DNA of 64,000 nucleotides, taken from contig OY969811.1 of NCBI GenBank assembly GCA_963703315.1, forward strand, positions 2,464,001 to 2,528,000. Direction: 5' to 3'. The notes under the pieces are model-generated. The model was not told where the DNA came from, did no database searches, and worked only from the letters and a program-made list of their open reading frames with translations. This DNA is from an uncultured cyanobacterium. GTDB lineage: Bacteria > Cyanobacteriota > Cyanobacteriia > Pseudanabaenales > Pseudanabaenaceae. The position numbers and the translations under genes were made by a program. Within the stretch, counting starts at the first letter, position 1; every line of letters begins with the position of its first letter. This document shows positions 1 through 64,000 of this stretch, piece after piece.

Positions 1-3000
1 CCTGAAACTGATAATAATCATCGGAATCGAGAATGTCATGCTCACGGTTATCTTGATTTTGCAGCACGATTTGCATATTGCCAAGGCGTTGATTAAAGGC
101 TTCAGGAGCCGATTTTCCTTCAGATTTGCTGGTGTAGGCGTAGGCACTCCAATTGATATAGGCACGGGCTAGATCCTGCTCACTCTCCCAGTTTTGCGAC
201 TCGATCAAGCCCTGCAAACCTGCACCATAGGCACTCGGCTTCGAGCCAAATACCCGATAACGCGATCGCTCTTGGGCTTGTTCTAAAGTTAATCCTTCTC
301 TTTGCCATTGTGCGGATTCTGCTTGGACTTTTGCCGCTAAGGGATTCTGATCGGCAGATTCATCAAGATTCGCAACCGCATTCACCGCACTATCAAATAG
401 ATCGATCAAATTTGGGAACGCATCTCGAAAGAATCCCGAAATCCTCAAGGTGACATCGATACGAGGACGACCGAGGATTGATAAAGGCAAAATCTCAAAA
501 TCCACCACTCGCCGCGATACGCCATCCCAAACAGGTTGCACTCCCAGTAAAGCCAGAGCTTCGGCTAGGTCATCACCTCCCGTTCGCATTGTGGAGGTTC
601 CCCAAATAGATAGCCCTAGGGTTTGCGGATATTCGCCATGTTCTTGGGTATAGGTTTCGATCAGCACATCCGCAGCCTTGCGCCCAATATCCCAAGCGGT
701 TTCCGTCGGTACGGCGCGAATATCTACAGAATAGAAATTGCGTCCTGTAGGTAATACTTCAGGTCTGCCCCTTGTCGGCGCACCCGATGCACCACTAGGC
801 ACATATTCGCCATTGAGTCCACGCAGGAGATTGGTGATTTCTTGATTGGTTTTGTAGAGAGATGGTAAAAGGCGATCGCGAATCCATGTTAGTTCTTTTG
901 GGATTGCAAGACCCTCATCCCCCAGCCCCTTCTCCCATGAAGGGAGAAGGGGAGCAAGATTTTTCCTGTCCCCCTCTCCCCCTTTGGGAGAGGGGCTAGG
1001 GGTGAGGGTATCCACCAAATCCGCCGCATATTCCTCTATAACTTCAACGGCATCGCCAATAATCCGACAATTCGCTAAGCGTGGATGCGAACTTGGCGCA
1101 AGCAACTCCCCTAAATCCGCAGTCAAGGGATCAAAATCTAATTGCCAATCCTGCGCGATCGCCCTAGTCAGTCCCAAACGATTAGCCGTAGGATTGCGGG
1201 CGATCGCTACTACTAAATCCCTTAACTGTCTCCCTTCTGGACATTGCCCGAAAATATGCAACCCGTCGCGAATTTGTGCTTCTTTAATTTCGCAGAGATA
1301 ACCATCGGCTGTCGTGAGAATTGTATTCAGCGAATCCTCTAAACGGTCTAAGGAAATCCCTAAATCATGATAGAGATTTTCCTGTTTGATGGTTTCTATG
1401 AGGCGATCGCGAATCATCCCTAAACGCGAAGGATCTAAAGTTTCTGCTTCGTAATATTCATCGATTAAGCCTTCCAATTGCTGCAAACCACCATACAACT
1501 CGGCGCGAGTCATTGGTGGCGTAAGATGATCGAGAATTACTGCTTGCGATCGCCTTTTTGCTTGAGAGCCTTCGCCGGGGTCGTTGACAATAAAGGGATA
1601 GAAATGGGGCATTGCTCCAAAAGCAGCTTCAGGATAGCAATTTTCTGATAGAGCTACACTTTTTCCGGGAAGCCATTCGAGATTGCCATGTTTGCCGATA
1701 TGGGCGATCGCATGGGCGTTAAACTTGTCGCGCACCCAATGATAGAAAGCCATATAGTCATGGGTCGGTTCTAAATCTGGCGCGTGATAATTGAGGGTAG
1801 GATCAAGGTCATAGCCCCGTGATGGCTGAATACCGACAAAAATATTCCCGAATTGAATGCCAGCGATCGCAAATTCTGTTTCACATTTTGGCTGATTCCA
1901 TCTTGACTGAATTCCATTTTGGACAGGTTCAGGCAAATTCTGAAAATAGTTTTGATAATCTTCTAGCGCTAAAGATTGATTAACTTGACGCAATCCAAAG
2001 GATTCGCGATCGTTAGTCACGCCTTTAGTTAACAACTTCATCAGTTCATCGCTAGTTTCAGGAATCTCACCAACGCTATAGCCCGAACTTCGCAAAGCTT
2101 TGAGAATCTCTAAACAACTAGCTGGCGTATCTAAGCCGACTCCATTGGCTAATCTGCCATCACGATTGGGATAGTTAGCGAGGATTAGAGCTATTTTGCG
2201 ATCGCACACCTCTGTATGCTTTAGCTGTATCCATTTAGCCGCCAGATCCGCCACAAAATTAATGCGCGATCGCACAGGTTCATAGGTCAATACTTCCGTT
2301 TGTAAAGCTAGATTCTGTCCCTGCATCGCTTTAAACGAAACAGCCCTCGTGATAATCCTGCCATCGACTTCAGGCAACACCACATTCATCGCCATATCGC
2401 GAGGATTGAGTCCTTGCGTACCATTTGCCCAAGTTTTCTTCAGTCCACCACTAAAAATCACCTGAAAGACTGGCACATTCAAAGCTTCCCATAGATCCAC
2501 TTGTGGTGTATCCGTTTTTAAACTCGCTAAAGAGAAGCTAGTCGTATTTAAAATCACATCGACTTTTTGACCAGATTCAGGTAAGCAATAGCGAATTAAT
2601 TCCGCTTGGACATCAGGTTCTTTTAATGATGAAACATAGATGGGTAAAGGCTCTAAATTGCGATCGCGCAAGGCTTCACATAAAGCAGCGATCGCCGCCG
2701 TATTCCCAGATAAATAATGAGCGCGATAAAAAAGAATCGCCACTCGCTCTCCCGATGGGAGAGGGGGCTGGGGGGTGAGGGTCTCATAAATTCCAATCCG
2801 AGGCACTGGTTGCGGAAGTTTATATTCAGACGCGACATCTAAAAATTCTTTAGCAACAAACTTCAATAGATTTTGATAGTTATTAACTCCCGCTTCGATG
2901 AAATATTGCCAAGCTTGATTTACTAAAGTTAGTGAGGTCGTAGAATGGCTAGTCAAACTAGGATCAGGACGCTCATCCCCCGGTAATACGATTAAGACCG

Positions 3001-3328
3001 CACCATTATTTAGTACAGTTTCCTTAACTACTTCCAATCCATAACTCCAGTAAGACTGCCCTCCAATTAATCTAACAATAATTACTTTTGCTTGCGATAG
3101 AACCTCTTCTGCATAGGTATCGATCGCGATTTGTTGCTGCAATTGCAATACATTCACTACCCTGATTTGTGGGAAATCTTCAGGTAATTGAGCAGTAGCC
3201 GCCGCAAGAGTCTGGATATCCGTATCGGCGGCAGTAATAATCACAATCGGTGCAGGTTGCTGCTCGACAAAAATTACACTGTCGGTGGACTGATTCCAGC
3301 CCCCTGATATGGTAGCGATACGATGCAT
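1..3328 (-). CDS. cobN: Cobaltochelatase subunit CobN (3' end runs off the left edge of the window)
   Basis: Manual translation from ATG at 3328 gives MHRIATISGGWNQSTDSVIFVEQQPAPIVIITAADTDIQ; internal CobN-type motifs VAILFYRAHYLSGN, GKHGNLEWLPGKS, PEVLPTGRNFYSVD. Frame checked across both repeat insertions. Absent from the ORF track, probably because its stop lies outside the window. Confidence 0.93.
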   Translation of the reverse strand, partial: MHRIATISGGWNQSTDSVIFVEQQPAPIVIITAADTDIQTLAAATAQLPEDFPQIRVVNVLQLQQQIAIDTYAEEVLSQAKVIIVRLIGGQSYWSYGLEVVKETVLNNGAVLIVLPGDERPDPSLTSHSTTSLTLVNQAWQYFIEAGVNNYQNLLKFVAKEFLDVASEYKLPQPVPRIGIYETLTPQPPLPSGERVAILFYRAHYLSGNTAAIAALCEALRDRNLEPLPIYVSSLKEPDVQAELIRYCLPESGQKVDVILNTTSFSLASLKTDTPQVDLWEALNVPVFQVIFSGGLKKTWANGTQGLNPRDMAMNVVLPEVDGRIITRAVSFKAMQGQNLALQTEVLTYEPVRSRINFVADLAAKWIQLKHTEVCDRKIALILANYPNRDGRLANGVGLDTPASCLEILKALRSSGYSVGEIPETSDELMKLLTKGVTNDRESFGLRQVNQSLALEDYQNYFQNLPEPVQNGIQSRWNQPKCETEFAIAGIQFGNIFVGIQPSRGYDLDPTLNYHAPDLEPTHDYMAFYHWVRDKFNAHAIAHIGKHGNLEWLPGKSVALSENCYPEAAFGAMPHFYPFIVNDPGEGSQAKRRSQAVILDHLTPPMTRAELYGGLQQLEGLIDEYYEAETLDPSRLGMIRDRLIETIKQENLYHDLGISLDRLEDSLNTILTTADGYLCEIKEAQIRDGLHIFGQCPEGRQLRDLVVAIARNPTANRLGLTRAIAQDWQLDFDPLTADLGELLAPSSHPRLANCRIIGDAVEVIEEYAADLVDTLTPSPSPKGGEGDRKNLAPLLPSWEKGLGDEGLAIPKELTWIRDRLLPSLYKTNQEITNLLRGLNGEYVPSGASGAPTRGRPEVLPTGRNFYSVDIRAVPTETAWDIGRKAADVLIETYTQEHGEYPQTLGLSIWGTSTMRTGGDDLAEALALLGVQPVWDGVSRRVVDFEILPLSILGRPRIDVTLRISGFFRDAFPNLIDLFDSAVNAVANLDESADQNPLAAKVQAESAQWQREGLTLEQAQERSRYRVFGSKPSAYGAGLQGLIESQNWESEQDLARAYINWSAYAYTSKSEGKSAPEAFNQRLGNMQIVLQNQDNREHDILDSDDYYQFQ
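911..1009. repeat. Inverted pair of CCCC/GGGG-rich palindromic repeats inserted in frame in cobN
   Basis: ACCCTCATCCCCCAGCCCCTTCTCCCATGAAGGGAGAAGGGGAGCAAGA (911-959) followed by an inverted related copy (964-1009); reads TLTPSPSPKGGEGDRKNLAPLLPSWEKGLGDEG in the CobN frame. Confidence 0.85.
2743..2782 (-). repeat. Single copy of the same repeat family, in frame in cobN
   Basis: Minus strand ACCCTCACCCCCCAGCCCCCTCTCCCATCGGGAGAGCGAG; encodes TLTPQPPLPSGER just before VAILFYRAHY. Confidence 0.75.
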
Positions 3329-3529
3329 TAGTTATCCAGATATTAGCGATCGGCAGTTATCATTATGTATTAAAGACTCCCTCGAAGCGCGATCGCAGAA
3401 CTTTTAGCATTGTCCGTGCTGTACGGAAATGGCTACGGGAAAGAAGTTAAATGATGAACTTATGACAAAAAGGTGTAAAACCTCCTGTCAAAAAGTAAAC
3501 TAAATCTTCAAGTACTACAGTTTTTTTGT

Positions 3530-4927
3530 ATGAGCCAGCCAACAGCCCCCCAACCTTGGAGTCAGCGTTTCGAGACAGCGCTACATCCTGCGATCGCACT
3601 ATTCAATGCCAGCATTAGTTTTGATATTAATTTAATTGAATACGACATTACTGGATCGCAAGCACACTCACGGATGTTAGCAAAGGTGGGGATCATTAGC
3701 GCCGAAGAAGGGGAATTACTGGTCAATGGGTTAGAGCAGATCCGTCAAGAATATCGTTCTGGCAATTTCAATCCCGGAGTTGATGCTGAGGATGTGCATT
3801 TTGCGGTAGAGCGTCGTCTCACTGAATTAATCGGAGATGTCGGCAAAAAAGTGCATACGGCGCGATCGCGAAATGACCAAGTGGCTACCGATGTGCGTTT
3901 GTATTTGCGTGACCAAATTCGCAAAATTCAAGAGGATCTACGGACTTGGCAAAAAACTTTGGTCACTAAAGCTGAACAGCAAGTCGAGACTTTTATTCCG
4001 GGATATACCCATCTGCAACGCGCCCAGCCGATTAGCCTTGCTCATCATCTCTTGGCATATTTTGAGATGGCGCAACGGGACTGGACAAGACTGGATCAAA
4101 TTTATGAAAGAGTAAATATTTCGCCTCTCGGTTCAGGTGCTTTGGCAGGTACGCCCCACCCGATTGATCGCCATTACAGTGCGGAACTTTTAAATTTTGG
4201 GTCGGTGGGACGCAATAGCCTTGATGGGGTGTCCGATCGCGATTTTGCTGTTGAATTTCTCTGTGCGGCAAGTTTGATCATGGTGCATCTCAGCCGCCTT
4301 TCTGAAGAAGTGATTCTCTGGTCATCACAAGAATTTAGTTTTGTGAAACTCAGCGATCGCGTCAGCACAGGTTCGAGTATCATGCCCCAAAAGAAAAATC
4401 CTGACGTTCCCGAATTGGTACGTGGTAAAACAGGGCGCGTATTTGGACATTTGCAAGGCTTACTGACGATTATCAAGGGCTTACCTCTGGCTTATAACAA
4501 AGATATGCAGGAGGATAAGGAAGGTATCTTTGATGCCGTAGTCACGGTTCGCGCTTGTTTGGAAGCAATGACAATTTTGATTGAAGAAGGAATTGAATTT
4601 CAGCCCAAACGTCTAGCAGAAGCAGTCGCCGAGGACTTCTCGAATGCTACCGATGTTGCTGATTATCTTGCATCTAAAGGCGTTCCTTTCCGTGAGGCAT
4701 ATCAACTAGTTGGAAAGCTGGTAAAAACCTGTACCAGTGAAGGGATTTTACTTAAGGATTTATCAGTTGAACGTTGGAAAACCTTCCATCCTCAATTTGA
4801 GGCAGATATTGTCGAGGCGATCGCCCCTGCCCAAGTCGTTAAGGTGCGTAATAGTTATGGTGGCACTGGTTTTGAGCAAGTCCGAATTCAATTAGAAGCT
4901 GCCAAAAAGCTGATTAATCTAGATTAA
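3530..4927 (+). CDS. argH: Argininosuccinate lyase
   Basis: 465 aa; [21 protein letters not shown] and [12 protein letters not shown] signature motifs. Confidence 0.97.
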
Positions 4928-5491
4928 ATCTATGGGAAAAGATGTATGCGATCGCGTGATCGCATACATCTTCACATCCCAAGGACGTTCTTTTGTGAAC
5001 ACATAATTATGCAAAATCCCTTCAAACTGCATTCCTGACTTCTCTAAAACTCTCACCGAACCTACATTCTCTACTGCACAAAATGCCTGAATTCGGAGCA
5101 ATTGCATCACATGAAAGCCAAAAGCGATCGCTGCCGTAGCTGCCTCAGTCATTAACCCCTGTCCCCAATAATCCCTTGCTATTACATATCCCAATTCTGC
5201 ACGGCGATGGATCGGCGTAGTATGTAAACTGCAAGTTCCAATTAATTTACCGCTCTCTTTCTCAACGATTCCCCACTTCATCCCTTTTCCAGAACGATAG
5301 ATCGCAAAGGCAACGTTGTTTAAATATTCGTAAGTATCTTTTATTGACTGATGTGCATCCCATAATGTGTAATTTGTGACTTGGGGATCGCTGGCATAGG
5401 CAAAGATATCTTCTGCATCCTCAATGGTTATTTTACGAAGAATCAGTCTTGGTGTTTGTAAGGTCAAAAATTGTTCTGGTAAATCTAGCAT
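4919..5491 (-). CDS. GNAT N-acetyltransferase, RimJ/RimL family
   Basis: 190 aa; [47 protein letters not shown]. Confidence 0.9.
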
Positions 5492-5637
5492 GGCGATGGT
5501 TCTATAATTTTCTACACAATGCTTTACATTTCACCTAGCATCACAGACTAAATGTAAAGTATTTATTTAGTGATAAACGTTTATAACAAATCCTAATTCC
5601 CATCCCTGAAATATTTAGTAATTAACAAGAAACGACT

Positions 5638-6654
5638 ATGACTATCGCTCCTGTCGCCCCTAGCAAGGTTTTACTCAAAGTTCCTGTTGACTCGAAGACT
5701 CGCGTGAAACAGTTCATGCAAGGCTTGCAAGACAGCATTTGCCAAGGTTTAGAAGAACTAGACGGCAAAGCCAAGTTTAAACAAGATCAGTGGGAACGTC
5801 CTGAAGGCGGTGGCGGGCGATCGCGTGTAATTACCGATGGTGACTATTTTGATAAGGGCGGCGTAAATTTTTCTGAGGTCTATGGCTCTCAGTTACCCCC
5901 CACCATTTTGCGCCATCACCCCGAAGTTGCAGGCGAAACATTCTATGCAACAGGTACTTCGATGGTGTTGCACCCTAAGAATCCTTACGCACCAACAGTG
6001 CATTTAAACTACCGTTATTTTGAAGCAGGTCCAATCTGGTGGTTTGGCGGTGGACTAGACCTCACCCCTTACTATGGATTTGCCGAAGATGCAAAACATT
6101 TGCATACTACTCTGAAAGAAGCTTGCGATCGCCACAATCCTCATTACTATCCTGTTTTCAAGCAATGGTGTGATGATTATTTTTTCCTCAAGCATCGCGG
6201 TGAGACTCGCGGTGTCGGTGGAATTTTCTTTGACTACCAAAATGGTGAAGAAGGACTTTACAAAAATAGTAATGACTCAACAACCGCCCAAGTCATGAGT
6301 GACGAGATCGGTGATGTACCTCGTACTTGGGAAGAGATTTTTGCCTTTGTTAATAGCTGCGGTAACTCTTTCTTGCCAGCCTATACCCCGATCGCCAATC
6401 GTCGCCGCAATATGGAATATGGCGATCGCGAAAAGCAATGGCAACTCTACCGTCGTGGACGCTATGTAGAATTTAACCTCGTCTATGATCGCGGCACAAT
6501 TTTCGGTCTGCAAACCAACGGACGCACCGAATCAATCCTGATGTCTCTACCTCCGCTAGTACGTTGGGACTACGACTATCATCCTGAACCTAATACTCCC
6601 GAAGCTGAACTCAATGAGACTTTCTTAAAGCCTCAAGATTGGGTTAACTGGTAA
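5638..6654 (+). CDS. hemF: Oxygen-dependent coproporphyrinogen III oxidase
   Basis: 338 aa; HPKNPYAPTVHLNYRYF, WWFGGGLDLTP, RRGRYVEFNLVYDRGT. Confidence 0.96.
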   Translation: MTIAPVAPSKVLLKVPVDSKTRVKQFMQGLQDSICQGLEELDGKAKFKQDQWERPEGGGGRSRVITDGDYFDKGGVNFSEVYGSQLPPTILRHHPEVAGETFYATGTSMVLHPKNPYAPTVHLNYRYFEAGPIWWFGGGLDLTPYYGFAEDAKHLHTTLKEACDRHNPHYYPVFKQWCDDYFFLKHRGETRGVGGIFFDYQNGEEGLYKNSNDSTTAQVMSDEIGDVPRTWEEIFAFVNSCGNSFLPAYTPIANRRRNMEYGDREKQWQLYRRGRYVEFNLVYDRGTIFGLQTNGRTESILMSLPPLVRWDYDYHPEPNTPEAELNETFLKPQDWVNW

Positions 6655-6661
6655 GTCTAGT

Positions 6662-6691
6662 AAAAAAGCACCCCGCAAGGGGTGCTTTTTT
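6662..6691. terminator. Bidirectional intrinsic terminator
   Basis: AAAAAAGCACCCC-GCAA-GGGGTGCTTTTTT between convergent hemF and the Uma2 gene. Confidence 0.85.
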
Positions 6692-7433
6692 ATTGGTTGG
6701 GGTCGATGCCTTGCGATCGCAAAATTGCCTCTAATCGATCTGCTCTTTGGTTTGCCTTTTCCTTAGCTAAGCGTTCCTGCTCCTCTGGCAATGGAATAAG
6801 TTCACCATCAGCATTAAAATAGCGCAATTGTCTCTCATGGATACCTAGATACAAATGTAATTGATCACTCCATAGATAGCCATTCTCATTAGGGGCGATC
6901 GCCTGATATAAACCATCAACTAAATGGAATCCAGCAAACTCTAATGTCTCTGGATGAAACCAAAAGTAATTAGGCACGCGCCAAATATCTTGATAGAGTT
7001 GTTTTTTTGCACCGCGATCCACTTTAGCTGTCGAATTAGATAATAATTCAATTACTAAATTTGGATACTTGCCATCCTCATCCCAAACTACCCAACTACG
7101 GCGATCGCGTTTCTCTGTACCCATCACCACGAAGATATCTGGTCCCGCGAAGTTTCGTGACTTGAGTTGCTTTTTGTTGTAATAAACCGTCAAGTTGCCA
7201 GAGATATAAAAGTCGGGGCGATCGCGCCAGAAGTATTCTAAAAGACGAATTAATAGGTCAATCTGGCGGCGGTGAAAGTCTGTTTCCAATTGTGGTTCAT
7301 CACTATATAAATTTGTGGGCAGTAGCTGAATTTCATCAATAACATCATCAATCAACTCTTCCCTGATTTCATTATTGATGGTTGTTTCGCTAACAGATGG
7401 TGGATTGACATTCAGTAGAACCATTGCTAGCAC
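6690..7433 (-). CDS. Uma2 family (DUF820) PD-(D/E)XK endonuclease-like protein
   Basis: SDEPQLETDFH, FAGPDIFVV, PNLVIELLSNSTAKVDRGAKKQLY; C-terminal coiled tail ending LRSQGIDP typical of cyanobacterial Uma2. Exact start uncertain. Confidence 0.9.
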   Translation of the reverse strand: MLAMVLLNVNPPSVSETTINNEIREELIDDVIDEIQLLPTNLYSDEPQLETDFHRRQIDLLIRLLEYFWRDRPDFYISGNLTVYYNKKQLKSRNFAGPDIFVVMGTEKRDRRSWVVWDEDGKYPNLVIELLSNSTAKVDRGAKKQLYQDIWRVPNYFWFHPETLEFAGFHLVDGLYQAIAPNENGYLWSDQLHLYLGIHERQLRYFNADGELIPLPEEQERLAKEKANQRADRLEAILRSQGIDPNQ

Positions 7434-7592
7434 TCCATTACAAAAGTAACTTTAGTATAAGCCTAAATTTCGTTTTTAGGTGCGTATTCAGATTGTGAGT
7501 AGATAAGGTACTTTATTTCGCTTATTGAAAGTAATGATATAAATTAGCGATCGCTATATCAAACAATTATTTAACTACATCTATTTTCAAAG

Positions 7593-7994
7593 CTACCAAA
7601 TTGTCTGAATATTTGATAAGTTTCTGATTTTATGGTCTTTTGTAACTAGAGGCAGACCGAGGTATAGAGAAGTTGCAGCAATAATGCGATCGCCCATTTC
7701 TGGAACAATATCACGCGGAATTTGGGTAAAAGCTTTGGCTACTGGGGTATCTAATGGGACAACAACTAATTTTACAAGTGGATCGTCTATGAGTTGTAAA
7801 AGTTGCTCTAGAGAACTTGTGGGAATCCGATTTTTCTCAACTAAATAATTCATTTCTACAAGAGAAATGGCAGATATAAAAATTGATTCGCCATTGTTTA
7901 AGGCATTATCAAGGGAGGTTAATGCATTTGTTGATAATTTTTCTGGGCTTCGCAGATACCAAATAATTGTGTGGGTGTCAGCTACAACGCTCAT
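7593..7994 (-). CDS. PIN-domain VapC-type toxin
   Basis: 133 aa; VVADTHTIIWYL, SAISLVE, DRIIAATSL, LVTKD acidic PIN motifs; start overlaps the antitoxin stop. Confidence 0.88.
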   Translation of the reverse strand: MSVVADTHTIIWYLRSPEKLSTNALTSLDNALNNGESIFISAISLVEMNYLVEKNRIPTSSLEQLLQLIDDPLVKLVVVPLDTPVAKAFTQIPRDIVPEMGDRIIAATSLYLGLPLVTKDHKIRNLSNIQTIW

Positions 7995-8230
7995 AGTTCA
8001 ATATCCTTGGGGAAGTTTGCCCACATTTCTTTTCTGTTTGTAGAAAGTTCTTCTTCGGTGAGGTTAATATCTGCATTTGCCCATAAGCCTTTGATGCTTT
8101 TACTTGGATTTTTAGGTGTTGTCTTAGCTTGCAAAAATTCGGCAAACTCTAACAGTGCTTGCTGTTTTTCGGTTGGTAGGGTTTTGATGACTGCGATTAA
8201 GGTTTCTTCGATTTTAGGTAATGTTTGCAT
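7991..8230 (-). CDS. Putative antitoxin (DUF2281-like)
   Basis: 79 aa; LPTEKQQALLEFAEFL...KGLWA; 4-bp overlap with the downstream PIN gene. Confidence 0.75.
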   Translation of the reverse strand: MQTLPKIEETLIAVIKTLPTEKQQALLEFAEFLQAKTTPKNPSKSIKGLWANADINLTEEELSTNRKEMWANFPKDIEL

Positions 8231-8277
8231 GATTTTGACTCCATTAGATTGTTAGATGACAACAAAAACAGTTCTCT

Positions 8278-11200
8278 TCATTCGTTTTTCTTAACCCGTT
8301 TTTTCTTCTCGACTTTGAGCAATGGCGCACTTAGGGCTTCATAGAGGCTAAATAAATACTCGATGCGGTTTAGTTCGCTAACAAAGGGCTGGGGACGATA
8401 GCAAAGGTCTACGGCTTTGTCTAGGGTTTGATGTGCTTTTACCAAGTCGGGCGGCATGGTAAGAGGATCATAAAGATCGGCGAGGCTGGATCTGACCTCC
8501 CCCTGCCCCTCCTTGCAAGGAGGGGAGTTAGACTCTAGCTCTTGTCTTCCGCTTAGCGAAAGTTTTTCTTGTTCCCCTCCTTGCAAGGAGGGGCTAGGGG
8601 AGGTGTATTTCTCGCGCACCGCCAAAACCAACCGCGCCGCATCTTCCACTTTTTGTTTTTGTTTGTCGCTTGCGTTTTCAGGGAATGGATAGTTGTTGTA
8701 AACGATAGTATTGGAATAGCGAAAACGACTTTCTAATCTTCCACAAACGTACTTAACCCAAGTCATGTGCATTTCAGAAGTGAGAACACCAAATAGATAA
8801 AAGCTAGAATCAGCAATAAAAGAGCAAAGATTGCTTGGCACTATAGTCTTATCAATAAATCCAAAAGGTACATATTTCCTATTCTCTGATGAAACTAATG
8901 GGACGATAATTGCGGAATCTGGATTATGCTTATCTCTGAAAGTTGTAGGATAGTCGGCTAAAAAGCGAGCTTGCTTATCAGGGCTTGCTAATCGTAGCTG
9001 TCTTACATTTTCAATCCTCTTCATCACCAAAGGCATTTTCTTTAATTCCTGTGGCTGTGCGTTAACTAGCCAAAGACACCATCGACTTTTGCCGTTGATA
9101 AACTCTTCTGAACCAATGAATTGCTTAAAATACTTAGCTGATAAAGGCTCTTCTTGAATAAATTGATATTTCTCTTGATCGGTAAAAATCAAGTTTCCAC
9201 CATCTATAGCCTTATTCCCAGCTAACATTGATGGGACATTACAAATCGGCTTAGTTCTTTTCAAAATCACTAAATCATTACCTTCAGTTAGATATGGATT
9301 AATATTTCTAACCTTTCTCTGTGTGGGTTCACCCTTAATATTTAGATAATCAAAGATTCTCTTATTTTCAACATCCTGCAAACCGAAGCCAATAATTACA
9401 CAATGCACAGCAGCATTAGCTTTAGCTTCATTACTCCAACTAAAAGTACGATGAGCAAAATGAATTTTAATCTTGTATTTATTGTAAAGCTCTTGCCAGA
9501 GAATCCCAACTTGTTCACCTTGAGAAATAGAACTCGTACTAACAAAAGCACATTTGACCTCCCCTAGCCCCTCCTTGGAAGGAGGGGAACAAGAATTTAG
9601 ATATTGAGCAGCTTTCAAGTACCAAGCGCAAACATAATCTAGTACACCAGCCCCATTTACCCCAGCAAAAATCATCTCCATATCTGACTTTTGCTCAACA
9701 CTTTGCAGATGCTTCCCTACAAAAGGCGGATTACCCAAAATATAATCAAATAATCCCCCACGTAACTCTTTCTCTTGTCCCCCTCCTTCCAAGGAGGGGC
9801 TAGGGGAGGTTCTTAAATGTTCCCTAATATCCTCCAGCACCCCATCTAAATTCTCGAAAATTAAATTGTTGGCATATCGCAAAACCGTAATCCCAACACC
9901 GCACAAAAATTCATCTCTAATCGCATCATATTCTTGACCCTCCTTCGTAAAATGTTGCCCGCCATCCAACTCGATCGCTAAATTAGCACTCGGACAAAAG
10001 AAATCCAAAATGTAATTACCAATCGAATGCTGTCTTCTAAACTTAAATCCATGCAATTGTTTGCCCTGCAATGCTTTCCACAAAGCCACCTCCGCAGGAG
10101 TTGCATTATTTCGCAACTCTCGTCGAAAATCTTTCTTACTTGCAAGATTACTAATCGCCTTATAAGGAACTTGATCGCCTAAATCTTCTTTTCCTCCTTT
10201 CAAGGAGGGGCTAGGGGAGGTCATACCCCTTTCTCCTTTCAAAGAAAAACTAGAAGAAGTTGTAGAGAACTTTGGAACCACCCCTAACCCCTCCTTTGAA
10301 GGAGGGGAACAAGATCTCCAATCAATCCGCAACGAATTACCATGCACAATCTTCGCCGACTTCTTCAACGGCAACCGCACAAAATACTGCCCAAACTCAT
10401 TACTCACCTTCACATTCATCTGATGGTCGATCAACCACATCGCCACCTCAGCAACCCGCACCGCAAACTCATCATACTCAATCCCCGCAAACTGATCCAC
10501 ATCCACCTGAATAAACAACCGCACATCCAGAAAACTCTTGTGCTTTCTGTACAACTCCTTTAAAATTTCAAGCTCTAAATCTCGCAACTCCCGATAAGTA
10601 ATAATCAAGAAATTGCCACAACCACAAGCAGGATCGAGAAAATGCAAATTTGCAATCTTTTCATGTAACTCCTCTAGCTTGCCCTTACTCCCCTTCGCTT
10701 TCTCAAACTCAACATACAAATCATCCAAAAAAAGCGGTCTAATCAACTTTTGAATATTCTTCTCAGAAGTATAATGCGCCCCCAAATTTCGCCGTTCCGT
10801 CTGATTCATCACCGCCTGAAACATCGACCCAAAAATTGCAGGCGAAATCTTACCCCAATCAAACGCACAAGCTTTTAACAATATTTCACGCATCCCACTG
10901 TCAAACGACGCAGGCTGCAAAGGCTCCGCAAATAGCTTCCCATTCACATAGGGAAACTGTGTCAGATTCTCATCTAAATTTTTTAATCGCCGATCAGGTG
11001 GCGTATTCAATACATGAAAAATCGAAGCAATATGCATCGCCAAATCGCTACCATCTTCCTTAGTATGGCGATCGACATATTCCCAGAAAATCCCCTTATT
11101 AAAAATGCTCGTATCATCGGCAAACAGACAAAATAACAGCCGTACCAGATAGACCTCTAAATCATGCCCACTATAGCCAATCTCCTTGAGGCGATCGTGC

Positions 11201-11700
11201 AGTTCCCCCATCAATTCCGCAGCTTTAATATTGACAGGATCTTCATCCTTATAAACCCGTTTCTCATATCCCGCCATAAAGCCGAATAGATGCACATGGT
11301 CTACAAAACCCTTTAGCTCAAACTCTTTAGTCTCATCCGTATCCAAATCATAGAGTCTGAATTTCTGAAAATCCGACACCAAAATATACTTGGGTAACTC
11401 ATGCTCCTTTAAATTAGGGAAATAATCCTTAGCCTGTTGTGTCGCCTTGTCCAAGTCCTTGCCCCTAGACTTATGCTCCACCAAAATCGTCCCCTTCCAC
11501 AGCAAATCAATAAACCCCTGTTTGTTATCCGCCTTTTTAATCGGTAGCTCAAAACTCCCCACCCGCCGCCGTGAAATGCCAAACACATTAAAAAAATCAT
11601 TCCAAAAAGATTGAGACTCTGACTTCTCTGAAGTTTCACTTTCCCACTCCTTAGAAAAGGCGATCGCTCTTTGCTTAATCTCATTCCAACTTAGCGGCAT
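8278..11700 (-). CDS. MmeI-like type IIL restriction-modification enzyme (endonuclease + N6-adenine MTase + specificity domain) with in-frame insertions
   Basis: N-terminus MPLSWNEIKQRAIAF...GFIDLLWKGTILVEHKSRGKDL resembles MmeI; GAHYTSEKNI, motif I LDPACGCGNFL, motif IV GNPPF, C-terminal SLADLYDPLTMPPDLVKAHQTLDKAVD. Confidence 0.92.
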   Translation of the reverse strand: MPLSWNEIKQRAIAFSKEWESETSEKSESQSFWNDFFNVFGISRRRVGSFELPIKKADNKQGFIDLLWKGTILVEHKSRGKDLDKATQQAKDYFPNLKEHELPKYILVSDFQKFRLYDLDTDETKEFELKGFVDHVHLFGFMAGYEKRVYKDEDPVNIKAAELMGELHDRLKEIGYSGHDLEVYLVRLLFCLFADDTSIFNKGIFWEYVDRHTKEDGSDLAMHIASIFHVLNTPPDRRLKNLDENLTQFPYVNGKLFAEPLQPASFDSGMREILLKACAFDWGKISPAIFGSMFQAVMNQTERRNLGAHYTSEKNIQKLIRPLFLDDLYVEFEKAKGSKGKLEELHEKIANLHFLDPACGCGNFLIITYRELRDLELEILKELYRKHKSFLDVRLFIQVDVDQFAGIEYDEFAVRVAEVAMWLIDHQMNVKVSNEFGQYFVRLPLKKSAKIVHGNSLRIDWRSCSPPSKEGLGVVPKFSTTSSSFSLKGERGMTSPSPSLKGGKEDLGDQVPYKAISNLASKKDFRRELRNNATPAEVALWKALQGKQLHGFKFRRQHSIGNYILDFFCPSANLAIELDGGQHFTKEGQEYDAIRDEFLCGVGITVLRYANNLIFENLDGVLEDIREHLRTSPSPSLEGGGQEKELRGGLFDYILGNPPFVGKHLQSVEQKSDMEMIFAGVNGAGVLDYVCAWYLKAAQYLNSCSPPSKEGLGEVKCAFVSTSSISQGEQVGILWQELYNKYKIKIHFAHRTFSWSNEAKANAAVHCVIIGFGLQDVENKRIFDYLNIKGEPTQRKVRNINPYLTEGNDLVILKRTKPICNVPSMLAGNKAIDGGNLIFTDQEKYQFIQEEPLSAKYFKQFIGSEEFINGKSRWCLWLVNAQPQELKKMPLVMKRIENVRQLRLASPDKQARFLADYPTTFRDKHNPDSAIIVPLVSSENRKYVPFGFIDKTIVPSNLCSFIADSSFYLFGVLTSEMHMTWVKYVCGRLESRFRYSNTIVYNNYPFPENASDKQKQKVEDAARLVLAVREKYTSPSPSLQGGEQEKLSLSGRQELESNSPPCKEGQGEVRSSLADLYDPLTMPPDLVKAHQTLDKAVDLCYRPQPFVSELNRIEYLFSLYEALSAPLLKVEKKKRVKKNE
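8495..8604. repeat. Inverted pair of 38-bp palindromic repeats, in frame in the RM gene
   Basis: ACCTCCCCCTGCCCCTCCTTGCAAGGAGGGGAGTTAGA (8495-8532) and TCTTGTTCCCCTCCTTGCAAGGAGGGGCTAGGGGAGGT (8567-8604). Confidence 0.9.
9557..9594 (+). repeat. 38-bp palindromic repeat, single in-frame copy
   Basis: ACCTCCCCTAGCCCCTCCTTGGAAGGAGGGGAACAAGA; encodes SCSPPSKEGLGEV on the coding strand. Confidence 0.9.
9773..10314 (-). mobile_element. Repeat-flanked DUF559 (Vsr-like) endonuclease cassette inserted in frame in the MTase domain
   Basis: RRELRNNATPAEVALWKALQGKQLHGFKFRRQHSIGNYILDFFCPSANLAIELDGGQH...DAIRDEFLCGVGITVLRYAN is a typical DUF559 domain. Repeat copies lie at 9773-9810, 10191-10221, 10230-10260 (degenerate) and 10277-10314. 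The block sits between LRIDW and FDYILGNPPF. Mobility is inferred. Confidence 0.7.
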
Positions 11701-11913
11701 ATCTGAAAATGTTACGGCATAATTTTAGTTAATATTTACACTAACATTTATTTCGTAAACTTATCTATAATTAACTTTAGGAAAGGAAACAATAGGAAAA
11801 TTGCGATCGCCTTCGTTCTTTAATCTCTGATAAAAAACAAGAATTTGAAAAATCTCTCTCTATTTAATCCAGAGTAAAATCGTCTTAACCTATTCAACAA
11901 GGAATATCTAAAT

Positions 11914-12141
11914 ATGCTACTACAACGCATCACCATAGACTGGAATATCTGTCATGGTAAACCCTGCATCAGAGGTTTGCGATATCCAGTCGAGATGATC
12001 TTAGAACTCCTCAGTTCAGGCATGACCACCGAAGAAATACTAGAAGACTATGAAGATCTAGAGCGAGATGATATTTTTGCAGTCCTAGCCTATGCCACAA
12101 AACTTAGCCAAGTAAAAAGCATCCACAAGGTTCTCGCATGA
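11914..12141 (+). CDS. DUF433 family putative antitoxin
   Basis: 75 aa; ICHGKPCIRGLRYPVEMILELLSSGMTTEEILEDYEDL; ATGA overlap with the next gene. Confidence 0.88.
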   Translation: MLLQRITIDWNICHGKPCIRGLRYPVEMILELLSSGMTTEEILEDYEDLERDDIFAVLAYATKLSQVKSIHKVLA

Positions 12142-12491
12142 AATTTCTCATTGATGCTCAATTACCCGTGCGATTATCCCATCTTTTAAAATCAATGGGA
12201 CATGATGCAATCCATACCAAAGAATTAGCCCTCAAAAATGCCACACCAGACACGGAAATTAATACACTCTCAATTTGTGAACAGAGAATTGTCATTACCA
12301 AAGATTCTGATTTTTGGGATTCTTTTTATGTTAGTCAAGAACCTTATAAACTTCTGCTAGTGACCACAGGAAATATTAGCAACAAAGAATTAGAATCTTT
12401 GTTTGTTAAAAATTTAGAACAATTAGTTAATTTGCTAGAGCAACATTATTTGATTGAAATGTCACGAGATTCAGTCATCGTTCATCAGTAA
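12138..12491 (+). CDS. DUF5615 family PIN-like protein (putative toxin)
   Basis: 117 aa; MKFLIDAQLP, GHDAIH, RIVITKDSDF. Confidence 0.86.
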   Translation: MKFLIDAQLPVRLSHLLKSMGHDAIHTKELALKNATPDTEINTLSICEQRIVITKDSDFWDSFYVSQEPYKLLLVTTGNISNKELESLFVKNLEQLVNLLEQHYLIEMSRDSVIVHQ

Positions 12492-12597
12492 ATCGATAAC
12501 ATGTATCAAATAAGTAGTAAATACATAGCGGTTGACTAATTTCTCTGATTTCTAGCAAAAACAAAAATTTGAAAACACTTTAAGGAGATAAACAACC

Positions 12598-12819
12598 ATG
12601 CTCAAAAGTTATGAAGCGACCTATGAAAATGGACAAATTAAATGGCTTTCCGAACAGCCAGAAATTACCTCAGCACGAATTATCGTAACCATCCTCGAAG
12701 AAACTAAACCCCAAATAAAACACCGTTTTCCCATCCCTGACATGGCTGGTAAAGGCAGAACATTAGGTGATATCGTCAGTCCCATTGTTGATGAAGAGGA
12801 TTGGGAATGTCTGAAATAA
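12598..12819 (+). CDS. Small putative antitoxin (AF2212/DUF104-like N-terminus)
   Basis: 73 aa; MLKSYEATYENGQIKWL...LGDIVSPIVDEEDW; RBS AAGGAG upstream; overlaps the start of a PIN gene. Confidence 0.7.
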   Translation: MLKSYEATYENGQIKWLSEQPEITSARIIVTILEETKPQIKHRFPIPDMAGKGRTLGDIVSPIVDEEDWECLK

Positions 12820-13315
12820 TTGTACTCGATACCCATATTTGGTTTTGGCTAATCAACTCAGACTTTGATCGATTTCCCACATCTTGGCTAGAGCGCTTTG
12901 AGTTAGCCGAGATATTAGCGATATCTCCTCTATTTGGTTTTGGCTAATCAACTCAGACTTTGATCGATTTCCCACATCTTGGCTAGAGCGCTTTGAGTTA
13001 GCCGAGATATTAGCGGTATCTCCTCTATCTTGCTATGAGATTGCCTTAGCCCAAAGTCGAGGTAGATTAGAACTAACCTGTTCATCCGAAGAGTGGTTTA
13101 GCAGAGCATTAGCGCCTGCCAAAATTGAACTATTTCCACTAACTCCCGCAATTACAGTCAGAGCCGTAAACCTATCACCCATCCACAAAGATCCCTTCGA
13201 TCGCCTAATCATTGCCACTGCCTTAGAATATGGCGCAAAACTTGCCAGTGTTGACAGCCTATTTTCTAAATATCCTGAATTAGAAAATCATCTCATCGTA
13301 TCGTCCATAGGATAA
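12807..13315 (+). pseudogene. VapC-type PIN toxin frameshifted by a 95-bp tandem duplication
   Basis: MSEIIVLDTHIWFWL... stops at TAA 12945-12947. Removing one 95-bp copy restores a 137-aa PIN protein with SCYEIA, HKDPFDRLIIATA and LASVD. Confidence 0.88.
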
Positions 13316-13371
13316 TGATAGGCAGCGCGGAGTGTCACCTATTATTTAAAGAACTTGGGAGATGAGGATCG

Positions 13372-14073
13372 GTGTTAGATATTAATAATCTTAGTGTTAA
13401 CTATGGCGGCATTCAGGCTCTACAGGAAATCAATTTGACTGTTAATGAGGGTGAAATCGTCACTTTAATTGGGGCAAATGGTGCAGGTAAAACGACCACT
13501 TTACGCACTATTTCACAATTGGTATCGCCGCGATCGGGACAAATTATTTATAACGGCAAAAATGTTACAAACTTGCGACCAGATCAAATAGTGCAAGCTG
13601 GTATTGCTCATAGTCCAGAGGGGCGGAGAGTCTTAGCAAGACAAACAGTGTTAGATAATTTGGAACTCGGTGCTTTTTTACGCAGCGATCGCTGGGGAAT
13701 TAAAGCCGATATTGAAAAGCAATTTCAGATTTTTCCGCGCCTCGGTGAGCGTCGCGATCAACTAGCAGGAACTCTAAGCGGCGGTGAACAGCAAATGCTC
13801 GCGATCGCCCGTGCCGTCATGAGTCGCCCCAAATTATTATTGCTTGATGAGCCAAGCTTAGGCTTAGCACCGCAAATCGTCAGAGAAATTTTTAAAACTA
13901 TTGTGAATCTCAATCAATCTGGAGTCACGATTTTATTAGTTGAGCAGAATGCCACCTTAGCTTTACAGCACGCTAATCGTGGTTACGTGATGGAGTCTGG
14001 AGTTGTCACCATTGAGGGGCAAGCATCGGACTTACTAGTTGATGAAAGAGTCCGTCAAGCCTATTTAGGATAA
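13372..14073 (+). CDS. livF: Branched-chain amino acid ABC transporter ATP-binding protein (LivF-like)
   Basis: GANGAGKTT, PEGRRV, LSGGEQQMLAIARA, LLLLDEPSLGLAP. Confidence 0.88.
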   Translation: MLDINNLSVNYGGIQALQEINLTVNEGEIVTLIGANGAGKTTTLRTISQLVSPRSGQIIYNGKNVTNLRPDQIVQAGIAHSPEGRRVLARQTVLDNLELGAFLRSDRWGIKADIEKQFQIFPRLGERRDQLAGTLSGGEQQMLAIARAVMSRPKLLLLDEPSLGLAPQIVREIFKTIVNLNQSGVTILLVEQNATLALQHANRGYVMESGVVTIEGQASDLLVDERVRQAYLG

Positions 14074-14169
14074 ATGGCTCTTTAAAGAAAACTTTTCTCG
14101 AATTTACGTTTTAACCAACACTTTTAGCGCACAATTTTAAAAGATACCTAGCGCGTCACATTGTTCCGT

Positions 14170-15264
14170 ATGATTGATACCCTCAATAAACTTCCTCGTT
14201 GGTTTTCAATTGGCTTAACTTTTCCATTGATTTTCCTCAACGGCTGGTTACTGCTAATACTCTGCCGAGAATTGCAACCATTAATCAGTATCCTCATTAC
14301 AGCAACAATTATTTCGTTTTTGCTAGATTATCCAATCCGCTTTCTCAACCAATTGGGTGTAAAGCGTGGTATTGCCGCAGGATTGGTAATTCTTATATTT
14401 TTCATGCTGTTGGGGACATTAGCGATTTTTCTTGTGCCTTTAATTTTGGCACAGGCAAATGAACTCCTTGTACGCTTGCCTGACTGGATTAAGTCTGGTC
14501 AAGAACAACTGCAAATTTTTGAAACTTGGGCGATCGCTCAGCAATTACCGATCGATATTAGTAGCACCTTTAATCAACTCATCGAAAAACTCACAGGAGT
14601 CCTACGATCGCTCACTAGTCAACTTTTTGGCATCGTATTTGGGGCGATCGGCAGTCTTGTCAATGTATTTTTGACCTTAGTATTTTCCATTTTTCTAGTC
14701 TTAAATGGCGAATATCTTTGGAATGGTTTCTTAAGTTGGTTGCCGCAGAAATGGAATGAGCAGGTTCGCCATTTACTTCCCCGCAATTTTGAGCGCTTTA
14801 TCGTTGGACAAGTGACACTGGCAACGATTCTGGGCATTTCTCAAACTACAGCCCTGTTGATTTTAGGTGTTCCCCTCGCTCAACTTTTTGGCTTTGGGAT
14901 TGGTATTGCGAGTTTGATTCCCCTTGGTGGCTCTACATCGATTATTACCATCAGCCTCTTACTAGCCTTACAAAACTTTTGGTTAGGGGTGAAGGTGCTA
15001 ATGGTAGCAGTAGCAGTCATTCAAGTAGTGGAGAATGTACTTGGTCCTCGCATTGTCGGTGGACTGACGGGGGTAAATCCTGTCTGGATGCTAATTTCTC
15101 TGGATATTGGCTTTAAGTTAAATGGAGTTTTAGGTTTATTAGTTGCCGTACCGATCGCAGGTTTTATCAAAGGTACTTTTGATACAATTCGCGGTGTGAA
15201 TAAACAGGCAGAAACACCACCTGAAGCGATCGCTGAAGTCCATACTGAAGTATCGATTAAATAA
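14170..15264 (+). CDS. AI-2E family transporter
   Basis: Multi-TM protein; FLLDYPI, ENVLGPRIVGGLTGVNP, GLLVAVPIAG. ATG at 14170 preferred over TTG at 14161. Confidence 0.85.
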   Translation: MIDTLNKLPRWFSIGLTFPLIFLNGWLLLILCRELQPLISILITATIISFLLDYPIRFLNQLGVKRGIAAGLVILIFFMLLGTLAIFLVPLILAQANELLVRLPDWIKSGQEQLQIFETWAIAQQLPIDISSTFNQLIEKLTGVLRSLTSQLFGIVFGAIGSLVNVFLTLVFSIFLVLNGEYLWNGFLSWLPQKWNEQVRHLLPRNFERFIVGQVTLATILGISQTTALLILGVPLAQLFGFGIGIASLIPLGGSTSIITISLLLALQNFWLGVKVLMVAVAVIQVVENVLGPRIVGGLTGVNPVWMLISLDIGFKLNGVLGLLVAVPIAGFIKGTFDTIRGVNKQAETPPEAIAEVHTEVSIK

Positions 15265-15302
15265 TCGATTAAATAAATGATGTGCTACAAAAATCTCTTG
15301 TC

Positions 15303-16058
15303 TTAGGCGATCGCAATTCCCGACCATTGTATTTGTGGCGCTCTGGGATGTGGATGCGGATTTCTGAGAGAATAGCGCCGATAGGAAAAGAAGATTTCCT
15401 CATGCTGCAAAGTGCAGTAAGGGGCGATCGCCACATTTTCTGGAGATATCCCCAATTCCTGTAGCTGTTGTAATTGGACTTGGCGCAAATCCAGTTTGAC
15501 TCTTTCGGGATGCTCATCGGGATGTAAACCCACTGATTGACTGATAGTTGCGGTTACCTGCTGGGCAACATCTTGCGATACTTGATAGGCTTTGCCTGAA
15601 ATCGCAGGACCAAGCGCCACTCGTAAATCTTTTAACTCACTACCCTGATCGCATAATGTCGCGATCGCCTTAGTGACGATTCCTGATGCCGTACCCCGCC
15701 AACCTGCATGGACAGCCGCCACTGAGCCTAACTTGCGATCGCCAATCAATACAGGCACACAATCGGCAGTACAGACCCAAACCGAACGGCTACTATTATT
15801 CTGGTGGTCTTTGGTTGCCCATACACCATCAGCTTCGGGTAAGGGTTTGTTAGTATCGGTGGCAATTTCATCGGCATGGACTAAGCGATTACCATGTACC
15901 TGCTTGACACGATAGGCTTTGCCAGAATTAGCAAGTTGATGATGCAGATCGGTTGGTAGTTTAGGAGCGTGCGATCGCGTAAAAAATCCATGTTGCCAGT
16001 CAGCCAATAGCTCACACGTTAGGACACCATTTCGCCATTGCCATTGATTTGCATTCAT
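15303..16058 (-). CDS. pgeF: Peptidoglycan editing factor PgeF (YfiH family)
   Basis: HGFFTR, QVHG, TADCVPVL, HAGWRG, FFSYRR. Confidence 0.92.
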   Translation of the reverse strand: MNANQWQWRNGVLTCELLADWQHGFFTRSHAPKLPTDLHHQLANSGKAYRVKQVHGNRLVHADEIATDTNKPLPEADGVWATKDHQNNSSRSVWVCTADCVPVLIGDRKLGSVAAVHAGWRGTASGIVTKAIATLCDQGSELKDLRVALGPAISGKAYQVSQDVAQQVTATISQSVGLHPDEHPERVKLDLRQVQLQQLQELGISPENVAIAPYCTLQHEEIFFSYRRYSLRNPHPHPRAPQIQWSGIAIA

Positions 16059-16118
16059 TGATTTAGAGTCTTGAAATTAATGATTATTCAATAGCTTTGA
16101 TCCTAACTCAAAAAAAAG

Positions 16119-16163
16119 AAGTATGAAAAGTTGCGGCGCAAAGTGGCTCAACTTTTCATACTT
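16119..16163. repeat. Intergenic hairpin of the GCGGCGC-apex family; probable terminator
   Basis: AAGTATGAAAAGTTG...CAACTTTTCATACTT just downstream of the carbonic anhydrase gene. Confidence 0.65.
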
Positions 16164-16169
16164 ACTCAG

Positions 16170-16946
16170 TCAACGATGTAACTGTACAGTTCTTGCATTA
16201 ATGGGCTGAAGAGGACGTGCATCAACTTGATAGATTTTGGCAAATGTTTCAATCTGTTCCTCAGAAGCAGTAATTGGTTCTACAAATAGATTCCATTTCA
16301 CACCTTCGCTGCATGGTGGAGTCGTCAAAGACCCACTGTAGCTATAGTAAGCTTTATTATTAGGTAAAAAACCAGATGCATTAATCAGGTGATCGCTCAC
16401 TTTGTTAGTGACTCCAACATCAGGAATCTGCTTCCAGATCTCCTCAATTAATAGATTCTTTTGACCTTCGTTGATCAGGACTCCTACGACTGCAAGTTTT
16501 CCTGCGGCATTACTATGCACTAAATGGAGTTCCAATGCAGAAGCTTTGTCGTTGATTTGATGTTCGCTCGGAGTATGAAAATGGAACTGAACTAATGAAT
16601 ACTCCTCACCATTAATACTTACTGTACTACCTTGCTCATAGTTCACTTGAATAGTATGACCATTATTGACAATATTTAGAGGCGAAGGTTTGTAGTCAAA
16701 GGTAATGTTTGCAGGAGCGCCTTGCACTGCATTTTTTATATCGATCGGCGATTGATTTTTACCTAATTCACACTGGGCAAAATCCTTGGTGAGCTTCCCC
16801 CATTGAGTAGGATTTTCTGCACCTCCATAGCTCCAATGAGTAGTCCCTGAAGCGGCTAAAACAGGTATTGACAGGAATAATGTTGCCATAACAATTATTA
16901 GTACTAATCCTATCTTCTTAAAAAGACTGTGATTGAGTGTATTCAT
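16170..16946 (-). CDS. Alpha-class carbonic anhydrase, probably exported (EcaA-like)
   Basis: Signal-peptide-like N-terminus; HWSYGG, QSPIDI, NNGHTIQV, QFHFHTPSEH, ELHLVH, YSGSLTTPPCSEGVKW. ATG at 16946 preferred as start. Confidence 0.92.
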   Translation of the reverse strand: MNTLNHSLFKKIGLVLIIVMATLFLSIPVLAASGTTHWSYGGAENPTQWGKLTKDFAQCELGKNQSPIDIKNAVQGAPANITFDYKPSPLNIVNNGHTIQVNYEQGSTVSINGEEYSLVQFHFHTPSEHQINDKASALELHLVHSNAAGKLAVVGVLINEGQKNLLIEEIWKQIPDVGVTNKVSDHLINASGFLPNNKAYYSYSGSLTTPPCSEGVKWNLFVEPITASEEQIETFAKIYQVDARPLQPINARTVQLHR

Positions 16947-17089
16947 ATAAGTATTCAATCCTTCCCTAAATTTAAGTAAATATACAGCACTTTGTAATTT
17001 GCTTAGGATTTCGTATGAATAATTAAAATTTGCTAGTGTCAAGAATTATTCGCGTTCCAGACGATCCCCATGTAAATACTGTCTTTTTG

Positions 17090-17141
17090 GATATTAAAAA
17101 AAGAAATGACGTGCTTGCACGTCATTTCTTTTTTTAATATC
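17090..17141. terminator. Long hairpin, probable terminator
   Basis: GATATTAAAAAAAGAAATGACGTGC-TT-GCACGTCATTTCTTTTTTTAATATC directly after the FHA-domain gene stop. Confidence 0.7.
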
Positions 17142-17145
17142 AAGA

Positions 17146-17946
17146 TTAAGAACTAAGTTGAAATACAAAACTAACTTTATCGCCTTTACCTAGCGAAATG
17201 CGATCGCCTGCTCTGAGCTTATGGCGATTGCCCGCAGGTAGCGGTAAGTTATTGATATAAGTACCATTGGAGCTACCTGTATCTTCAAAATAAAAAGCTC
17301 CGCCCTCAGCACGAATATCAGCATGAATCCGCGAAACAATATCGGAATCTGGGAACCCAGATACATCAATGTCGGGAGGAATTACGGTATTGGGCTTACC
17401 AATATGCACAACAGGTAAATGGGCAGGAATTTCGATAGTTAGATTTGTCTGTACGTGCAATAAAGATGCCGCAAATTGCTGTAACTGAGTTTTTACACTT
17501 ATGGGTGCTGCTACATTTACAACAGGTTGATTACTTGTCTCTGTTGCTAGCATTGCTTCTATATCAGTAAACTTAGGCAGGGTTGGCACTTCAGAGGCTA
17601 AATTTACAACTAAATTTCCAGAAGAATCACCTTCTGTTGTCTCATTGGGTAAAGAATTTGACATAGTGCTAGAAATGGGTGGTATAGGGAAACCTTCAGT
17701 TGATGGTGAGATAGATGCATTGATCTCACTTTCTGGATAAGCTGGATCAGTATTTTGGAGAGGATTGATCGCAGTTGCCGCACTCAGATTAAACCCACAA
17801 TGTCCGCAAAATTTAGCATCTGACAACACAGTTGCATGGCAACTAGGACATTGAATATTTTTGACAATGGGTAATTCTGTAAAGCAGGCTTCACAGTTTG
17901 TAGCTCCGTCGGGGTTGGAATGAGTACAATTAGGACAAGTAATCAT
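17146..17946 (-). CDS. Double zinc-ribbon + forkhead-associated (FHA) domain protein, FraH-like
   Basis: CPNC..CEAC and CPSC..CGHC; Pro/Ser linker; FHA motifs IGK, VSRIHA, DTGSSNGTYIN. Confidence 0.85.
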   Translation of the reverse strand: MITCPNCTHSNPDGATNCEACFTELPIVKNIQCPSCHATVLSDAKFCGHCGFNLSAATAINPLQNTDPAYPESEINASISPSTEGFPIPPISSTMSNSLPNETTEGDSSGNLVVNLASEVPTLPKFTDIEAMLATETSNQPVVNVAAPISVKTQLQQFAASLLHVQTNLTIEIPAHLPVVHIGKPNTVIPPDIDVSGFPDSDIVSRIHADIRAEGGAFYFEDTGSSNGTYINNLPLPAGNRHKLRAGDRISLGKGDKVSFVFQLSS

Positions 17947-17963
17947 GAGAAAGGTTAAGAATT

Positions 17964-19229
17964 TTACGGTGATTGCAGTACAGTTTTGGAGGCAATCCTT
18001 GTTTTTTTGCGTTCGGCTTCACTTAGATTTGTGCCTGTTTGGAGACGAGTTGCATTATTCTGCAAGATCGTTGAGGCATTGTGATCGCCCATTTGCAAAG
18101 CTGTTTTTGCAGCAGATTGTAACATTGTCACAGCACCAGCGCGATCGCCTTGTTGCAGTTTCTGCTCTGCAAGCTGGGTTTGACGATATTTAGCCAAAGC
18201 TAGTAAATGATTTTGGACTTGAGGATCGATCTGAGGAGTATAGTCTTGGACGAGATCTGCGGCGATCGCAACTGATGGTGACAGTGCATTAATTTGCCCA
18301 AGTGCAGGAATGTCATAACGTACTTGGGCGGTCAGAATCGGAATTTCGGAGCTACTTGGATAGGCGGTAATGTAGCTAGTAGGACTGATGTAGAGGTTAA
18401 ATATCACTACTCGTTCCACATCAGTCATGAGGTCACCAAGTCGGACAATAATCGCATCACCTTCAGTTTTATAGGATAACTCGATGGTGTCAGGAGCAAC
18501 TTGAGCGATCGGTTTTAACTCAGCTAAGCGCACATGGGGCGCAAGTTGCAAGATCAGATGGGCATTGGTTAGCCCGATCGCTTGGACACGTTTTAATAAT
18601 TTTTGAAATTCTGCACCCGCCGCTTCAGGCGATGGAATATATGACATTGCCCCACCACCAGCGTCAGCAATGCGTTCTAGGACATCTTGATTCCAGCTAT
18701 CACCAAAGCCCAGACTATGCAAAGTCATATTGTATTCAGTGGCTAAGCGTGAAAACTGAAAACATCGCTCATTATCGCCATGTTCATTTTCTCCATCGGT
18801 AAGTACAAAAAGTTGACTCACCGTTCCATCTTTGCCCTTACTAGTTTCCTGTAAACCTAGCTTGATGCCATCATCGATACAAGTACCACCCGACGCTTTA
18901 AGCGATTGAATTTTTCCTTTGATGGATTCGATACTAGTGACTAGTTGATTCTCGACAACTACATGAGCTTTATGGTCAAAACCAATCACACTAATCCGAT
19001 CTTGAGGATACATCTGTTCCACCAGATCACGAGCAGCCCGTTTCACAGTTTCCAATGGTTGTCCCCCCATAGAACCACTGTGATCTAATACGAGGCACAA
19101 ATTTAGTGGCGCATTAGGACTACTTACAGAGGTGTTCGCAGAAATGGCGATCGCTAATTGACGCTGACTACTGTCTTGGGTGCTATCCAGATTGCGATCG
19201 CTTAACTTACAGGTCAAATTGAGGCTCAT
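17964..19229 (-). CDS. von Willebrand factor A domain protein
   Basis: MIDAS motif LVLDHSGSM, GGT, LTDGEN. Confidence 0.88.
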   Translation of the reverse strand: MSLNLTCKLSDRNLDSTQDSSQRQLAIAISANTSVSSPNAPLNLCLVLDHSGSMGGQPLETVKRAARDLVEQMYPQDRISVIGFDHKAHVVVENQLVTSIESIKGKIQSLKASGGTCIDDGIKLGLQETSKGKDGTVSQLFVLTDGENEHGDNERCFQFSRLATEYNMTLHSLGFGDSWNQDVLERIADAGGGAMSYIPSPEAAGAEFQKLLKRVQAIGLTNAHLILQLAPHVRLAELKPIAQVAPDTIELSYKTEGDAIIVRLGDLMTDVERVVIFNLYISPTSYITAYPSSSEIPILTAQVRYDIPALGQINALSPSVAIAADLVQDYTPQIDPQVQNHLLALAKYRQTQLAEQKLQQGDRAGAVTMLQSAAKTALQMGDHNASTILQNNATRLQTGTNLSEAERKKTRIASKTVLQSP

Positions 19230-19230
19230 T

Positions 19231-19614
19231 TTAAGCTTCTATTCCTAATATTTCGTAAGACTTTTCTAAAATTTCATCTGGGTCAAAGGGTTTGGTCATA
19301 TAGATATCAGCGCCTACATCCTTACCCCAACTGCGATCAAATTCCTGCCCTTTGGCAGTCAGCATAATGATGTAGACATCAGTTAAACCAAGCTCACCTT
19401 TAACTTTTGCACAAACATCATAGCCATTCATCTTCGGCATCATTACATCTAAGAAGACTAAGTTGGGCTTTTCGCGCTCGATAGTTTCCAATGCCTCTAA
19501 ACCATTAGTAGCAGTCAATAACTCCACTTCATGATCTTCTAGCTCTTCTAAAGTTTGCTCTAGTAGTAAACGAATATGCGGTTCATCGTCAACAATTAAT
19601 AGCTTTTTGCTCAT
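19231..19614 (-). CDS. Single-domain response regulator
   Basis: LIVDDE, FLDVMMPKMNG, MLTAKG, YMTKPF; ATG at 19614 preferred. Confidence 0.92.
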   Translation of the reverse strand: MSKKLLIVDDEPHIRLLLEQTLEELEDHEVELLTATNGLEALETIEREKPNLVFLDVMMPKMNGYDVCAKVKGELGLTDVYIIMLTAKGQEFDRSWGKDVGADIYMTKPFDPDEILEKSYEILGIEA

Positions 19615-19742
19615 CTTTAAGCCTTCAAAGTTTCCCAAAACTACTTAAAACTAATGTATCATTCACAGCCCTTTGCTTTGCATAATAATCTAGGACAGTG
19701 ATTTTTGGTGGGGCAGCAAAGCCGCGCCACCTTAGGTAAGGA

Positions 19743-21209
19743 TTACTCATAAATCACCTCAAAGATTTCGACAAGATTCTTTTTACCTTTGACTGGCAAA
19801 GTTCCAAACTCTTTAAATTGAAAATTATTTTGCGTTGCTTCATAGACACTGCGAGTTACCAAAATTTGCCCTCCCTTAGCTAAACCCTGTAAGCGTGAGG
19901 CAATATTCATCTCATCACCGATCGCCGTGTAGTCCATGTGTTGGGGAGAGCCAATATTTCCGACAATTACTTCCCCAGAGCTAATGCCAATCCCTGTAAT
20001 AAAGTTTTCCCGAATCCATTCAATCGGTAAATTTTTGATACGTTTCTGCATATTGATAGCGGCAGCGATCGCCCAATATTCGCGATCAGCGATCGCTGAA
20101 GGTGCGCCAAACATCGCCACAATCATATCGCCCACAAACTTATTGACGGTTCCCTGATGGTTAAAAACCACATCGACCATTTGCGTAAAATATTCATTTA
20201 GATAAGTGACAAGTTTCTCAGGCTCCAGTTCTTCGCACTTAGTCGTAAAATCACGAATATCCGAAAATAACATCGCAATTTTGCGCTTACTGGTAGTTAG
20301 TGATACGTCTTCATTGGCATTAATTACTGCCTCAGCTACCTGTGGCGATAGATATCGTTCTAGATTATTTTTGATTCTCTGCTCGCGTAACTTATTCTCG
20401 TAAAGAATTGCATTCTCGATCGCTCCAGAAGCTTGGGTAACAATTGCTGTAAATAGCTTGAGATCTTGAGATGTGTAGTTAATCGGCTCAGAATGACTAA
20501 TATTAATTACACCAATAGTTTTATCTTTAGTGAGAATTGGCGCACAAATTATGGCATAGCAATCATTTTCATTAACAATATAACGGGGATCTTGGGGCGC
20601 ATCATTGATCAGTTCAGGTCTGCCTGAGCGAAATACATGACCCGCAATTCCTTGATTAGAAAAAACTGGCAAGCTTTTGACATTCTCCGCAGTACCTCTA
20701 GCACATACTATTTCCAGACAATCAGTCTTTTGATTGTGCAGCATCACTGAGGCACTAGTAGACTTAATAAACCGACTCGCCTCTTCAAGTACCAAAGCAC
20801 TAATTGCTTCGACATCTAAACAGTTTGCCATCTTGCTAGCGATCGTATAGAGAAGATTAATCTCTCGGTATTTGTCTAATGCATCAGCCGCTAGAGTTTT
20901 TTGTTCAAATTCACGTTTGGCTAAATAGCTGAGAAAATTAGCAACCTGTTCAACTTGTTCTTGACCAATCACCCATCCTAATATTTCATCGCCGATCGTT
21001 ATCGGGATTTTATGCAATTCTGTATCGATACTTAAGTTAATATCTTTAGAACTATCTTGATTTGTTGTATCTACACCTAAATCTGCAATTAGAACTTTCC
21101 CTTCCAGATCTTGAACTGCGATTGGGAAATTGAGCTTCCTAACTAGTCCTCTCAACAAGGATACTACTTCTTTTTTGAGGAGTATTTTTTTGAGATTTAC
21201 AGATTGCAT
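19743..21209 (-). CDS. GAF-domain class III adenylate/guanylate cyclase
   Basis: GAF domain followed by LFSDIRDFT, NKFVGDMIVA, DYTAIGDEMNIASRLQ (Lys/Asp pattern of adenylate cyclases). Confidence 0.9.
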   Translation of the reverse strand: MQSVNLKKILLKKEVVSLLRGLVRKLNFPIAVQDLEGKVLIADLGVDTTNQDSSKDINLSIDTELHKIPITIGDEILGWVIGQEQVEQVANFLSYLAKREFEQKTLAADALDKYREINLLYTIASKMANCLDVEAISALVLEEASRFIKSTSASVMLHNQKTDCLEIVCARGTAENVKSLPVFSNQGIAGHVFRSGRPELINDAPQDPRYIVNENDCYAIICAPILTKDKTIGVINISHSEPINYTSQDLKLFTAIVTQASGAIENAILYENKLREQRIKNNLERYLSPQVAEAVINANEDVSLTTSKRKIAMLFSDIRDFTTKCEELEPEKLVTYLNEYFTQMVDVVFNHQGTVNKFVGDMIVAMFGAPSAIADREYWAIAAAINMQKRIKNLPIEWIRENFITGIGISSGEVIVGNIGSPQHMDYTAIGDEMNIASRLQGLAKGGQILVTRSVYEATQNNFQFKEFGTLPVKGKKNLVEIFEVIYE

Positions 21210-21341
21210 AGTTTAAGAGCTGTATGGTTATGATATTAAGATGAGAAAATAAAGCAAAAGTTTCCTATCTTAATATCATAGCTACTGACAAAGCAGAAAC
21301 AAACGCCATAATGCTTACCTAAAAATAGAAGCGATCGCATT

Positions 21342-21755
21342 TACAGCAATTTCCGATCAAATGAACCACAGACAAAGGGCTTAAGCTCCTTGTTCAGATA
21401 TCTCCCAAGAAGAGAGTGGCGGCGCGGAGCGCCGCCACTCTCTTCTTGGGTTTTAGGGCGCAATTAAATATAAAACCCCAAGAACTGTGGCGCACGCGCA
21501 GCGTGCGCCACAGTTCTTGGCTCTGGTTTTTAATTATGTCCAGCTAAGTAGCTCAGCATAGTTAAAACCCAAAACCAGAACTTGTGCCGCCCGCTACGCG
21601 GGCGGCACAAGTTTCTAGGTTTTAAGTTTACTTATGCCTAGCTACTTACTTACAGCCATTTCCGATCAAACGAACCACAAGAATAAATTTGAAAGCGTTG
21701 CTTCGCAACGCTTTCAAATTTATTCTTGGTTAGGGTTTGAGCGCAAAGTGCTGTA
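21342..21755. repeat. Nest of several palindromic mini-elements
   Basis: Four long hairpins (about 21405-21451, 21478-21520, 21577-21616, 21678-21728), a 22-bp AAGGGGCTTAAGCCCCTT-like palindrome (21372-21393), and two copies of TACAGC(A/C)ATTTCCGATCAAA(T/C)GAACCACA. Confidence 0.85.
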
Positions 21756-21882
21756 TAAGTAAAAACTACTATAGGTAAAATAGCCGAATTTTGAGCGGAA
21801 AATCTTTTATTGAGCTTACCTTTGCTAGACTGAATTTAACTCTTGAGACATATCAACAATAAAGGAATCGGGTAAGTTTAAT

Positions 21883-22773
21883 ATGCCTTACTCAGCAGAG
21901 ATTAGTCGTCGCCAACCCAGTTGTTTTCTCTTTCTCATCGATCAATCTGGATCGATGGCAGATGCATTTTCTAACGATAGTGCTAGTCAAGGAACAGTCA
22001 AAGGCGCAAATGCAAGCTTACATAAAACTAGTGAACCGATCCAGAAAGCCCAAGCTGTTGCTGATGCGGTAAACCGTTTGCTAGACTCATTGGGACAACG
22101 CTGTGTCAAAGGTAATGAGATTTATGATTACTTTGATGTTGGGGTAATTGGATATAACAGTGAGGTTGCTTCTGCACTGAATGGTGTGGCTGGTGATCAA
22201 GCGATCGCCCCCATTGGCAAAATTTACGAAAACCCAGCCGAATTAGAAAAACGCGCTCAAAAATTGCCTGATGGTATGGGCGGTTTAGTGGAAGTTTATA
22301 ACGACTTCCCAATTTGGTTTAAGCCGATCGCCAGTGGTGGAACTGCTATGTGTAGTGTATTTACTATGGCAAGGCTTCTGCTAGAGGAATGGATTGCCAA
22401 ACATCCCAATAGCTATCCACCAACGATCATTAATATTACCGATGGTGAATCTACCGATGGCGATCCGACTGAGGAAGCGATTAATCTCAAAAAATTGAGT
22501 ACTTCTGATGGTACGGTCTTGCTTTATAACATCCATCTTTCTGCCGAATATACACAGCCTGTGTCTTTCCCAAATACGGCAGAAGTCTTAAGCGATCCTT
22601 ATGCACGTCTGATGTTTGAGCTATCCAGTCCTCTGCCCTATGCTGCTCAAAAAGCTGCTGAAAAAGAAGGGTATAAAGTGACATCTGATTCTAGAGCGTT
22701 TATGTTTAATGCCGATCCTGTAAAGCTCATTCAGTTTTTGGATATTGGTACACGTACAGAAAACTTACGTTAG
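21883..22773 (+). CDS. vWA domain protein, TerY-like
   Basis: MPYSAEISRRQPSCFLFLIDQSGSM, GGTAM, INITDGESTDGDP. Confidence 0.8.
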   Translation: MPYSAEISRRQPSCFLFLIDQSGSMADAFSNDSASQGTVKGANASLHKTSEPIQKAQAVADAVNRLLDSLGQRCVKGNEIYDYFDVGVIGYNSEVASALNGVAGDQAIAPIGKIYENPAELEKRAQKLPDGMGGLVEVYNDFPIWFKPIASGGTAMCSVFTMARLLLEEWIAKHPNSYPPTIINITDGESTDGDPTEEAINLKKLSTSDGTVLLYNIHLSAEYTQPVSFPNTAEVLSDPYARLMFELSSPLPYAAQKAAEKEGYKVTSDSRAFMFNADPVKLIQFLDIGTRTENLR

Positions 22774-22793
22774 TTGTGCATTGCTCTTATAAT

Positions 22794-23660
22794 TTAATTG
22801 GTTTTAGATGACGTTAAAACTGTTGCAGTAATTGGAACAACGCCAACTTCATCACTATTGAGCGCGATCGCTGCCGCATGGGATAAATCAAGATTGCGAT
22901 TTCCAAAATAAGGACCGCGATCGTTAATTCTGACGACTACAGACTTGCCATTTTGCTGGTTTGTGACTTTGAGATAGGTGTCAAAGGGTAAGCTGGGATG
23001 AGCTGCTGTAAAGTCTTGCTGTTCAAACTGCTCACCTGAAGCTGTCTGTCTACCTTGGAAATAAGGTCCATACCAAGAAGCAATTCCATCCATTTGTTTA
23101 TCAGTAATTGCTAGCTGATACATTTGCTTTTGGGCTTGGACTAATGTTAGAGGTTCTGCTCCTGCCACAACGCGCAAATTATTAATCCACTGCGTCAAGT
23201 TTAATGAAGGATTCACGACATCGGATTTAGGAATTTTAAATAGGATTGCATTTTTATATTTACCGACGTATTTACCATCGATTACTGATGGCTCTAGTAA
23301 GTTAGGCTCGAAGTCAGGAGCATTCATGATCATGGCAATTTGGGCAGCAGCGATCGCTGCATTTGGTAAATCCTTCACCCAGAATGTTGGCTGATTATTG
23401 ACCATGATCATCCATTTATTTGCAGAATATGCGCGAAACTCAATCTCATAATTTGGACGATTAGATGTTGACAAACTCTTCGTAAAACTATTATTTGCAA
23501 GTAAAATTTTGGGGTGAATTAAAGGGGGATCATAGACAGTTGATTGATTAACAGCACCAGCTAAAAGCATTGGTGATGAAGCACTAGAAATAAGCGAACT
23601 CAAAGAGATCGCCCAGAAAACGGATGATTTAGACATAGATTCTGAGATGTTAAGCAACAA
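22794..23660 (-). CDS. rlpA: Septal ring lytic transglycosylase RlpA family protein
   Basis: C-terminal DPBB domain GIASWYGPYFQGRQTASGE, TAAHPSLPF, VRINDRGPY, DLS. Start uncertain. Confidence 0.85.
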   Translation of the reverse strand: MLLNISESMSKSSVFWAISLSSLISSASSPMLLAGAVNQSTVYDPPLIHPKILLANNSFTKSLSTSNRPNYEIEFRAYSANKWMIMVNNQPTFWVKDLPNAAIAAAQIAMIMNAPDFEPNLLEPSVIDGKYVGKYKNAILFKIPKSDVVNPSLNLTQWINNLRVVAGAEPLTLVQAQKQMYQLAITDKQMDGIASWYGPYFQGRQTASGEQFEQQDFTAAHPSLPFDTYLKVTNQQNGKSVVVRINDRGPYFGNRNLDLSHAAAIALNSDEVGVVPITATVLTSSKTN

Positions 23661-24075
23661 AGATGTACAGATGTTCGTTAAGCAATTGGTTAAGTCAAAA
23701 CTTAGAAAACCAATTTTTTAATAAGTTTTAAAAACAAAAATTAAGTTAGATATAAATTAAACATTAAATTAACGAATTATAGAGGCTGTTAAATTGATAG
23801 GTGAGTTTTTAGAGTAATTATGAGGTAATGACTATTTCCTAAACTACGGTATTAGCGGGGATCATAAATCATCCTTAAGAAAGAGATAAAACTATTAAGT
23901 ATCAAATTTGACAAAAAAATCAGTTAAAAGTTGTGTGCCAACGCTCTTTTTGTTAAGTTAGCCATCCTAAAACTCATAATAAGGATAGAAAGTAGAAATA
24001 AAACTATTTAAAAATAGTTTAAGAAATATTGACTTTTGCTAAAAAAATTTATAGAGAAATTCAATCTAAGTATCT

Positions 24076-24134
24076 AGAAAAGCCTAAAACTTGTGGCGAT
24101 CGCTGCGCGATCGCCACAAGTTTTAGGCTTTTCT
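24076..24134. repeat. Hairpin with two HIP1 sites at its apex
   Basis: AGAAAAGCCTAAAACTTGTGGCGATCGC-TGC-GCGATCGCCACAAGTTTTAGGCTTTTCT. Confidence 0.8.
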
Positions 24135-24344
24135 GTTTGATAAAGTTTATAAATCAAGGACTGCTAGTGCTTTTCAAATAAGCAAGGTTATAGAGGGTTA
24201 TTTCCCCATCTTTGATAGGGAAATAACCCCGTAATTTACCAAACTGTGAAACGCTGTAAGCTCTTTTTATTAGTAACTAATAATTCACTTTATTTATTCA
24301 AAAACTGCTATATTTGATCACTATTTTGCAGTCAAAGAAAATCA

Positions 24345-27300
24345 GTGATGAAACAAAAAATTCAATCTGCAATTGTGGTTTCTGTTTGTTCTATGATCGG
24401 TTTGAGCTTTCTCTCAGATGTAAGCCTTGCTCAAAATGCGATCGCCCCTGATAGTACTCTGCCAGTCAATACATTAGTCAACTTTGATAGTGCCTCTCAA
24501 ACCTACACAATTACGGGTGGCACGCAATCTGGTGCGAATCAATTCCACAGCTTCCAAAATTTTTCAGTACCCACTAGCAATACTGCTCATTTTAATAACT
24601 CTGCTCAGACGGCAAATATCATTGGGCGCGTCACAGGTTCCAATAGTTCCAGTATTGACGGTATATTGAGAGCGAATGGTGCAGCAAATCTTTATTTGAT
24701 TAACCCTAATGGCATTGTATTTGGACAAAATGCCAAGTTGGAAATTGGTGGATCGTTTAGTGCCAGTACTGCCAAGAGTATCAAATTTGCTGATGGTAGT
24801 GAGTTTAGTGCCACTAATCCCCAAACACCACCAGTCCTAACTGTAAATGTGCCACTAGGGTTACAGTATGGAACGAGTAATACAGGAGCCACAATTACCA
24901 ATCGCGGTAATCTTTTCGCAGGACAAGATTTAGTTTTAAATGGTGACAAACTAGATTTGCAAGGGACTTTGCAAGCGGGTCGAGATTTAACGCTGCAAGC
25001 GCAAGATCGAATTCAAATTCGTGATACTTCTACTAATACCTTTGTGGCGGCGGCGGGTAGACACCTACTCGTTCAGGGAAATCAAGCAGTCGATATTTTT
25101 GCGCTAAATAATAGCCAGAGCGGTTTGTTTTCTGGTGGAAATATGTTGTTGCGATCGCCTAACTCGGTGATTGGCGATGCCCATTATTACGCAGGCGGCA
25201 ATTTTAAAATTGAGCAGCTAGATGGTAGTTTAGGCAATCTTGAAAGTCCTAATGACCCCATCATTCGCTCTGCGGGTGATGTGACCTTTGGAATCTATGT
25301 AGGTAGTTCTCTGCATATCCTTGCTGGCGGTAGAGTCAATATTGATACTATTTTCATCACTGGAGCAGATACCACTGGTAACACGATTAATCCAACGAGT
25401 ACACCAACTCTATCCAATGTAACTCTATCCAATGGCAAAACATTAACTATTAATGGAAGTACGCAACCGACTGTAGATATTCGTGCGGGCATGAATCCTT
25501 CAGATATAGGTGCGTCTGGAATAACAGGAACACTCAGCACTAACTATTTCAATTGTGTCTTCTTTGGAGCAAACTGTTTTTACAATAGCTTCCCATTTCC
25601 AACATTTCCTCCTAGTACTAGTCAAAGTGCGACTGGCAGTGGAATTACCATTGGTGACATTAAGGTTAATAGCCCTAATGGAATTGTTTTGCTTACAAAT
25701 AATTACAAACCGAATCTAGCCCTAGCAAATGAAGATATCGTCATCACAGGGGCAGGAAGTTTTGGATACCAAGGCATTGATACCTTTAGCGATACAGGTA
25801 ATAGCGGTTCTATATTTGTTGATTCCAGAAGAAGTATTGAATTAACAAAGAATATTTTTACGTTCTCAACTGCTGCATCTGGTATTGGCGGTAATGTCAC
25901 TTTACTTGCTAACAATGATATTCGCTTTGGAGACAATGCTGTAATTAATGCTAATGCTCTTTTTCTGGGTGGACAAATTGATCTTAAAGCTAATGGAATA
26001 ATATCAGGGCAAGGAATAAGTATTCTCAGTAGAAGTGTCGAATCGGCGATCGCTGGTAATAGCGGGGATATTAACATCACCGCAGGATCACTATCCTTAA
26101 AAAATTCTTCAGCAAATCCCTCTGTAATATCTACAAGTACTTCAGGTAAAGCTAATGCTGGTAACATTACCCTAAATATCACTGGCGATGCTACGTTGGC
26201 TGGCGTAGTTAATAATTTCCCAACTCAAATAATAAGCAATGTATCTCTAACTACGACAGATAACGCGGACGCGACAGGTAATGCTGGTTTTGTCAAAGTG
26301 AGTGCAGGAAATCTCAAACTCCAGAATGGCGCTCAAATAAACTCGGTAACAGCAGCTTTGGGGCAATCAGGAGATATGGATATTTCTGCTAATACAATCA
26401 GCATTGATGGTTTAGGTAGTGGTATCAATAACCAAACTCTCATTACTTCACAAGCACATGGTGGCAAACTCACAATCAATACGGGTTCATTAACAGTAAC
26501 CAATGAAGGACAATTAAGTACAATTACTTCAGGAAAGGGAAATGCTGGGGAACTGAAAATCATTGCTACAGGTGATGTGATTTTTGATCGTAGTTCGGCA
26601 TCTTCAGCAATTAACTTCAGTGGAATTGGTCAGGGAGGTAACTTATCGATCACAGCGCGATCGCTGCAATTACTTAATGGCTCTCAAATCAATGCGGCTA
26701 TCTTTGGTCAAGGAAATGGCGGCAAGATAACAGTTACTACAGATAGCATCGCAATTAGTGGCTCAGGTGTTCTTTTTGGAGAGAATTTAAGTAGTGCGAT
26801 CGCTACAGCATTACAGGCAAGTACCTCTATTGGTAATGCAGGTGATATTGATTTAAAAACGCGCATTCTAAATCTTGGATCTGGCACATTTATTTCTGCT
26901 GCAAATAATGGTAAAGGCAATACAGGTAATATCGATATTGTGGCAACAGAATCCATTTTTCTTAATAACAGCAATATTGATAACTTCATCTCCACAACGG
27001 GTCAAGGTAACGGTGGTAATTTGACTATCAATTCACCATCTATTTCTCTGAGTAATAAGGCTAAGCTCAGCGTTCAAACTGCGGGAATAGGCAACGCAGG
27101 CAATCTTAATTTATTTACACAATCTCTCTCGCTAACCGATAATTCTCAACTGCAAGCATTTACTGATGGCATCGGTAATGCAGGTAATATTACAATCGCC
27201 CCAATCAACACTCTGCTCAACCCCAATGCTAAGCCGAACAATATGGTCAGAATCGATGGGAGCATTGTTTCCGTAGATGTAAATACTAATGGACAGGGAA

Positions 27301-28796
27301 ATGCTGGAAAACTCTCAATCACATCCAACTCACTACATTTACTCAATGGCGCTCAAATTGGCGCGAGTGTATTTGGCAAAGGCACTGGTGGTCAAGTTGT
27401 CATCAGTTCTGACACAATTAAGCTAGAAGGAAAAGGTTTGGTATTTGGTCAAGATGTACCTACTGGCATATTCACGTCAGTGGAAGATAATGCGATCGGT
27501 AATGCAGGTAGTTTAGATGTTAGGACTCGTAACCTTGAGATATTAAATGGTGCGATTATTGGCGCAACAACAGAAGGACTAGGCAACGCAGGAAAAATTG
27601 CAATTCGGGCTAGTGATGCAATCTCTTTAAATAATGGGTCAATCCGCAGTAATGTTGGCACAACTGGTCAAGGGGATGGTGGTAGTTTAGAGATTTTTGC
27701 CAACAAACTACAGATTGCTAATCAATCGATTTTAAGCGCCTCAACTGCTAGCGCCAATAGTGGTGGCAATATCACAGTTACTTCTAAGAGTTTGGAAATT
27801 GCTAGCGGTTCCCAATTGCGAACTACGACCTCTAGTAGCGGCTCAGCAGGTAATATCTCTCTATTTCTCACGGATTTATTACAAATAGATGGTACAGATA
27901 GTGGCATTTTTGCTGGTACTACAGCTACTTCCACAGGTCAAAGCGGTACAATTTTTATCGATCCTGAACTTGTCACTTTGACCAATGGTGCCAAGATTTC
28001 TGTGAGTAGTCTCGGTAAAGGTAATGGCGGTAATATTGAGCTAATTGCTGGTTTACTATCGTTGAATGGTGGCTCTCAAATTAGTGCCGAAACCGCGAGT
28101 GGTGAAGGAGGAAATATTGTTTTACGAGTAAGAGACTTATTGTGGTTGAGAAATGGCAGTCTTATTAGCGCTACGGCTGGGAATGATGGCAATGGCGGCA
28201 ATATTGACTTAAATGCCAATTTCATCTTGGCGTTCCCCAAAGAAAACAGTGATATTATTGCCAATGCTTTTAAAGGAAAAGGTGGCAATATCAAAATTAC
28301 TACCCAAGCAATTTTTGGATTGCAATTTCGTCCCCGTTTGACTCCTTTAAGTGATATTACGGCAAGTTCAGACTTCGGGGTAAATGGAACAGTTAATATT
28401 AATACCCCAGGGGTTGACCCTAGCAAAGGGCTAACTAATTTACCAGTAGATATTAGTGATGCAAGCAAACTTGTTACGCAAAAATGTTTAGCCGATCGCC
28501 AAGGTAGTACATTTGTAATTACAGGACGTGGTGGGATTCCTGCTAGTCCAGTGGATGTAATTAGTGGTAATAACTTACAAGAAAATGTGGGTACAACAAC
28601 TAATCAAGTCACAAGTAAATCTAACCAATCTACTAATCAAAAGGCTAATCGCGATCGCTTACCAGATCGCATTGTTGAAGCACAAGGATGGGTTGTTGGC
28701 GATCGCGGGCAAATTTCTTTGATTGCTAAAGTTCTTGCTAGTCCAGCACCAATTTGGTCATCTCAACCTAAATGTATATCCATTTCAAGTAAGTAA
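24345..28796 (+). CDS. Filamentous haemagglutinin-like (TpsA-type) exoprotein 1
   Basis: Signal peptide ending SLAQ; TPS domain NQFHSFQNFSV, NLYLINPNGIVFG; Gly/Asn/Ser beta-helix repeats (GNAGNI); conserved C-terminus FVITGRGGIP...IVEAQGW. Confidence 0.9.
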   Translation: MMKQKIQSAIVVSVCSMIGLSFLSDVSLAQNAIAPDSTLPVNTLVNFDSASQTYTITGGTQSGANQFHSFQNFSVPTSNTAHFNNSAQTANIIGRVTGSNSSSIDGILRANGAANLYLINPNGIVFGQNAKLEIGGSFSASTAKSIKFADGSEFSATNPQTPPVLTVNVPLGLQYGTSNTGATITNRGNLFAGQDLVLNGDKLDLQGTLQAGRDLTLQAQDRIQIRDTSTNTFVAAAGRHLLVQGNQAVDIFALNNSQSGLFSGGNMLLRSPNSVIGDAHYYAGGNFKIEQLDGSLGNLESPNDPIIRSAGDVTFGIYVGSSLHILAGGRVNIDTIFITGADTTGNTINPTSTPTLSNVTLSNGKTLTINGSTQPTVDIRAGMNPSDIGASGITGTLSTNYFNCVFFGANCFYNSFPFPTFPPSTSQSATGSGITIGDIKVNSPNGIVLLTNNYKPNLALANEDIVITGAGSFGYQGIDTFSDTGNSGSIFVDSRRSIELTKNIFTFSTAASGIGGNVTLLANNDIRFGDNAVINANALFLGGQIDLKANGIISGQGISILSRSVESAIAGNSGDINITAGSLSLKNSSANPSVISTSTSGKANAGNITLNITGDATLAGVVNNFPTQIISNVSLTTTDNADATGNAGFVKVSAGNLKLQNGAQINSVTAALGQSGDMDISANTISIDGLGSGINNQTLITSQAHGGKLTINTGSLTVTNEGQLSTITSGKGNAGELKIIATGDVIFDRSSASSAINFSGIGQGGNLSITARSLQLLNGSQINAAIFGQGNGGKITVTTDSIAISGSGVLFGENLSSAIATALQASTSIGNAGDIDLKTRILNLGSGTFISAANNGKGNTGNIDIVATESIFLNNSNIDNFISTTGQGNGGNLTINSPSISLSNKAKLSVQTAGIGNAGNLNLFTQSLSLTDNSQLQAFTDGIGNAGNITIAPINTLLNPNAKPNNMVRIDGSIVSVDVNTNGQGNAGKLSITSNSLHLLNGAQIGASVFGKGTGGQVVISSDTIKLEGKGLVFGQDVPTGIFTSVEDNAIGNAGSLDVRTRNLEILNGAIIGATTEGLGNAGKIAIRASDAISLNNGSIRSNVGTTGQGDGGSLEIFANKLQIANQSILSASTASANSGGNITVTSKSLEIASGSQLRTTTSSSGSAGNISLFLTDLLQIDGTDSGIFAGTTATSTGQSGTIFIDPELVTLTNGAKISVSSLGKGNGGNIELIAGLLSLNGGSQISAETASGEGGNIVLRVRDLLWLRNGSLISATAGNDGNGGNIDLNANFILAFPKENSDIIANAFKGKGGNIKITTQAIFGLQFRPRLTPLSDITASSDFGVNGTVNINTPGVDPSKGLTNLPVDISDASKLVTQKCLADRQGSTFVITGRGGIPASPVDVISGNNLQENVGTTTNQVTSKSNQSTNQKANRDRLPDRIVEAQGWVVGDRGQISLIAKVLASPAPIWSSQPKCISISSK

Positions 28797-28862
28797 TATA
28801 AATCAAAAAGTATGCAATTAGTTATTTAAAGTTACTTAGTTAGTTATTTAAAGTTATTTATA

Positions 28863-28953
28863 TATAGCAATCCTAAATGTTTTGTGTAAGAGCGCTCCTT
28901 TGGAGCGCTCTTACACAAAACTAAAAATCTACAAATGATTTAGGACTGCTATA
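28863..28953. repeat. TATAGC...GCTATA-bounded hairpin mini-element
   Basis: TATAGCAATCCTAAAT-[GTTTTGTGTAAGAGCGCTCC...GGAGCGCTCTTACACAAAAC]-...ATTTAGGACTGCTATA; inverted decayed relative at 43360-43432. Confidence 0.75.
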
Positions 28954-29104
28954 TTAATAGATATTTTATAATGCTAAGCATAAATGCTGAATGTATTAAA
29001 TTTTATATATTTTTTGATATTTGAATACAGATATATTATTTTTATATATTTATAATATTTAAAAGATTGGCAATCACTCTCATAAAAATATTGAAGGAGC
29101 AGCA

Positions 29105-32100
29105 ATGGCTAGATTTTGGTTAGAGAATAAGAAACTGCTAGCTTACATACTTGTAAGTGTCACCTCGTTGTGTACTTGTTTCCCTAAAGCTAGCCTTGCT
29201 CAAAATGCGATCGCACCAGATAACACTCTTCCCGTCAATACATTAGTCAACTTTGACAGTGCAACTAAGACCTACACAATCACAGGTGGAACGCAGGCTG
29301 GAACAAATCAGTTTCATAGTTTTCAAGATTTCTCAGTTCCCACTGAAAATACTACTCATTTTAATAACTCCCTAACAACGACTAATGTAATCGGGCGAGT
29401 AACTGGCTCAAACATCTCAAATATTGATGGCACATTAAGAACCAATGGAGCAGCAAATTTATATCTAGTTAACCCTAACGGTATTATTTTTGGGGCAAAT
29501 GCCAAATTAGACATTGCTGGCTCATTTAGTGCTAGCACTGCTAACAGCATCAAGTTCTCTGATGGTAGCGAGTTTAGTGCGACGAATCCCCAAGCACCAC
29601 CATTATTACAAGTAAATGTGCCACTGGGTTTACAGTATGGCAATAGTAACGCAGGAGCAACGATTGTCAATCGGGGGAATCTCTCGGCGGGGCAAGATTT
29701 AGTTCTCAATGCCGATAAGTTAGATTTGCAAGGAACTTTGCGATCGGGGCGAGATTTGACATTTCAAGCTCAGGATTCAGTGAAGATTCGGGATACTGTT
29801 ACTAATCCATTTATTGCCACCTCTGCCAGAGACATGAAGATTCAGGGCAATCAGAACATCGATATCTTTGTTCTTAATAACCCCTTAACTCAGATATTGA
29901 GTGGCAGAAACTTAGGTTTAGTCAGCGATGGTGAAATTTCTGGCGATGCTCATTTTTCAAGTGCTGGTAATCTTTCCTTTAGCACGACAATGGGAGGATA
30001 TGCCAACTTCATTAGTAAGTATGATCCAATCATTTATGCTAATGGTGATGTGACATTTGGAAACTATAGTGGTGCATCCCTCAAGATAGAAGCAACAGGG
30101 AGCATTCAAGGTGGGGATATTACCATTACATCTCCTGACACTTCTGGAGCAATTCCAGTAAACGATCCAGATTTTACAGCGTTAACAACTCTTCCGTCTG
30201 TGATTTTGAGAGCAGGTGTTGCTTCTGTCTCCAATAATATTCCCCAAACTACAGGAGGTACAACTTTCTCTTCCTCTAATTTAGGGAATCCAGTAGGAAA
30301 AATTACAGTTGGAAATGTAGATACATCATCATATACAGCAAACGGTGGTTTGATTGAATTTACTGCGACTAATGACATTACCGCAAATAGCCTTAGCTCA
30401 TATTCTTCTTCCGCAAATGCTGGAAATATTAAGCTCACAAGTACTAATGGCAAGATTACAGTCAATAATTCCATTAATGCAAGTACAGGATATAACGCTA
30501 GTCAGGGAGGTGAAGTCAACTTAAATGCTGATGGCGATATCATCACCAATGGCATCAGATCTGACGGTGGTACGGGTGGAAAGAGTGGAGATATTAGGCT
30601 AGAAAGCACTACAGGCACGATAAACATTAATGGCACGATCAATTCTAGTAATTATGCGACTGATGTAGATACTCGTGGCGGCGATATTAGTATTTTTGCT
30701 TGGGGTGGAGCGATTAATATTGGAAATAATGTTAGTTTGAATGCAAAATCGGTAGGTAGTAATATTGCAGGTAACATTACACTTAATGCTCAAGGAGATA
30801 TTAACTTTGGGCTTTCTTCTGAAGTACTTTCCCAAAGTAACAACAGTACTTCTACTAACACTTTTGCTTTTAGTGCTGTAAGATTAACATCAGTTGATGG
30901 TTCGATAACTTTAGACAAGGCAAAAATAAGCGCTGAAAATCTTCATGCTGATAGGGATTCAGGTGATGTTTTTATTGAAGCGGGCAAAAATGTTGTTATA
31001 AAAAATGGTAGCACAGTTGTTAGTAATGGAAATTATGGAAGAATTTTTATTACTGGTGGTACATCTGTTGCTAACTCTTTAGTAGAAGTTCTAGATTCTA
31101 CCCTCACTACTGCAAATCCATTTACCACTAATAAAAACACAATTAAAATTGAATTTGGATCTGCCTCATCAAACAATGGAACTATTAATCTTAAAAATTC
31201 GACATTAACTTCTCTGATTTCTGGGAACGCAATTCGAGCTTTACCTTCTTCTGGTGAAATTATTATTTCTGGCAACCTTATTAATATAGATAATAGCCAG
31301 ATTATTTTTGATACAGAGTCTGCGGGCAATGCTGGCACAATTGAGATTAAAAGCTCAAACAACAATGATATTAATATTACTAATAATAGCCTTGTTTCCT
31401 CTACTTCAAGTAGTTTAGGGAATTCTGGGAATATTATATTAAATGCTAACAAATTAACTCTCGATAACTCTACTCTATCTACATCTACTTCAGGTAGTGG
31501 AATCGGTGGCAGCATTACGATTACTGCACCTCAGTCTGTGACAATCAGTAGTAATGGAAAGATTACTGCTGAGACATCTGGAAGTGCTAATGGTGGTGCG
31601 ATTGAACTTAATACTCAAGTACTCAACCTTCAAAATGGCTCTCAAATATCTGCTTCTACAGACTCTACAAATAGTAGTGTTTTGGGAGGGAATGTATTAG
31701 TCAACGCTTCAACTTTGACGCTGACTCAAGGAAGTAGCATTAAAGCAGATACCTCGTCTGCTGCACAAGGCGGAAGTTTAACTTTTAATCCTTACAATAG
31801 TGACCAAACACTAATATTTACTTTTGCTGATGATTCACTAATATCCACATCTTCTACATTGGTTGCAACTGGGAAAGGAGGTGACATTAAAGTTACAGCG
31901 CCACAATCAATAACATTAAATGGTAATGGCGCGATCGCTGCGGAGACATCTGGAAGTGGTAATGGCGGCAAGATTGAAATTAATACTCAAGTACTCACAC
32001 TAGACAATAGTGCAGTATCTGCTTCTACAACTGGAAGTGGAGTTGGTGGGAGCATTACGATTACAGCACCTCAATCTATGACAATAAGTAATTATGGGGA

Positions 32101-35100
32101 AATAGCTGCTGATACAAGTTCTGCTGTTGCTTTAGGAATTGGTGGCAATGTGAAGGTAGATACTGCTAGCTTGACATTAACTGGTGACAGTACCCTAACT
32201 ACTAGCACAACAGGAGCAGCAGTAGGAGGAGCAATGACAATTAAGACAAATACTCTAACAGTTGAGGGTGGTAGTAATATCTCTGCAAGAACTGGAGAAA
32301 CCAATCCAAATGCAACTGGAAAAGGGGGGGATATTTCAATTCAACCTTATAGTGGAGATTTACTGAATGTAGTAGCCAATAATTCTGAAGCAATCTCCGT
32401 TTCTTCCTTTGGTGATGGATTAGGAGGTGTTTTAAGTTTTAGCGCACCAACGGTTACATTTAACGGTTCTGGCGACATTACTGCTGATGCGAGAGGAACT
32501 CAAACAGGGGGAAGTATCGTTATTTCTGCTAATACATTAGCTATAAATACAAATTTCTATGCTGAAGCTTTTCAAGGTAGTGGTAATGGGGGAGATTTCA
32601 CGATCCAGTCATATGATGGTCAAAACTTAGATGTTACACTTAATAGCCTATTATCTGTTTCTTCACATACTTCAGGTATTGCAGGAATATTAAAAATTGT
32701 TGCTCCACAGACAATCGTAATTCAAGGAAATGGAAGCTTAAAAGCTAGTGCATCTAGTAGTGGTAATGCTGGAAATATTTTCTTGTCTGCGCTCAATTCT
32801 ATTTCTATACAAGGTATTGACATTGATTCTGGTACTGTTTCAAATAGTGGGCTAGGTGGCAACATCACAATTAACACTCAACAACTTAATCTTACCAACA
32901 GTGCGAAGTTATCTGCTTCTACAAATTCTCTAGATGCTGCTGCTGTAGGTGGTTCTGTATTTGTGAATGCGGCGATCGCAAATCTGCAAGGTGGCAGCCA
33001 AATTTTAGCTCAAACATTTGGAGTTGCCAAAGCTGGCAGCATGATTTTTAAGCCTTATAGTAACGGACAAACAGTACTAATTACCTTTGCTGATAATTCT
33101 CAAATTTCTACGTCTTCTAAGTTAGGTGCAACTGGTCAAGGTGGCGATATTAGCATTACTGCGCCTCAATCTATAACCATAAGTGGTAATGGCAAGATGA
33201 CGGCGGAAACAGAAGGCAGTGGTAATAGTGGCAAGATTTTATTTGAGGCTCCTACTTTAACAATTACTGGCGAGGCAGAGGTATCAGCCGCAACTAAAGG
33301 CTCGGGAGCAGGAGGTAGTATTACCATCAATGCTCCTACCGCAGTGAACTTGATCCAAGTAAATGGAGTCTCACCAGTACTCTCTGTAGAAACTAGTAAT
33401 GCAGGTAAAGCAGGTAATATTGTTATTAATACGTCTATTCTCAATCTCTCGGATCAGGCGAGAATAACGGCTACTGCCACCAGCACTTCTACCAATACAG
33501 ATGGTGGTGGTAGCATCACGCTCAATGCCTCAACTATGAACCTATTTGGCACAGTTGGTGTGTTTGCTGAAACTCAAGGAGATGCTCCCGCAGGAAGTCT
33601 CAAGCTAAATCCCTATCTCAACGATCCCAATCTACAAATAAATCTTACTTCTGGTTCTCAAATCTCAGCATCAACATCAGGAAAAGGGAATGGTGGTGAT
33701 ATCCTGCTCACTGCACCTAATTCCATCACATTATCAGGACAGGGAACTATATCTGTAGAAGCCAAACAAGGTAGTAGTGGGAATGCAGGAAATATTAGTT
33801 TTATTACACCCAACCTCTTTCTCACAAATGGTGTCACGGTTTCCGCATCAACGGCTGGTACTGGCAAAGCAGGAGACATTTTTGTAAAGGTCAATAACTT
33901 AGCCATGTCCAATGGTGCAAGCATTAAAACCATCACATCTAGTTTTGGAGACTCAGGCAAAATTGACGTAAATGTGGCAAATAACTTTCTGCTTACAGAT
34001 TTGGCTACAGGTTTATTTGCTAATACAGAATTAAATTCTTCGGGAAAAGGTGGTGATATTACGATCAAAGTGCCAACTTTGACTATTACTGGAGGCGCAC
34101 AAATTTCTGCTGCAACTGATGGAGCAGGAGCAGGAGGAAGTATAACGATCAATGCACCTACTTTTGTAGAGTTAATTCGGATGCTAGATTCTTCGCCAGT
34201 ACTTTCAGTCCAAACTAGCAATGCAGGTAAAGCAGGCAATATAGTTATTAATACTCCTATGCTTACGCTCTCAGATCAAGCAAGAATCACTGCTACTGCT
34301 ACTGCCACTGCTACTAATAAAGATGGTGGTGGTAGTATTACGTTGAATGCTTCTAAAATGAACTTGGCAGGCATAGTCGGTGTCTTTGCCGAAACTCAGG
34401 GATTAGCTCCCGCAGGGAGTCTCAAGCTCAATCCTTACCTCAACGATCCTAATCTGTTAGTTACTCTCACGACAGGTTCTCAAATCTCAGCATCCACATC
34501 AGGACAGGGTAATGGAGGAGATTTAATTCTCACAGCTCCTAATTCCATCACGTTATCTGGTAAAGGAACCCTATCTGTCGAAACTAAACAGGGTAGTAGT
34601 GGGAATGCAGGTAGCATCAAATTTACCACAGGAGATCTTCTTCTCACCGATGGTGTAACAGTTTCTGCTTCGACGGCTGGTACAGGCAAAGCAGGAGATA
34701 TATCGGTGAAGGTCAATAACTTCACTCTCTCCAATGGTGCAAGTATTCAAACTAAGACTTCTAGCTCTGGTGATTCAGGGAAAATTGAAGTAATCGTAGG
34801 AAACAATCTGATCCTTGTGGGGGATGGTACTGGCTTATTTGCGGATACGACTCCTGATTCCACAGGTAAGGGTGGGAGTATTTTTGTTGATCCGCCTCTT
34901 GTCAGTATTACTAATGGTGCAGGGATTTCTGTTAACAGTTTAGGCAAAGGAAATGGCGGTAACATTGATATCTTTGCAGAGAACTTCATCTTTGCTAACA
35001 ATGCTTTTCTTCGTGCCAATACTGCTAGTGGTGAGGGTGGCAACATTAATCTTCAGATTGCTAATAGCTTCTTCCCACGTAATAACAGCAGCATTACTGC

Positions 35101-35713
35101 CACAGCCGCAGGGACGGGTAACGGTGGTAACATCACGCTCTCAGGAATGTTCTTTATTTCTTACCCTTCTGAAAACAACGACATCTTTGCTAATGCCTTT
35201 TTGGGCAGAGGTGGAAATATTAACATTACTACACAGGGAATCTTTGGATTACAATTTCGTCCCCGTTTGACTCCTTTAAGTGATATTACCGCAAGTTCAG
35301 ACTTCGGGGTAAATGGAACGGTTAATATTAATACCCCGGGGGTTGACCCTAGCAAAGGATTAACTAATTTACCAGTAGATATTGGTGATGCGAGTAAACT
35401 TGTCTCTCAGAAATGTTTAGCCGATCGCCAAGGTAGTGCATTTGTAATCACAGGTCGTGGGGGGATTCCTGCTAGTCCAGTGGATGTAATTAGTGGTAAT
35501 AACTTACAAGAAAATGTGGGTACAACAACTAATCAAGTCGCAAGTAAAACTACCCAATCTGTCAATCAACAGGCTAATCGCGATCGCTTGCCCGATCGCA
35601 TTGTTGAGGCGCAAGGCTGGACAATTAGCCCACAGGGTGAAGTGGCTCTTGTGGCAGAAGTTGCCCAACCTGTACCTGCGCCTACTTGGGCGAAACAACT
35701 ACGATGTCTTTGA
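29105..35713 (+). CDS. Filamentous haemagglutinin-like (TpsA-type) exoprotein 2
   Basis: 2202 aa; same TPS N-terminus and C-terminus as exoprotein 1; RBS GAAGGAG; internal 274-aa tandem duplication. Confidence 0.9.
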   Translation: MARFWLENKKLLAYILVSVTSLCTCFPKASLAQNAIAPDNTLPVNTLVNFDSATKTYTITGGTQAGTNQFHSFQDFSVPTENTTHFNNSLTTTNVIGRVTGSNISNIDGTLRTNGAANLYLVNPNGIIFGANAKLDIAGSFSASTANSIKFSDGSEFSATNPQAPPLLQVNVPLGLQYGNSNAGATIVNRGNLSAGQDLVLNADKLDLQGTLRSGRDLTFQAQDSVKIRDTVTNPFIATSARDMKIQGNQNIDIFVLNNPLTQILSGRNLGLVSDGEISGDAHFSSAGNLSFSTTMGGYANFISKYDPIIYANGDVTFGNYSGASLKIEATGSIQGGDITITSPDTSGAIPVNDPDFTALTTLPSVILRAGVASVSNNIPQTTGGTTFSSSNLGNPVGKITVGNVDTSSYTANGGLIEFTATNDITANSLSSYSSSANAGNIKLTSTNGKITVNNSINASTGYNASQGGEVNLNADGDIITNGIRSDGGTGGKSGDIRLESTTGTININGTINSSNYATDVDTRGGDISIFAWGGAINIGNNVSLNAKSVGSNIAGNITLNAQGDINFGLSSEVLSQSNNSTSTNTFAFSAVRLTSVDGSITLDKAKISAENLHADRDSGDVFIEAGKNVVIKNGSTVVSNGNYGRIFITGGTSVANSLVEVLDSTLTTANPFTTNKNTIKIEFGSASSNNGTINLKNSTLTSLISGNAIRALPSSGEIIISGNLINIDNSQIIFDTESAGNAGTIEIKSSNNNDINITNNSLVSSTSSSLGNSGNIILNANKLTLDNSTLSTSTSGSGIGGSITITAPQSVTISSNGKITAETSGSANGGAIELNTQVLNLQNGSQISASTDSTNSSVLGGNVLVNASTLTLTQGSSIKADTSSAAQGGSLTFNPYNSDQTLIFTFADDSLISTSSTLVATGKGGDIKVTAPQSITLNGNGAIAAETSGSGNGGKIEINTQVLTLDNSAVSASTTGSGVGGSITITAPQSMTISNYGEIAADTSSAVALGIGGNVKVDTASLTLTGDSTLTTSTTGAAVGGAMTIKTNTLTVEGGSNISARTGETNPNATGKGGDISIQPYSGDLLNVVANNSEAISVSSFGDGLGGVLSFSAPTVTFNGSGDITADARGTQTGGSIVISANTLAINTNFYAEAFQGSGNGGDFTIQSYDGQNLDVTLNSLLSVSSHTSGIAGILKIVAPQTIVIQGNGSLKASASSSGNAGNIFLSALNSISIQGIDIDSGTVSNSGLGGNITINTQQLNLTNSAKLSASTNSLDAAAVGGSVFVNAAIANLQGGSQILAQTFGVAKAGSMIFKPYSNGQTVLITFADNSQISTSSKLGATGQGGDISITAPQSITISGNGKMTAETEGSGNSGKILFEAPTLTITGEAEVSAATKGSGAGGSITINAPTAVNLIQVNGVSPVLSVETSNAGKAGNIVINTSILNLSDQARITATATSTSTNTDGGGSITLNASTMNLFGTVGVFAETQGDAPAGSLKLNPYLNDPNLQINLTSGSQISASTSGKGNGGDILLTAPNSITLSGQGTISVEAKQGSSGNAGNISFITPNLFLTNGVTVSASTAGTGKAGDIFVKVNNLAMSNGASIKTITSSFGDSGKIDVNVANNFLLTDLATGLFANTELNSSGKGGDITIKVPTLTITGGAQISAATDGAGAGGSITINAPTFVELIRMLDSSPVLSVQTSNAGKAGNIVINTPMLTLSDQARITATATATATNKDGGGSITLNASKMNLAGIVGVFAETQGLAPAGSLKLNPYLNDPNLLVTLTTGSQISASTSGQGNGGDLILTAPNSITLSGKGTLSVETKQGSSGNAGSIKFTTGDLLLTDGVTVSASTAGTGKAGDISVKVNNFTLSNGASIQTKTSSSGDSGKIEVIVGNNLILVGDGTGLFADTTPDSTGKGGSIFVDPPLVSITNGAGISVNSLGKGNGGNIDIFAENFIFANNAFLRANTASGEGGNINLQIANSFFPRNNSSITATAAGTGNGGNITLSGMFFISYPSENNDIFANAFLGRGGNINITTQGIFGLQFRPRLTPLSDITASSDFGVNGTVNINTPGVDPSKGLTNLPVDIGDASKLVSQKCLADRQGSAFVITGRGGIPASPVDVISGNNLQENVGTTTNQVASKTTQSVNQQANRDRLPDRIVEAQGWTISPQGEVALVAEVAQPVPAPTWAKQLRCL

Positions 35714-35776
35714 TATTAGGAAAGGCTATGCGAGGTTCAGCCTTTCACAGGTTTATTAAATAAAGGAAATAGGCAG

Positions 35777-38446
35777 ATGAAGCGATCGCTAAGTAATGTT
35801 CAAATTAGTATTCAAAAAACACGAAAATATAACCTCAAAATATCTTTTCGGTTTTTACGAACTGTCAGTCTTTGTCTGCTGTTTCTCTTGACTGCATTAG
35901 TTCAGCCTCTAATCGTATTGGCAATTAATCCATCACCAAATCATTCTATTTCTCAAGCAAATTTAGAAACACCAAATAGCTTATTAAATCGAGGTAAATC
36001 GCTTTATCAATTAGGACAATGGCAAGAGGCGATTCAAGCTTGGGAGCAAGCAACTAAGCTCTATCAGCAGCAAAATAATATGCTGGATTTAGCGATTACC
36101 TTAAGCAATCTCTCCCTAGCTCATCAAAAATTAGGACATTGGCAAGATGCGGAACGAGTGATTGTCCAAAGTTTGCAAATTTCCCGATCGCTAGAGATTA
36201 ATGCGGATAGCCGAAAAGTAATTGCTCAGGCTCTAGATACTCAGGGAAATTTATATTTAAATCTAGGCAAAATCGAAGAGGCGATCGCGGTCTGGCAAGA
36301 AGCCGCAATTATCCATGCTCAACTCGGTAATCTCGATCTTCAAATCCGTAATGTTCTCAATCAAGCCCATGCCCTAAAAATGCAAGGGTTTTATCGCCGA
36401 TCGCTACAAACTTTAGAATCCGTTCAAGCCTTATTGCCAAAGATATCGGACAATCTCCTCACAGCGATCGCACTACATAATTACGGTGATATGTTGACTA
36501 CTGTTGGGGAATTTAAAAGCGCCCGTTCTCCTTTAGAGAAGAGTTTAAAGATCCTTGAACGCATTGATAACAATGAGCAGAAGAGTATCGTGCTATTGCG
36601 GCTTGGTAATCTAGAACGACTTGAGGGTAACACCGACAAAGCCCAAGAGTTCTATCGCAATGCATCACAAGGGCGATCGCTGACTAGTTTACAAGCTAAA
36701 CTCAATCTATTTAGTTTGTTGATCGAATCTAGCGAATTGGAAAAAGCTTTAAAACTGCGATCGCAAATTAGCCCATTATTATCTAATCTTGACAATAGTT
36801 CTAATCTTGACAATAGTTCTAATCTTGACAATAGTATTGATGCCATCTTTGCACGTATTAATTATGGAGAGAGTTTACTCAGATTCACAAAATTAGCACC
36901 TGCACCTCAAAATAGTGCATTACTATCAGAAGCTGCCAAAGTCCTCGCAGGTTCCATTCAGCAAGCCAAAGTCATCAATGATAGTCGTACGCTTGCCTAT
37001 GCGATCGGCAGTTTAGGCAGTGCTTATGAACAGAGCAACCAAATCGATGAAGCCCAAAACCTGACGCAACAAGCCCTTGCGATCGCCCAAAGCATCAATG
37101 CAACTGATATCGCCTATCGTTGGCAGTGGCAACTGGGAAGACTGCTCAAAACTAAAGGTGATACTAAGGGGGCAATCCTTGCCTATACCGAAGCCGTTAA
37201 TGGCTTGCGTCAGTTGCGTAGCGATCTGGTATTTGTGAATCCTAACGTGCAGTTCTCATTTCGTGAAACCGTTGAGCCTGTCTATCGCCAACTCGTAGGT
37301 TTATTACTGCAAGATACCACTCCAGACGATAAACAAAAAAACTTAACTAAAGCTCAAGAGGCGATCGAATCGCTACAACTGGCTGAATTAGTTAACTTCT
37401 TTCGCTCTGACTGTCTAAATGCCGTTCAAGTTGACATTAACCAAGTTGATCGTACTGCTGCCGTTATTTATCCGATCATTCTTGAAGATCGTTTAGAAGT
37501 AATTCTTAGTTTACCCAATCAGCCACTTCGCCATTATGCTAGCAAGGTTACATCAGAACAAATTGATGAGGAAGTGCTTGATTTACGAGTTAATCTGCGC
37601 GATCCCTCTTCACAGGACTATATCGCCAATGCTCAAAATATTTATGATTGGTTGATTCGCCCTGCTGCTAGTGCGATCGCCCAAAGTCAGATCAAAACCA
37701 TCGTATTTGTCTTAGATGGGTCTTTAAGAAATATTCCTATGTCGGTTTTGCATGATGGGAAGAATTTTTTGATTGAGAACTATAGTATTGCTCTCACTCC
37801 GAGTCTTCAACTTCTTGACCCTAAACCGATCGCTAAACAAAAAATCACAGCTTTAATTGGTGGACTGACCGAAGCAAGACAAGGGTTTTCGGCTTTACCT
37901 AATGTCAAAAGTGAGTTACAGGAAATTAACAAACAAGTGCCTTTAAGTTCTATCTTTCTAGATGCCAATTTTACGAAGCAAAATCTAGCTGAAAGAATGA
38001 TATCACTGCCATTTCCGATTATTCATCTTGCTACTCACGGTAACTTTAGTTCTGAAGCTGAAAATACTTATTTACTTACTTACGATGGCAAGTTAACCAT
38101 TGACAATCTTTATCAGTTATTACGTTCCAAAAAACGCAGTGATAGCGAACCCGTTGAGTTATTAATTTTGAGTGCTTGTCAAACGGCTGTAGGAGATAAG
38201 CGTGCGGCGCTGGGCTTAGCAGGAATGGCAGTCAGAGCAGGAGCTAGAAGTACGATCGCCTCACTCTGGTCGGTTGATGATGCCGCGACTTCTAAGTTTA
38301 TGATTTCTCTCTATCAAAATCTATCTTCAGCTAATCTCACTAAAGCTGAGTCCTTAAGAATAGCTCAAAAAACCTTGCTTAACAATTCACAATACAATCA
38401 TCCCTATTTTTGGTCGCCCTTTGTACTTTTGGGTAACTGGCTATAG
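35777..38446 (+). CDS. TPR + CHAT (caspase-like) domain protein with predicted N-terminal signal/TM segment
   Basis: Hydrophobic SLCLLFLLTALVQPLIVLA; TPR repeats; catalytic HLATHG and LSACQTA; ASLWSVDD; HPYFWSPFVLLGNWL. Confidence 0.92.
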   Translation: MKRSLSNVQISIQKTRKYNLKISFRFLRTVSLCLLFLLTALVQPLIVLAINPSPNHSISQANLETPNSLLNRGKSLYQLGQWQEAIQAWEQATKLYQQQNNMLDLAITLSNLSLAHQKLGHWQDAERVIVQSLQISRSLEINADSRKVIAQALDTQGNLYLNLGKIEEAIAVWQEAAIIHAQLGNLDLQIRNVLNQAHALKMQGFYRRSLQTLESVQALLPKISDNLLTAIALHNYGDMLTTVGEFKSARSPLEKSLKILERIDNNEQKSIVLLRLGNLERLEGNTDKAQEFYRNASQGRSLTSLQAKLNLFSLLIESSELEKALKLRSQISPLLSNLDNSSNLDNSSNLDNSIDAIFARINYGESLLRFTKLAPAPQNSALLSEAAKVLAGSIQQAKVINDSRTLAYAIGSLGSAYEQSNQIDEAQNLTQQALAIAQSINATDIAYRWQWQLGRLLKTKGDTKGAILAYTEAVNGLRQLRSDLVFVNPNVQFSFRETVEPVYRQLVGLLLQDTTPDDKQKNLTKAQEAIESLQLAELVNFFRSDCLNAVQVDINQVDRTAAVIYPIILEDRLEVILSLPNQPLRHYASKVTSEQIDEEVLDLRVNLRDPSSQDYIANAQNIYDWLIRPAASAIAQSQIKTIVFVLDGSLRNIPMSVLHDGKNFLIENYSIALTPSLQLLDPKPIAKQKITALIGGLTEARQGFSALPNVKSELQEINKQVPLSSIFLDANFTKQNLAERMISLPFPIIHLATHGNFSSEAENTYLLTYDGKLTIDNLYQLLRSKKRSDSEPVELLILSACQTAVGDKRAALGLAGMAVRAGARSTIASLWSVDDAATSKFMISLYQNLSSANLTKAESLRIAQKTLLNNSQYNHPYFWSPFVLLGNWL
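36782..36835 (+). repeat. 18-bp tandem repeat x3 in the CHAT gene
   Basis: TCTAATCTTGACAATAGT x3, encoding SNLDNS x3. Confidence 0.9.
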
Positions 38447-38496
38447 CGTTTCACCGTCTTGTTAGACACAAAACCAAAGAAGCACTTGCATTGTTA

Positions 38497-38582
38497 TATA
38501 GCTGTAGTCAGTAAAACCAAAACCCAAAAATATAGCTGCGGCGCATCGCGCCGCAGCTATATTTTTGGGTTTTATGGCTATA
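38497..38582. repeat. TATAGC...GCTATA-bounded hairpin mini-element
   Basis: AAAACCCAAAAATATAGCTGCGGCGC-ATC-GCGCCGCAGCTATATTTTTGGGTTTT inside TATAGC/GCTATA ends. Confidence 0.75.
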
Positions 38583-38687
38583 CTTGCCAATCTCCGACAA
38601 ATAACGCTTGGTGCTACTCCTCAGAAAAAGTTACACTTTGTTCAGGACTGCATATAAATCTCAATACCTACAATCAAGTTTGCCCCC

Positions 38688-40748
38688 ATGCCCAACCGTC
38701 TCGCTCAATCGCAAAGTCTCTATCTTCGTAAACACGCTGATAACCCGATCGATTGGTATCCTTGGGGTAACGAAGCTATAGAAAAGGCAAGAGCCGAAAA
38801 TAAGCCGATCTTTTTGTCCATTGGTTACTCTAGTTGCCATTGGTGTACGGTGATGGAGCATGAGGCTTTTTCGGATACAGTGATTGCGGACTATATGAGC
38901 GATCGCTTTGTGGCAATTAAAGTTGATCGCGAGGAGCGCCCCGATCTCGATAGCATTTATATGCAAGCTGTACAAATCATGGGTGAAACTGGTGGCTGGC
39001 CTCTAAATTTGTTTCTGGCTCCTGATGATTTAGTTCCCTTTTATGGTGGGACATACTTTCCGATTGAGCCGCGCTATGGCAGACCGGGATTTTTGCGCGT
39101 GCTGCAATCAATTTGTGATATTTACTATGAACGCAATCAAGATATTCAAGACTATAAAGAACAAATTGTCCGAAATCTACACCAAGTAAATAAGCTCATT
39201 CCTGTGCCAATTATTAGTGATGAGGTTTTAGCTAATGGCATTGCCAAATGCGCCGAAGTCGTCACTAATCGCGATTATGGAACCTGTTTTCCGATGATTC
39301 CCTATGCTAATTTCTTGTTAAGAGCAAGTCGTTTTGAGGTTATCAATGCGGAATCTGGCGAAACTATTCACACAAACATTCTCAAGGATAAAGCTCAACA
39401 ACGAGGTCTAGATTTAGCTCTGGGTGGGATTTTTGACCATGTAGCAGGTGGATGGCATCGCTACACCATTGATCATACTTGGACAGTTCCACATTTTGAG
39501 AAGATGCTCTACGACAATGGTTTGATTATGGAATATCTCGCTAATCTCTGGCTATCGGGATTAGAAGAACCTGCGATCGCTAGATCTTGTGAACTCACCG
39601 CCACTTGGCTCCAGCGCGAAATGCTCGCCGAAGAAGGCTGCTTTTATGCTTCTCAAGATGCTGATAGTGAAGGAAGAGAAGGTAAATTTTGGGTATGGAG
39701 TTTTACAGAACTAAAGAAAATTTTTAGTGCTAGTGAACTTGACCTATTAACTCAAGAATTTACAATTTCCGTAAATGGTAATTTTGAAGAATCTAATGTC
39801 TTACAACGTAAAAAACGTGGTGAATTGTCGCCAGAAATAGAAGCAAGTCTGACCAAACTATTTCGTCGTCGCTATGGAGAATATTCTCGTCCTACCGATG
39901 CTTTCCCTGTAGCGCGTAGTCAAGATGATATTCGCGAAATTAATTGGGAAGGTCGTGTGCCGCCTGTGACTGATACGAAAGCGATCACGGCTTGGAATGC
40001 GCTGATGATTTCGGGTTTAGCGAATGCTTACCGTGCTTTTCAAAAGCCTATCTATAAACAACTTGCCGTCAATGCGGCAAAGTTCATTCTCGAAAATCAA
40101 TGGATTGAAGGAAGTTTGCAACGGATTAATTATGAAGGACAAGCAGCAGTTGCGGCGCAGTCAGAGGATTATGCTTTTTTGATTAAGGCTTTGCTTGATC
40201 TACATCAAGCTATTCCTGAAGATGCGGATTTCTATCTGCAACAGGCGATCTCCATCCAAGCAGAATTTGATCGTGACTTTTGGGATGCCCTCTCTGGCGG
40301 CTATTTCAACACTACCAGCGAATCTAGTCAGCATTTACTCCTGCGAGAGCGCAACTATCAAGATAATGCAACCCCTTCACCCAATGGCATTGCGATCGCC
40401 AATTTAGTCCGTTTTGCTAGCCTTACCGAAAAGTTGGAATATCTAGATCGTGCAGAACTAGCATTAAAAAGATTTGGTCTGGTGATTGCTAATAGTCCTG
40501 TGGCTTGTCCCAGTCTGTTAGCGGCTTTTGACTGGTTCCGCAATCATACGCTGGTGCGGACTAATCCTGCTCAATATGCCTATCTCAATCGTCAATATCT
40601 ACCCTCAGTCATGCTCCGCATCGATCGCCATTTACCTAATCCTGAAGCGATCGCAATGGTTTGTCAGGGCTTTGCTTGTCTAGAACCTGCCACGAGTCAG
40701 GAAGTATGTGATCAACAGTTATTACGGAGTACGACTAGAGTGCGCTAG
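38688..40748 (+). CDS. Thioredoxin-domain protein, YyaL/SSP411 (DUF255) family
   Basis: [58 protein letters not shown]. Confidence 0.92.
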
Positions 40749-40750
40749 TT

Positions 40751-42082
40751 TTAGAACTTCGCTGGTTCACCCATGATATAGGTTGCCGCGATCGCCCGAT
40801 CATCGCCCATGATCATTGTCGCAAAGAGTTGATCAGATATTTCGGTAATAGTTGGCGCTACAGTCTGATTGACCGATTGATTTCTCAAAGCCAAGATGGG
40901 AGTCGATCGCAGATTTAACACTACAAAATCTGCCTCTTTGCCAATCTCAAAGTTACCTAGTTTATCATCAAGAGATAAGGCGATCGCTCCACCCAACGTG
41001 GCAAGAAATAAAGCTTGAAATGCGGAAAGTTTTTGTGATCGCAACTGAGCAACTTGGTAAGCCGCACTCGCAGTGCGGAGAATCGAGAAACTTGTACCTG
41101 CGCCCACATCAGTTCCTAATCCAACTTTGACGGGAGTTTCTAAAGATTTGGCTTTTTCTAATTTGAATAGTCCGCTCCCTAAAAACAAATTAGAAGTCGG
41201 ACAAAAGGCGATCGCTGATTTTGCTGCGGATAATCTGGCAAATTCGCGATCCGTAAGCTGCACACCATGCGCGAAGATCGACTTTGAGCCAACTAGCCCT
41301 GCGCGATCGTAGACATCAAGATAGCCTTCACTTTCGGGAAAGAACTCGGCGACAGTGGCAACTTCTTTGACATTTTCCGAAAGATGGGTATGTAAGTATA
41401 CATCAGGAAATTCGGCTAAAAGCTTACCTGCATTGCTCAACTGTGCTGCTGTTGAGGTAATCGCAAAGCGTGGTGTTACTGCATAAAGCAAGCGATCGCG
41501 TTTGTGCCATTTCTCAATTAACTGCTTTGTTTCGGTATAAGAAGATGTCGCTGTATCTAACAAAAATTCGGGAGCATGACGATCCATCATCACCTTACCC
41601 GCAATCATCCGTAAATTCCGACGCTGAGCCTCTTCAAAAAATGCATCCGTTGATTGCGGAAACACCGATGTAAATACTAAGGCGGTAGTGGTTCCATTGC
41701 GTAATAATTCATCCAGAAAAAGTGAGGCAATTTCCAGAGCATAGTTGCGATCGGCAAACTTCCTTTCCGTCGGAAATGTATAGATACTCAGCCATTCCAA
41801 TAACTGCTCACCATAGGAAGCAATCATTTCTGTCTGTGGAAAATGAATATGCGTATCGATAAACCCTGAGACAATCAAGCGATCGCGATAATCAGTAACA
41901 GGAAGATCCGCATACTGAGACTTTAACTCTTCATAATTGCCTAAATCCTTGACCTTGCCATGCTCGACCACCAGTAATCCATCAGGAAAGTAGCGCATAC
42001 AATCAGCTTCAGGTACATAAAAAGGATCAGCGATCGCATCTAGAAAACTGGCTCGAAATCCCTTTATGTCTGAGTTCTGCAT
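40751..42082 (-). CDS. guaD: Guanine deaminase
   Basis: GFIDTHIHFPQ, YAVTPRFA, HTHLSEN, CPTSNLFLGSG, GLGTDVGAGTS. Confidence 0.95.
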   Translation of the reverse strand: MQNSDIKGFRASFLDAIADPFYVPEADCMRYFPDGLLVVEHGKVKDLGNYEELKSQYADLPVTDYRDRLIVSGFIDTHIHFPQTEMIASYGEQLLEWLSIYTFPTERKFADRNYALEIASLFLDELLRNGTTTALVFTSVFPQSTDAFFEEAQRRNLRMIAGKVMMDRHAPEFLLDTATSSYTETKQLIEKWHKRDRLLYAVTPRFAITSTAAQLSNAGKLLAEFPDVYLHTHLSENVKEVATVAEFFPESEGYLDVYDRAGLVGSKSIFAHGVQLTDREFARLSAAKSAIAFCPTSNLFLGSGLFKLEKAKSLETPVKVGLGTDVGAGTSFSILRTASAAYQVAQLRSQKLSAFQALFLATLGGAIALSLDDKLGNFEIGKEADFVVLNLRSTPILALRNQSVNQTVAPTITEISDQLFATMIMGDDRAIAATYIMGEPAKF

Positions 42083-42246
42083 GATTTGGGGAAAGTTAGC
42101 TTGCGTAATGGCTAGACTATTGTTTGCATTGTTTCGCCTTTGTCATAGTCACAAAAATTACAATAAAACCCATTCATAAAGTGGCAGCACTTCGCGCCGC
42201 AACTCTATGAATGGGTTTCTGGCGATCGCTATATTTTGCTGAAAAC

Positions 42247-42870
42247 TTAATGGGCAAAAACATCGGCATAGCCCAGTAAATCTAAGTACACAACCGTAGG
42301 AATATGAGCAAAGCAAGCCTTTGCCAAATCGTAGCGGTTTTCACGAACTAACATATCGATCAGCTTGCGATAGACAGGTAAAAGATAGCGCACATCATTG
42401 GCGGCATACTTTAGTTGTTCTTCCGATAGAAGTTGGATATTGCCCCAGTCTGAACATTGGGAGGTTTTATCGAGGTCAACTTTTTCCAGTTCGCGGACTA
42501 GCTCTTTTAAACCATGTTTATCGGTATATGTCCTAGCCAACTTGCTCGCAATTTTGGTGCAGAAAATTGGATGGGTGGCAATGCTAAGATGTGCCTCCAG
42601 CATCGCTACGTCAAAACGAGCAAAGTGAAAAACTTTTGTGACATCGGGGGCTTCAAATAAATACTTAAGGTTGGGTGCTTCTTTGATTCCTTGAGCGATT
42701 CTTACCAAACTTACATAATCGTCGTCGTTACTGATTTGGATTAAACACAAGCGATCGCGCCGAGGGATCAACCCCATTGTTTCTGTATCAACGGCGATCG
42801 CTTTGCAACCGAGATACTCTTGAAGAGTTTCAAAATCAATATCGTTATCAAATATTTTAAAAGCTGGCAT
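42247..42870 (-). CDS. rnd: Ribonuclease D-like DEDD 3'-5' exonuclease
   Basis: AVDTETMGL, HFARFD, FCTKIASKLARTYTDKHGL, QLKYAANDV. ATG at 42870 preferred. Confidence 0.85.
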   Translation of the reverse strand: MPAFKIFDNDIDFETLQEYLGCKAIAVDTETMGLIPRRDRLCLIQISNDDDYVSLVRIAQGIKEAPNLKYLFEAPDVTKVFHFARFDVAMLEAHLSIATHPIFCTKIASKLARTYTDKHGLKELVRELEKVDLDKTSQCSDWGNIQLLSEEQLKYAANDVRYLLPVYRKLIDMLVRENRYDLAKACFAHIPTVVYLDLLGYADVFAH

Positions 42871-42965
42871 TTTAATTCTTAGGTGAGCTTCAGCACTAGT
42901 TATACAGCTTTTATGCAGCTTATTTGTCAAATTGAGTAGACTTTAGCCAAATTAAAATTATAACT

Positions 42966-43064
42966 ACCTCGGCACAATTAAAAACCAGATTTAAAACCTG
43001 TGGCGTACACTGCGCGTGTGCCACAGGTTTTAGGATTTTATATTTAATTAAGCCTACTTACTTA
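42966..43064. repeat. Hairpin mini-element; inverted relative of 21454-21545
   Basis: Arms AATTAAAAACCAG and TTTTATATTTAATT are reverse complements of the arms at 21461-21536; the central hairpin differs. Confidence 0.75.
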
Positions 43065-43583
43065 ACCTAAAAGCCACAATGGTTATATATGGAGAGATTC
43101 TAAGGATTTTCAATTTTAAATAATCTTTATAAACAGATCCATTTACAATTCTTACAATTAAGTATTTAGTATTATCCCCTTTACTTTACAGAGACTATAT
43201 AATACAACTAAACATAATGAAATTTTGAGCCTGCCTAGTCCTTGAGGAAAACCTCAAAAATACTATTGAGAATAGTAATGGCAAATCATAAATTGACATT
43301 GCTGATCAAGCAAATAGGATTGCTATATATCTCAAAATATTAGTAAGTTTCTATGTAGATATAGCCTTCTCAAATCATTTGTAGATTTTTAGGCTTAGGA
43401 CACTCTTCCATAAGCCATTTGGGATTGCTATAGCCATTTAAATAGATACCCGCCTAGAAAAAATTTTCTGAAACATTAGGACAAATTTTAAAGTCAACTG
43501 TAAAGTAAATTTTTTGTCGATTAGGATAATCAAATCAATCTGATACTTAAGATTTTTTTAATATTGCTCAGGAAAGTATTGAC

Positions 43584-45032
43584 ATGGCTCAGTTTGATCA
43601 ACACCACCAATCTGAAAGGTTTTCCGAACAAATTACAGACATAACCGTAGGTAGTCTTGATAAAGCTCAGCAACATATTTACAATTTCTTTTTAGGAATC
43701 ATTAAACATTATCAAGCTGAAGATATTTTAAATCAATTTGATAGACTGTTTATTAAATATGAAGAAGTTGATAATACTAAAGCTTACTATGCTTTAGGTG
43801 AAATCCTATTTCATGATAAAGAAGAAGAATTTAAATATACTCTACTACGTTGCTGCTATATCCTCAATAATAATTGGGCAATTAATGGCAATATCAAAGC
43901 TTGCCAACAATTAGTTGACCTTTTTTTGTCAAATTCTATTGGTCTACCAACACGAATTTATAAACTTAAAAGGTTACGAAAATGGTTGCAAAACTTTGTT
44001 AGTTCTGAAGAATACAACACTCTGCGATCGCTCTCAGGCAGACCAGGAGTAAATAAAAATTATCATAATTGGTCGGAGAGATTTTCTTCATACTTGTTGA
44101 TCTCAGAATACTCTGATCTCAGCAAACCCGCAGAGCAACGTCAATATGCAGAAACCTTATATCGCAGAATCAAAAAACAATTTAAGTTTAATCTGGCAAT
44201 GTATACGGCTCGGATTGATTCAAAATCAGGGGCTAATCCGCAACACCAAAATCCTACTACTCTAGGTGATGGCGTACTAATTTTAATTAAGCGAGTATTG
44301 AATAAGCAGGGCAATGATGGCTATCGACAAGCAGCTAAAAGTCTCTACGACCAAATCAAAAATTTCACCTTCTCCGAATTTAAAGATAGTTTATTGACAT
44401 ATTTAGGCATATCTCAAGACAATTTAGAAATTTCTGAAGTCTTAAGTGTAACAGTTGTCCAGAAATTAAAGCACTTTCAAGAACATCAAGATGATCATGA
44501 AATGACGGTGAGTTTGCTGCACGTAACTTGTAATCGCGTCTTATATTATCTGCTATTAAATGAGCGCCGTAAGCCTTCAGAGTTTTTACAACTATCATTA
44601 GAGTGTAACAATCTTCTAAATCTGGTAATTCTATTATTAAAAATTGTCCTACTTTCTTCTAATGGTAGATTTTATTTGGAAGGTTATATTGCCGAATTAA
44701 TCAAATTTTATAGCGCTTACGAAGAGACAGAATGTCGTACTTTTATTAATTTTTTGGATATTCTCAATGTTACATTGGCAATTTTTGATGAGGATACACA
44801 CTATAGTTTAATTAAAATGAAGAATTTAACAGATACTATGCCTGATGTAAATTTAGAAAATTATCGAGTTTTTTCCCAGTCTAGGAAATTTGGAGATTTA
44901 GTTAGCAATCCATTTACTCAACAAGATACTACAAAGACTCTAAATCCATCTGCCCAAGAAGATACTACTAAGAATTTAAATCCATCTGTACAACAAGACA
45001 CGACCAAGACTCTAAATATAGCTATTTCCTAA
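43584..45032 (+). CDS. Hypothetical protein with C-terminal 12-aa triple repeat
   Basis: 482-aa ORF, AT-rich, no motif recognised. Confidence 0.75.
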   Translation: MAQFDQHHQSERFSEQITDITVGSLDKAQQHIYNFFLGIIKHYQAEDILNQFDRLFIKYEEVDNTKAYYALGEILFHDKEEEFKYTLLRCCYILNNNWAINGNIKACQQLVDLFLSNSIGLPTRIYKLKRLRKWLQNFVSSEEYNTLRSLSGRPGVNKNYHNWSERFSSYLLISEYSDLSKPAEQRQYAETLYRRIKKQFKFNLAMYTARIDSKSGANPQHQNPTTLGDGVLILIKRVLNKQGNDGYRQAAKSLYDQIKNFTFSEFKDSLLTYLGISQDNLEISEVLSVTVVQKLKHFQEHQDDHEMTVSLLHVTCNRVLYYLLLNERRKPSEFLQLSLECNNLLNLVILLLKIVLLSSNGRFYLEGYIAELIKFYSAYEETECRTFINFLDILNVTLAIFDEDTHYSLIKMKNLTDTMPDVNLENYRVFSQSRKFGDLVSNPFTQQDTTKTLNPSAQEDTTKNLNPSVQQDTTKTLNIAIS

Positions 45033-45111
45033 AAGAGAGTAGTGTCGCTTTGCGCCTTAACAAACAGATTTTGTATGGTGCAAAGCGCCGCGCCACAAAA
45101 AATCTGTTTTT

Positions 45112-46155
45112 TTATTCTAGAGATGCGATCCATTCAAAAATGCGATTCCATGCCCACCATCGATCGCGATCGCCATAGTGGTTTTGACATTTCTTACTGC
45201 TGATATAACCCACATGACCACCGTACTGAGTAACGATCAGTTTAATCGCAGGGTTGTCTTGAGCAATTTTTTCTAAATCAGGGATAATCGTTGGATCAAA
45301 CATGGGATCATCCGCAGCATAAAGAATAAAAGTGGGCTTTTGGAGATGGGGCATGAAATATAGCGGACAACTAGCATCGTAATAGTCTTCCACCGAGTCA
45401 AAGCCTAATTTCGCGATCGTTAATTCATTATCAAATCCCCAAATACTGTTAGCTCGCTCGACGGCATCACGATCAATTGCTTCAGGATGATTTTTTGCCA
45501 TGCCTCGACCTAATTTCTTCAGTTCACGAGCGATCGCTTTTTCGAGAAATCGCCCCAGTTCATCTTTGACTAAATAAGTAAGCGATCGATTGGAGTCAAC
45601 ACTCGGACAAATCACGGCTCCACCACCAATATCCGCCGCCGTAATTTCTAAATCACTGCCCCAAGAGGCGATCGTTTCTCCTGCCTTGATCCCCCATAAT
45701 GCCAATTGACCACCAAGTGAATATCCCATTAACCAAAAAGGACTAGGACATCCTAATTGTTTGGCAGTGTTCGCAATCCGAATAAAATCTTCACCTTCAT
45801 ACAGTCCATCGGAAGTCAGATTTGGTGATAATTCGGCGGTTTTACCATGCGCTCGCCAATCAAATAAAACGACGGCATAGCCTTTGTCAAACGCCTTGCG
45901 CCCAAGAATTTTTAGGAACCATTGATTATCTAGATCTCCAGTAATGCCATAGGTGGCGACGATGGTTCCCTTCGCATTTGCAGGAATTGCGTATTTGCCA
46001 AAAATAGGTACACCATTTGCACCTGTAAAAATATGCTCTTGATAAATAGGCTCTGGTTCAATTGTGAAATTCTCCCACTTACGACTTACACGCAAAGCCG
46101 TATAGAGGGTCATTAGCAAACCATTTGTGAGATGCCAAGGGGGAAGATAGAGCAT
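45112..46155 (-). CDS. Alpha/beta hydrolase, YheT family
   Basis: FDWRAHG, GYSLGG nucleophile elbow, AADDP, GGHVG. Confidence 0.88.
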   Translation of the reverse strand: MLYLPPWHLTNGLLMTLYTALRVSRKWENFTIEPEPIYQEHIFTGANGVPIFGKYAIPANAKGTIVATYGITGDLDNQWFLKILGRKAFDKGYAVVLFDWRAHGKTAELSPNLTSDGLYEGEDFIRIANTAKQLGCPSPFWLMGYSLGGQLALWGIKAGETIASWGSDLEITAADIGGGAVICPSVDSNRSLTYLVKDELGRFLEKAIARELKKLGRGMAKNHPEAIDRDAVERANSIWGFDNELTIAKLGFDSVEDYYDASCPLYFMPHLQKPTFILYAADDPMFDPTIIPDLEKIAQDNPAIKLIVTQYGGHVGYISSKKCQNHYGDRDRWWAWNRIFEWIASLE

Positions 46156-46258
46156 ATATAAAAGGATTTAATAAAGAAGAGATTTTTAGTGGTGCAGCTT
46201 TGCCGCGCCACTAAAAATCTCTTCTTTATTTTACTGTGCGTCCCTTAGTCCTATAAAA

Positions 46259-46297
46259 ATCAATAAGAGGAAGTGCAAAGTACTTCCTCTTATTGAT
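46259..46297 (-). terminator. Hairpin downstream of tRNA-Ser
   Basis: ATCAATAAGAGGAAGT-GCAAAGT-ACTTCCTCTTATTGAT. Confidence 0.65.
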
Positions 46298-46309
46298 GGA
46301 TCTGATTTA

Positions 46310-46396
46310 CGGAGAGAGAGGGATTCGAACCCTCGTTAAAGTTTCCCCTAAACAGCATTTCCAGTGCTGCGCCTTCAACCACTCGGCCATCTCTCC
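46310..46396 (-). tRNA. trnS: tRNA-Ser(GGA)
   Basis: Reverse complement GGAGAGATGGCCGAGTGGTTGAAGGCGCAGCACTGGAAATGCTG...GAGGGTTCGAATCCCTCTCTCTCCG; anticodon loop CTGGAAA, long variable arm, CCA not encoded. Confidence 0.96.
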
Positions 46397-46533
46397 TCGC
46401 TTAACTCCACAAAAAACTCTTCCGAATTTAGCTGTTTTGTGTCGCGGTATTTAATCATAGCAAAGGGTGACACATCTGCAAAAGTTTTTCAAATTAAGAG
46501 TTCAAAATGGCTACGCCATTTTGAACTCTTAAA

Positions 46534-47490
46534 CTACACTGCGTGTTGACGATACCAAGCGATCGTCTGGTTTAACCCTTGTCGAAAATCTACCTGTGCG
46601 GTGAACCCAAAAGCTTGTTTAGCTCGCTCAACGTCAAGACAACGACGAGGCTGACCATTGGGCTTGTCGGTTTCCCAAACAATTTCACCCTCGTAACCCA
46701 TTAATTCAGCAATTAAATGGATTAAGTCTTTGATCGAAATCTCCGAACCTGTACCAATATTTACTGGTTCAGATTCGTTGTAGTTTGCAGCCGCAAGGAC
46801 AATGCCCCTTGCAGCATCTTCAGAATAGAGAAATTCTCTAGTTGGTGTACCATCGCCCCATACAGAAATAGTGCGATCGCCCCTTTGCTGCGCCTCATAA
46901 ACCTTACGAATCAAAGCAGGAATTACATGGGAACTACGAGGATCAAAATTATCATCAGGTCCATATAGGTTCACGGGCAGAAGATAAATGCCATTAAAAC
47001 CATATTGCTGTCGATAGGATTGCAACTGCACTAGCAAAGCTTTTTTGGCAACACCATAAGGAGCATTAGTAACTTCAGGATAACCATTCCACAGATCAGT
47101 TTCCTTAAATGGAATCGGGGTAAAGTTAGGATAGGCACAGATTGTACCAAGGCAGACAAATTTCTGGACACCCGCTTTATAGGCAGAATGAATTAACTGC
47201 ACACCCATCATTAAGTTGTCATAAAACAATTCGGCGGGCTTTTCGCGATTAAGTCCAATGCCACCCACATGAGCCGCAAGGTGAATAATCAGGTTCTGCT
47301 CTTGAACGACTTTTTCACAAACAGCTAGCGATCGCAAATCATGATCTTTTGAGCGAGGCACAGTGATTAGCTCTGGGTTAGCACCTGCGGCGACTAATTG
47401 CGCGACTACTTGCTTACCTAAAAAGCCTGCCCCGCCAGTTACGAGGATTTTTTGATCCTTAAATTGCTGTGTTGATAGATTCTCTGACAT
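46534..47490 (-). CDS. fcl: GDP-L-fucose synthase
   Basis: [52 protein letters not shown]. Confidence 0.93.
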
Positions 47491-47519
47491 GGAATTTTTT
47501 TAATTATCTTAATTGGTTT

Positions 47520-47711
47520 TACAGTACTTTGCATTGAATTAAAAACAATATTTTTATTAAAACCATTACTTTAGAACATCTTTAATAAAAATACTGTATA
47601 GCCATAGCCAAGTAAGTTAGGATATAAAACCCGAAAGAGAGTTGCAGCGCAAAGCGCTGCAACTCTCTTTTGATTTTTGTTTTTTTCCTAACATAAATGG
47701 CTACCGCTATA
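47520..47711. repeat. Two adjoining TA-bounded mini-elements
   Basis: TACAGTA...TACTGTA (47520-47598) shares its terminal TA with TATAGC...GCTATA (47597-47711), which contains AAAGAGAGTTGCAGCGC-AAA-GCGCTGCAACTCTCTTT. Confidence 0.7.
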
Positions 47712-47742
47712 GTTTGTTTGTTTGAAAGCAAAGTGTTGCAAA

Positions 47743-49464
47743 CTACAAGCACTTGCCATCGATTAACATTTTTTCAAATTCGGGAGCAGGCAATGGTGGA
47801 CTAAAGAAATATCCTTGCATTTGATCACAACCATGCTCTTTTAAAAAATGAATTTGGTCAAGAGTTTCGACACCTTCAGCAACAACTTCTAGCGACAAAC
47901 TATGGGCAAGATCAATAATTGCTAGAGAAATCGTGGCATCATGGCGATCGGTAGTTACATCTTGAATGAAACAACGATCAATCTTCAGAGTATTCACTGG
48001 AAAATGCTTGAGATAGCTGAGAGATGAATAGCCTGTACCAAAGTCATCGATCGCAATCTTTACGCCAATTGCCTGTAATTGAGTCAAAACGCTAATGGTA
48101 AATTCTGCGTTTTGCATAATGATACTCTCGGTGAGTTCGAGTTCTAAATGACTTGGCTCGGTAGCCGTTTCTTGTAAAATTCTAGCAATGACTTCAATCA
48201 GATTGTTGTCTGGACGAAAATGCTGACCTGATAAATTAACTGCGATAAATCCATAAGTGATGCCTAATCCTCGCCACGATCGCATTTGTTCGCAAACGGA
48301 CTGAAGAATTAACTCACTTAGTCGCAAAATTAATCCTGTTTGCTCAGCGACGGGAATAAATTTGCTCGGCATAATGATACCGAGATCAGGATGTTGCCAT
48401 CTAGCTAAGGCTTCTGCACCAACGATTTTACCTGATTGCAAATTGACTAGAGGTTGGTAAAAAACTCTAAATTCGTTACGATCAATGGCTCGATGTAGGC
48501 TATTTGCTAAAGCCATATATTCTGAAGATTGCACATTGAGTTCAGAACTGTACAATTTGTAGCTATTTCTGCCATGAGTTTTAGCATAGTACATGGCTAA
48601 TTCAGCATTTTTTACTAGTCCTTCTGCTTCTTGATGATCATCAGGAAAAATAGTGATACCAATGCTACTAGTAATGAATACCTCATGCCCGTATAAATTG
48701 TAAGGGCGACTCAATAAATCCAAGATTTTTTGAGTTTCCATTCTGACACTATTAGTATCGATGACATCAGAAATAATCATGGCAAACTCATCACCTTGAA
48801 TCCGCGCTACGATGTCACAGGGAGCAGTGTAGCGTCTTAGTCGTTCCGCGATCGCCTTAAATAATTGATCTCCAATATCATTACCAAGAGTGTTATTAAT
48901 GATATTAAAGTTATCCATATCTAGAAATAACAAAGCTAGGGCTTTTTTATTAATCTTTGCGTGCAGTACGGCTTGGTTTAAGGACTCATGAAAAAGAATG
49001 CGATTTGGGAGTTGAGTTAAACCATCGTGGTGTGATAAGTACTCAAACTTTTCACCTACGGCTCTGATTTCATCGTAGTAATGTTCTTTTACGGAGTTAT
49101 ATTTCTGCAATCGTGAAGCGATCGCTCCCAACAGTTCCTCAGAAGTAAACGGCTTAGTGAGGTAATCATCTGCACCTAGTTGCATAGCTTGACGCATATC
49201 AACTTTCTCAGTCATTGCCGTCAAAAATATAAATGGAATCATTGAGGTGGTTGGTTCTTGTCTCAACGCCACCAAAGTACCGTAACCATCTAGTTCTGGC
49301 ATCGCAATGTCACAGATAACTAAATTGGGTAAGTAGGTTTTGGCAATCTGTACACCGACGACTCCATTCTCTGCACCTAGCACATCAAATCCTTCGTAGG
49401 AGAGAGTCTCCATAATCTCTTCGCGCAAAGCTTCTACATCTTCGATGACTAGAATTGTCGTCAT
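47743..49464 (-). CDS. Response regulator with GGDEF and EAL domains
   Basis: REC (VIED, CDIAMP, YLTKPF); GGDEF motif reads QGDEF; EAL domain with AEALARW, ELELTES and DDFGTGYSSL intact. Confidence 0.93.
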   Translation of the reverse strand: MTTILVIEDVEALREEIMETLSYEGFDVLGAENGVVGVQIAKTYLPNLVICDIAMPELDGYGTLVALRQEPTTSMIPFIFLTAMTEKVDMRQAMQLGADDYLTKPFTSEELLGAIASRLQKYNSVKEHYYDEIRAVGEKFEYLSHHDGLTQLPNRILFHESLNQAVLHAKINKKALALLFLDMDNFNIINNTLGNDIGDQLFKAIAERLRRYTAPCDIVARIQGDEFAMIISDVIDTNSVRMETQKILDLLSRPYNLYGHEVFITSSIGITIFPDDHQEAEGLVKNAELAMYYAKTHGRNSYKLYSSELNVQSSEYMALANSLHRAIDRNEFRVFYQPLVNLQSGKIVGAEALARWQHPDLGIIMPSKFIPVAEQTGLILRLSELILQSVCEQMRSWRGLGITYGFIAVNLSGQHFRPDNNLIEVIARILQETATEPSHLELELTESIIMQNAEFTISVLTQLQAIGVKIAIDDFGTGYSSLSYLKHFPVNTLKIDRCFIQDVTTDRHDATISLAIIDLAHSLSLEVVAEGVETLDQIHFLKEHGCDQMQGYFFSPPLPAPEFEKMLIDGKCL

Positions 49465-49600
49465 AATGGCATTTATTTCTCTATCAGGACTCTAGCACTA
49501 ATACCAAAACTAAAAATGGCTACGCCATTTTTAGTTTTGAAAACCCTTACTAGATTGGGTTTTTAATTCGTAAAAGTATTGTCACATTTTTACGAATTGG

Positions 49601-49937
49601 TATAGCAAAGCAAGAGTTGGTTAGTACAACCCACATTCCGCTCGTAATGGAGGCCTAAAAATATTTACAACGAGACAATGAGGGTTTCAGCGATTTTCTG
49701 GAAAATTAATGATAATGACTCCTATTAGTACGTCATTATTGACAATATTAAGATAGTGTTATTTTTCTGACGAAAGCCCAAAATACTTACTGTATAAGGA
49801 TTTGTTTTCTAAATATTTTTTTCAGTAAAATAAGAGCGGAATGTGGGGTACAAACTAAAACTCAAGAAGAGAGTTGCGGCGCGGAGCGCCGCAACTCTCC
49901 TTCTGGTTTTGTGTCCTAGTCAAAACTTTTTGCTATA
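49601..49937. repeat. TATAGC-bounded hairpin mini-element interrupted by a MITE
   Basis: After removing 49630-49853 it aligns by eye with the reverse complement of 55161-55265. Confidence 0.8.
49630..49847. mobile_element. 218-bp MITE with 14-bp terminal inverted repeats and 6-bp target duplication
   Basis: CCCACATTCCGCTC (49630-49643) and GAGCGGAATGTGGG (49834-49847), flanked by GTACAA at 49624-49629 and 49848-49853. Confidence 0.88.
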
Positions 49938-50028
49938 TATAAGGAATTGCAATGAAATCAAGCATTGATTTTTTGTAACATGGCGAAGCCGCACCACAAA
50001 AAATCGGATTCTTTATCCATTTTAACTT

Positions 50029-52857
50029 TTAGCGTGAGATTGGTAGCTTTACCTTGACGGTTGTCCCCTTATTTTCAACACTGATTAGTTGAATTGTACC
50101 GCCAAGAATATCCGTTGAGTTTTTAATAATTGCCATTCCTAATCCTGTTCCTGCAATCATCCCTACGTTGTGAGCGCGATAAAAATGCTCAAAGATTTTC
50201 TCTTGATCACTTGGGGGAATACCAATGCCTTGATCTTGAAATTCTAATAAAAGCTTGGGAACGCGATCGCTTGTTTGAGAAATCGTAAAATTGACTTCAT
50301 TAGCATTGGGAGAATATTTAATTGCATTTGATAACAAATTAGCAATAATTTGCCTAAGAAACTTGACATCAATGGCTATGCGCGATGGCGCATTGATATT
50401 TTTAAATATTACTTGATGCTTACCACTTCCTAATAACTTAGCCTGTTCAATTAATTCTAAGCAGAAATTTTCTAAATTAATTTCTTCTAACCGTAATTCA
50501 AATCTCCCAGATTCACTTTTACCAATGATTAAAACCTCTTCTAATAGATTAGTCATGGCTTTAACTTCGCGCTGAATTTTATCAATGCGCTCTAGTTTTT
50601 TGTCATCTGACATTTTATGTCCATAGTTCCGTAGCAAATCACTTGCAGTTTGAATTGTAGCTAGGGGAGTCCGAAATTCATGGGAAGCTCTGGAAATAAA
50701 CTGAGATTTTAGCTCGTTGAGTTCTTTCTCTTTAAGTAATGCTCTCTCTAATTGACTAAGACTTTGCTCTAGTTGTTGAGTGCGATCGGCAACTTGTCGT
50801 TCGAGATTTTTATTAAGATCTTGTACCCGTTCAAATAATTTAACTTGTTGAATGGCGATCGCAACGTGGTTAGCTAATTGTCTAAGTAGATCAATTTCAA
50901 AGCTTTCCCATTGGCGCGGGACAAAACATTGATGGGCAATTAATAAACCCCATAATGTATCACCAAAAGAAATAGCAGCAACGATATTTGCTTTAACTTG
51001 AAAACATTGCAAAAGTTCTTTATGGCAAGGACTAATTTCGGCAAGCTCAATATCATTAATACTAGAAATAGCTCGAATTTGATATTGTTGTATATGATCT
51101 TGATTGAAACATGAGTCATTAATTGTTTTCCCAAGAATTGATAAAGCTGGATCATTGACTGCTTCAACCACAAATTTGCCAGTCCAATCTTCTTGAAACT
51201 GATAAATAACCACACGATCAATTCGTAATAACTCTTGAGCTTCTTTAACGGTAATTGCTAATATTTGATCGAGATTTAGTTCGCGTTGGATTTTAAGTAA
51301 AATTGCATTTAATAAGCGTTCACGCTCGCTTTGATAGCGCAGTTGAGTTTCTACTTTCTTGCGATCGGTAATGTCATAATAACTACTCAAATACATCCGC
51401 TTGCCCTTGTATGCCATGATTCTGGTAGAAACTAAAACATCTTTAAAAGTGCCATCTTTATGACAGATGCGAGTTTCTACAGTCATTGCTTGACCAGTCT
51501 CTTGAAGCTGCTGCAATCTTAAGAGGGCTTTGTCATGTTCAAAAGCATCAGGATACAAAAAATTTGTAAAATCGTGGCTAGCATTTGCTTCCCCAAAAGT
51601 ATATCCCGTCAGGTTTTCCATGCCAGCATTAAAAATTGCAAAATAGCCTGAATCATCACTAAAAGTAATACCTTCTTTGATGGATGTAAGTACCGTCCGC
51701 AACCGCTCTTCACTTTCTAGTAATCTTTGGGTTGACTTTACTTGATCGGTAATATCCGTTTGAATGCCGATGTAGTTAGTAAGTTCGCCATGTTCATTAA
51801 AAACGGGTGCAATGTATAAATCATTCCAAAATGGTGTGCCATCTTTGCGATAGTTCAGCAAAACCGCATGACATTCTCGCTTTTCTTGAATTGCTTGTCT
51901 TAAGTCTAACAGTCCGATCTGATTGCGATCGCCCCCTTGTAAAAATCGGCAATCACGTCCAATTGACTCCGCCGCACTGTAACCTGTGATCCGCTCAAAG
52001 CTAGGATTGACATAAATCATCGGATTATTGGGCTGAGTCGCATCGGTGATCACAATGCCATTAGAGCTAGCCGCGATCGCCCGTTCTCGCAGTTGTAAAG
52101 ACTCTTCCACTCGCTTGCGTTCAGAAATATCTCGCAACGAAGCAACCACATAGACCATCCGATCATCATCAATTGCTTCAGAAACGCGCATTTCTGCCGA
52201 GGTAGTACGACCTCGGTTAATAATGTCAATATCGGTACTTTCCCCTGAAACCATTGGTAGACCGAAGGTTTCACCAACGATATGTTCAGCTTTACATCCA
52301 AATAAATTTTCGGCTGATTGATTGACATAGCGCACTACCCCTTCATGATCGACTACCACAAAAGCATCAGAAACTTTGCTGACCAGATGACTGAATTTTT
52401 TGTGATCGATTTCCTGTAAATCAGACTGAGAGAGAGCTAGATTTGTAATATCCTGACAAGTCCCAACAATCTGCGGCGAATGATCATCGTTGCTATAGTT
52501 TTTTAGAGATAATGAAACTGAAAGTAATCGATTTGTTACCAAGTCAAGTTTTTTTTTAAACTTCACAACTTGGCGAGTTTGGAGGCATTGATAGATGTGA
52601 TGTTGTAATGAATCGGCAAATTCTAGAGGTAAGCATTCTTTAGGCTGTAAACCAACACAATTGACTGTTTGATCGATGCTCCGTTCACCAAAAACAAGAT
52701 GTACAAAACTAAGATTGGCGATCGCAAATCTCAGCGTTAATTCTTGATTATTTACATCTATTGGTAAGTTTGGTTCATTTGCCTCAATGTCCAGAACAAA
52801 TATTCCGCATTGAATGTGATCTAGGATATTTTGCATAGTCGCCAAAGCCTCTATCAA
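50029..52857 (-). CDS. Multi-sensor histidine kinase: PAS domains, LOV-type PAS, cyanobacteriochrome GAF, HisKA, HATPase
   Basis: GRDCRFLQG...NYRKDGTPFWN...GIQTD; GAF with DRVVIYQF, NDSCF, PCH, LWGLLIAHQC; ASHEFRTPL, NLLSNAIKYS, DQGIGI, GTGLGM. Confidence 0.92.
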   Translation of the reverse strand: MIEALATMQNILDHIQCGIFVLDIEANEPNLPIDVNNQELTLRFAIANLSFVHLVFGERSIDQTVNCVGLQPKECLPLEFADSLQHHIYQCLQTRQVVKFKKKLDLVTNRLLSVSLSLKNYSNDDHSPQIVGTCQDITNLALSQSDLQEIDHKKFSHLVSKVSDAFVVVDHEGVVRYVNQSAENLFGCKAEHIVGETFGLPMVSGESTDIDIINRGRTTSAEMRVSEAIDDDRMVYVVASLRDISERKRVEESLQLRERAIAASSNGIVITDATQPNNPMIYVNPSFERITGYSAAESIGRDCRFLQGGDRNQIGLLDLRQAIQEKRECHAVLLNYRKDGTPFWNDLYIAPVFNEHGELTNYIGIQTDITDQVKSTQRLLESEERLRTVLTSIKEGITFSDDSGYFAIFNAGMENLTGYTFGEANASHDFTNFLYPDAFEHDKALLRLQQLQETGQAMTVETRICHKDGTFKDVLVSTRIMAYKGKRMYLSSYYDITDRKKVETQLRYQSERERLLNAILLKIQRELNLDQILAITVKEAQELLRIDRVVIYQFQEDWTGKFVVEAVNDPALSILGKTINDSCFNQDHIQQYQIRAISSINDIELAEISPCHKELLQCFQVKANIVAAISFGDTLWGLLIAHQCFVPRQWESFEIDLLRQLANHVAIAIQQVKLFERVQDLNKNLERQVADRTQQLEQSLSQLERALLKEKELNELKSQFISRASHEFRTPLATIQTASDLLRNYGHKMSDDKKLERIDKIQREVKAMTNLLEEVLIIGKSESGRFELRLEEINLENFCLELIEQAKLLGSGKHQVIFKNINAPSRIAIDVKFLRQIIANLLSNAIKYSPNANEVNFTISQTSDRVPKLLLEFQDQGIGIPPSDQEKIFEHFYRAHNVGMIAGTGLGMAIIKNSTDILGGTIQLISVENKGTTVKVKLPISR

Positions 52858-52971
52858 ATATCGCAGCTATATTGCTTGAAAAGCTCGCGAGGTAAAAGTT
52901 TATGCCCCGATCATTTAAGCTTTCACACCTCAACTATAATGGCGATCGCCATACCCTTACATTAAATTTTT

Positions 52972-53166
52972 ATGAACTTAACTCTCTCGGTTCCTTCCAT
53001 TGGTTGCGCTAGTTGCATCGAAACTATTACCAAAGCGATTCAATCTGTCGATGCATCGGCAATAGTTACGGGTGACGTTCCTGCCAAATCTTTAGATATC
53101 GAAAGTCAATTAACTGAAGTTAAGCTTCGGGAAATAATTGTAACCGCAGGTCATAAACCCGCTTAA
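52972..53166 (+). CDS. Heavy-metal-associated (CopZ/Atx1-like) chaperone
   Basis: 64 aa; IGCASC metal-binding motif; ends AGHKPA. Confidence 0.85.
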   Translation: MNLTLSVPSIGCASCIETITKAIQSVDASAIVTGDVPAKSLDIESQLTEVKLREIIVTAGHKPA

Positions 53167-53195
53167 AGTAAGGCGTTGCTAAGCAACGCTTTACT

Positions 53196-53708
53196 TTAAA
53201 GATCGCAATACTCGCCCCTAGGTGTATTAAAGTCCCCTGACTTGCCCCCACTTTTATGGATCAATCTTGTGTTTGAGATGATCATCGTCTTTTCGAGGGA
53301 CTTTGCCATGTCGTAAATGGTGAGAGCTGCGATCGTCGCGGCAGTTAGAGCTTCCATCTCCACTCCAGTCTCAGCTTTAGTTTTGACCTCTGCTTCGATC
53401 TGATAACCAGGAATATTTTCATCTAGCATAATCCTGACATCCACATTAGTTAAATTAAGTGGATGACACATAGGTATGAGATTGGCTGTTTGTTTCGCTG
53501 CCATAATTCCTGCTAGTCTTGCTGTACCTAAAACATCTCCTTTAGGTAAGTTTCCTGCTTGAATGGCATCCAACGTTGTTGTTTGCATGGATATTTCGCA
53601 TATAGCGATCGCCCGTCGTACCGTTTGCGGCTTGTGAGTCACATCCACCATCTGAGCCTTACCACTTTGATCCAGATGAGTGAGTGACTGAAGAGTATCC
53701 GTATCCAT
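53196..53708 (-). CDS. moaC: Cyclic pyranopterin monophosphate synthase MoaC
   Basis: [42 protein letters not shown]. Confidence 0.95.
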
Positions 53709-53727
53709 ATAAAAAATTACCTGAATT

Positions 53728-54294
53728 ATGACTGAGACTGCGAAGATCGATTTTTATATCAATAGCCTTGAGCAAACCCAAGCGATCGCTATCCAACTTG
53801 CCCAACTAGTTCCCGCAGGTACAATTATGCTGCTGGAAGGTAATCTTGGTAGTGGCAAAACCACTTTTATGCAAGCTTTTGGTCATGCTCTTGGCATTAG
53901 CACAACGATCACTAGTCCCACATTTACATTGATTGATGAATATACCGAGGGGCAATTGCCCCTATATCATATTGATCTCTATCGCCTAGAGCCATCTCAA
54001 GTTCCTAGTTTGCACCTAGAAGAGTATTGGCGAGGTGAAGATTTTCCGCTTGGTATTGTAGCGATCGAATGGGCAAGTAAATTAATAAATATGCCGCCAC
54101 ACTATCTCAAGATCAACCTCTCAGTACCCAGCCCAACATCTCTATTGAGTGAAAAAGATCTCAATCATCATCTAGATGATGAATTTGTAGAAGACTTGCC
54201 CAGCGATCGCCTAATTCAACTAATAGCGCAAGGCGCAATCTATATTGAGATTCTTAAGCAACTCCAACGTAAAATGGCGGCTAAATTTGCTTAA
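53728..54294 (+). CDS. tsaE: tRNA threonylcarbamoyladenosine biosynthesis ATPase TsaE
   Basis: [30 protein letters not shown]. Confidence 0.93.
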
Positions 54295-54470
54295 CTGTTT
54301 TTATCTTGATGGTCAGATAAATCTGTTTCACCATGCCCCTTAACTTCATCTTGAAAACCTCGCAACGCTTGTCCAACACTGCGACCAATTTCAGGGATAC
54401 GCTTAGCCCCAAAAATTGCCACACCCACAAGCGAAATTACAACTAACTCTGGCCAACCAATTCCAAACAT
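54291..54470 (-). CDS. tatA: Twin-arginine translocase TatA/TatE subunit (59 aa, not in the ORF track)
   Basis: Manual translation MFGIGWPELVVISLVGVAIFGAKRIPEIGRSVGQALRGFQDEVKG...; RBS GAGGAG upstream. Confidence 0.92.
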   Translation of the reverse strand: MFGIGWPELVVISLVGVAIFGAKRIPEIGRSVGQALRGFQDEVKGHGETDLSDHQDKNS

Positions 54471-54548
54471 TTTTCTTTCATCTCCTCAAATGCATCTGCT
54501 ATTCTTTTATTCTCTACGCAAATGACAAATAAGCGAATCTAAAAAATA

Positions 54549-55076
54549 ATGGAATCAACCATTACTTGGACACTGGGTAGTAATGATCCTGATGCCGAAG
54601 CAAATCTTGCTCGCATCGCTCAATGGTGGGCAGCCCTTGCGAATCAGGAAATCATTTGGCAACAACGTCCCTTAAATGAGAATACAGACCGATCTGCGAT
54701 CGATTGGAGTAAACAAGCACTCGATGAAACCTTTGTAGTGCAATCTCCTTCACTGCGGGGGATTACCCTCTATTGGTACAAACCTAGCAGTCCAGACGAA
54801 CGCAATATCACCGTCAACTACCTCCAACTAGATCTCTTTAATCAACAGTTAGACATATTGCCATCGTCAGGCAAAAATTATCAACTTCGCATTACCCTGC
54901 CGAAGATTGTCTACCAAAAAATCCAAATCACCGATCCCCAATTTGGTAGCATCCTTCAACCCAATGGCGATGCAGTCATCCTGTTTCGCGATGAAAAGCA
55001 GCGTCTAGAAATTCAAGTTGATTTAAGTGCCGTAAACGCCGCACTACTTCAACAAAAGTTATCATCCTCACAGTAA
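54549..55076 (+). CDS. Hypothetical protein
   Basis: 175-aa ORF filling the gap with normal codon style; no motif recognised. Confidence 0.7.
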   Translation: MESTITWTLGSNDPDAEANLARIAQWWAALANQEIIWQQRPLNENTDRSAIDWSKQALDETFVVQSPSLRGITLYWYKPSSPDERNITVNYLQLDLFNQQLDILPSSGKNYQLRITLPKIVYQKIQITDPQFGSILQPNGDAVILFRDEKQRLEIQVDLSAVNAALLQQKLSSSQ

Positions 55077-55160
55077 GTACCGTGCATCACAGGCATAGTG
55101 AATAATTAGTGGTGCTGGCTTTGCCGCACACCATTAATTATTCACTTTATAAATAACACC

Positions 55161-55265
55161 TATAAAAAAAAGTTTTGCTTACCCAGAAAGAGAGTGGCGG
55201 CGCGGAGCGCCGCCACTCTCTTTCTGGGTTTTAGTTTGTACTAGCTAACTCTTTTTTTTGCTATA
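55161..55265. repeat. TATA-bounded hairpin mini-element (uninterrupted copy)
   Basis: CCCAGAAAGAGAGTGGCGGCGC-GGA-GCGCCGCCACTCTCTTTCTGGG; closely related hairpins at about 21405-21451 and 49868-49899. Confidence 0.8.
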
Positions 55266-55396
55266 TTCTTTCAGTGGAAAAGGAGTAGTCTTAGTTAATA
55301 TTAGTGAAGTACGGAATATCTTAATGAAATCTAACCTATGCTTTGCCCTATGATTTGTGCATATTTGGCAAACAAATTTGACTTGCGGGTAAATCT

Positions 55397-55882
55397 ATGG
55401 CACTTCAAGAACTCCCACCTCCAATTAGTCCCCGTCAGCTAGATATTCTTCGTGCAGTTGCCGCAATGGCTTGGGCTGATGGCAAACTGGAACCCGATGA
55501 AATACGTCTAATGCTTGATGAATTTGCCGTACTCTTTTCTAAGACTGATGCAGAGCAAAGCTCCCTAAAAACCAGACTTAAAGAATACTTAGGGCAAAAT
55601 ATTCCCTTAGAAGAAGTTGTTCCTAACATCAAAAGTATTGAAGATCGCAAGCTAACCCTAAAACTTGGATATCAAGTCATCCAAGCCAGCCGTCGTAATC
55701 CTGATGAGCCACTTGTCAATATTGATGAAGCTGCTGCTTATCAAAGATTAGTCAGGATTTTAGATCTTCCTCCCCAAGTCGTAGCGGATATTGAAGCATC
55801 GATTATCCCACCCGACGAATCTCAGCCTAACGGCATAATTAAAGCATTAGCATTTAGACTGCATAAATTACTGAGTATTTAG
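55397..55882 (+). CDS. TerB-family (tellurite resistance-like) protein
   Basis: LRAVAAMAWADGKLEPDE motif typical of the TerB fold. Confidence 0.78.
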   Translation: MALQELPPPISPRQLDILRAVAAMAWADGKLEPDEIRLMLDEFAVLFSKTDAEQSSLKTRLKEYLGQNIPLEEVVPNIKSIEDRKLTLKLGYQVIQASRRNPDEPLVNIDEAAAYQRLVRILDLPPQVVADIEASIIPPDESQPNGIIKALAFRLHKLLSI

Positions 55883-56007
55883 GAACTGATGTGATTTTCC
55901 TAAGTTTTTATGCTTAGAATCAACAATTCTCGTCACAAACTCAGTATAGAGTGATAAATTACAGCGAAGATTTACAATAAAAATTTTAAGGTCTACGAGC
56001 AGCTACT

Positions 56008-56700
56008 ATGCGGGATGGAACTGATCTTCAGCAAAAAATTATGTCTGCCCCATTTTTTATGGGGCTGCCTGATGAGGCAGTGATAAGGGCTACTGCCCAC
56101 ATGGTGACGCGCTCTCACCCAGCCGATCAAGTAATTTTGCTAGAAAACGATTGGGGTAATTCGGTTTACTTCATCTTGAGCGGCTGGGCAAAAATTCGTA
56201 CCTACAATCTTGATGGCAAAGAAATCACCCTCAACATCTTAGGCTTTGGTGAAATGTTTGGCGAAATGGCTCCACTTGATCAAGTACCACGCTCAACCGA
56301 TGTCATCACCCTTACTCCGACAACTATTGGTAGCCTTCCTGCTTCTGATTTTGTGCATCTGATCGAAACAGAGCCAACCGCAGGAATACATCTAGCAAGG
56401 CTCATGGCTAAACGTTTACGTCAAGTTAATCGTCGATTGCGCTTGCGTGAAGCTGATAGTACTTCTCGTGTTGCTGATGTTTTACTCTTCTTGGCAGAAG
56501 GTCAAGGAACTAAGGTGAATACTGGATTAGAAATTCCGAATTTACCTCATCGTGAACTTAGTAGTCTGAGTGGTCTGGCTAGGGAAACTGTAACTCGCGT
56601 ATTAGGTAAGCTAGAACGTAAAAACTTGATTCAGCGTATTCCCGATCGCGATGTGTTGTGCATTCTTAATCCTGAAGGATTAGAAGCATTAATGGTTTAA
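56008..56700 (+). CDS. Crp/Fnr family transcriptional regulator
   Basis: cNMP-binding-like FGEMA...PRSTDV; HTH LSSLSGLARETVTRVLGKL. Confidence 0.92.
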   Translation: MRDGTDLQQKIMSAPFFMGLPDEAVIRATAHMVTRSHPADQVILLENDWGNSVYFILSGWAKIRTYNLDGKEITLNILGFGEMFGEMAPLDQVPRSTDVITLTPTTIGSLPASDFVHLIETEPTAGIHLARLMAKRLRQVNRRLRLREADSTSRVADVLLFLAEGQGTKVNTGLEIPNLPHRELSSLSGLARETVTRVLGKLERKNLIQRIPDRDVLCILNPEGLEALMV

Positions 56701-56775
56701 ATCAATGGGTGACGCAAAGCGATACCTGTTGATCTGTTATTATTAGGCTCGTTATTTGGTAGGTAAAAAGTATAA

Positions 56776-58170
56776 ATGCTGAATCCAGTTGATTTCAGCG
56801 GTAGACCCTTTCATTTTGTGGGTATCGGTGGCATCGGTATGTCAGCGATCGCTTATATATTAGCAAAGCAGGGATTTACGGTTTCTGGCTCGGATCTTAG
56901 TAGCAATCGCATCACTCAAAAGCTACAGGATCTTGGTGTCAAGGTCTTTAAAGGACATCATGCAGACAATATTGATTTGACTAGCGCACCGCAAATTGTC
57001 TGTTCTACTGCTATAAATCAACAAAATCCTGAATTTCAAGTAGCTCTAGCGAATGGGTTACCTATTTTGCATCGTTCGGATTTGTTAGCTGCTTTGATTG
57101 AGCAGTTTCAGGGGATTTCGATCGCAGGAACTCATGGCAAAACCACAACTAGCAGTTTGGTTGGTTTTTTGTTGCTTAAAGCTGGTGTTGACCCCAGCAT
57201 TATTATTGGTGGCGAGGTCAGTGCATGGCAGGGCAATGCTCGTCTTGGTAATGGCAAATATTTGGTTGCGGAAGCTGATGAGTCTGACGGGACTTTGGTG
57301 AAATTTTTATCTCATATCGGCGTAATCACCAATATTGAGCTAGATCACCCCGATCATTACCAAAGTCTTGGACAGGTAATTGATATTTTTCAAGCCTTTG
57401 CTAAACGCTGTGAAGTGGTAATTGGTTCCCTTGATTGCCCAACCGTAAAAGAACATATTCATCTAGATGTCACCTATAGCTTGAATGAGCCTAATGCTGA
57501 CTATACGGTGACTGATATAAAGTACAACCCTTCGGATACTCAAGCAGTAGTGATTGAGCGTGGTCAGCCTTTAGGCAAAATTTCCTTGGGACTGCTGGGC
57601 AAACATAACCTGAGCAATGCTCTAGCCGCGATCGCTGTAGTTCGTTATATTGGCGTTGAGTGGCAAGCGATCGCTGATGCGTTACCAGATTTTGTTGGTG
57701 CTAGCCGCCGATTTGAAATTAAAGGTGTTCAGAACGGTATTACGTTTGTTGATGACTATGCTCATCATCCTAGCGAAATCATTGCCACTCTCGCTTCAGC
57801 TAGACAACAAAATACGAACAGTCGCGTTGTTGCTATTTTTCAGCCCCATCGCTACAGCCGCACCCTCAAATTTTTGTCAGAATTTAGCCATTCTTTTACT
57901 GATGCCGATGTAGTTGTTGTTACTGACATCTATGCTGCTAGTGAACCAAATGATGGCAAAATTACAGGCGCTCAGGTTGCCGAAGCGATCGCCTCGATAC
58001 GTGGTCAGGTACATTACCAACCCACCCTCAAAGATGTGCAATCATTTTTAGCAAAGAATTTACAATCAGGTGATCTCGCAGTATTTCTGGGTGCAGGAAA
58101 TCTCAATCAAGCGATTGCTCCAACAATACAGGATATAGAAGAATTGCGAAGCAATTCTTCTATATCCTAA
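56776..58170 (+). CDS. murC: UDP-N-acetylmuramate--L-alanine ligase
   Basis: FVGIGGIGMSA, AGTHGKTTT, EADESDG, DDYAHHP, FQPHRYSR. Confidence 0.97.
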   Translation: MLNPVDFSGRPFHFVGIGGIGMSAIAYILAKQGFTVSGSDLSSNRITQKLQDLGVKVFKGHHADNIDLTSAPQIVCSTAINQQNPEFQVALANGLPILHRSDLLAALIEQFQGISIAGTHGKTTTSSLVGFLLLKAGVDPSIIIGGEVSAWQGNARLGNGKYLVAEADESDGTLVKFLSHIGVITNIELDHPDHYQSLGQVIDIFQAFAKRCEVVIGSLDCPTVKEHIHLDVTYSLNEPNADYTVTDIKYNPSDTQAVVIERGQPLGKISLGLLGKHNLSNALAAIAVVRYIGVEWQAIADALPDFVGASRRFEIKGVQNGITFVDDYAHHPSEIIATLASARQQNTNSRVVAIFQPHRYSRTLKFLSEFSHSFTDADVVVVTDIYAASEPNDGKITGAQVAEAIASIRGQVHYQPTLKDVQSFLAKNLQSGDLAVFLGAGNLNQAIAPTIQDIEELRSNSSIS

Positions 58171-58186
58171 TCACCTAGTTTTTTCC

Positions 58187-59110
58187 ATGCCCATGTCAGT
58201 CGATCTCCAAACATCAATTCGTGAAAATGTATCTCTCGCAGGACTAACCTCCATGCGAGTTGGTGGTGCAGCCGAATACTTTATTTCCCCACGCACATCT
58301 ACCGAATTAGCAGAGAGTCTGGCTTGGGCAAGCGATCGCCATTTACCAATTACGATTATCGGTGCGGGAAGCAACCTCTTAATTAGCGATGAAGGCTTGG
58401 CAGGTTTAGTAGTTTGTACTCGCCATGTACGCGGTATTGATTTTGATGTAGCCTCTGGACAAGTTACTGCTGCCGCAGGAGAACCAGTTGCCCGTTTAGC
58501 GATGCAAATTGCTAGTCATGGTTGGACTGGTTTTGAATGGGCAGTGGGAATTCCTGGTACGGTGGGAGGATTAGTAGTCATGAATGCTGGGGCGCAGGGA
58601 GGCTGTGCTGCTGATTGTGTAGTGGAAGTGCAGACAGTAACCTTGACGGGTAAGACTGAGCTAATTTATCCTCAAGACTTAAATTTTAGCTACCGTACAT
58701 CATCTCTACAGCATCACGGAGATCAACTTGCAGATCAAAAATTGCAACGGCTGGTTACAGGCGCAACCTTAAAGTTTCAGACTGGTGGCGATCCACAGGC
58801 GATCGCGCAGAATACAGAATCAAAACTGAAAGCAAGACACAACACTCAGCCCTATCACTTACCCAACTGCGGTAGTGTTTTTCGCAATCCTTTACCTCAG
58901 TTTGCTGCACGCCTAATTCAAGATGCAGGGCTTAAGGGTTATCAAATTGGCAATGCCCAAGTCTCAGAATTACACGCTAACTTCATCGTTAATCTTGGTA
59001 ATGCCAAAGCTAGAGATATTTTCAGTATTATTCAACACATTAAAGCTGTAATTAGCGATCGCTATGGTGTGTTACTGGAAACCGAAGTTAAAATGATCGG
59101 TCATTTCTAA
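58187..59110 (+). CDS. murB: UDP-N-acetylmuramate dehydrogenase
   Basis: RVGGAA, IGAGSNLL, GIPGTVGG, MNAGA, FSYRTS, CGSVFRNP, HANFIVN. Confidence 0.96.
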   Translation: MPMSVDLQTSIRENVSLAGLTSMRVGGAAEYFISPRTSTELAESLAWASDRHLPITIIGAGSNLLISDEGLAGLVVCTRHVRGIDFDVASGQVTAAAGEPVARLAMQIASHGWTGFEWAVGIPGTVGGLVVMNAGAQGGCAADCVVEVQTVTLTGKTELIYPQDLNFSYRTSSLQHHGDQLADQKLQRLVTGATLKFQTGGDPQAIAQNTESKLKARHNTQPYHLPNCGSVFRNPLPQFAARLIQDAGLKGYQIGNAQVSELHANFIVNLGNAKARDIFSIIQHIKAVISDRYGVLLETEVKMIGHF

Positions 59111-59177
59111 ATAATTCTAAACATCAGGGGCTTGTCAGCGATCGCATAGAACTATAGATAGATTTAACATTTAACTA

Positions 59178-59206
59178 TTTACATTACTCAATAATTCCAC
59201 TAATGT
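59178..59206 (+). promoter_or_regulatory. Probable psbA promoter (-35/-10)
   Basis: TTTACA, 17 nt, TAATGT, about 80 bp upstream of the psbA ATG. Confidence 0.5.
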
Positions 59207-59285
59207 TGTTTACATAAGCGAAAGCTTAAACATATTTTTCAACTTTTCATAACTTATACATTCCCTTAGGGTTTTATTTGCAATC

Positions 59286-60368
59286 ATGACAACAGCAGTA
59301 CAAAGACGCGAAAGCGCTTCGATCTGGGATCAGTTTTGCAGTTGGATCACCAGCACCGACAACCGCCTCTATGTAGGCTGGTTCGGCGTAATCATGATCC
59401 CCTGCCTACTCGCAGCAACCATTTGCTTCGTAATCGCCTTCATCGCCGCACCTCCCGTTGACATCGACGGTATCCGCGAACCAGTAGCAGGTTCCTTGCT
59501 ATTTGGTAACAACATGATTTCTGGCGCAGTCGTACCATCCTCTAACGCGATTGGCCTGCACTTTTACCCCATTTGGGAAGCAGATAGCCTCGACGAATGG
59601 CTATACAACGGTGGTCCTTACCAATTGGTAGTATTCCACTTCCTACTCGGCATTTTCTGCTACATGGGTCGTGAATGGGAATTGTCTTACCGCCTCGGTA
59701 TGCGTCCTTGGATCGCAGTTGCTTACTCTGCACCAGTAGCAGCAGCAACCGCAGTATTCTTGATCTACCCAATCGGACAAGGCTCTTTCTCTGACGGTAT
59801 GCCTTTGGGTATCTCTGGTACTTTCAACTTCATGATCGTATTCCAAGCAGAACACAACATCTTGATGCATCCTTTCCATATGTTGGGAGTAGCAGGTGTA
59901 TTCGGCGGTTCATTGTTCAGTGCCATGCACGGTTCATTGGTAACCTCCAGCTTGATTCGTGAAACCACTGAAAACGAAAGCCAAAACGCTGGTTACAAGT
60001 TCGGACAAGAAGAAGAAACCTACAACATCGTTGCCGCTCACGGTTACTTCGGTCGTTTGATTTTCCAATACGCTTCTTTCAACAACAGCCGTCAATTGCA
60101 CTTCTTCTTGGCTCTATGGCCAGTAGTCGGCATTTGGTTCACTGCATTGGGTGTAAGCACAATGGCATTCAACTTGAACGGTTTCAACTTCAACCAGTCT
60201 ATCTCTGATAGCCAAGGTCGCGTTGTACCTAGCTGGGCAGATGTAATCAACCGCGCTAACTTGGGTATGGAAGTAATGCACGAGCGCAATGCTCACAACT
60301 TCCCTCTCGATTTGGCTGCTGTTGATGTTGCTCCTGTAGCAATGGCTGCTCCTGCTATCAACGGTTAA
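59286..60368 (+). CDS. psbA: Photosystem II reaction centre protein D1
   Basis: 360 aa; [34 protein letters not shown] plus cyanobacterial C-terminal extension; codon bias of a highly expressed gene. Confidence 0.99.
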
Positions 60369-60406
60369 TCTAATCTAAGAATCTAATCTCTGATTTAGAT
60401 AGCTAG

Positions 60407-60458
60407 AAAGACAAATAAAAAAGTCTCCTCTTTTGAGGAGACTTTTTTATTTGTCTTT
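60407..60458. terminator. psbA terminator hairpin
   Basis: AAAGACAAATAAAAAAGTCTCCTC-TTTT-GAGGAGACTTTTTTATTTGTCTTT. Confidence 0.85.
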
Positions 60459-60575
60459 TACATTGACTCAGAAGCGAATTGCGGCGCTTTGCGTCTCAAT
60501 TCGCTTCTGAGTTGTATACTACTTGGCTATAGCTATAGGTTGCTATGATAGTTAATAAACAACTTAAAAAAGCTT

Positions 60576-61940
60576 ATGTCATCAGCACTTAGTGTAGAAA
60601 AATTAGTCTCCGATGCTAAAGAGACTGCTAGCAAATTAGAAATTAAAAAATTTGATATTTATGGTGCGATCGTCGATGAAATTAGTGCTGAAGTTGATAG
60701 TGGTGAACCCAAACAAGTTTCTGCATCCAATCGGGCGAGTATCACTGTACGAGTCTGGAATGATGAGGGGACGGTTGGCGTAACTTCTACTACGAATATC
60801 GATCGCATTGGCTTAGAACTTGCTCTCCAAAGCGCCCATGAAGCTAGTTTCTTCGGTGCTAAAGAAAATATTCCTGATTTTAGTCCTGAAGCGATCGCCG
60901 ATATCCCAGAGCGCGAACCACAGACTGCACCACAAGCAGCGATCGAGAAACTTGTTGATACTCTTTTAGGTGCTGAAAAAGAATTGTTAGATGCTCATCC
61001 TGCGATCGCAGGAGTTCCTTACAACGGCTTATCTCAACGCGATCTCAATCGTTTCTATCTTAATAGTGATGGCGCAAGCCGCAATGAAAGCAGTTCCTAT
61101 AGTTCTATTTATCTCTATACCAAAACTGAAGAAGAAGATCGCAAACCTCGCAGCGCTGGGGCTTATCGTGTCAGCCGCGATTTCGCAAGTTTAGATGTCA
61201 ATGGTTGTATTCAGGAAACTGCTGAGAAAACTATTAGTCATTTGAACTACGACAAAATTAAATCTGGTAAATATTTAGTTGTATTTTCACCCGAAGCATT
61301 TTTGAGTTTGATTAGTGCTTTTTCTAGTCTATTCAATGCTCAAAGCATTCTTGATAAAAATAGTCTCTCTACACCTGAATCGATTGGCACTCAAATTGCT
61401 TCACCCTTGTTAAATGTGAGCGACGATGAGCTTCATGTAGGTAATATTGGAGCTTCTACCTTTGATGGTGAAGGAACTCCTACTCGTCGTATTCCCTTAA
61501 TTGTAAATGGAGTTTTAACTAATTTCTTGCATAGCTCGGTAACAGCGAAACGCTTAAATGCTCAGCCAACAGGTAATGGCAGTGTGGGTGCAAAGGTTTC
61601 GGTGAGTCCCAACTTTTTCCATATTGAACGGAGTAGTGCGGCTAATGCAAGTAATGAGAAAGTGCATGATTTAGCAACAGCAGAAAATGTGATTCTAATT
61701 GATGATTTGCAAGCGCTCCATGCAGGTGTCCAAGCTTCGCAGGGTTCTTTCTCGCTGCCCTTTGATGGCTGGATTGTCAATAAAGGCGATCGCGTGAGTG
61801 TTGAGTCGGCAACGGTGGCTGGCGATATCTTGGAATTGCTGAAGGCGATCGTCTATGTTGAGCCTGAAGTAAAAGTTACGCCTTCAGGTGTTGCACCCCA
61901 AGTTTGGGTAGAAGGTTTATCGATTACAGGTGAAGCTTAA
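60576..61940 (+). CDS. TldD/PmbA family protein (PmbA/TldE-like)
   Basis: FDGEGTPT, NFLHS, GSFSLPFDG, ATVAGDILELLK. Confidence 0.88.
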   Translation: MSSALSVEKLVSDAKETASKLEIKKFDIYGAIVDEISAEVDSGEPKQVSASNRASITVRVWNDEGTVGVTSTTNIDRIGLELALQSAHEASFFGAKENIPDFSPEAIADIPEREPQTAPQAAIEKLVDTLLGAEKELLDAHPAIAGVPYNGLSQRDLNRFYLNSDGASRNESSSYSSIYLYTKTEEEDRKPRSAGAYRVSRDFASLDVNGCIQETAEKTISHLNYDKIKSGKYLVVFSPEAFLSLISAFSSLFNAQSILDKNSLSTPESIGTQIASPLLNVSDDELHVGNIGASTFDGEGTPTRRIPLIVNGVLTNFLHSSVTAKRLNAQPTGNGSVGAKVSVSPNFFHIERSSAANASNEKVHDLATAENVILIDDLQALHAGVQASQGSFSLPFDGWIVNKGDRVSVESATVAGDILELLKAIVYVEPEVKVTPSGVAPQVWVEGLSITGEA

Positions 61941-61983
61941 AAGCAAATCAAGCGTGCTATGCACGCTTGATTTGCTGATTTGG

Positions 61984-62367
61984 TTATTTCTTAGCGTTTT
62001 CTAAGTTGACATTGGACATCTTAGCGCCCTCAAAGAGAGTCTCTTGCAAATTTGCCCAACTTAGATTCGCGCCACGCAAATCTGCCCCACGCAGATCAGC
62101 TTTGCGTAGATCTGCACCCTTGAGATTGGCGTGACGTAAATTTGCCCGATGCAGATCAGCGCTGTTTAAATTGGCATAGCTTAAATCTGCGCCAGTGAGG
62201 TTGGCTCTGCATAGCTTCGCCGATGTCAAATTAGCTTTGCTCATTAGTGCATGACTAAAATCGATCTTATGGAGGTCGATCGCTTGCAAATCTGCTCCCA
62301 CAAGAGCGACATTAGAAAACGCTCTCCGCCCCGCTCGATATAGTTGAACAAATTCTCTAGAGTCCAT
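61984..62367 (-). CDS. Pentapeptide repeat protein
   Basis: Tandem A(D/N)LxX pentapeptides. Confidence 0.92.
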   Translation of the reverse strand: MDSREFVQLYRAGRRAFSNVALVGADLQAIDLHKIDFSHALMSKANLTSAKLCRANLTGADLSYANLNSADLHRANLRHANLKGADLRKADLRGADLRGANLSWANLQETLFEGAKMSNVNLENAKK

Positions 62368-62465
62368 TAATTGATTAGCCTAGTCAATGATTAAATGATG
62401 GTTGGATTAACAACCTTTAAAAGCCTTGCCTAACAAAATTTTTAGTTAATATCTCAAAATCTATA

Positions 62466-62846
62466 TTAACCCTCAAACGAGTCGAGATCTAAGGCGGCTG
62501 ATCCCCCACGTTCGAGTTCTATTAACATTTTCCCTAATTGTCTCCACACAAGTAGTGCAATGCCAAGAGTGACAGGAAGGGCAACGATATATCCAAATAA
62601 GCTAGGAAAGCCAAATACTTCCAGTCCTGTGGACATAAATATGGCAATACTAATTGTCATACCGAGGTAAGGCACTTTAATACTGGCGCTTTTGAGTTCT
62701 AGCATGGTACGAGAGGACCTACTCTTTGACCAAACACTGACCAAATTGCGGAGGGTCACTTCAAAGGCTCTTCCACAGGCAAGTCCAGCAACAAGGGAAA
62801 CTAAAAACAAAAAATAGGGAGGATCAGAAGGAAAGTAATAATTCAC
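62466..62846 (-). CDS. Small hypothetical membrane protein
   Basis: 126 aa, three hydrophobic segments, GTG start; ends GGSAALDLD. Confidence 0.72.
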   Translation of the reverse strand: MNYYFPSDPPYFLFLVSLVAGLACGRAFEVTLRNLVSVWSKSRSSRTMLELKSASIKVPYLGMTISIAIFMSTGLEVFGFPSLFGYIVALPVTLGIALLVWRQLGKMLIELERGGSAALDLDSFEG

Positions 62847-62956
62847 AGGTATATAAACTTATTGCAGTATGTTTTTATCTTAATGCGTTCTTAAGCCTTT
62901 ATAGCGATTTTCATTTTGCCTGCCGCAAAATGAAAATCGCAAACCCTCTGTTGAAT

Positions 62957-64000
62957 TTATGCTAATCCCATTGCGGCTAGTTGTGCTTGCGCTTTTTGTA
63001 ATGACTCGCGCCACTCGCGATCGCTAACACTATCAGCGACAATTCCCGCCCCAACTTGTCCCCAAATATGATCATTGGTTTTAAGCAAAGTCCGAATCAA
63101 AATATTCAGATCCATATTGCCCCGCTTGTCGATATAGCCACAGGAACCGTAAAACAAACTGCGCCGTTGTGGTTCTAAACACTCGATGATTTCCATACAG
63201 CGCACTTTGGGACAGCCTGTAATTGTCCCTCCGGGAAACGTAGCACGAATCAAATCGACTAAAGTGCGATCGCTGCGTAATGTCCCCACCACATTACTGA
63301 CAAGATGCATTACGTGGCTATAGCGCTCGATCGCCAATAATTCATCAACCTTGACCGTCCCCCATTCACAGACTCGTCCGAGATCGTTGCGTTCGAGATC
63401 AACCAGCATAATATGTTCCGCTTGCTCCTTTGTACAGGCAAGTAATTCCCGTTCAAAGTCCAGATCCTGCTGCTCAGTTTTGCCGCGTGGTCTTGTACCT
63501 GCGATCGGTCGAGTCTCGGCATGGCGATCGCGCAAACTGACTAGACGCTCAGGCGAAACACTAATCACTTCACCCCAAGTTGTCCGCCAAAAACTCGCAA
63601 AGGGGGATGGATTAATCCTTTGTAAATGTCGGTATAGTTGCCATCCATCCGCAGCCCAAGGATAACCAAATCGCATTGAGAGATTTGTCTGAAAAATATC
63701 CCCATCATAAATATGCTGCTTTGCCGTGTCCACCATTGCCTCATAGCCTTGTTGTTCGGGGGAATAAGTCGGAGTAACTTGTGTGCTGCGATCTCTACTG
63801 GGAAAGACAAGGGGCTTAAGCCCCTTGTTCTCTAAGTCGTTCAAAAGATCGCTTAATTCTGTTAATTCGTGGCGATCACTAGCGGCTAACCAAACATTTT
63901 GAGTCTGATGATCGATGACGGCAAAGCTTGATGGTTCATACCAAAAGGCAACAGGGAACGGTAAATTGTCAGGCTTAGTATAGGGTAAGCGCTCAATTTC
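62957..64000 (-). CDS. Anthranilate synthase component I family / aminodeoxychorismate synthase (5' end beyond the window)
   Basis: GDIFQTNLS, SPERL, RPIAGTRPRG, EHIMLVDLERNDLG, FPGGTITGCPK; frame stays open to 64000 (EIERLPYTKPDNLPFPVAFW...). Confidence 0.9.
   Translation of the reverse strand, partial: EIERLPYTKPDNLPFPVAFWYEPSSFAVIDHQTQNVWLAASDRHELTELSDLLNDLENKGLKPLVFPSRDRSTQVTPTYSPEQQGYEAMVDTAKQHIYDGDIFQTNLSMRFGYPWAADGWQLYRHLQRINPSPFASFWRTTWGEVISVSPERLVSLRDRHAETRPIAGTRPRGKTEQQDLDFERELLACTKEQAEHIMLVDLERNDLGRVCEWGTVKVDELLAIERYSHVMHLVSNVVGTLRSDRTLVDLIRATFPGGTITGCPKVRCMEIIECLEPQRRSLFYGSCGYIDKRGNMDLNILIRTLLKTNDHIWGQVGAGIVADSVSDREWRESLQKAQAQLAAMGLA
63807..63828. repeat. 22-bp perfect palindrome inside the pabB/trpE-like CDS
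   Basis: ACAAGGGGCTTAAGCCCCTTGT (encodes NKGLKPLV); 2-mismatch intergenic copy at 21372-21393. Confidence 0.8.

What the first reader, a model, noticed from the sequence alone, without database searches (positions are those of the whole stretch)
9773..10314. DUF559 endonuclease cassette flanked by its own palindromic repeats, embedded in frame in an MmeI-like RM enzyme
Seen: about 180 extra codons lie between LRIDW and the catalytic FDYILGNPPF. They contain a complete DUF559/Vsr-like nuclease domain with an intact ILDF..IELDGGQH core. Direct copies of a 38-bp hairpin repeat (core CCCCTCCTT-NN-AAGGAGGGG) bracket it and both read TSPSPSL in the same frame, so recombination between them would remove the domain without a frameshift. 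Established: MmeI-family enzymes normally have only a short linker here. Inference: this is the autonomous member of a repeat-plus-nuclease mobile system, analogous to RAYT/REP but with a PD-(D/E)XK-type enzyme, which hides inside host proteins by staying in frame rather than by protein splicing.
Basis: partly seen in the sequence, partly recalled or inferred. Interest (0 to 1): 0.85.

Follow-up and report, generated by a model that had tools for sequence, protein, structure and literature searches.

The report
Triplex-repeat nuclease cassette inside MmeI gene
A predicted DNA-cutting domain sits in frame inside a cyanobacterial restriction-enzyme gene between two inverted copies of a long-unexplained repeat of the triple-helix (BoxC) type, and the same pairing recurs across bacteria, so this nuclease family is likely the missing enzyme that maintains and spreads those repeats.

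Summary
Observation largely confirmed, mechanism revised. A 181-codon in-frame insert with an intact DUF559/YcjD nuclease domain interrupts an MmeI-like gene; close orthologues are empty (103 of 120 hits). The flanking repeats are not simple hairpins: a hairpin plus a mirror 'third strand' makes them BoxC/PIT/TM intrastrand-triplex motifs (Holder 2015, no mobiliser found). The cassette ends are an inverted pair, not direct copies; no excision footprint was found. Such motifs lie within 300 nt of 186 of 203 DUF559 loci from several phyla, including E. coli ycjD (controls: 0 of 17 Uma2 genes; 1.5% of random windows). Special here: all six copies of this repeat subtype in the genome lie inside this one gene, four more than the ends; their stems are conserved at silent sites (30/34 vs 10/38); the nuclease is under purifying selection (dN/dS 0.07); its relatives in Acidobacteria carry the same repeat core, dispersed genome-wide. 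Related repeats sit in frame in about 15 housekeeping genes and swap subtype at fixed sites. Likely mechanism: nick at the folded repeat, then copying by recombination; activity is unshown. The pairing was not found in print, but this scan noted it before on other DNA (19 findings).

The parts
8278..11700 (-). MmeI-like type IIL restriction-modification gene, 1140 aa, host of the cassette; SAM motif FLDPACGCG (aa 354) and catalytic NPPF (aa 657-660) intact
9751..10317 (-). In-frame insert at site A (567 nt) replacing about 8 linker codons of the empty allele; no target-site duplication visible
9814..10137 (-). DUF559/YcjD Vsr-like (EDxHD-type) nuclease domain, aa 522-629; 50% identical to E. 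coli YcjD; dN/dS 0.07 among 11 filled alleles
10277..10314 (-). Triplex motif A1 (upstream cassette end; hairpin CCCCTCCTT-CA-AAGGAGGGG, loop TTA, third strand GGGGTGGT); reads SCSPPSKEGLGVV
10184..10221 (+). Degenerate triplex motif A2, inside the cassette, direct copy of A3; reads TSPSPSLKGG
9773..9810 (+). Triplex motif A3 (downstream cassette end, inverted relative to A1); reads TSPSPSLEGG
9557..9594 (-). Satellite triplex motif at site B, net +9 codons in the methyltransferase core; present in 16 of 17 DUF559-bearing and 0 of 103 DUF559-less homologues
8495..8604 (.). Satellite doublet at site C (two triplex motifs, tails outward, folding as one long hairpin, z -8.8), net +36 codons just after the target-recognition domain; present in 9, absent in 5, not assessable in 3 of 17 filled homologues, 0 of 103 empty ones
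912..1008 (.). Nuclease-less doublet of another subtype (CCCCTCTCCC/CCCCTTCTCCC) in frame inside cobN; the orthologous site holds different repeat subtypes in other Pseudanabaena

Best explanation
The insert is one member of a widespread cassette in which a DUF559/YcjD Vsr-like domain, predicted to be an active nuclease, lies between inverted BoxC/TM-type repeats that likely fold into intrastrand triplexes, and the nuclease is likely the cognate enzyme of those repeats. Shown: the anatomy, the cross-phylum linkage, the triplex base rule, purifying selection on both enzyme and repeat stems, and empty alleles. Inferred mechanism: when the DNA is single-stranded (replication or transcription) the repeat folds; the enzyme nicks at or beside the folded motif; repair by homologous or ectopic recombination copies, swaps or expands repeats and at times copies the enzyme gene with them. 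No splicing is used: insertions survive where they stay in frame in a tolerant surface loop and are translated as part of the host protein. In this lineage the cassette likely arrived inside a foreign block of the MmeI gene (site A to site C) and now spreads among Pseudanabaena alleles by recombination through the shared N- and C-terminal flanks, acting at most locally.
For: Triplex rule: opposite A the tail has A or T in 171 of 172 cases and opposite G it has G in 256 of 263 (87 non-redundant elements selected only on hairpin and first three G); same class as TM(ECO), shown by CD/NMR to form a triplex (PMC4666352). Linkage: motif within 300 nt in 151 of 203 DUF559 loci (strict) plus 35 of the remaining 52 (long-loop variant); density 2.4-3.6/kb near vs 0-0.2/kb beyond 600 nt; 0 of 17 Uma2 genes and 1.5% of random windows in this genome; both full-length DUF559 of this genome are flanked, the weak helicase-type hit is not. 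Pseudomonadota: >=2 TM-A cores in 14 of 17 DUF559+ vs 5 of 63 DUF559- genomes. E. coli ycjD has a TM 192 nt downstream in K-12 and at its stop codon in strain PKF4. Cognate pairing: subtype clusters on the DUF559 tree (36 changes vs 86 shuffled); the nearest relatives from Acidobacteriota and Bacteroidota share the core CCCCTCCTT..AGGAGGGG/GGGGTGGT, which is dispersed in 30 and 36 copies in two Chloracidobacterium genomes with free-standing genes. Function retained: dN/dS 0.07 vs 0.05-0.13 host and 0.43 linker; four-fold sites in repeat stems invariant 30 of 34 vs 10 of 38 in host codons, loops not homogenised (p 0.38). Movement: filled and empty alleles interleave on the N-terminal tree (10 changes, at least 6 forced); filled-specific sites are confined to the A-C block; orthologous cobN and mnmE loops hold A+A2, A+A, B+B, single, expanded and decayed repeats; no target-site duplication.
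Against: No nuclease or mobility assay exists for any DUF559 cassette. The subtype has not spread outside this gene in Pseudanabaenaceae and was found in only 2 of 151 cyanobacterial genomes. Two E. coli chromosomes without any DUF559 still hold 13 and 6 TMs (vs 23 and 11 in two ycjD+ ones); 5 of 63 DUF559-less Pseudomonadota genomes hold several. G000 has CCCCCTT-type motifs but no DUF559 of that clade. One cobN site holds an unrelated repeat (L421), so fixed-site turnover may be repeated independent insertion into a tolerant loop rather than conversion. Tree clustering and co-occurrence are inflated by kinship; gene and flanks may simply be inherited together. In vivo footprinting found no stable triplex at a TM(ECO) site (PMC4666352). 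Stem conservation could partly be template-switch repair of palindromes (established mechanism, recalled).
Confidence: 0.5

Rival explanations
1. Domesticated partner: DUF559 is cognate to the repeats but serves the host (clearing folded triplexes that stall forks, or binding nearby motifs to regulate itself); the repeats spread by replication errors or another enzyme.
For: Strong purifying selection on enzyme and stems; often single-copy and free-standing at a fixed place, as ycjD in 3375 of 5426 E. coli genomes; RAYTs are vertically kept in this way (10.1101/2021.07.10.451892); PIT elements block polymerase in vitro (as cited in PMC4666352).
Against: Cassettes sit in many unrelated loops of unrelated proteins, up to 8 copies per genome, patchy in distribution (18 of 81 Pseudomonadota); here the enzyme is kept although its subtype exists only in its own gene.
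Confidence: 0.22
2. Passenger: the nuclease gene is cargo between two repeat ends that are moved by some other, unlinked recombinase, as in a composite transposon.
For: Repeats persist without DUF559; nuclease-less doublets are the commonest form in this genome.
Against: Cargo should vary, but in the loci examined it is DUF559 that is flanked in 186 of 203 cases, with fixed orientation; other small nucleases are not (0 of 17); no transposase was found beside TM(ECO) (PMC4666352). I did not survey what else lies between repeat pairs genome-wide.
Confidence: 0.13
3. Splicing-free homing endonuclease: the domain cuts the empty MmeI allele at site A and is copied in by gap repair; the repeats are incidental.
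For: Closest solved relatives are 3hrl and the homing endonuclease I-Bth0305I; filled alleles are frequent (15 of about 29 alleles in the family) and carry a linked block.
Against: No extra DNA-binding domain (I-Bth0305I has NUMOD/HTH, PMC3239194); the same enzyme clade occurs free-standing and in a Type ISP gene (L320) where no common target exists except the repeat; empty site-A linkers are diverse.
Confidence: 0.1
4. One reading: direct repeats let the domain be excised in frame by recombination, giving a reversible switch.
For: A2 and A3 are in-frame direct copies 411 nt apart.
Against: 0 of 103 DUF559-less homologues carry any insert of 6 aa or more; A2 is degenerate here and absent in some filled alleles (L011); the one skip seen in an RNA library carries the empty-allele linker, letters that the window lacks, so it is another allele.
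Confidence: 0.05

Closest known systems
BoxC / PIT / TM(ECO) intrastrand triplex repeats (Holder et al. 2015, PMC4666352)
   Same: Pyrimidine stem - loop - purine stem - 3-nt loop (TTA/CTA) - mirror third strand; class II purine-motif triplex; inverted doublets; abundant in cyanobacteria; E. coli ycjD lies beside TM number 9.
   Different: Other stem sequence (CCCCTCCTT); lies in frame in coding sequence, whereas TM(ECO) is always intergenic in K-12; tied to a nuclease gene, whereas that paper found no mobility function near TMs (the words nuclease and ycj do not occur in its main text).
RAYT/REP (REPIN) systems
   Same: One small enzyme gene flanked by inverted palindromic repeats; dispersed enzyme-less doublets with conserved ends and variable spacer; repeat subtype follows enzyme lineage.
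   Different: PD-(D/E)XK Vsr-like fold, not an HUH tyrosine transposase; no GTAG/CGTC tag; triplex tail; several copies per genome, horizontal jumps and in-frame fusion, whereas RAYTs are single-copy, extragenic and vertical.
EDxHD homing endonucleases (I-Bth0305I) and Vsr
   Same: Same fold and acidic/His active-site pattern (Foldseek 3hrl E 9e-9, 3r3p E 6e-4, 1vsr E 0.08).
   Different: No intron or intein, no NUMOD/HTH domain, no cognate Dcm methylase; bounded by triplex repeats.
Rickettsia palindromic elements and intragenic REPs (as reviewed in PMC3733652)
   Same: Palindromic repeats inserted in frame in housekeeping proteins, sometimes twice in one gene.
   Different: Those carry no enzyme; here a nuclease-bearing form exists and the repeat is a triplex motif.
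MmeI family type IIL enzymes (PDB 5hr4)
   Same: Host protein: full domain set, modular exchange of the target-recognition domain (47-53% vs 93-97% identity blocks).
   Different: Three inserts (181, 9 and 36 codons) absent from MmeI and from 103 empty homologues.

Membership tests
BoxC/PIT/TM intrastrand triplex motifs | Y stem - loop - R stem - loop - mirror strand obeying G.G-C and A/T.A-T triads, stem 6-15 nt, loops 1-6 nt | tested here: met
   Five intact copies give 8-9 triads; base rule 171/172 and 256/263
BoxC/PIT/TM intrastrand triplex motifs | Exact TM(ECO) consensus CCCTCNCCC-N3-6-GGGNGAGGG-N3-GGGNGAGGG | tested here: not met
   The cassette's subtype is CCCCTCCTT-NN-AAGGAGGGG-NNN-GGGGWGGT; the second cassette of this genome and the dispersed family do fit TM(ECO) closely
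BoxC/PIT/TM intrastrand triplex motifs | Physical triplex formation (CD, NMR) | not testable with these tools
   ViennaRNA shows only the hairpin; shown for TM(ECO) in PMC4666352
DUF559/YcjD (PF04480) | Score above family cut-off over the full model, conserved catalytic residues | tested here: met
   112.9 bits vs 20.6; ten invariant residues present; below the NCBIfam YcjD equivalog cut-off (86 vs 218)
RAYT/REPIN | HUH motif tyrosine transposase (Y1_Tnp) | tested here: not met
   No such Pfam hit; fold is Vsr-like
RAYT/REPIN | Enzyme gene flanked by inverted repeats; dispersed inverted doublets | tested here: met
RAYT/REPIN | Single-copy, extragenic, vertically inherited enzyme | tested here: not met
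   Up to 8 copies per genome, in-frame fusions, window domain nests among Bacteroidota/Acidobacteriota proteins
Intein or self-splicing intron with homing endonuclease | Hint domain and splice-junction residues, or group I/II intron RNA | tested here: not met
   No Hint family in Pfam; no Rfam match in L114 and 11 other loci; insert ends ...RGGL
EDxHD homing endonucleases | N-terminal NUMOD/HTH DNA-binding region and cleavage of the empty allele | tested here: inconclusive
   No binding domain in the insert; cleavage not testable
Insertion sequence / MITE | Transposase and target-site duplication | tested here: not met
   No transposase domain; sites A, B, C replace 6-24 nt of linker with no duplication, though the events are old
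MmeI type IIL RM enzymes | MmeI_N, hel, Mtase, TRD, C domains with motifs I and IV | tested here: met
MmeI type IIL RM enzymes | Methylation and cleavage activity of the fused protein | not testable with these tools
   Host domains under purifying selection; full-length model unusable (pLDDT 52)

The most novel reading that the evidence does not exclude
DUF559/YcjD proteins are structure-specific nucleases that read an intrastrand DNA triplex, and with BoxC/TM repeats they form an undescribed class of selfish elements that needs neither transposase nor splicing: nicking at folded repeats drives copying and swapping of repeats between sites, seeds protein loops with new peptides, and carries the enzyme gene into housekeeping and restriction genes.
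Probability: 0.45. Interest if true: 0.92.

Novelty: categorically new. Interest (0 to 1): 0.8.

Why it matters
BoxC repeats have been known in E. coli since the 1990s and linked to genome instability without any partner enzyme; YcjD is an uncharacterised E. coli protein. The pairing makes a 30-year question testable in K-12 with one small protein and a 35-mer. If the enzyme reads a triplex, it would be a natural triplex-specific nuclease and evidence that such structures form in cells. The in-frame doublets in cobN, mnmE, menE, priA and mfd show a route by which new loops enter essential proteins, and this allele, whose repeat subtype exists only inside its own gene, isolates action in cis.

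Tried and rejected
Direct-repeat excision: no footprint allele, no joint. RNA splicing: the two RNA-library contig sets held mostly empty alleles; contigs cannot show splicing, so this stays open; small-share runs were not used for habitat. Idea that coding copies occur only in DUF559 fusion genes: wrong, 38 of 106 motifs of this genome lie in long ORFs. Idea that sites B and C bracket and drive TRD shuffling: rejected, swap boundaries lie about 45-115 codons away and empty alleles swap too; the G212 deletion does not abut a repeat. Concerted evolution among copies: no signal in loops. Satellites without the nuclease in metagenomes: uninformative, the MmeI contigs without DUF559 (L260/261, L357) end before site A. 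Full-length AlphaFold model: too poor to place the inserts. Trees for the mid and TRD segments did not finish. Rfam: nothing. Weak hits beyond rank 4 (E > 0.04) are chance. Elhai 2008 (small dispersed repeats of cyanobacteria, recalled) is not held, so overlap with its families is unchecked; Caulobacter CIR is named only in a table of PMC3184786, so identity of the long-loop variant with CIR is recalled, not tested. One pattern search in G224 gave 0 because its tail differs by one base.

Full report
Observation. The window encodes a 1140-aa MmeI-like enzyme at 8278-11700 (-). HIP1 sites and the named homologues place the genome in or near Pseudanabaena (inference). Of the 120 best homologues listed, 17 (the window included) carry DUF559 and 103 do not; empty ones reach 96-99% identity in the N-terminal half. 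At DNA level the stretch between DW and ILGNPPF is 576 nt here, 474-678 nt in 12 other filled alleles and 33 nt in 12 empty ones; 5 of 30 loci were not assessable. The insert holds PF04480 at aa 522-629 with all ten residues that are invariant in 76 aligned domains, 50% identical to E. coli YcjD. A confident model of the domain (pLDDT 86) matches 3hrl, then the homing endonuclease I-Bth0305I, then Vsr.

The repeat. A genome scan found six copies of the core CCCCTCCTT-NN-AAGGAGGGG, all inside this gene; a looser 38-mer scan added only two distant relatives of other subtypes. Each intact copy is followed by a 3-nt loop and a mirror of the purine arm. Across 87 non-redundant elements chosen on hairpin and first three G only, the tail has A or T opposite A in 171 of 172 cases and G opposite G in 256 of 263: the rule of a purine-motif intrastrand triplex. 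This is the BoxC/PIT/TM class of Holder et al. 2015 (PMC4666352; I read the abstract, parts 1, 3, 5 and 6 of 10 and keyword passages, not the supplements), who showed triplex folding in vitro, found TM(ECO) always intergenic in K-12, saw no protection in vivo, and found no mobility gene beside it. Their supplementary table of flanking genes may list ycjD; I did not see it. The cassette's ends (10277-10314 and 9773-9810) are inverted; the direct copy 10184-10221 is internal and degenerate.

The link with DUF559 is general. I wrote a triplex scanner (thresholds set after seeing the motif) and ran it on 203 DUF559 loci: 79 chosen by likeness to the window's domain, 90 of the 150 listed places in a cyanobacterial-phylum sample (30 given by the tool, 60 picked by me from the strongest hits outside family f24), 30 of 40 places in a Pseudomonadota sample, two of this genome and two of E. 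coli. 151 have a motif within 300 nt; 35 of the other 52 have a variant whose second loop is itself a hairpin. Density falls from 2.4-3.6 per kb near the gene to 0-0.2 beyond 600 nt. Controls in this genome: 0 of 17 Uma2-like genes, 1.5% of random windows, and a third MmeI-like gene with neither DUF559 nor motif. The second full-length DUF559 of this genome sits in another MmeI-like gene at another site, flanked by six motifs of the dispersed subtype. Around free-standing genes the orientation is fixed (upstream + 77 vs 12; downstream - 76 vs 15; 145 loci); around 22 internal fusions it is mixed. Fused hosts include PriA, GHMP kinase, urocanase, M14 peptidase, RecO, HsdR, HsdM, Type ISP, Eco57I-like and MmeI-like enzymes. 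In 80 Pseudomonadota genomes besides the centre, at least two TM-A cores occur in 14 of 17 with and 5 of 63 without DUF559 (kin are not independent, and flanking copies count). E. coli ycjD has a TM beside it; the block is present in 3375 of 5426 genomes. Against strict dependence: two ycjD-less chromosomes keep 13 and 6 TMs.

Cognate pairing. Repeat subtype clusters on a 201-row tree of the domain (36 changes, shuffled mean 86; few columns, kinship inflates this). The window's domain nests among Bacteroidota, Acidobacteriota and Limnohabitans proteins; four acidobacterial loci and one Emticicia locus carry the same core with a long second loop, and in two Chloracidobacterium genomes that core is dispersed in 30 and 36 copies (3, 8 and 2 in the three other genomes tested). 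In Pseudanabaenaceae, by contrast, 71 of 72 copies in 16 of 71 genomes lie in the filled MmeI gene, and only 2 of 151 cyanobacterial genomes have the subtype. So this cassette is an import that has not seeded its host genomes.

What this allele adds. Satellite copies lie in frame at site B (16 of 17 filled, 0 of 103 empty homologues) and site C (9 present, 5 absent, 3 not assessable; 0 of 103). These are inherited copies of few events, not independent ones. Among 11 filled alleles with about 0.3 synonymous differences per site, DUF559 has dN/dS 0.07 (host 0.05-0.13, linker 0.43), and four-fold sites in repeat stems are invariant in 30 of 34 cases against 10 of 38, 5 of 22 and 7 of 27 in protein-coding controls, while loops vary, even non-synonymously, and are not homogenised within alleles. 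The repeats are thus kept as DNA, next to their enzyme. A Type ISP gene in a metagenome contig shows the same enzyme clade, subtype and an in-frame satellite 924 nt away (L320). Filled and empty alleles interleave on the N-terminal tree (10 changes, at least 6 forced; 50 of 120 proteins), and filled-specific sites lie between sites A and C: the block moves between backbones. That region is also hypervariable among empty alleles, so ordinary recombination suffices and drive is not shown.

Turnover at fixed sites. 38 of 106 motifs in this genome lie in long ORFs; 15 host genes were examined, including cobN (window 912-1008), mnmE, menE, priA, mfd, cobB and cobG. In the 30 best-matching cobN loci of the genus the same loop holds A+A2, A+A, A2+A, B+B, triple, single, decayed and one unrelated repeat; mnmE shows the same in 30 loci. 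This fits nick-and-convert turnover, but also repeated insertion into tolerant loops.

Mechanism and rivals. I commit to a cognate, structure-reading nickase whose cuts are repaired by recombination (0.5); domestication (0.22), passenger (0.13), splicing-free homing (0.10) and direct-repeat excision (0.05) remain. That enzyme and repeat belong together I put at about 0.95. It works like RAYT/REPIN (10.1101/2021.07.10.451892, abstract and section 4) but fails membership, as it does for inteins, introns and IS elements.

Novelty. Searches for 'DUF559' (25 papers), 'DUF559 + repeat + palindrom' (3), 'ycjD' (13), 'intrastrand triplex + bacteria + repeat' (20) and BoxC/ycjD/triplex/endonuclease (listing of 30) showed no title or abstract start that links the two; passages were read in PMC3424549, PMC1189080, PMC3239194, PMC3184786 and PMC3733652. 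The library lacks most subscription papers. This scan has noted the same cassette class on other DNA (19 findings in at least 18 genomes); I had reached the reading before looking (note 1), and those notes are not evidence. None was returned for this gene's relatives or for satellite copies.

Noticed in passing
window 912-1008 (cobN, ORF on - strand): In-frame triplex-motif doublet adding about 30 residues to CobN; the orthologous loop holds different repeat families across Pseudanabaena, once an unrelated GTAG-like repeat (L421).
   Followed up: yes
G000:C1:1658381-1661872 (L002): Second MmeI-like gene with a different DUF559 cassette at the helicase-spacer/MTase junction, six TM-A motifs in frame and a doublet just after its stop.
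   Followed up: partly
G000, loci L241-L255: About 15 genes (RqcH-like, menE, mnmE, priA, mfd, cobB, cobG, oxoprolinase, UvrD-like helicase, kinases, long repeat proteins) carry in-frame triplex-motif inserts, like Rickettsia palindromic elements.
   Followed up: partly
L007/L122 (G208; protein P0012): A filled allele with E-to-K in the IELDG motif, decayed repeats and a truncated host frame: joint decay in a broken gene.
   Followed up: no
L123/L010 (G212): Filled allele with a deletion of about 640 nt inside the target-recognition domain, frame apparently kept.
   Followed up: partly
L084: GHMP-kinase (IspE-like) ORF carrying two separate DUF559 domains.
   Followed up: no
L216, L222, L225, L234, L239, L024, L027, L028: Variant repeats in which the loop before the third strand is itself a hairpin; probably the CIR/RIME-like repeats of Alphaproteobacteria (recalled, not tested).
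   Followed up: partly
L004:1740-1920 (E. coli K-12, after ycjD): A decayed motif at the ycjD stop, then a partial duplicate of the ycjD 3' end, then the intact TM; ycjD is replaced by an efflux locus in other strains.
   Followed up: partly
window 12836-13000: Exact 70-nt direct repeat, 95 nt apart.
   Followed up: no
window 6690-8255 and 12138-12491: The MmeI gene lies among a Uma2 nuclease, a PIN-domain toxin-antitoxin pair and a DUF5615 (Mut7-C/PIN-like) gene: a small defence-like island.
   Followed up: no
L379-L392: 14 viral-contig loci hold this repeat subtype, none with DUF559 within the fetched flanks.
   Followed up: partly
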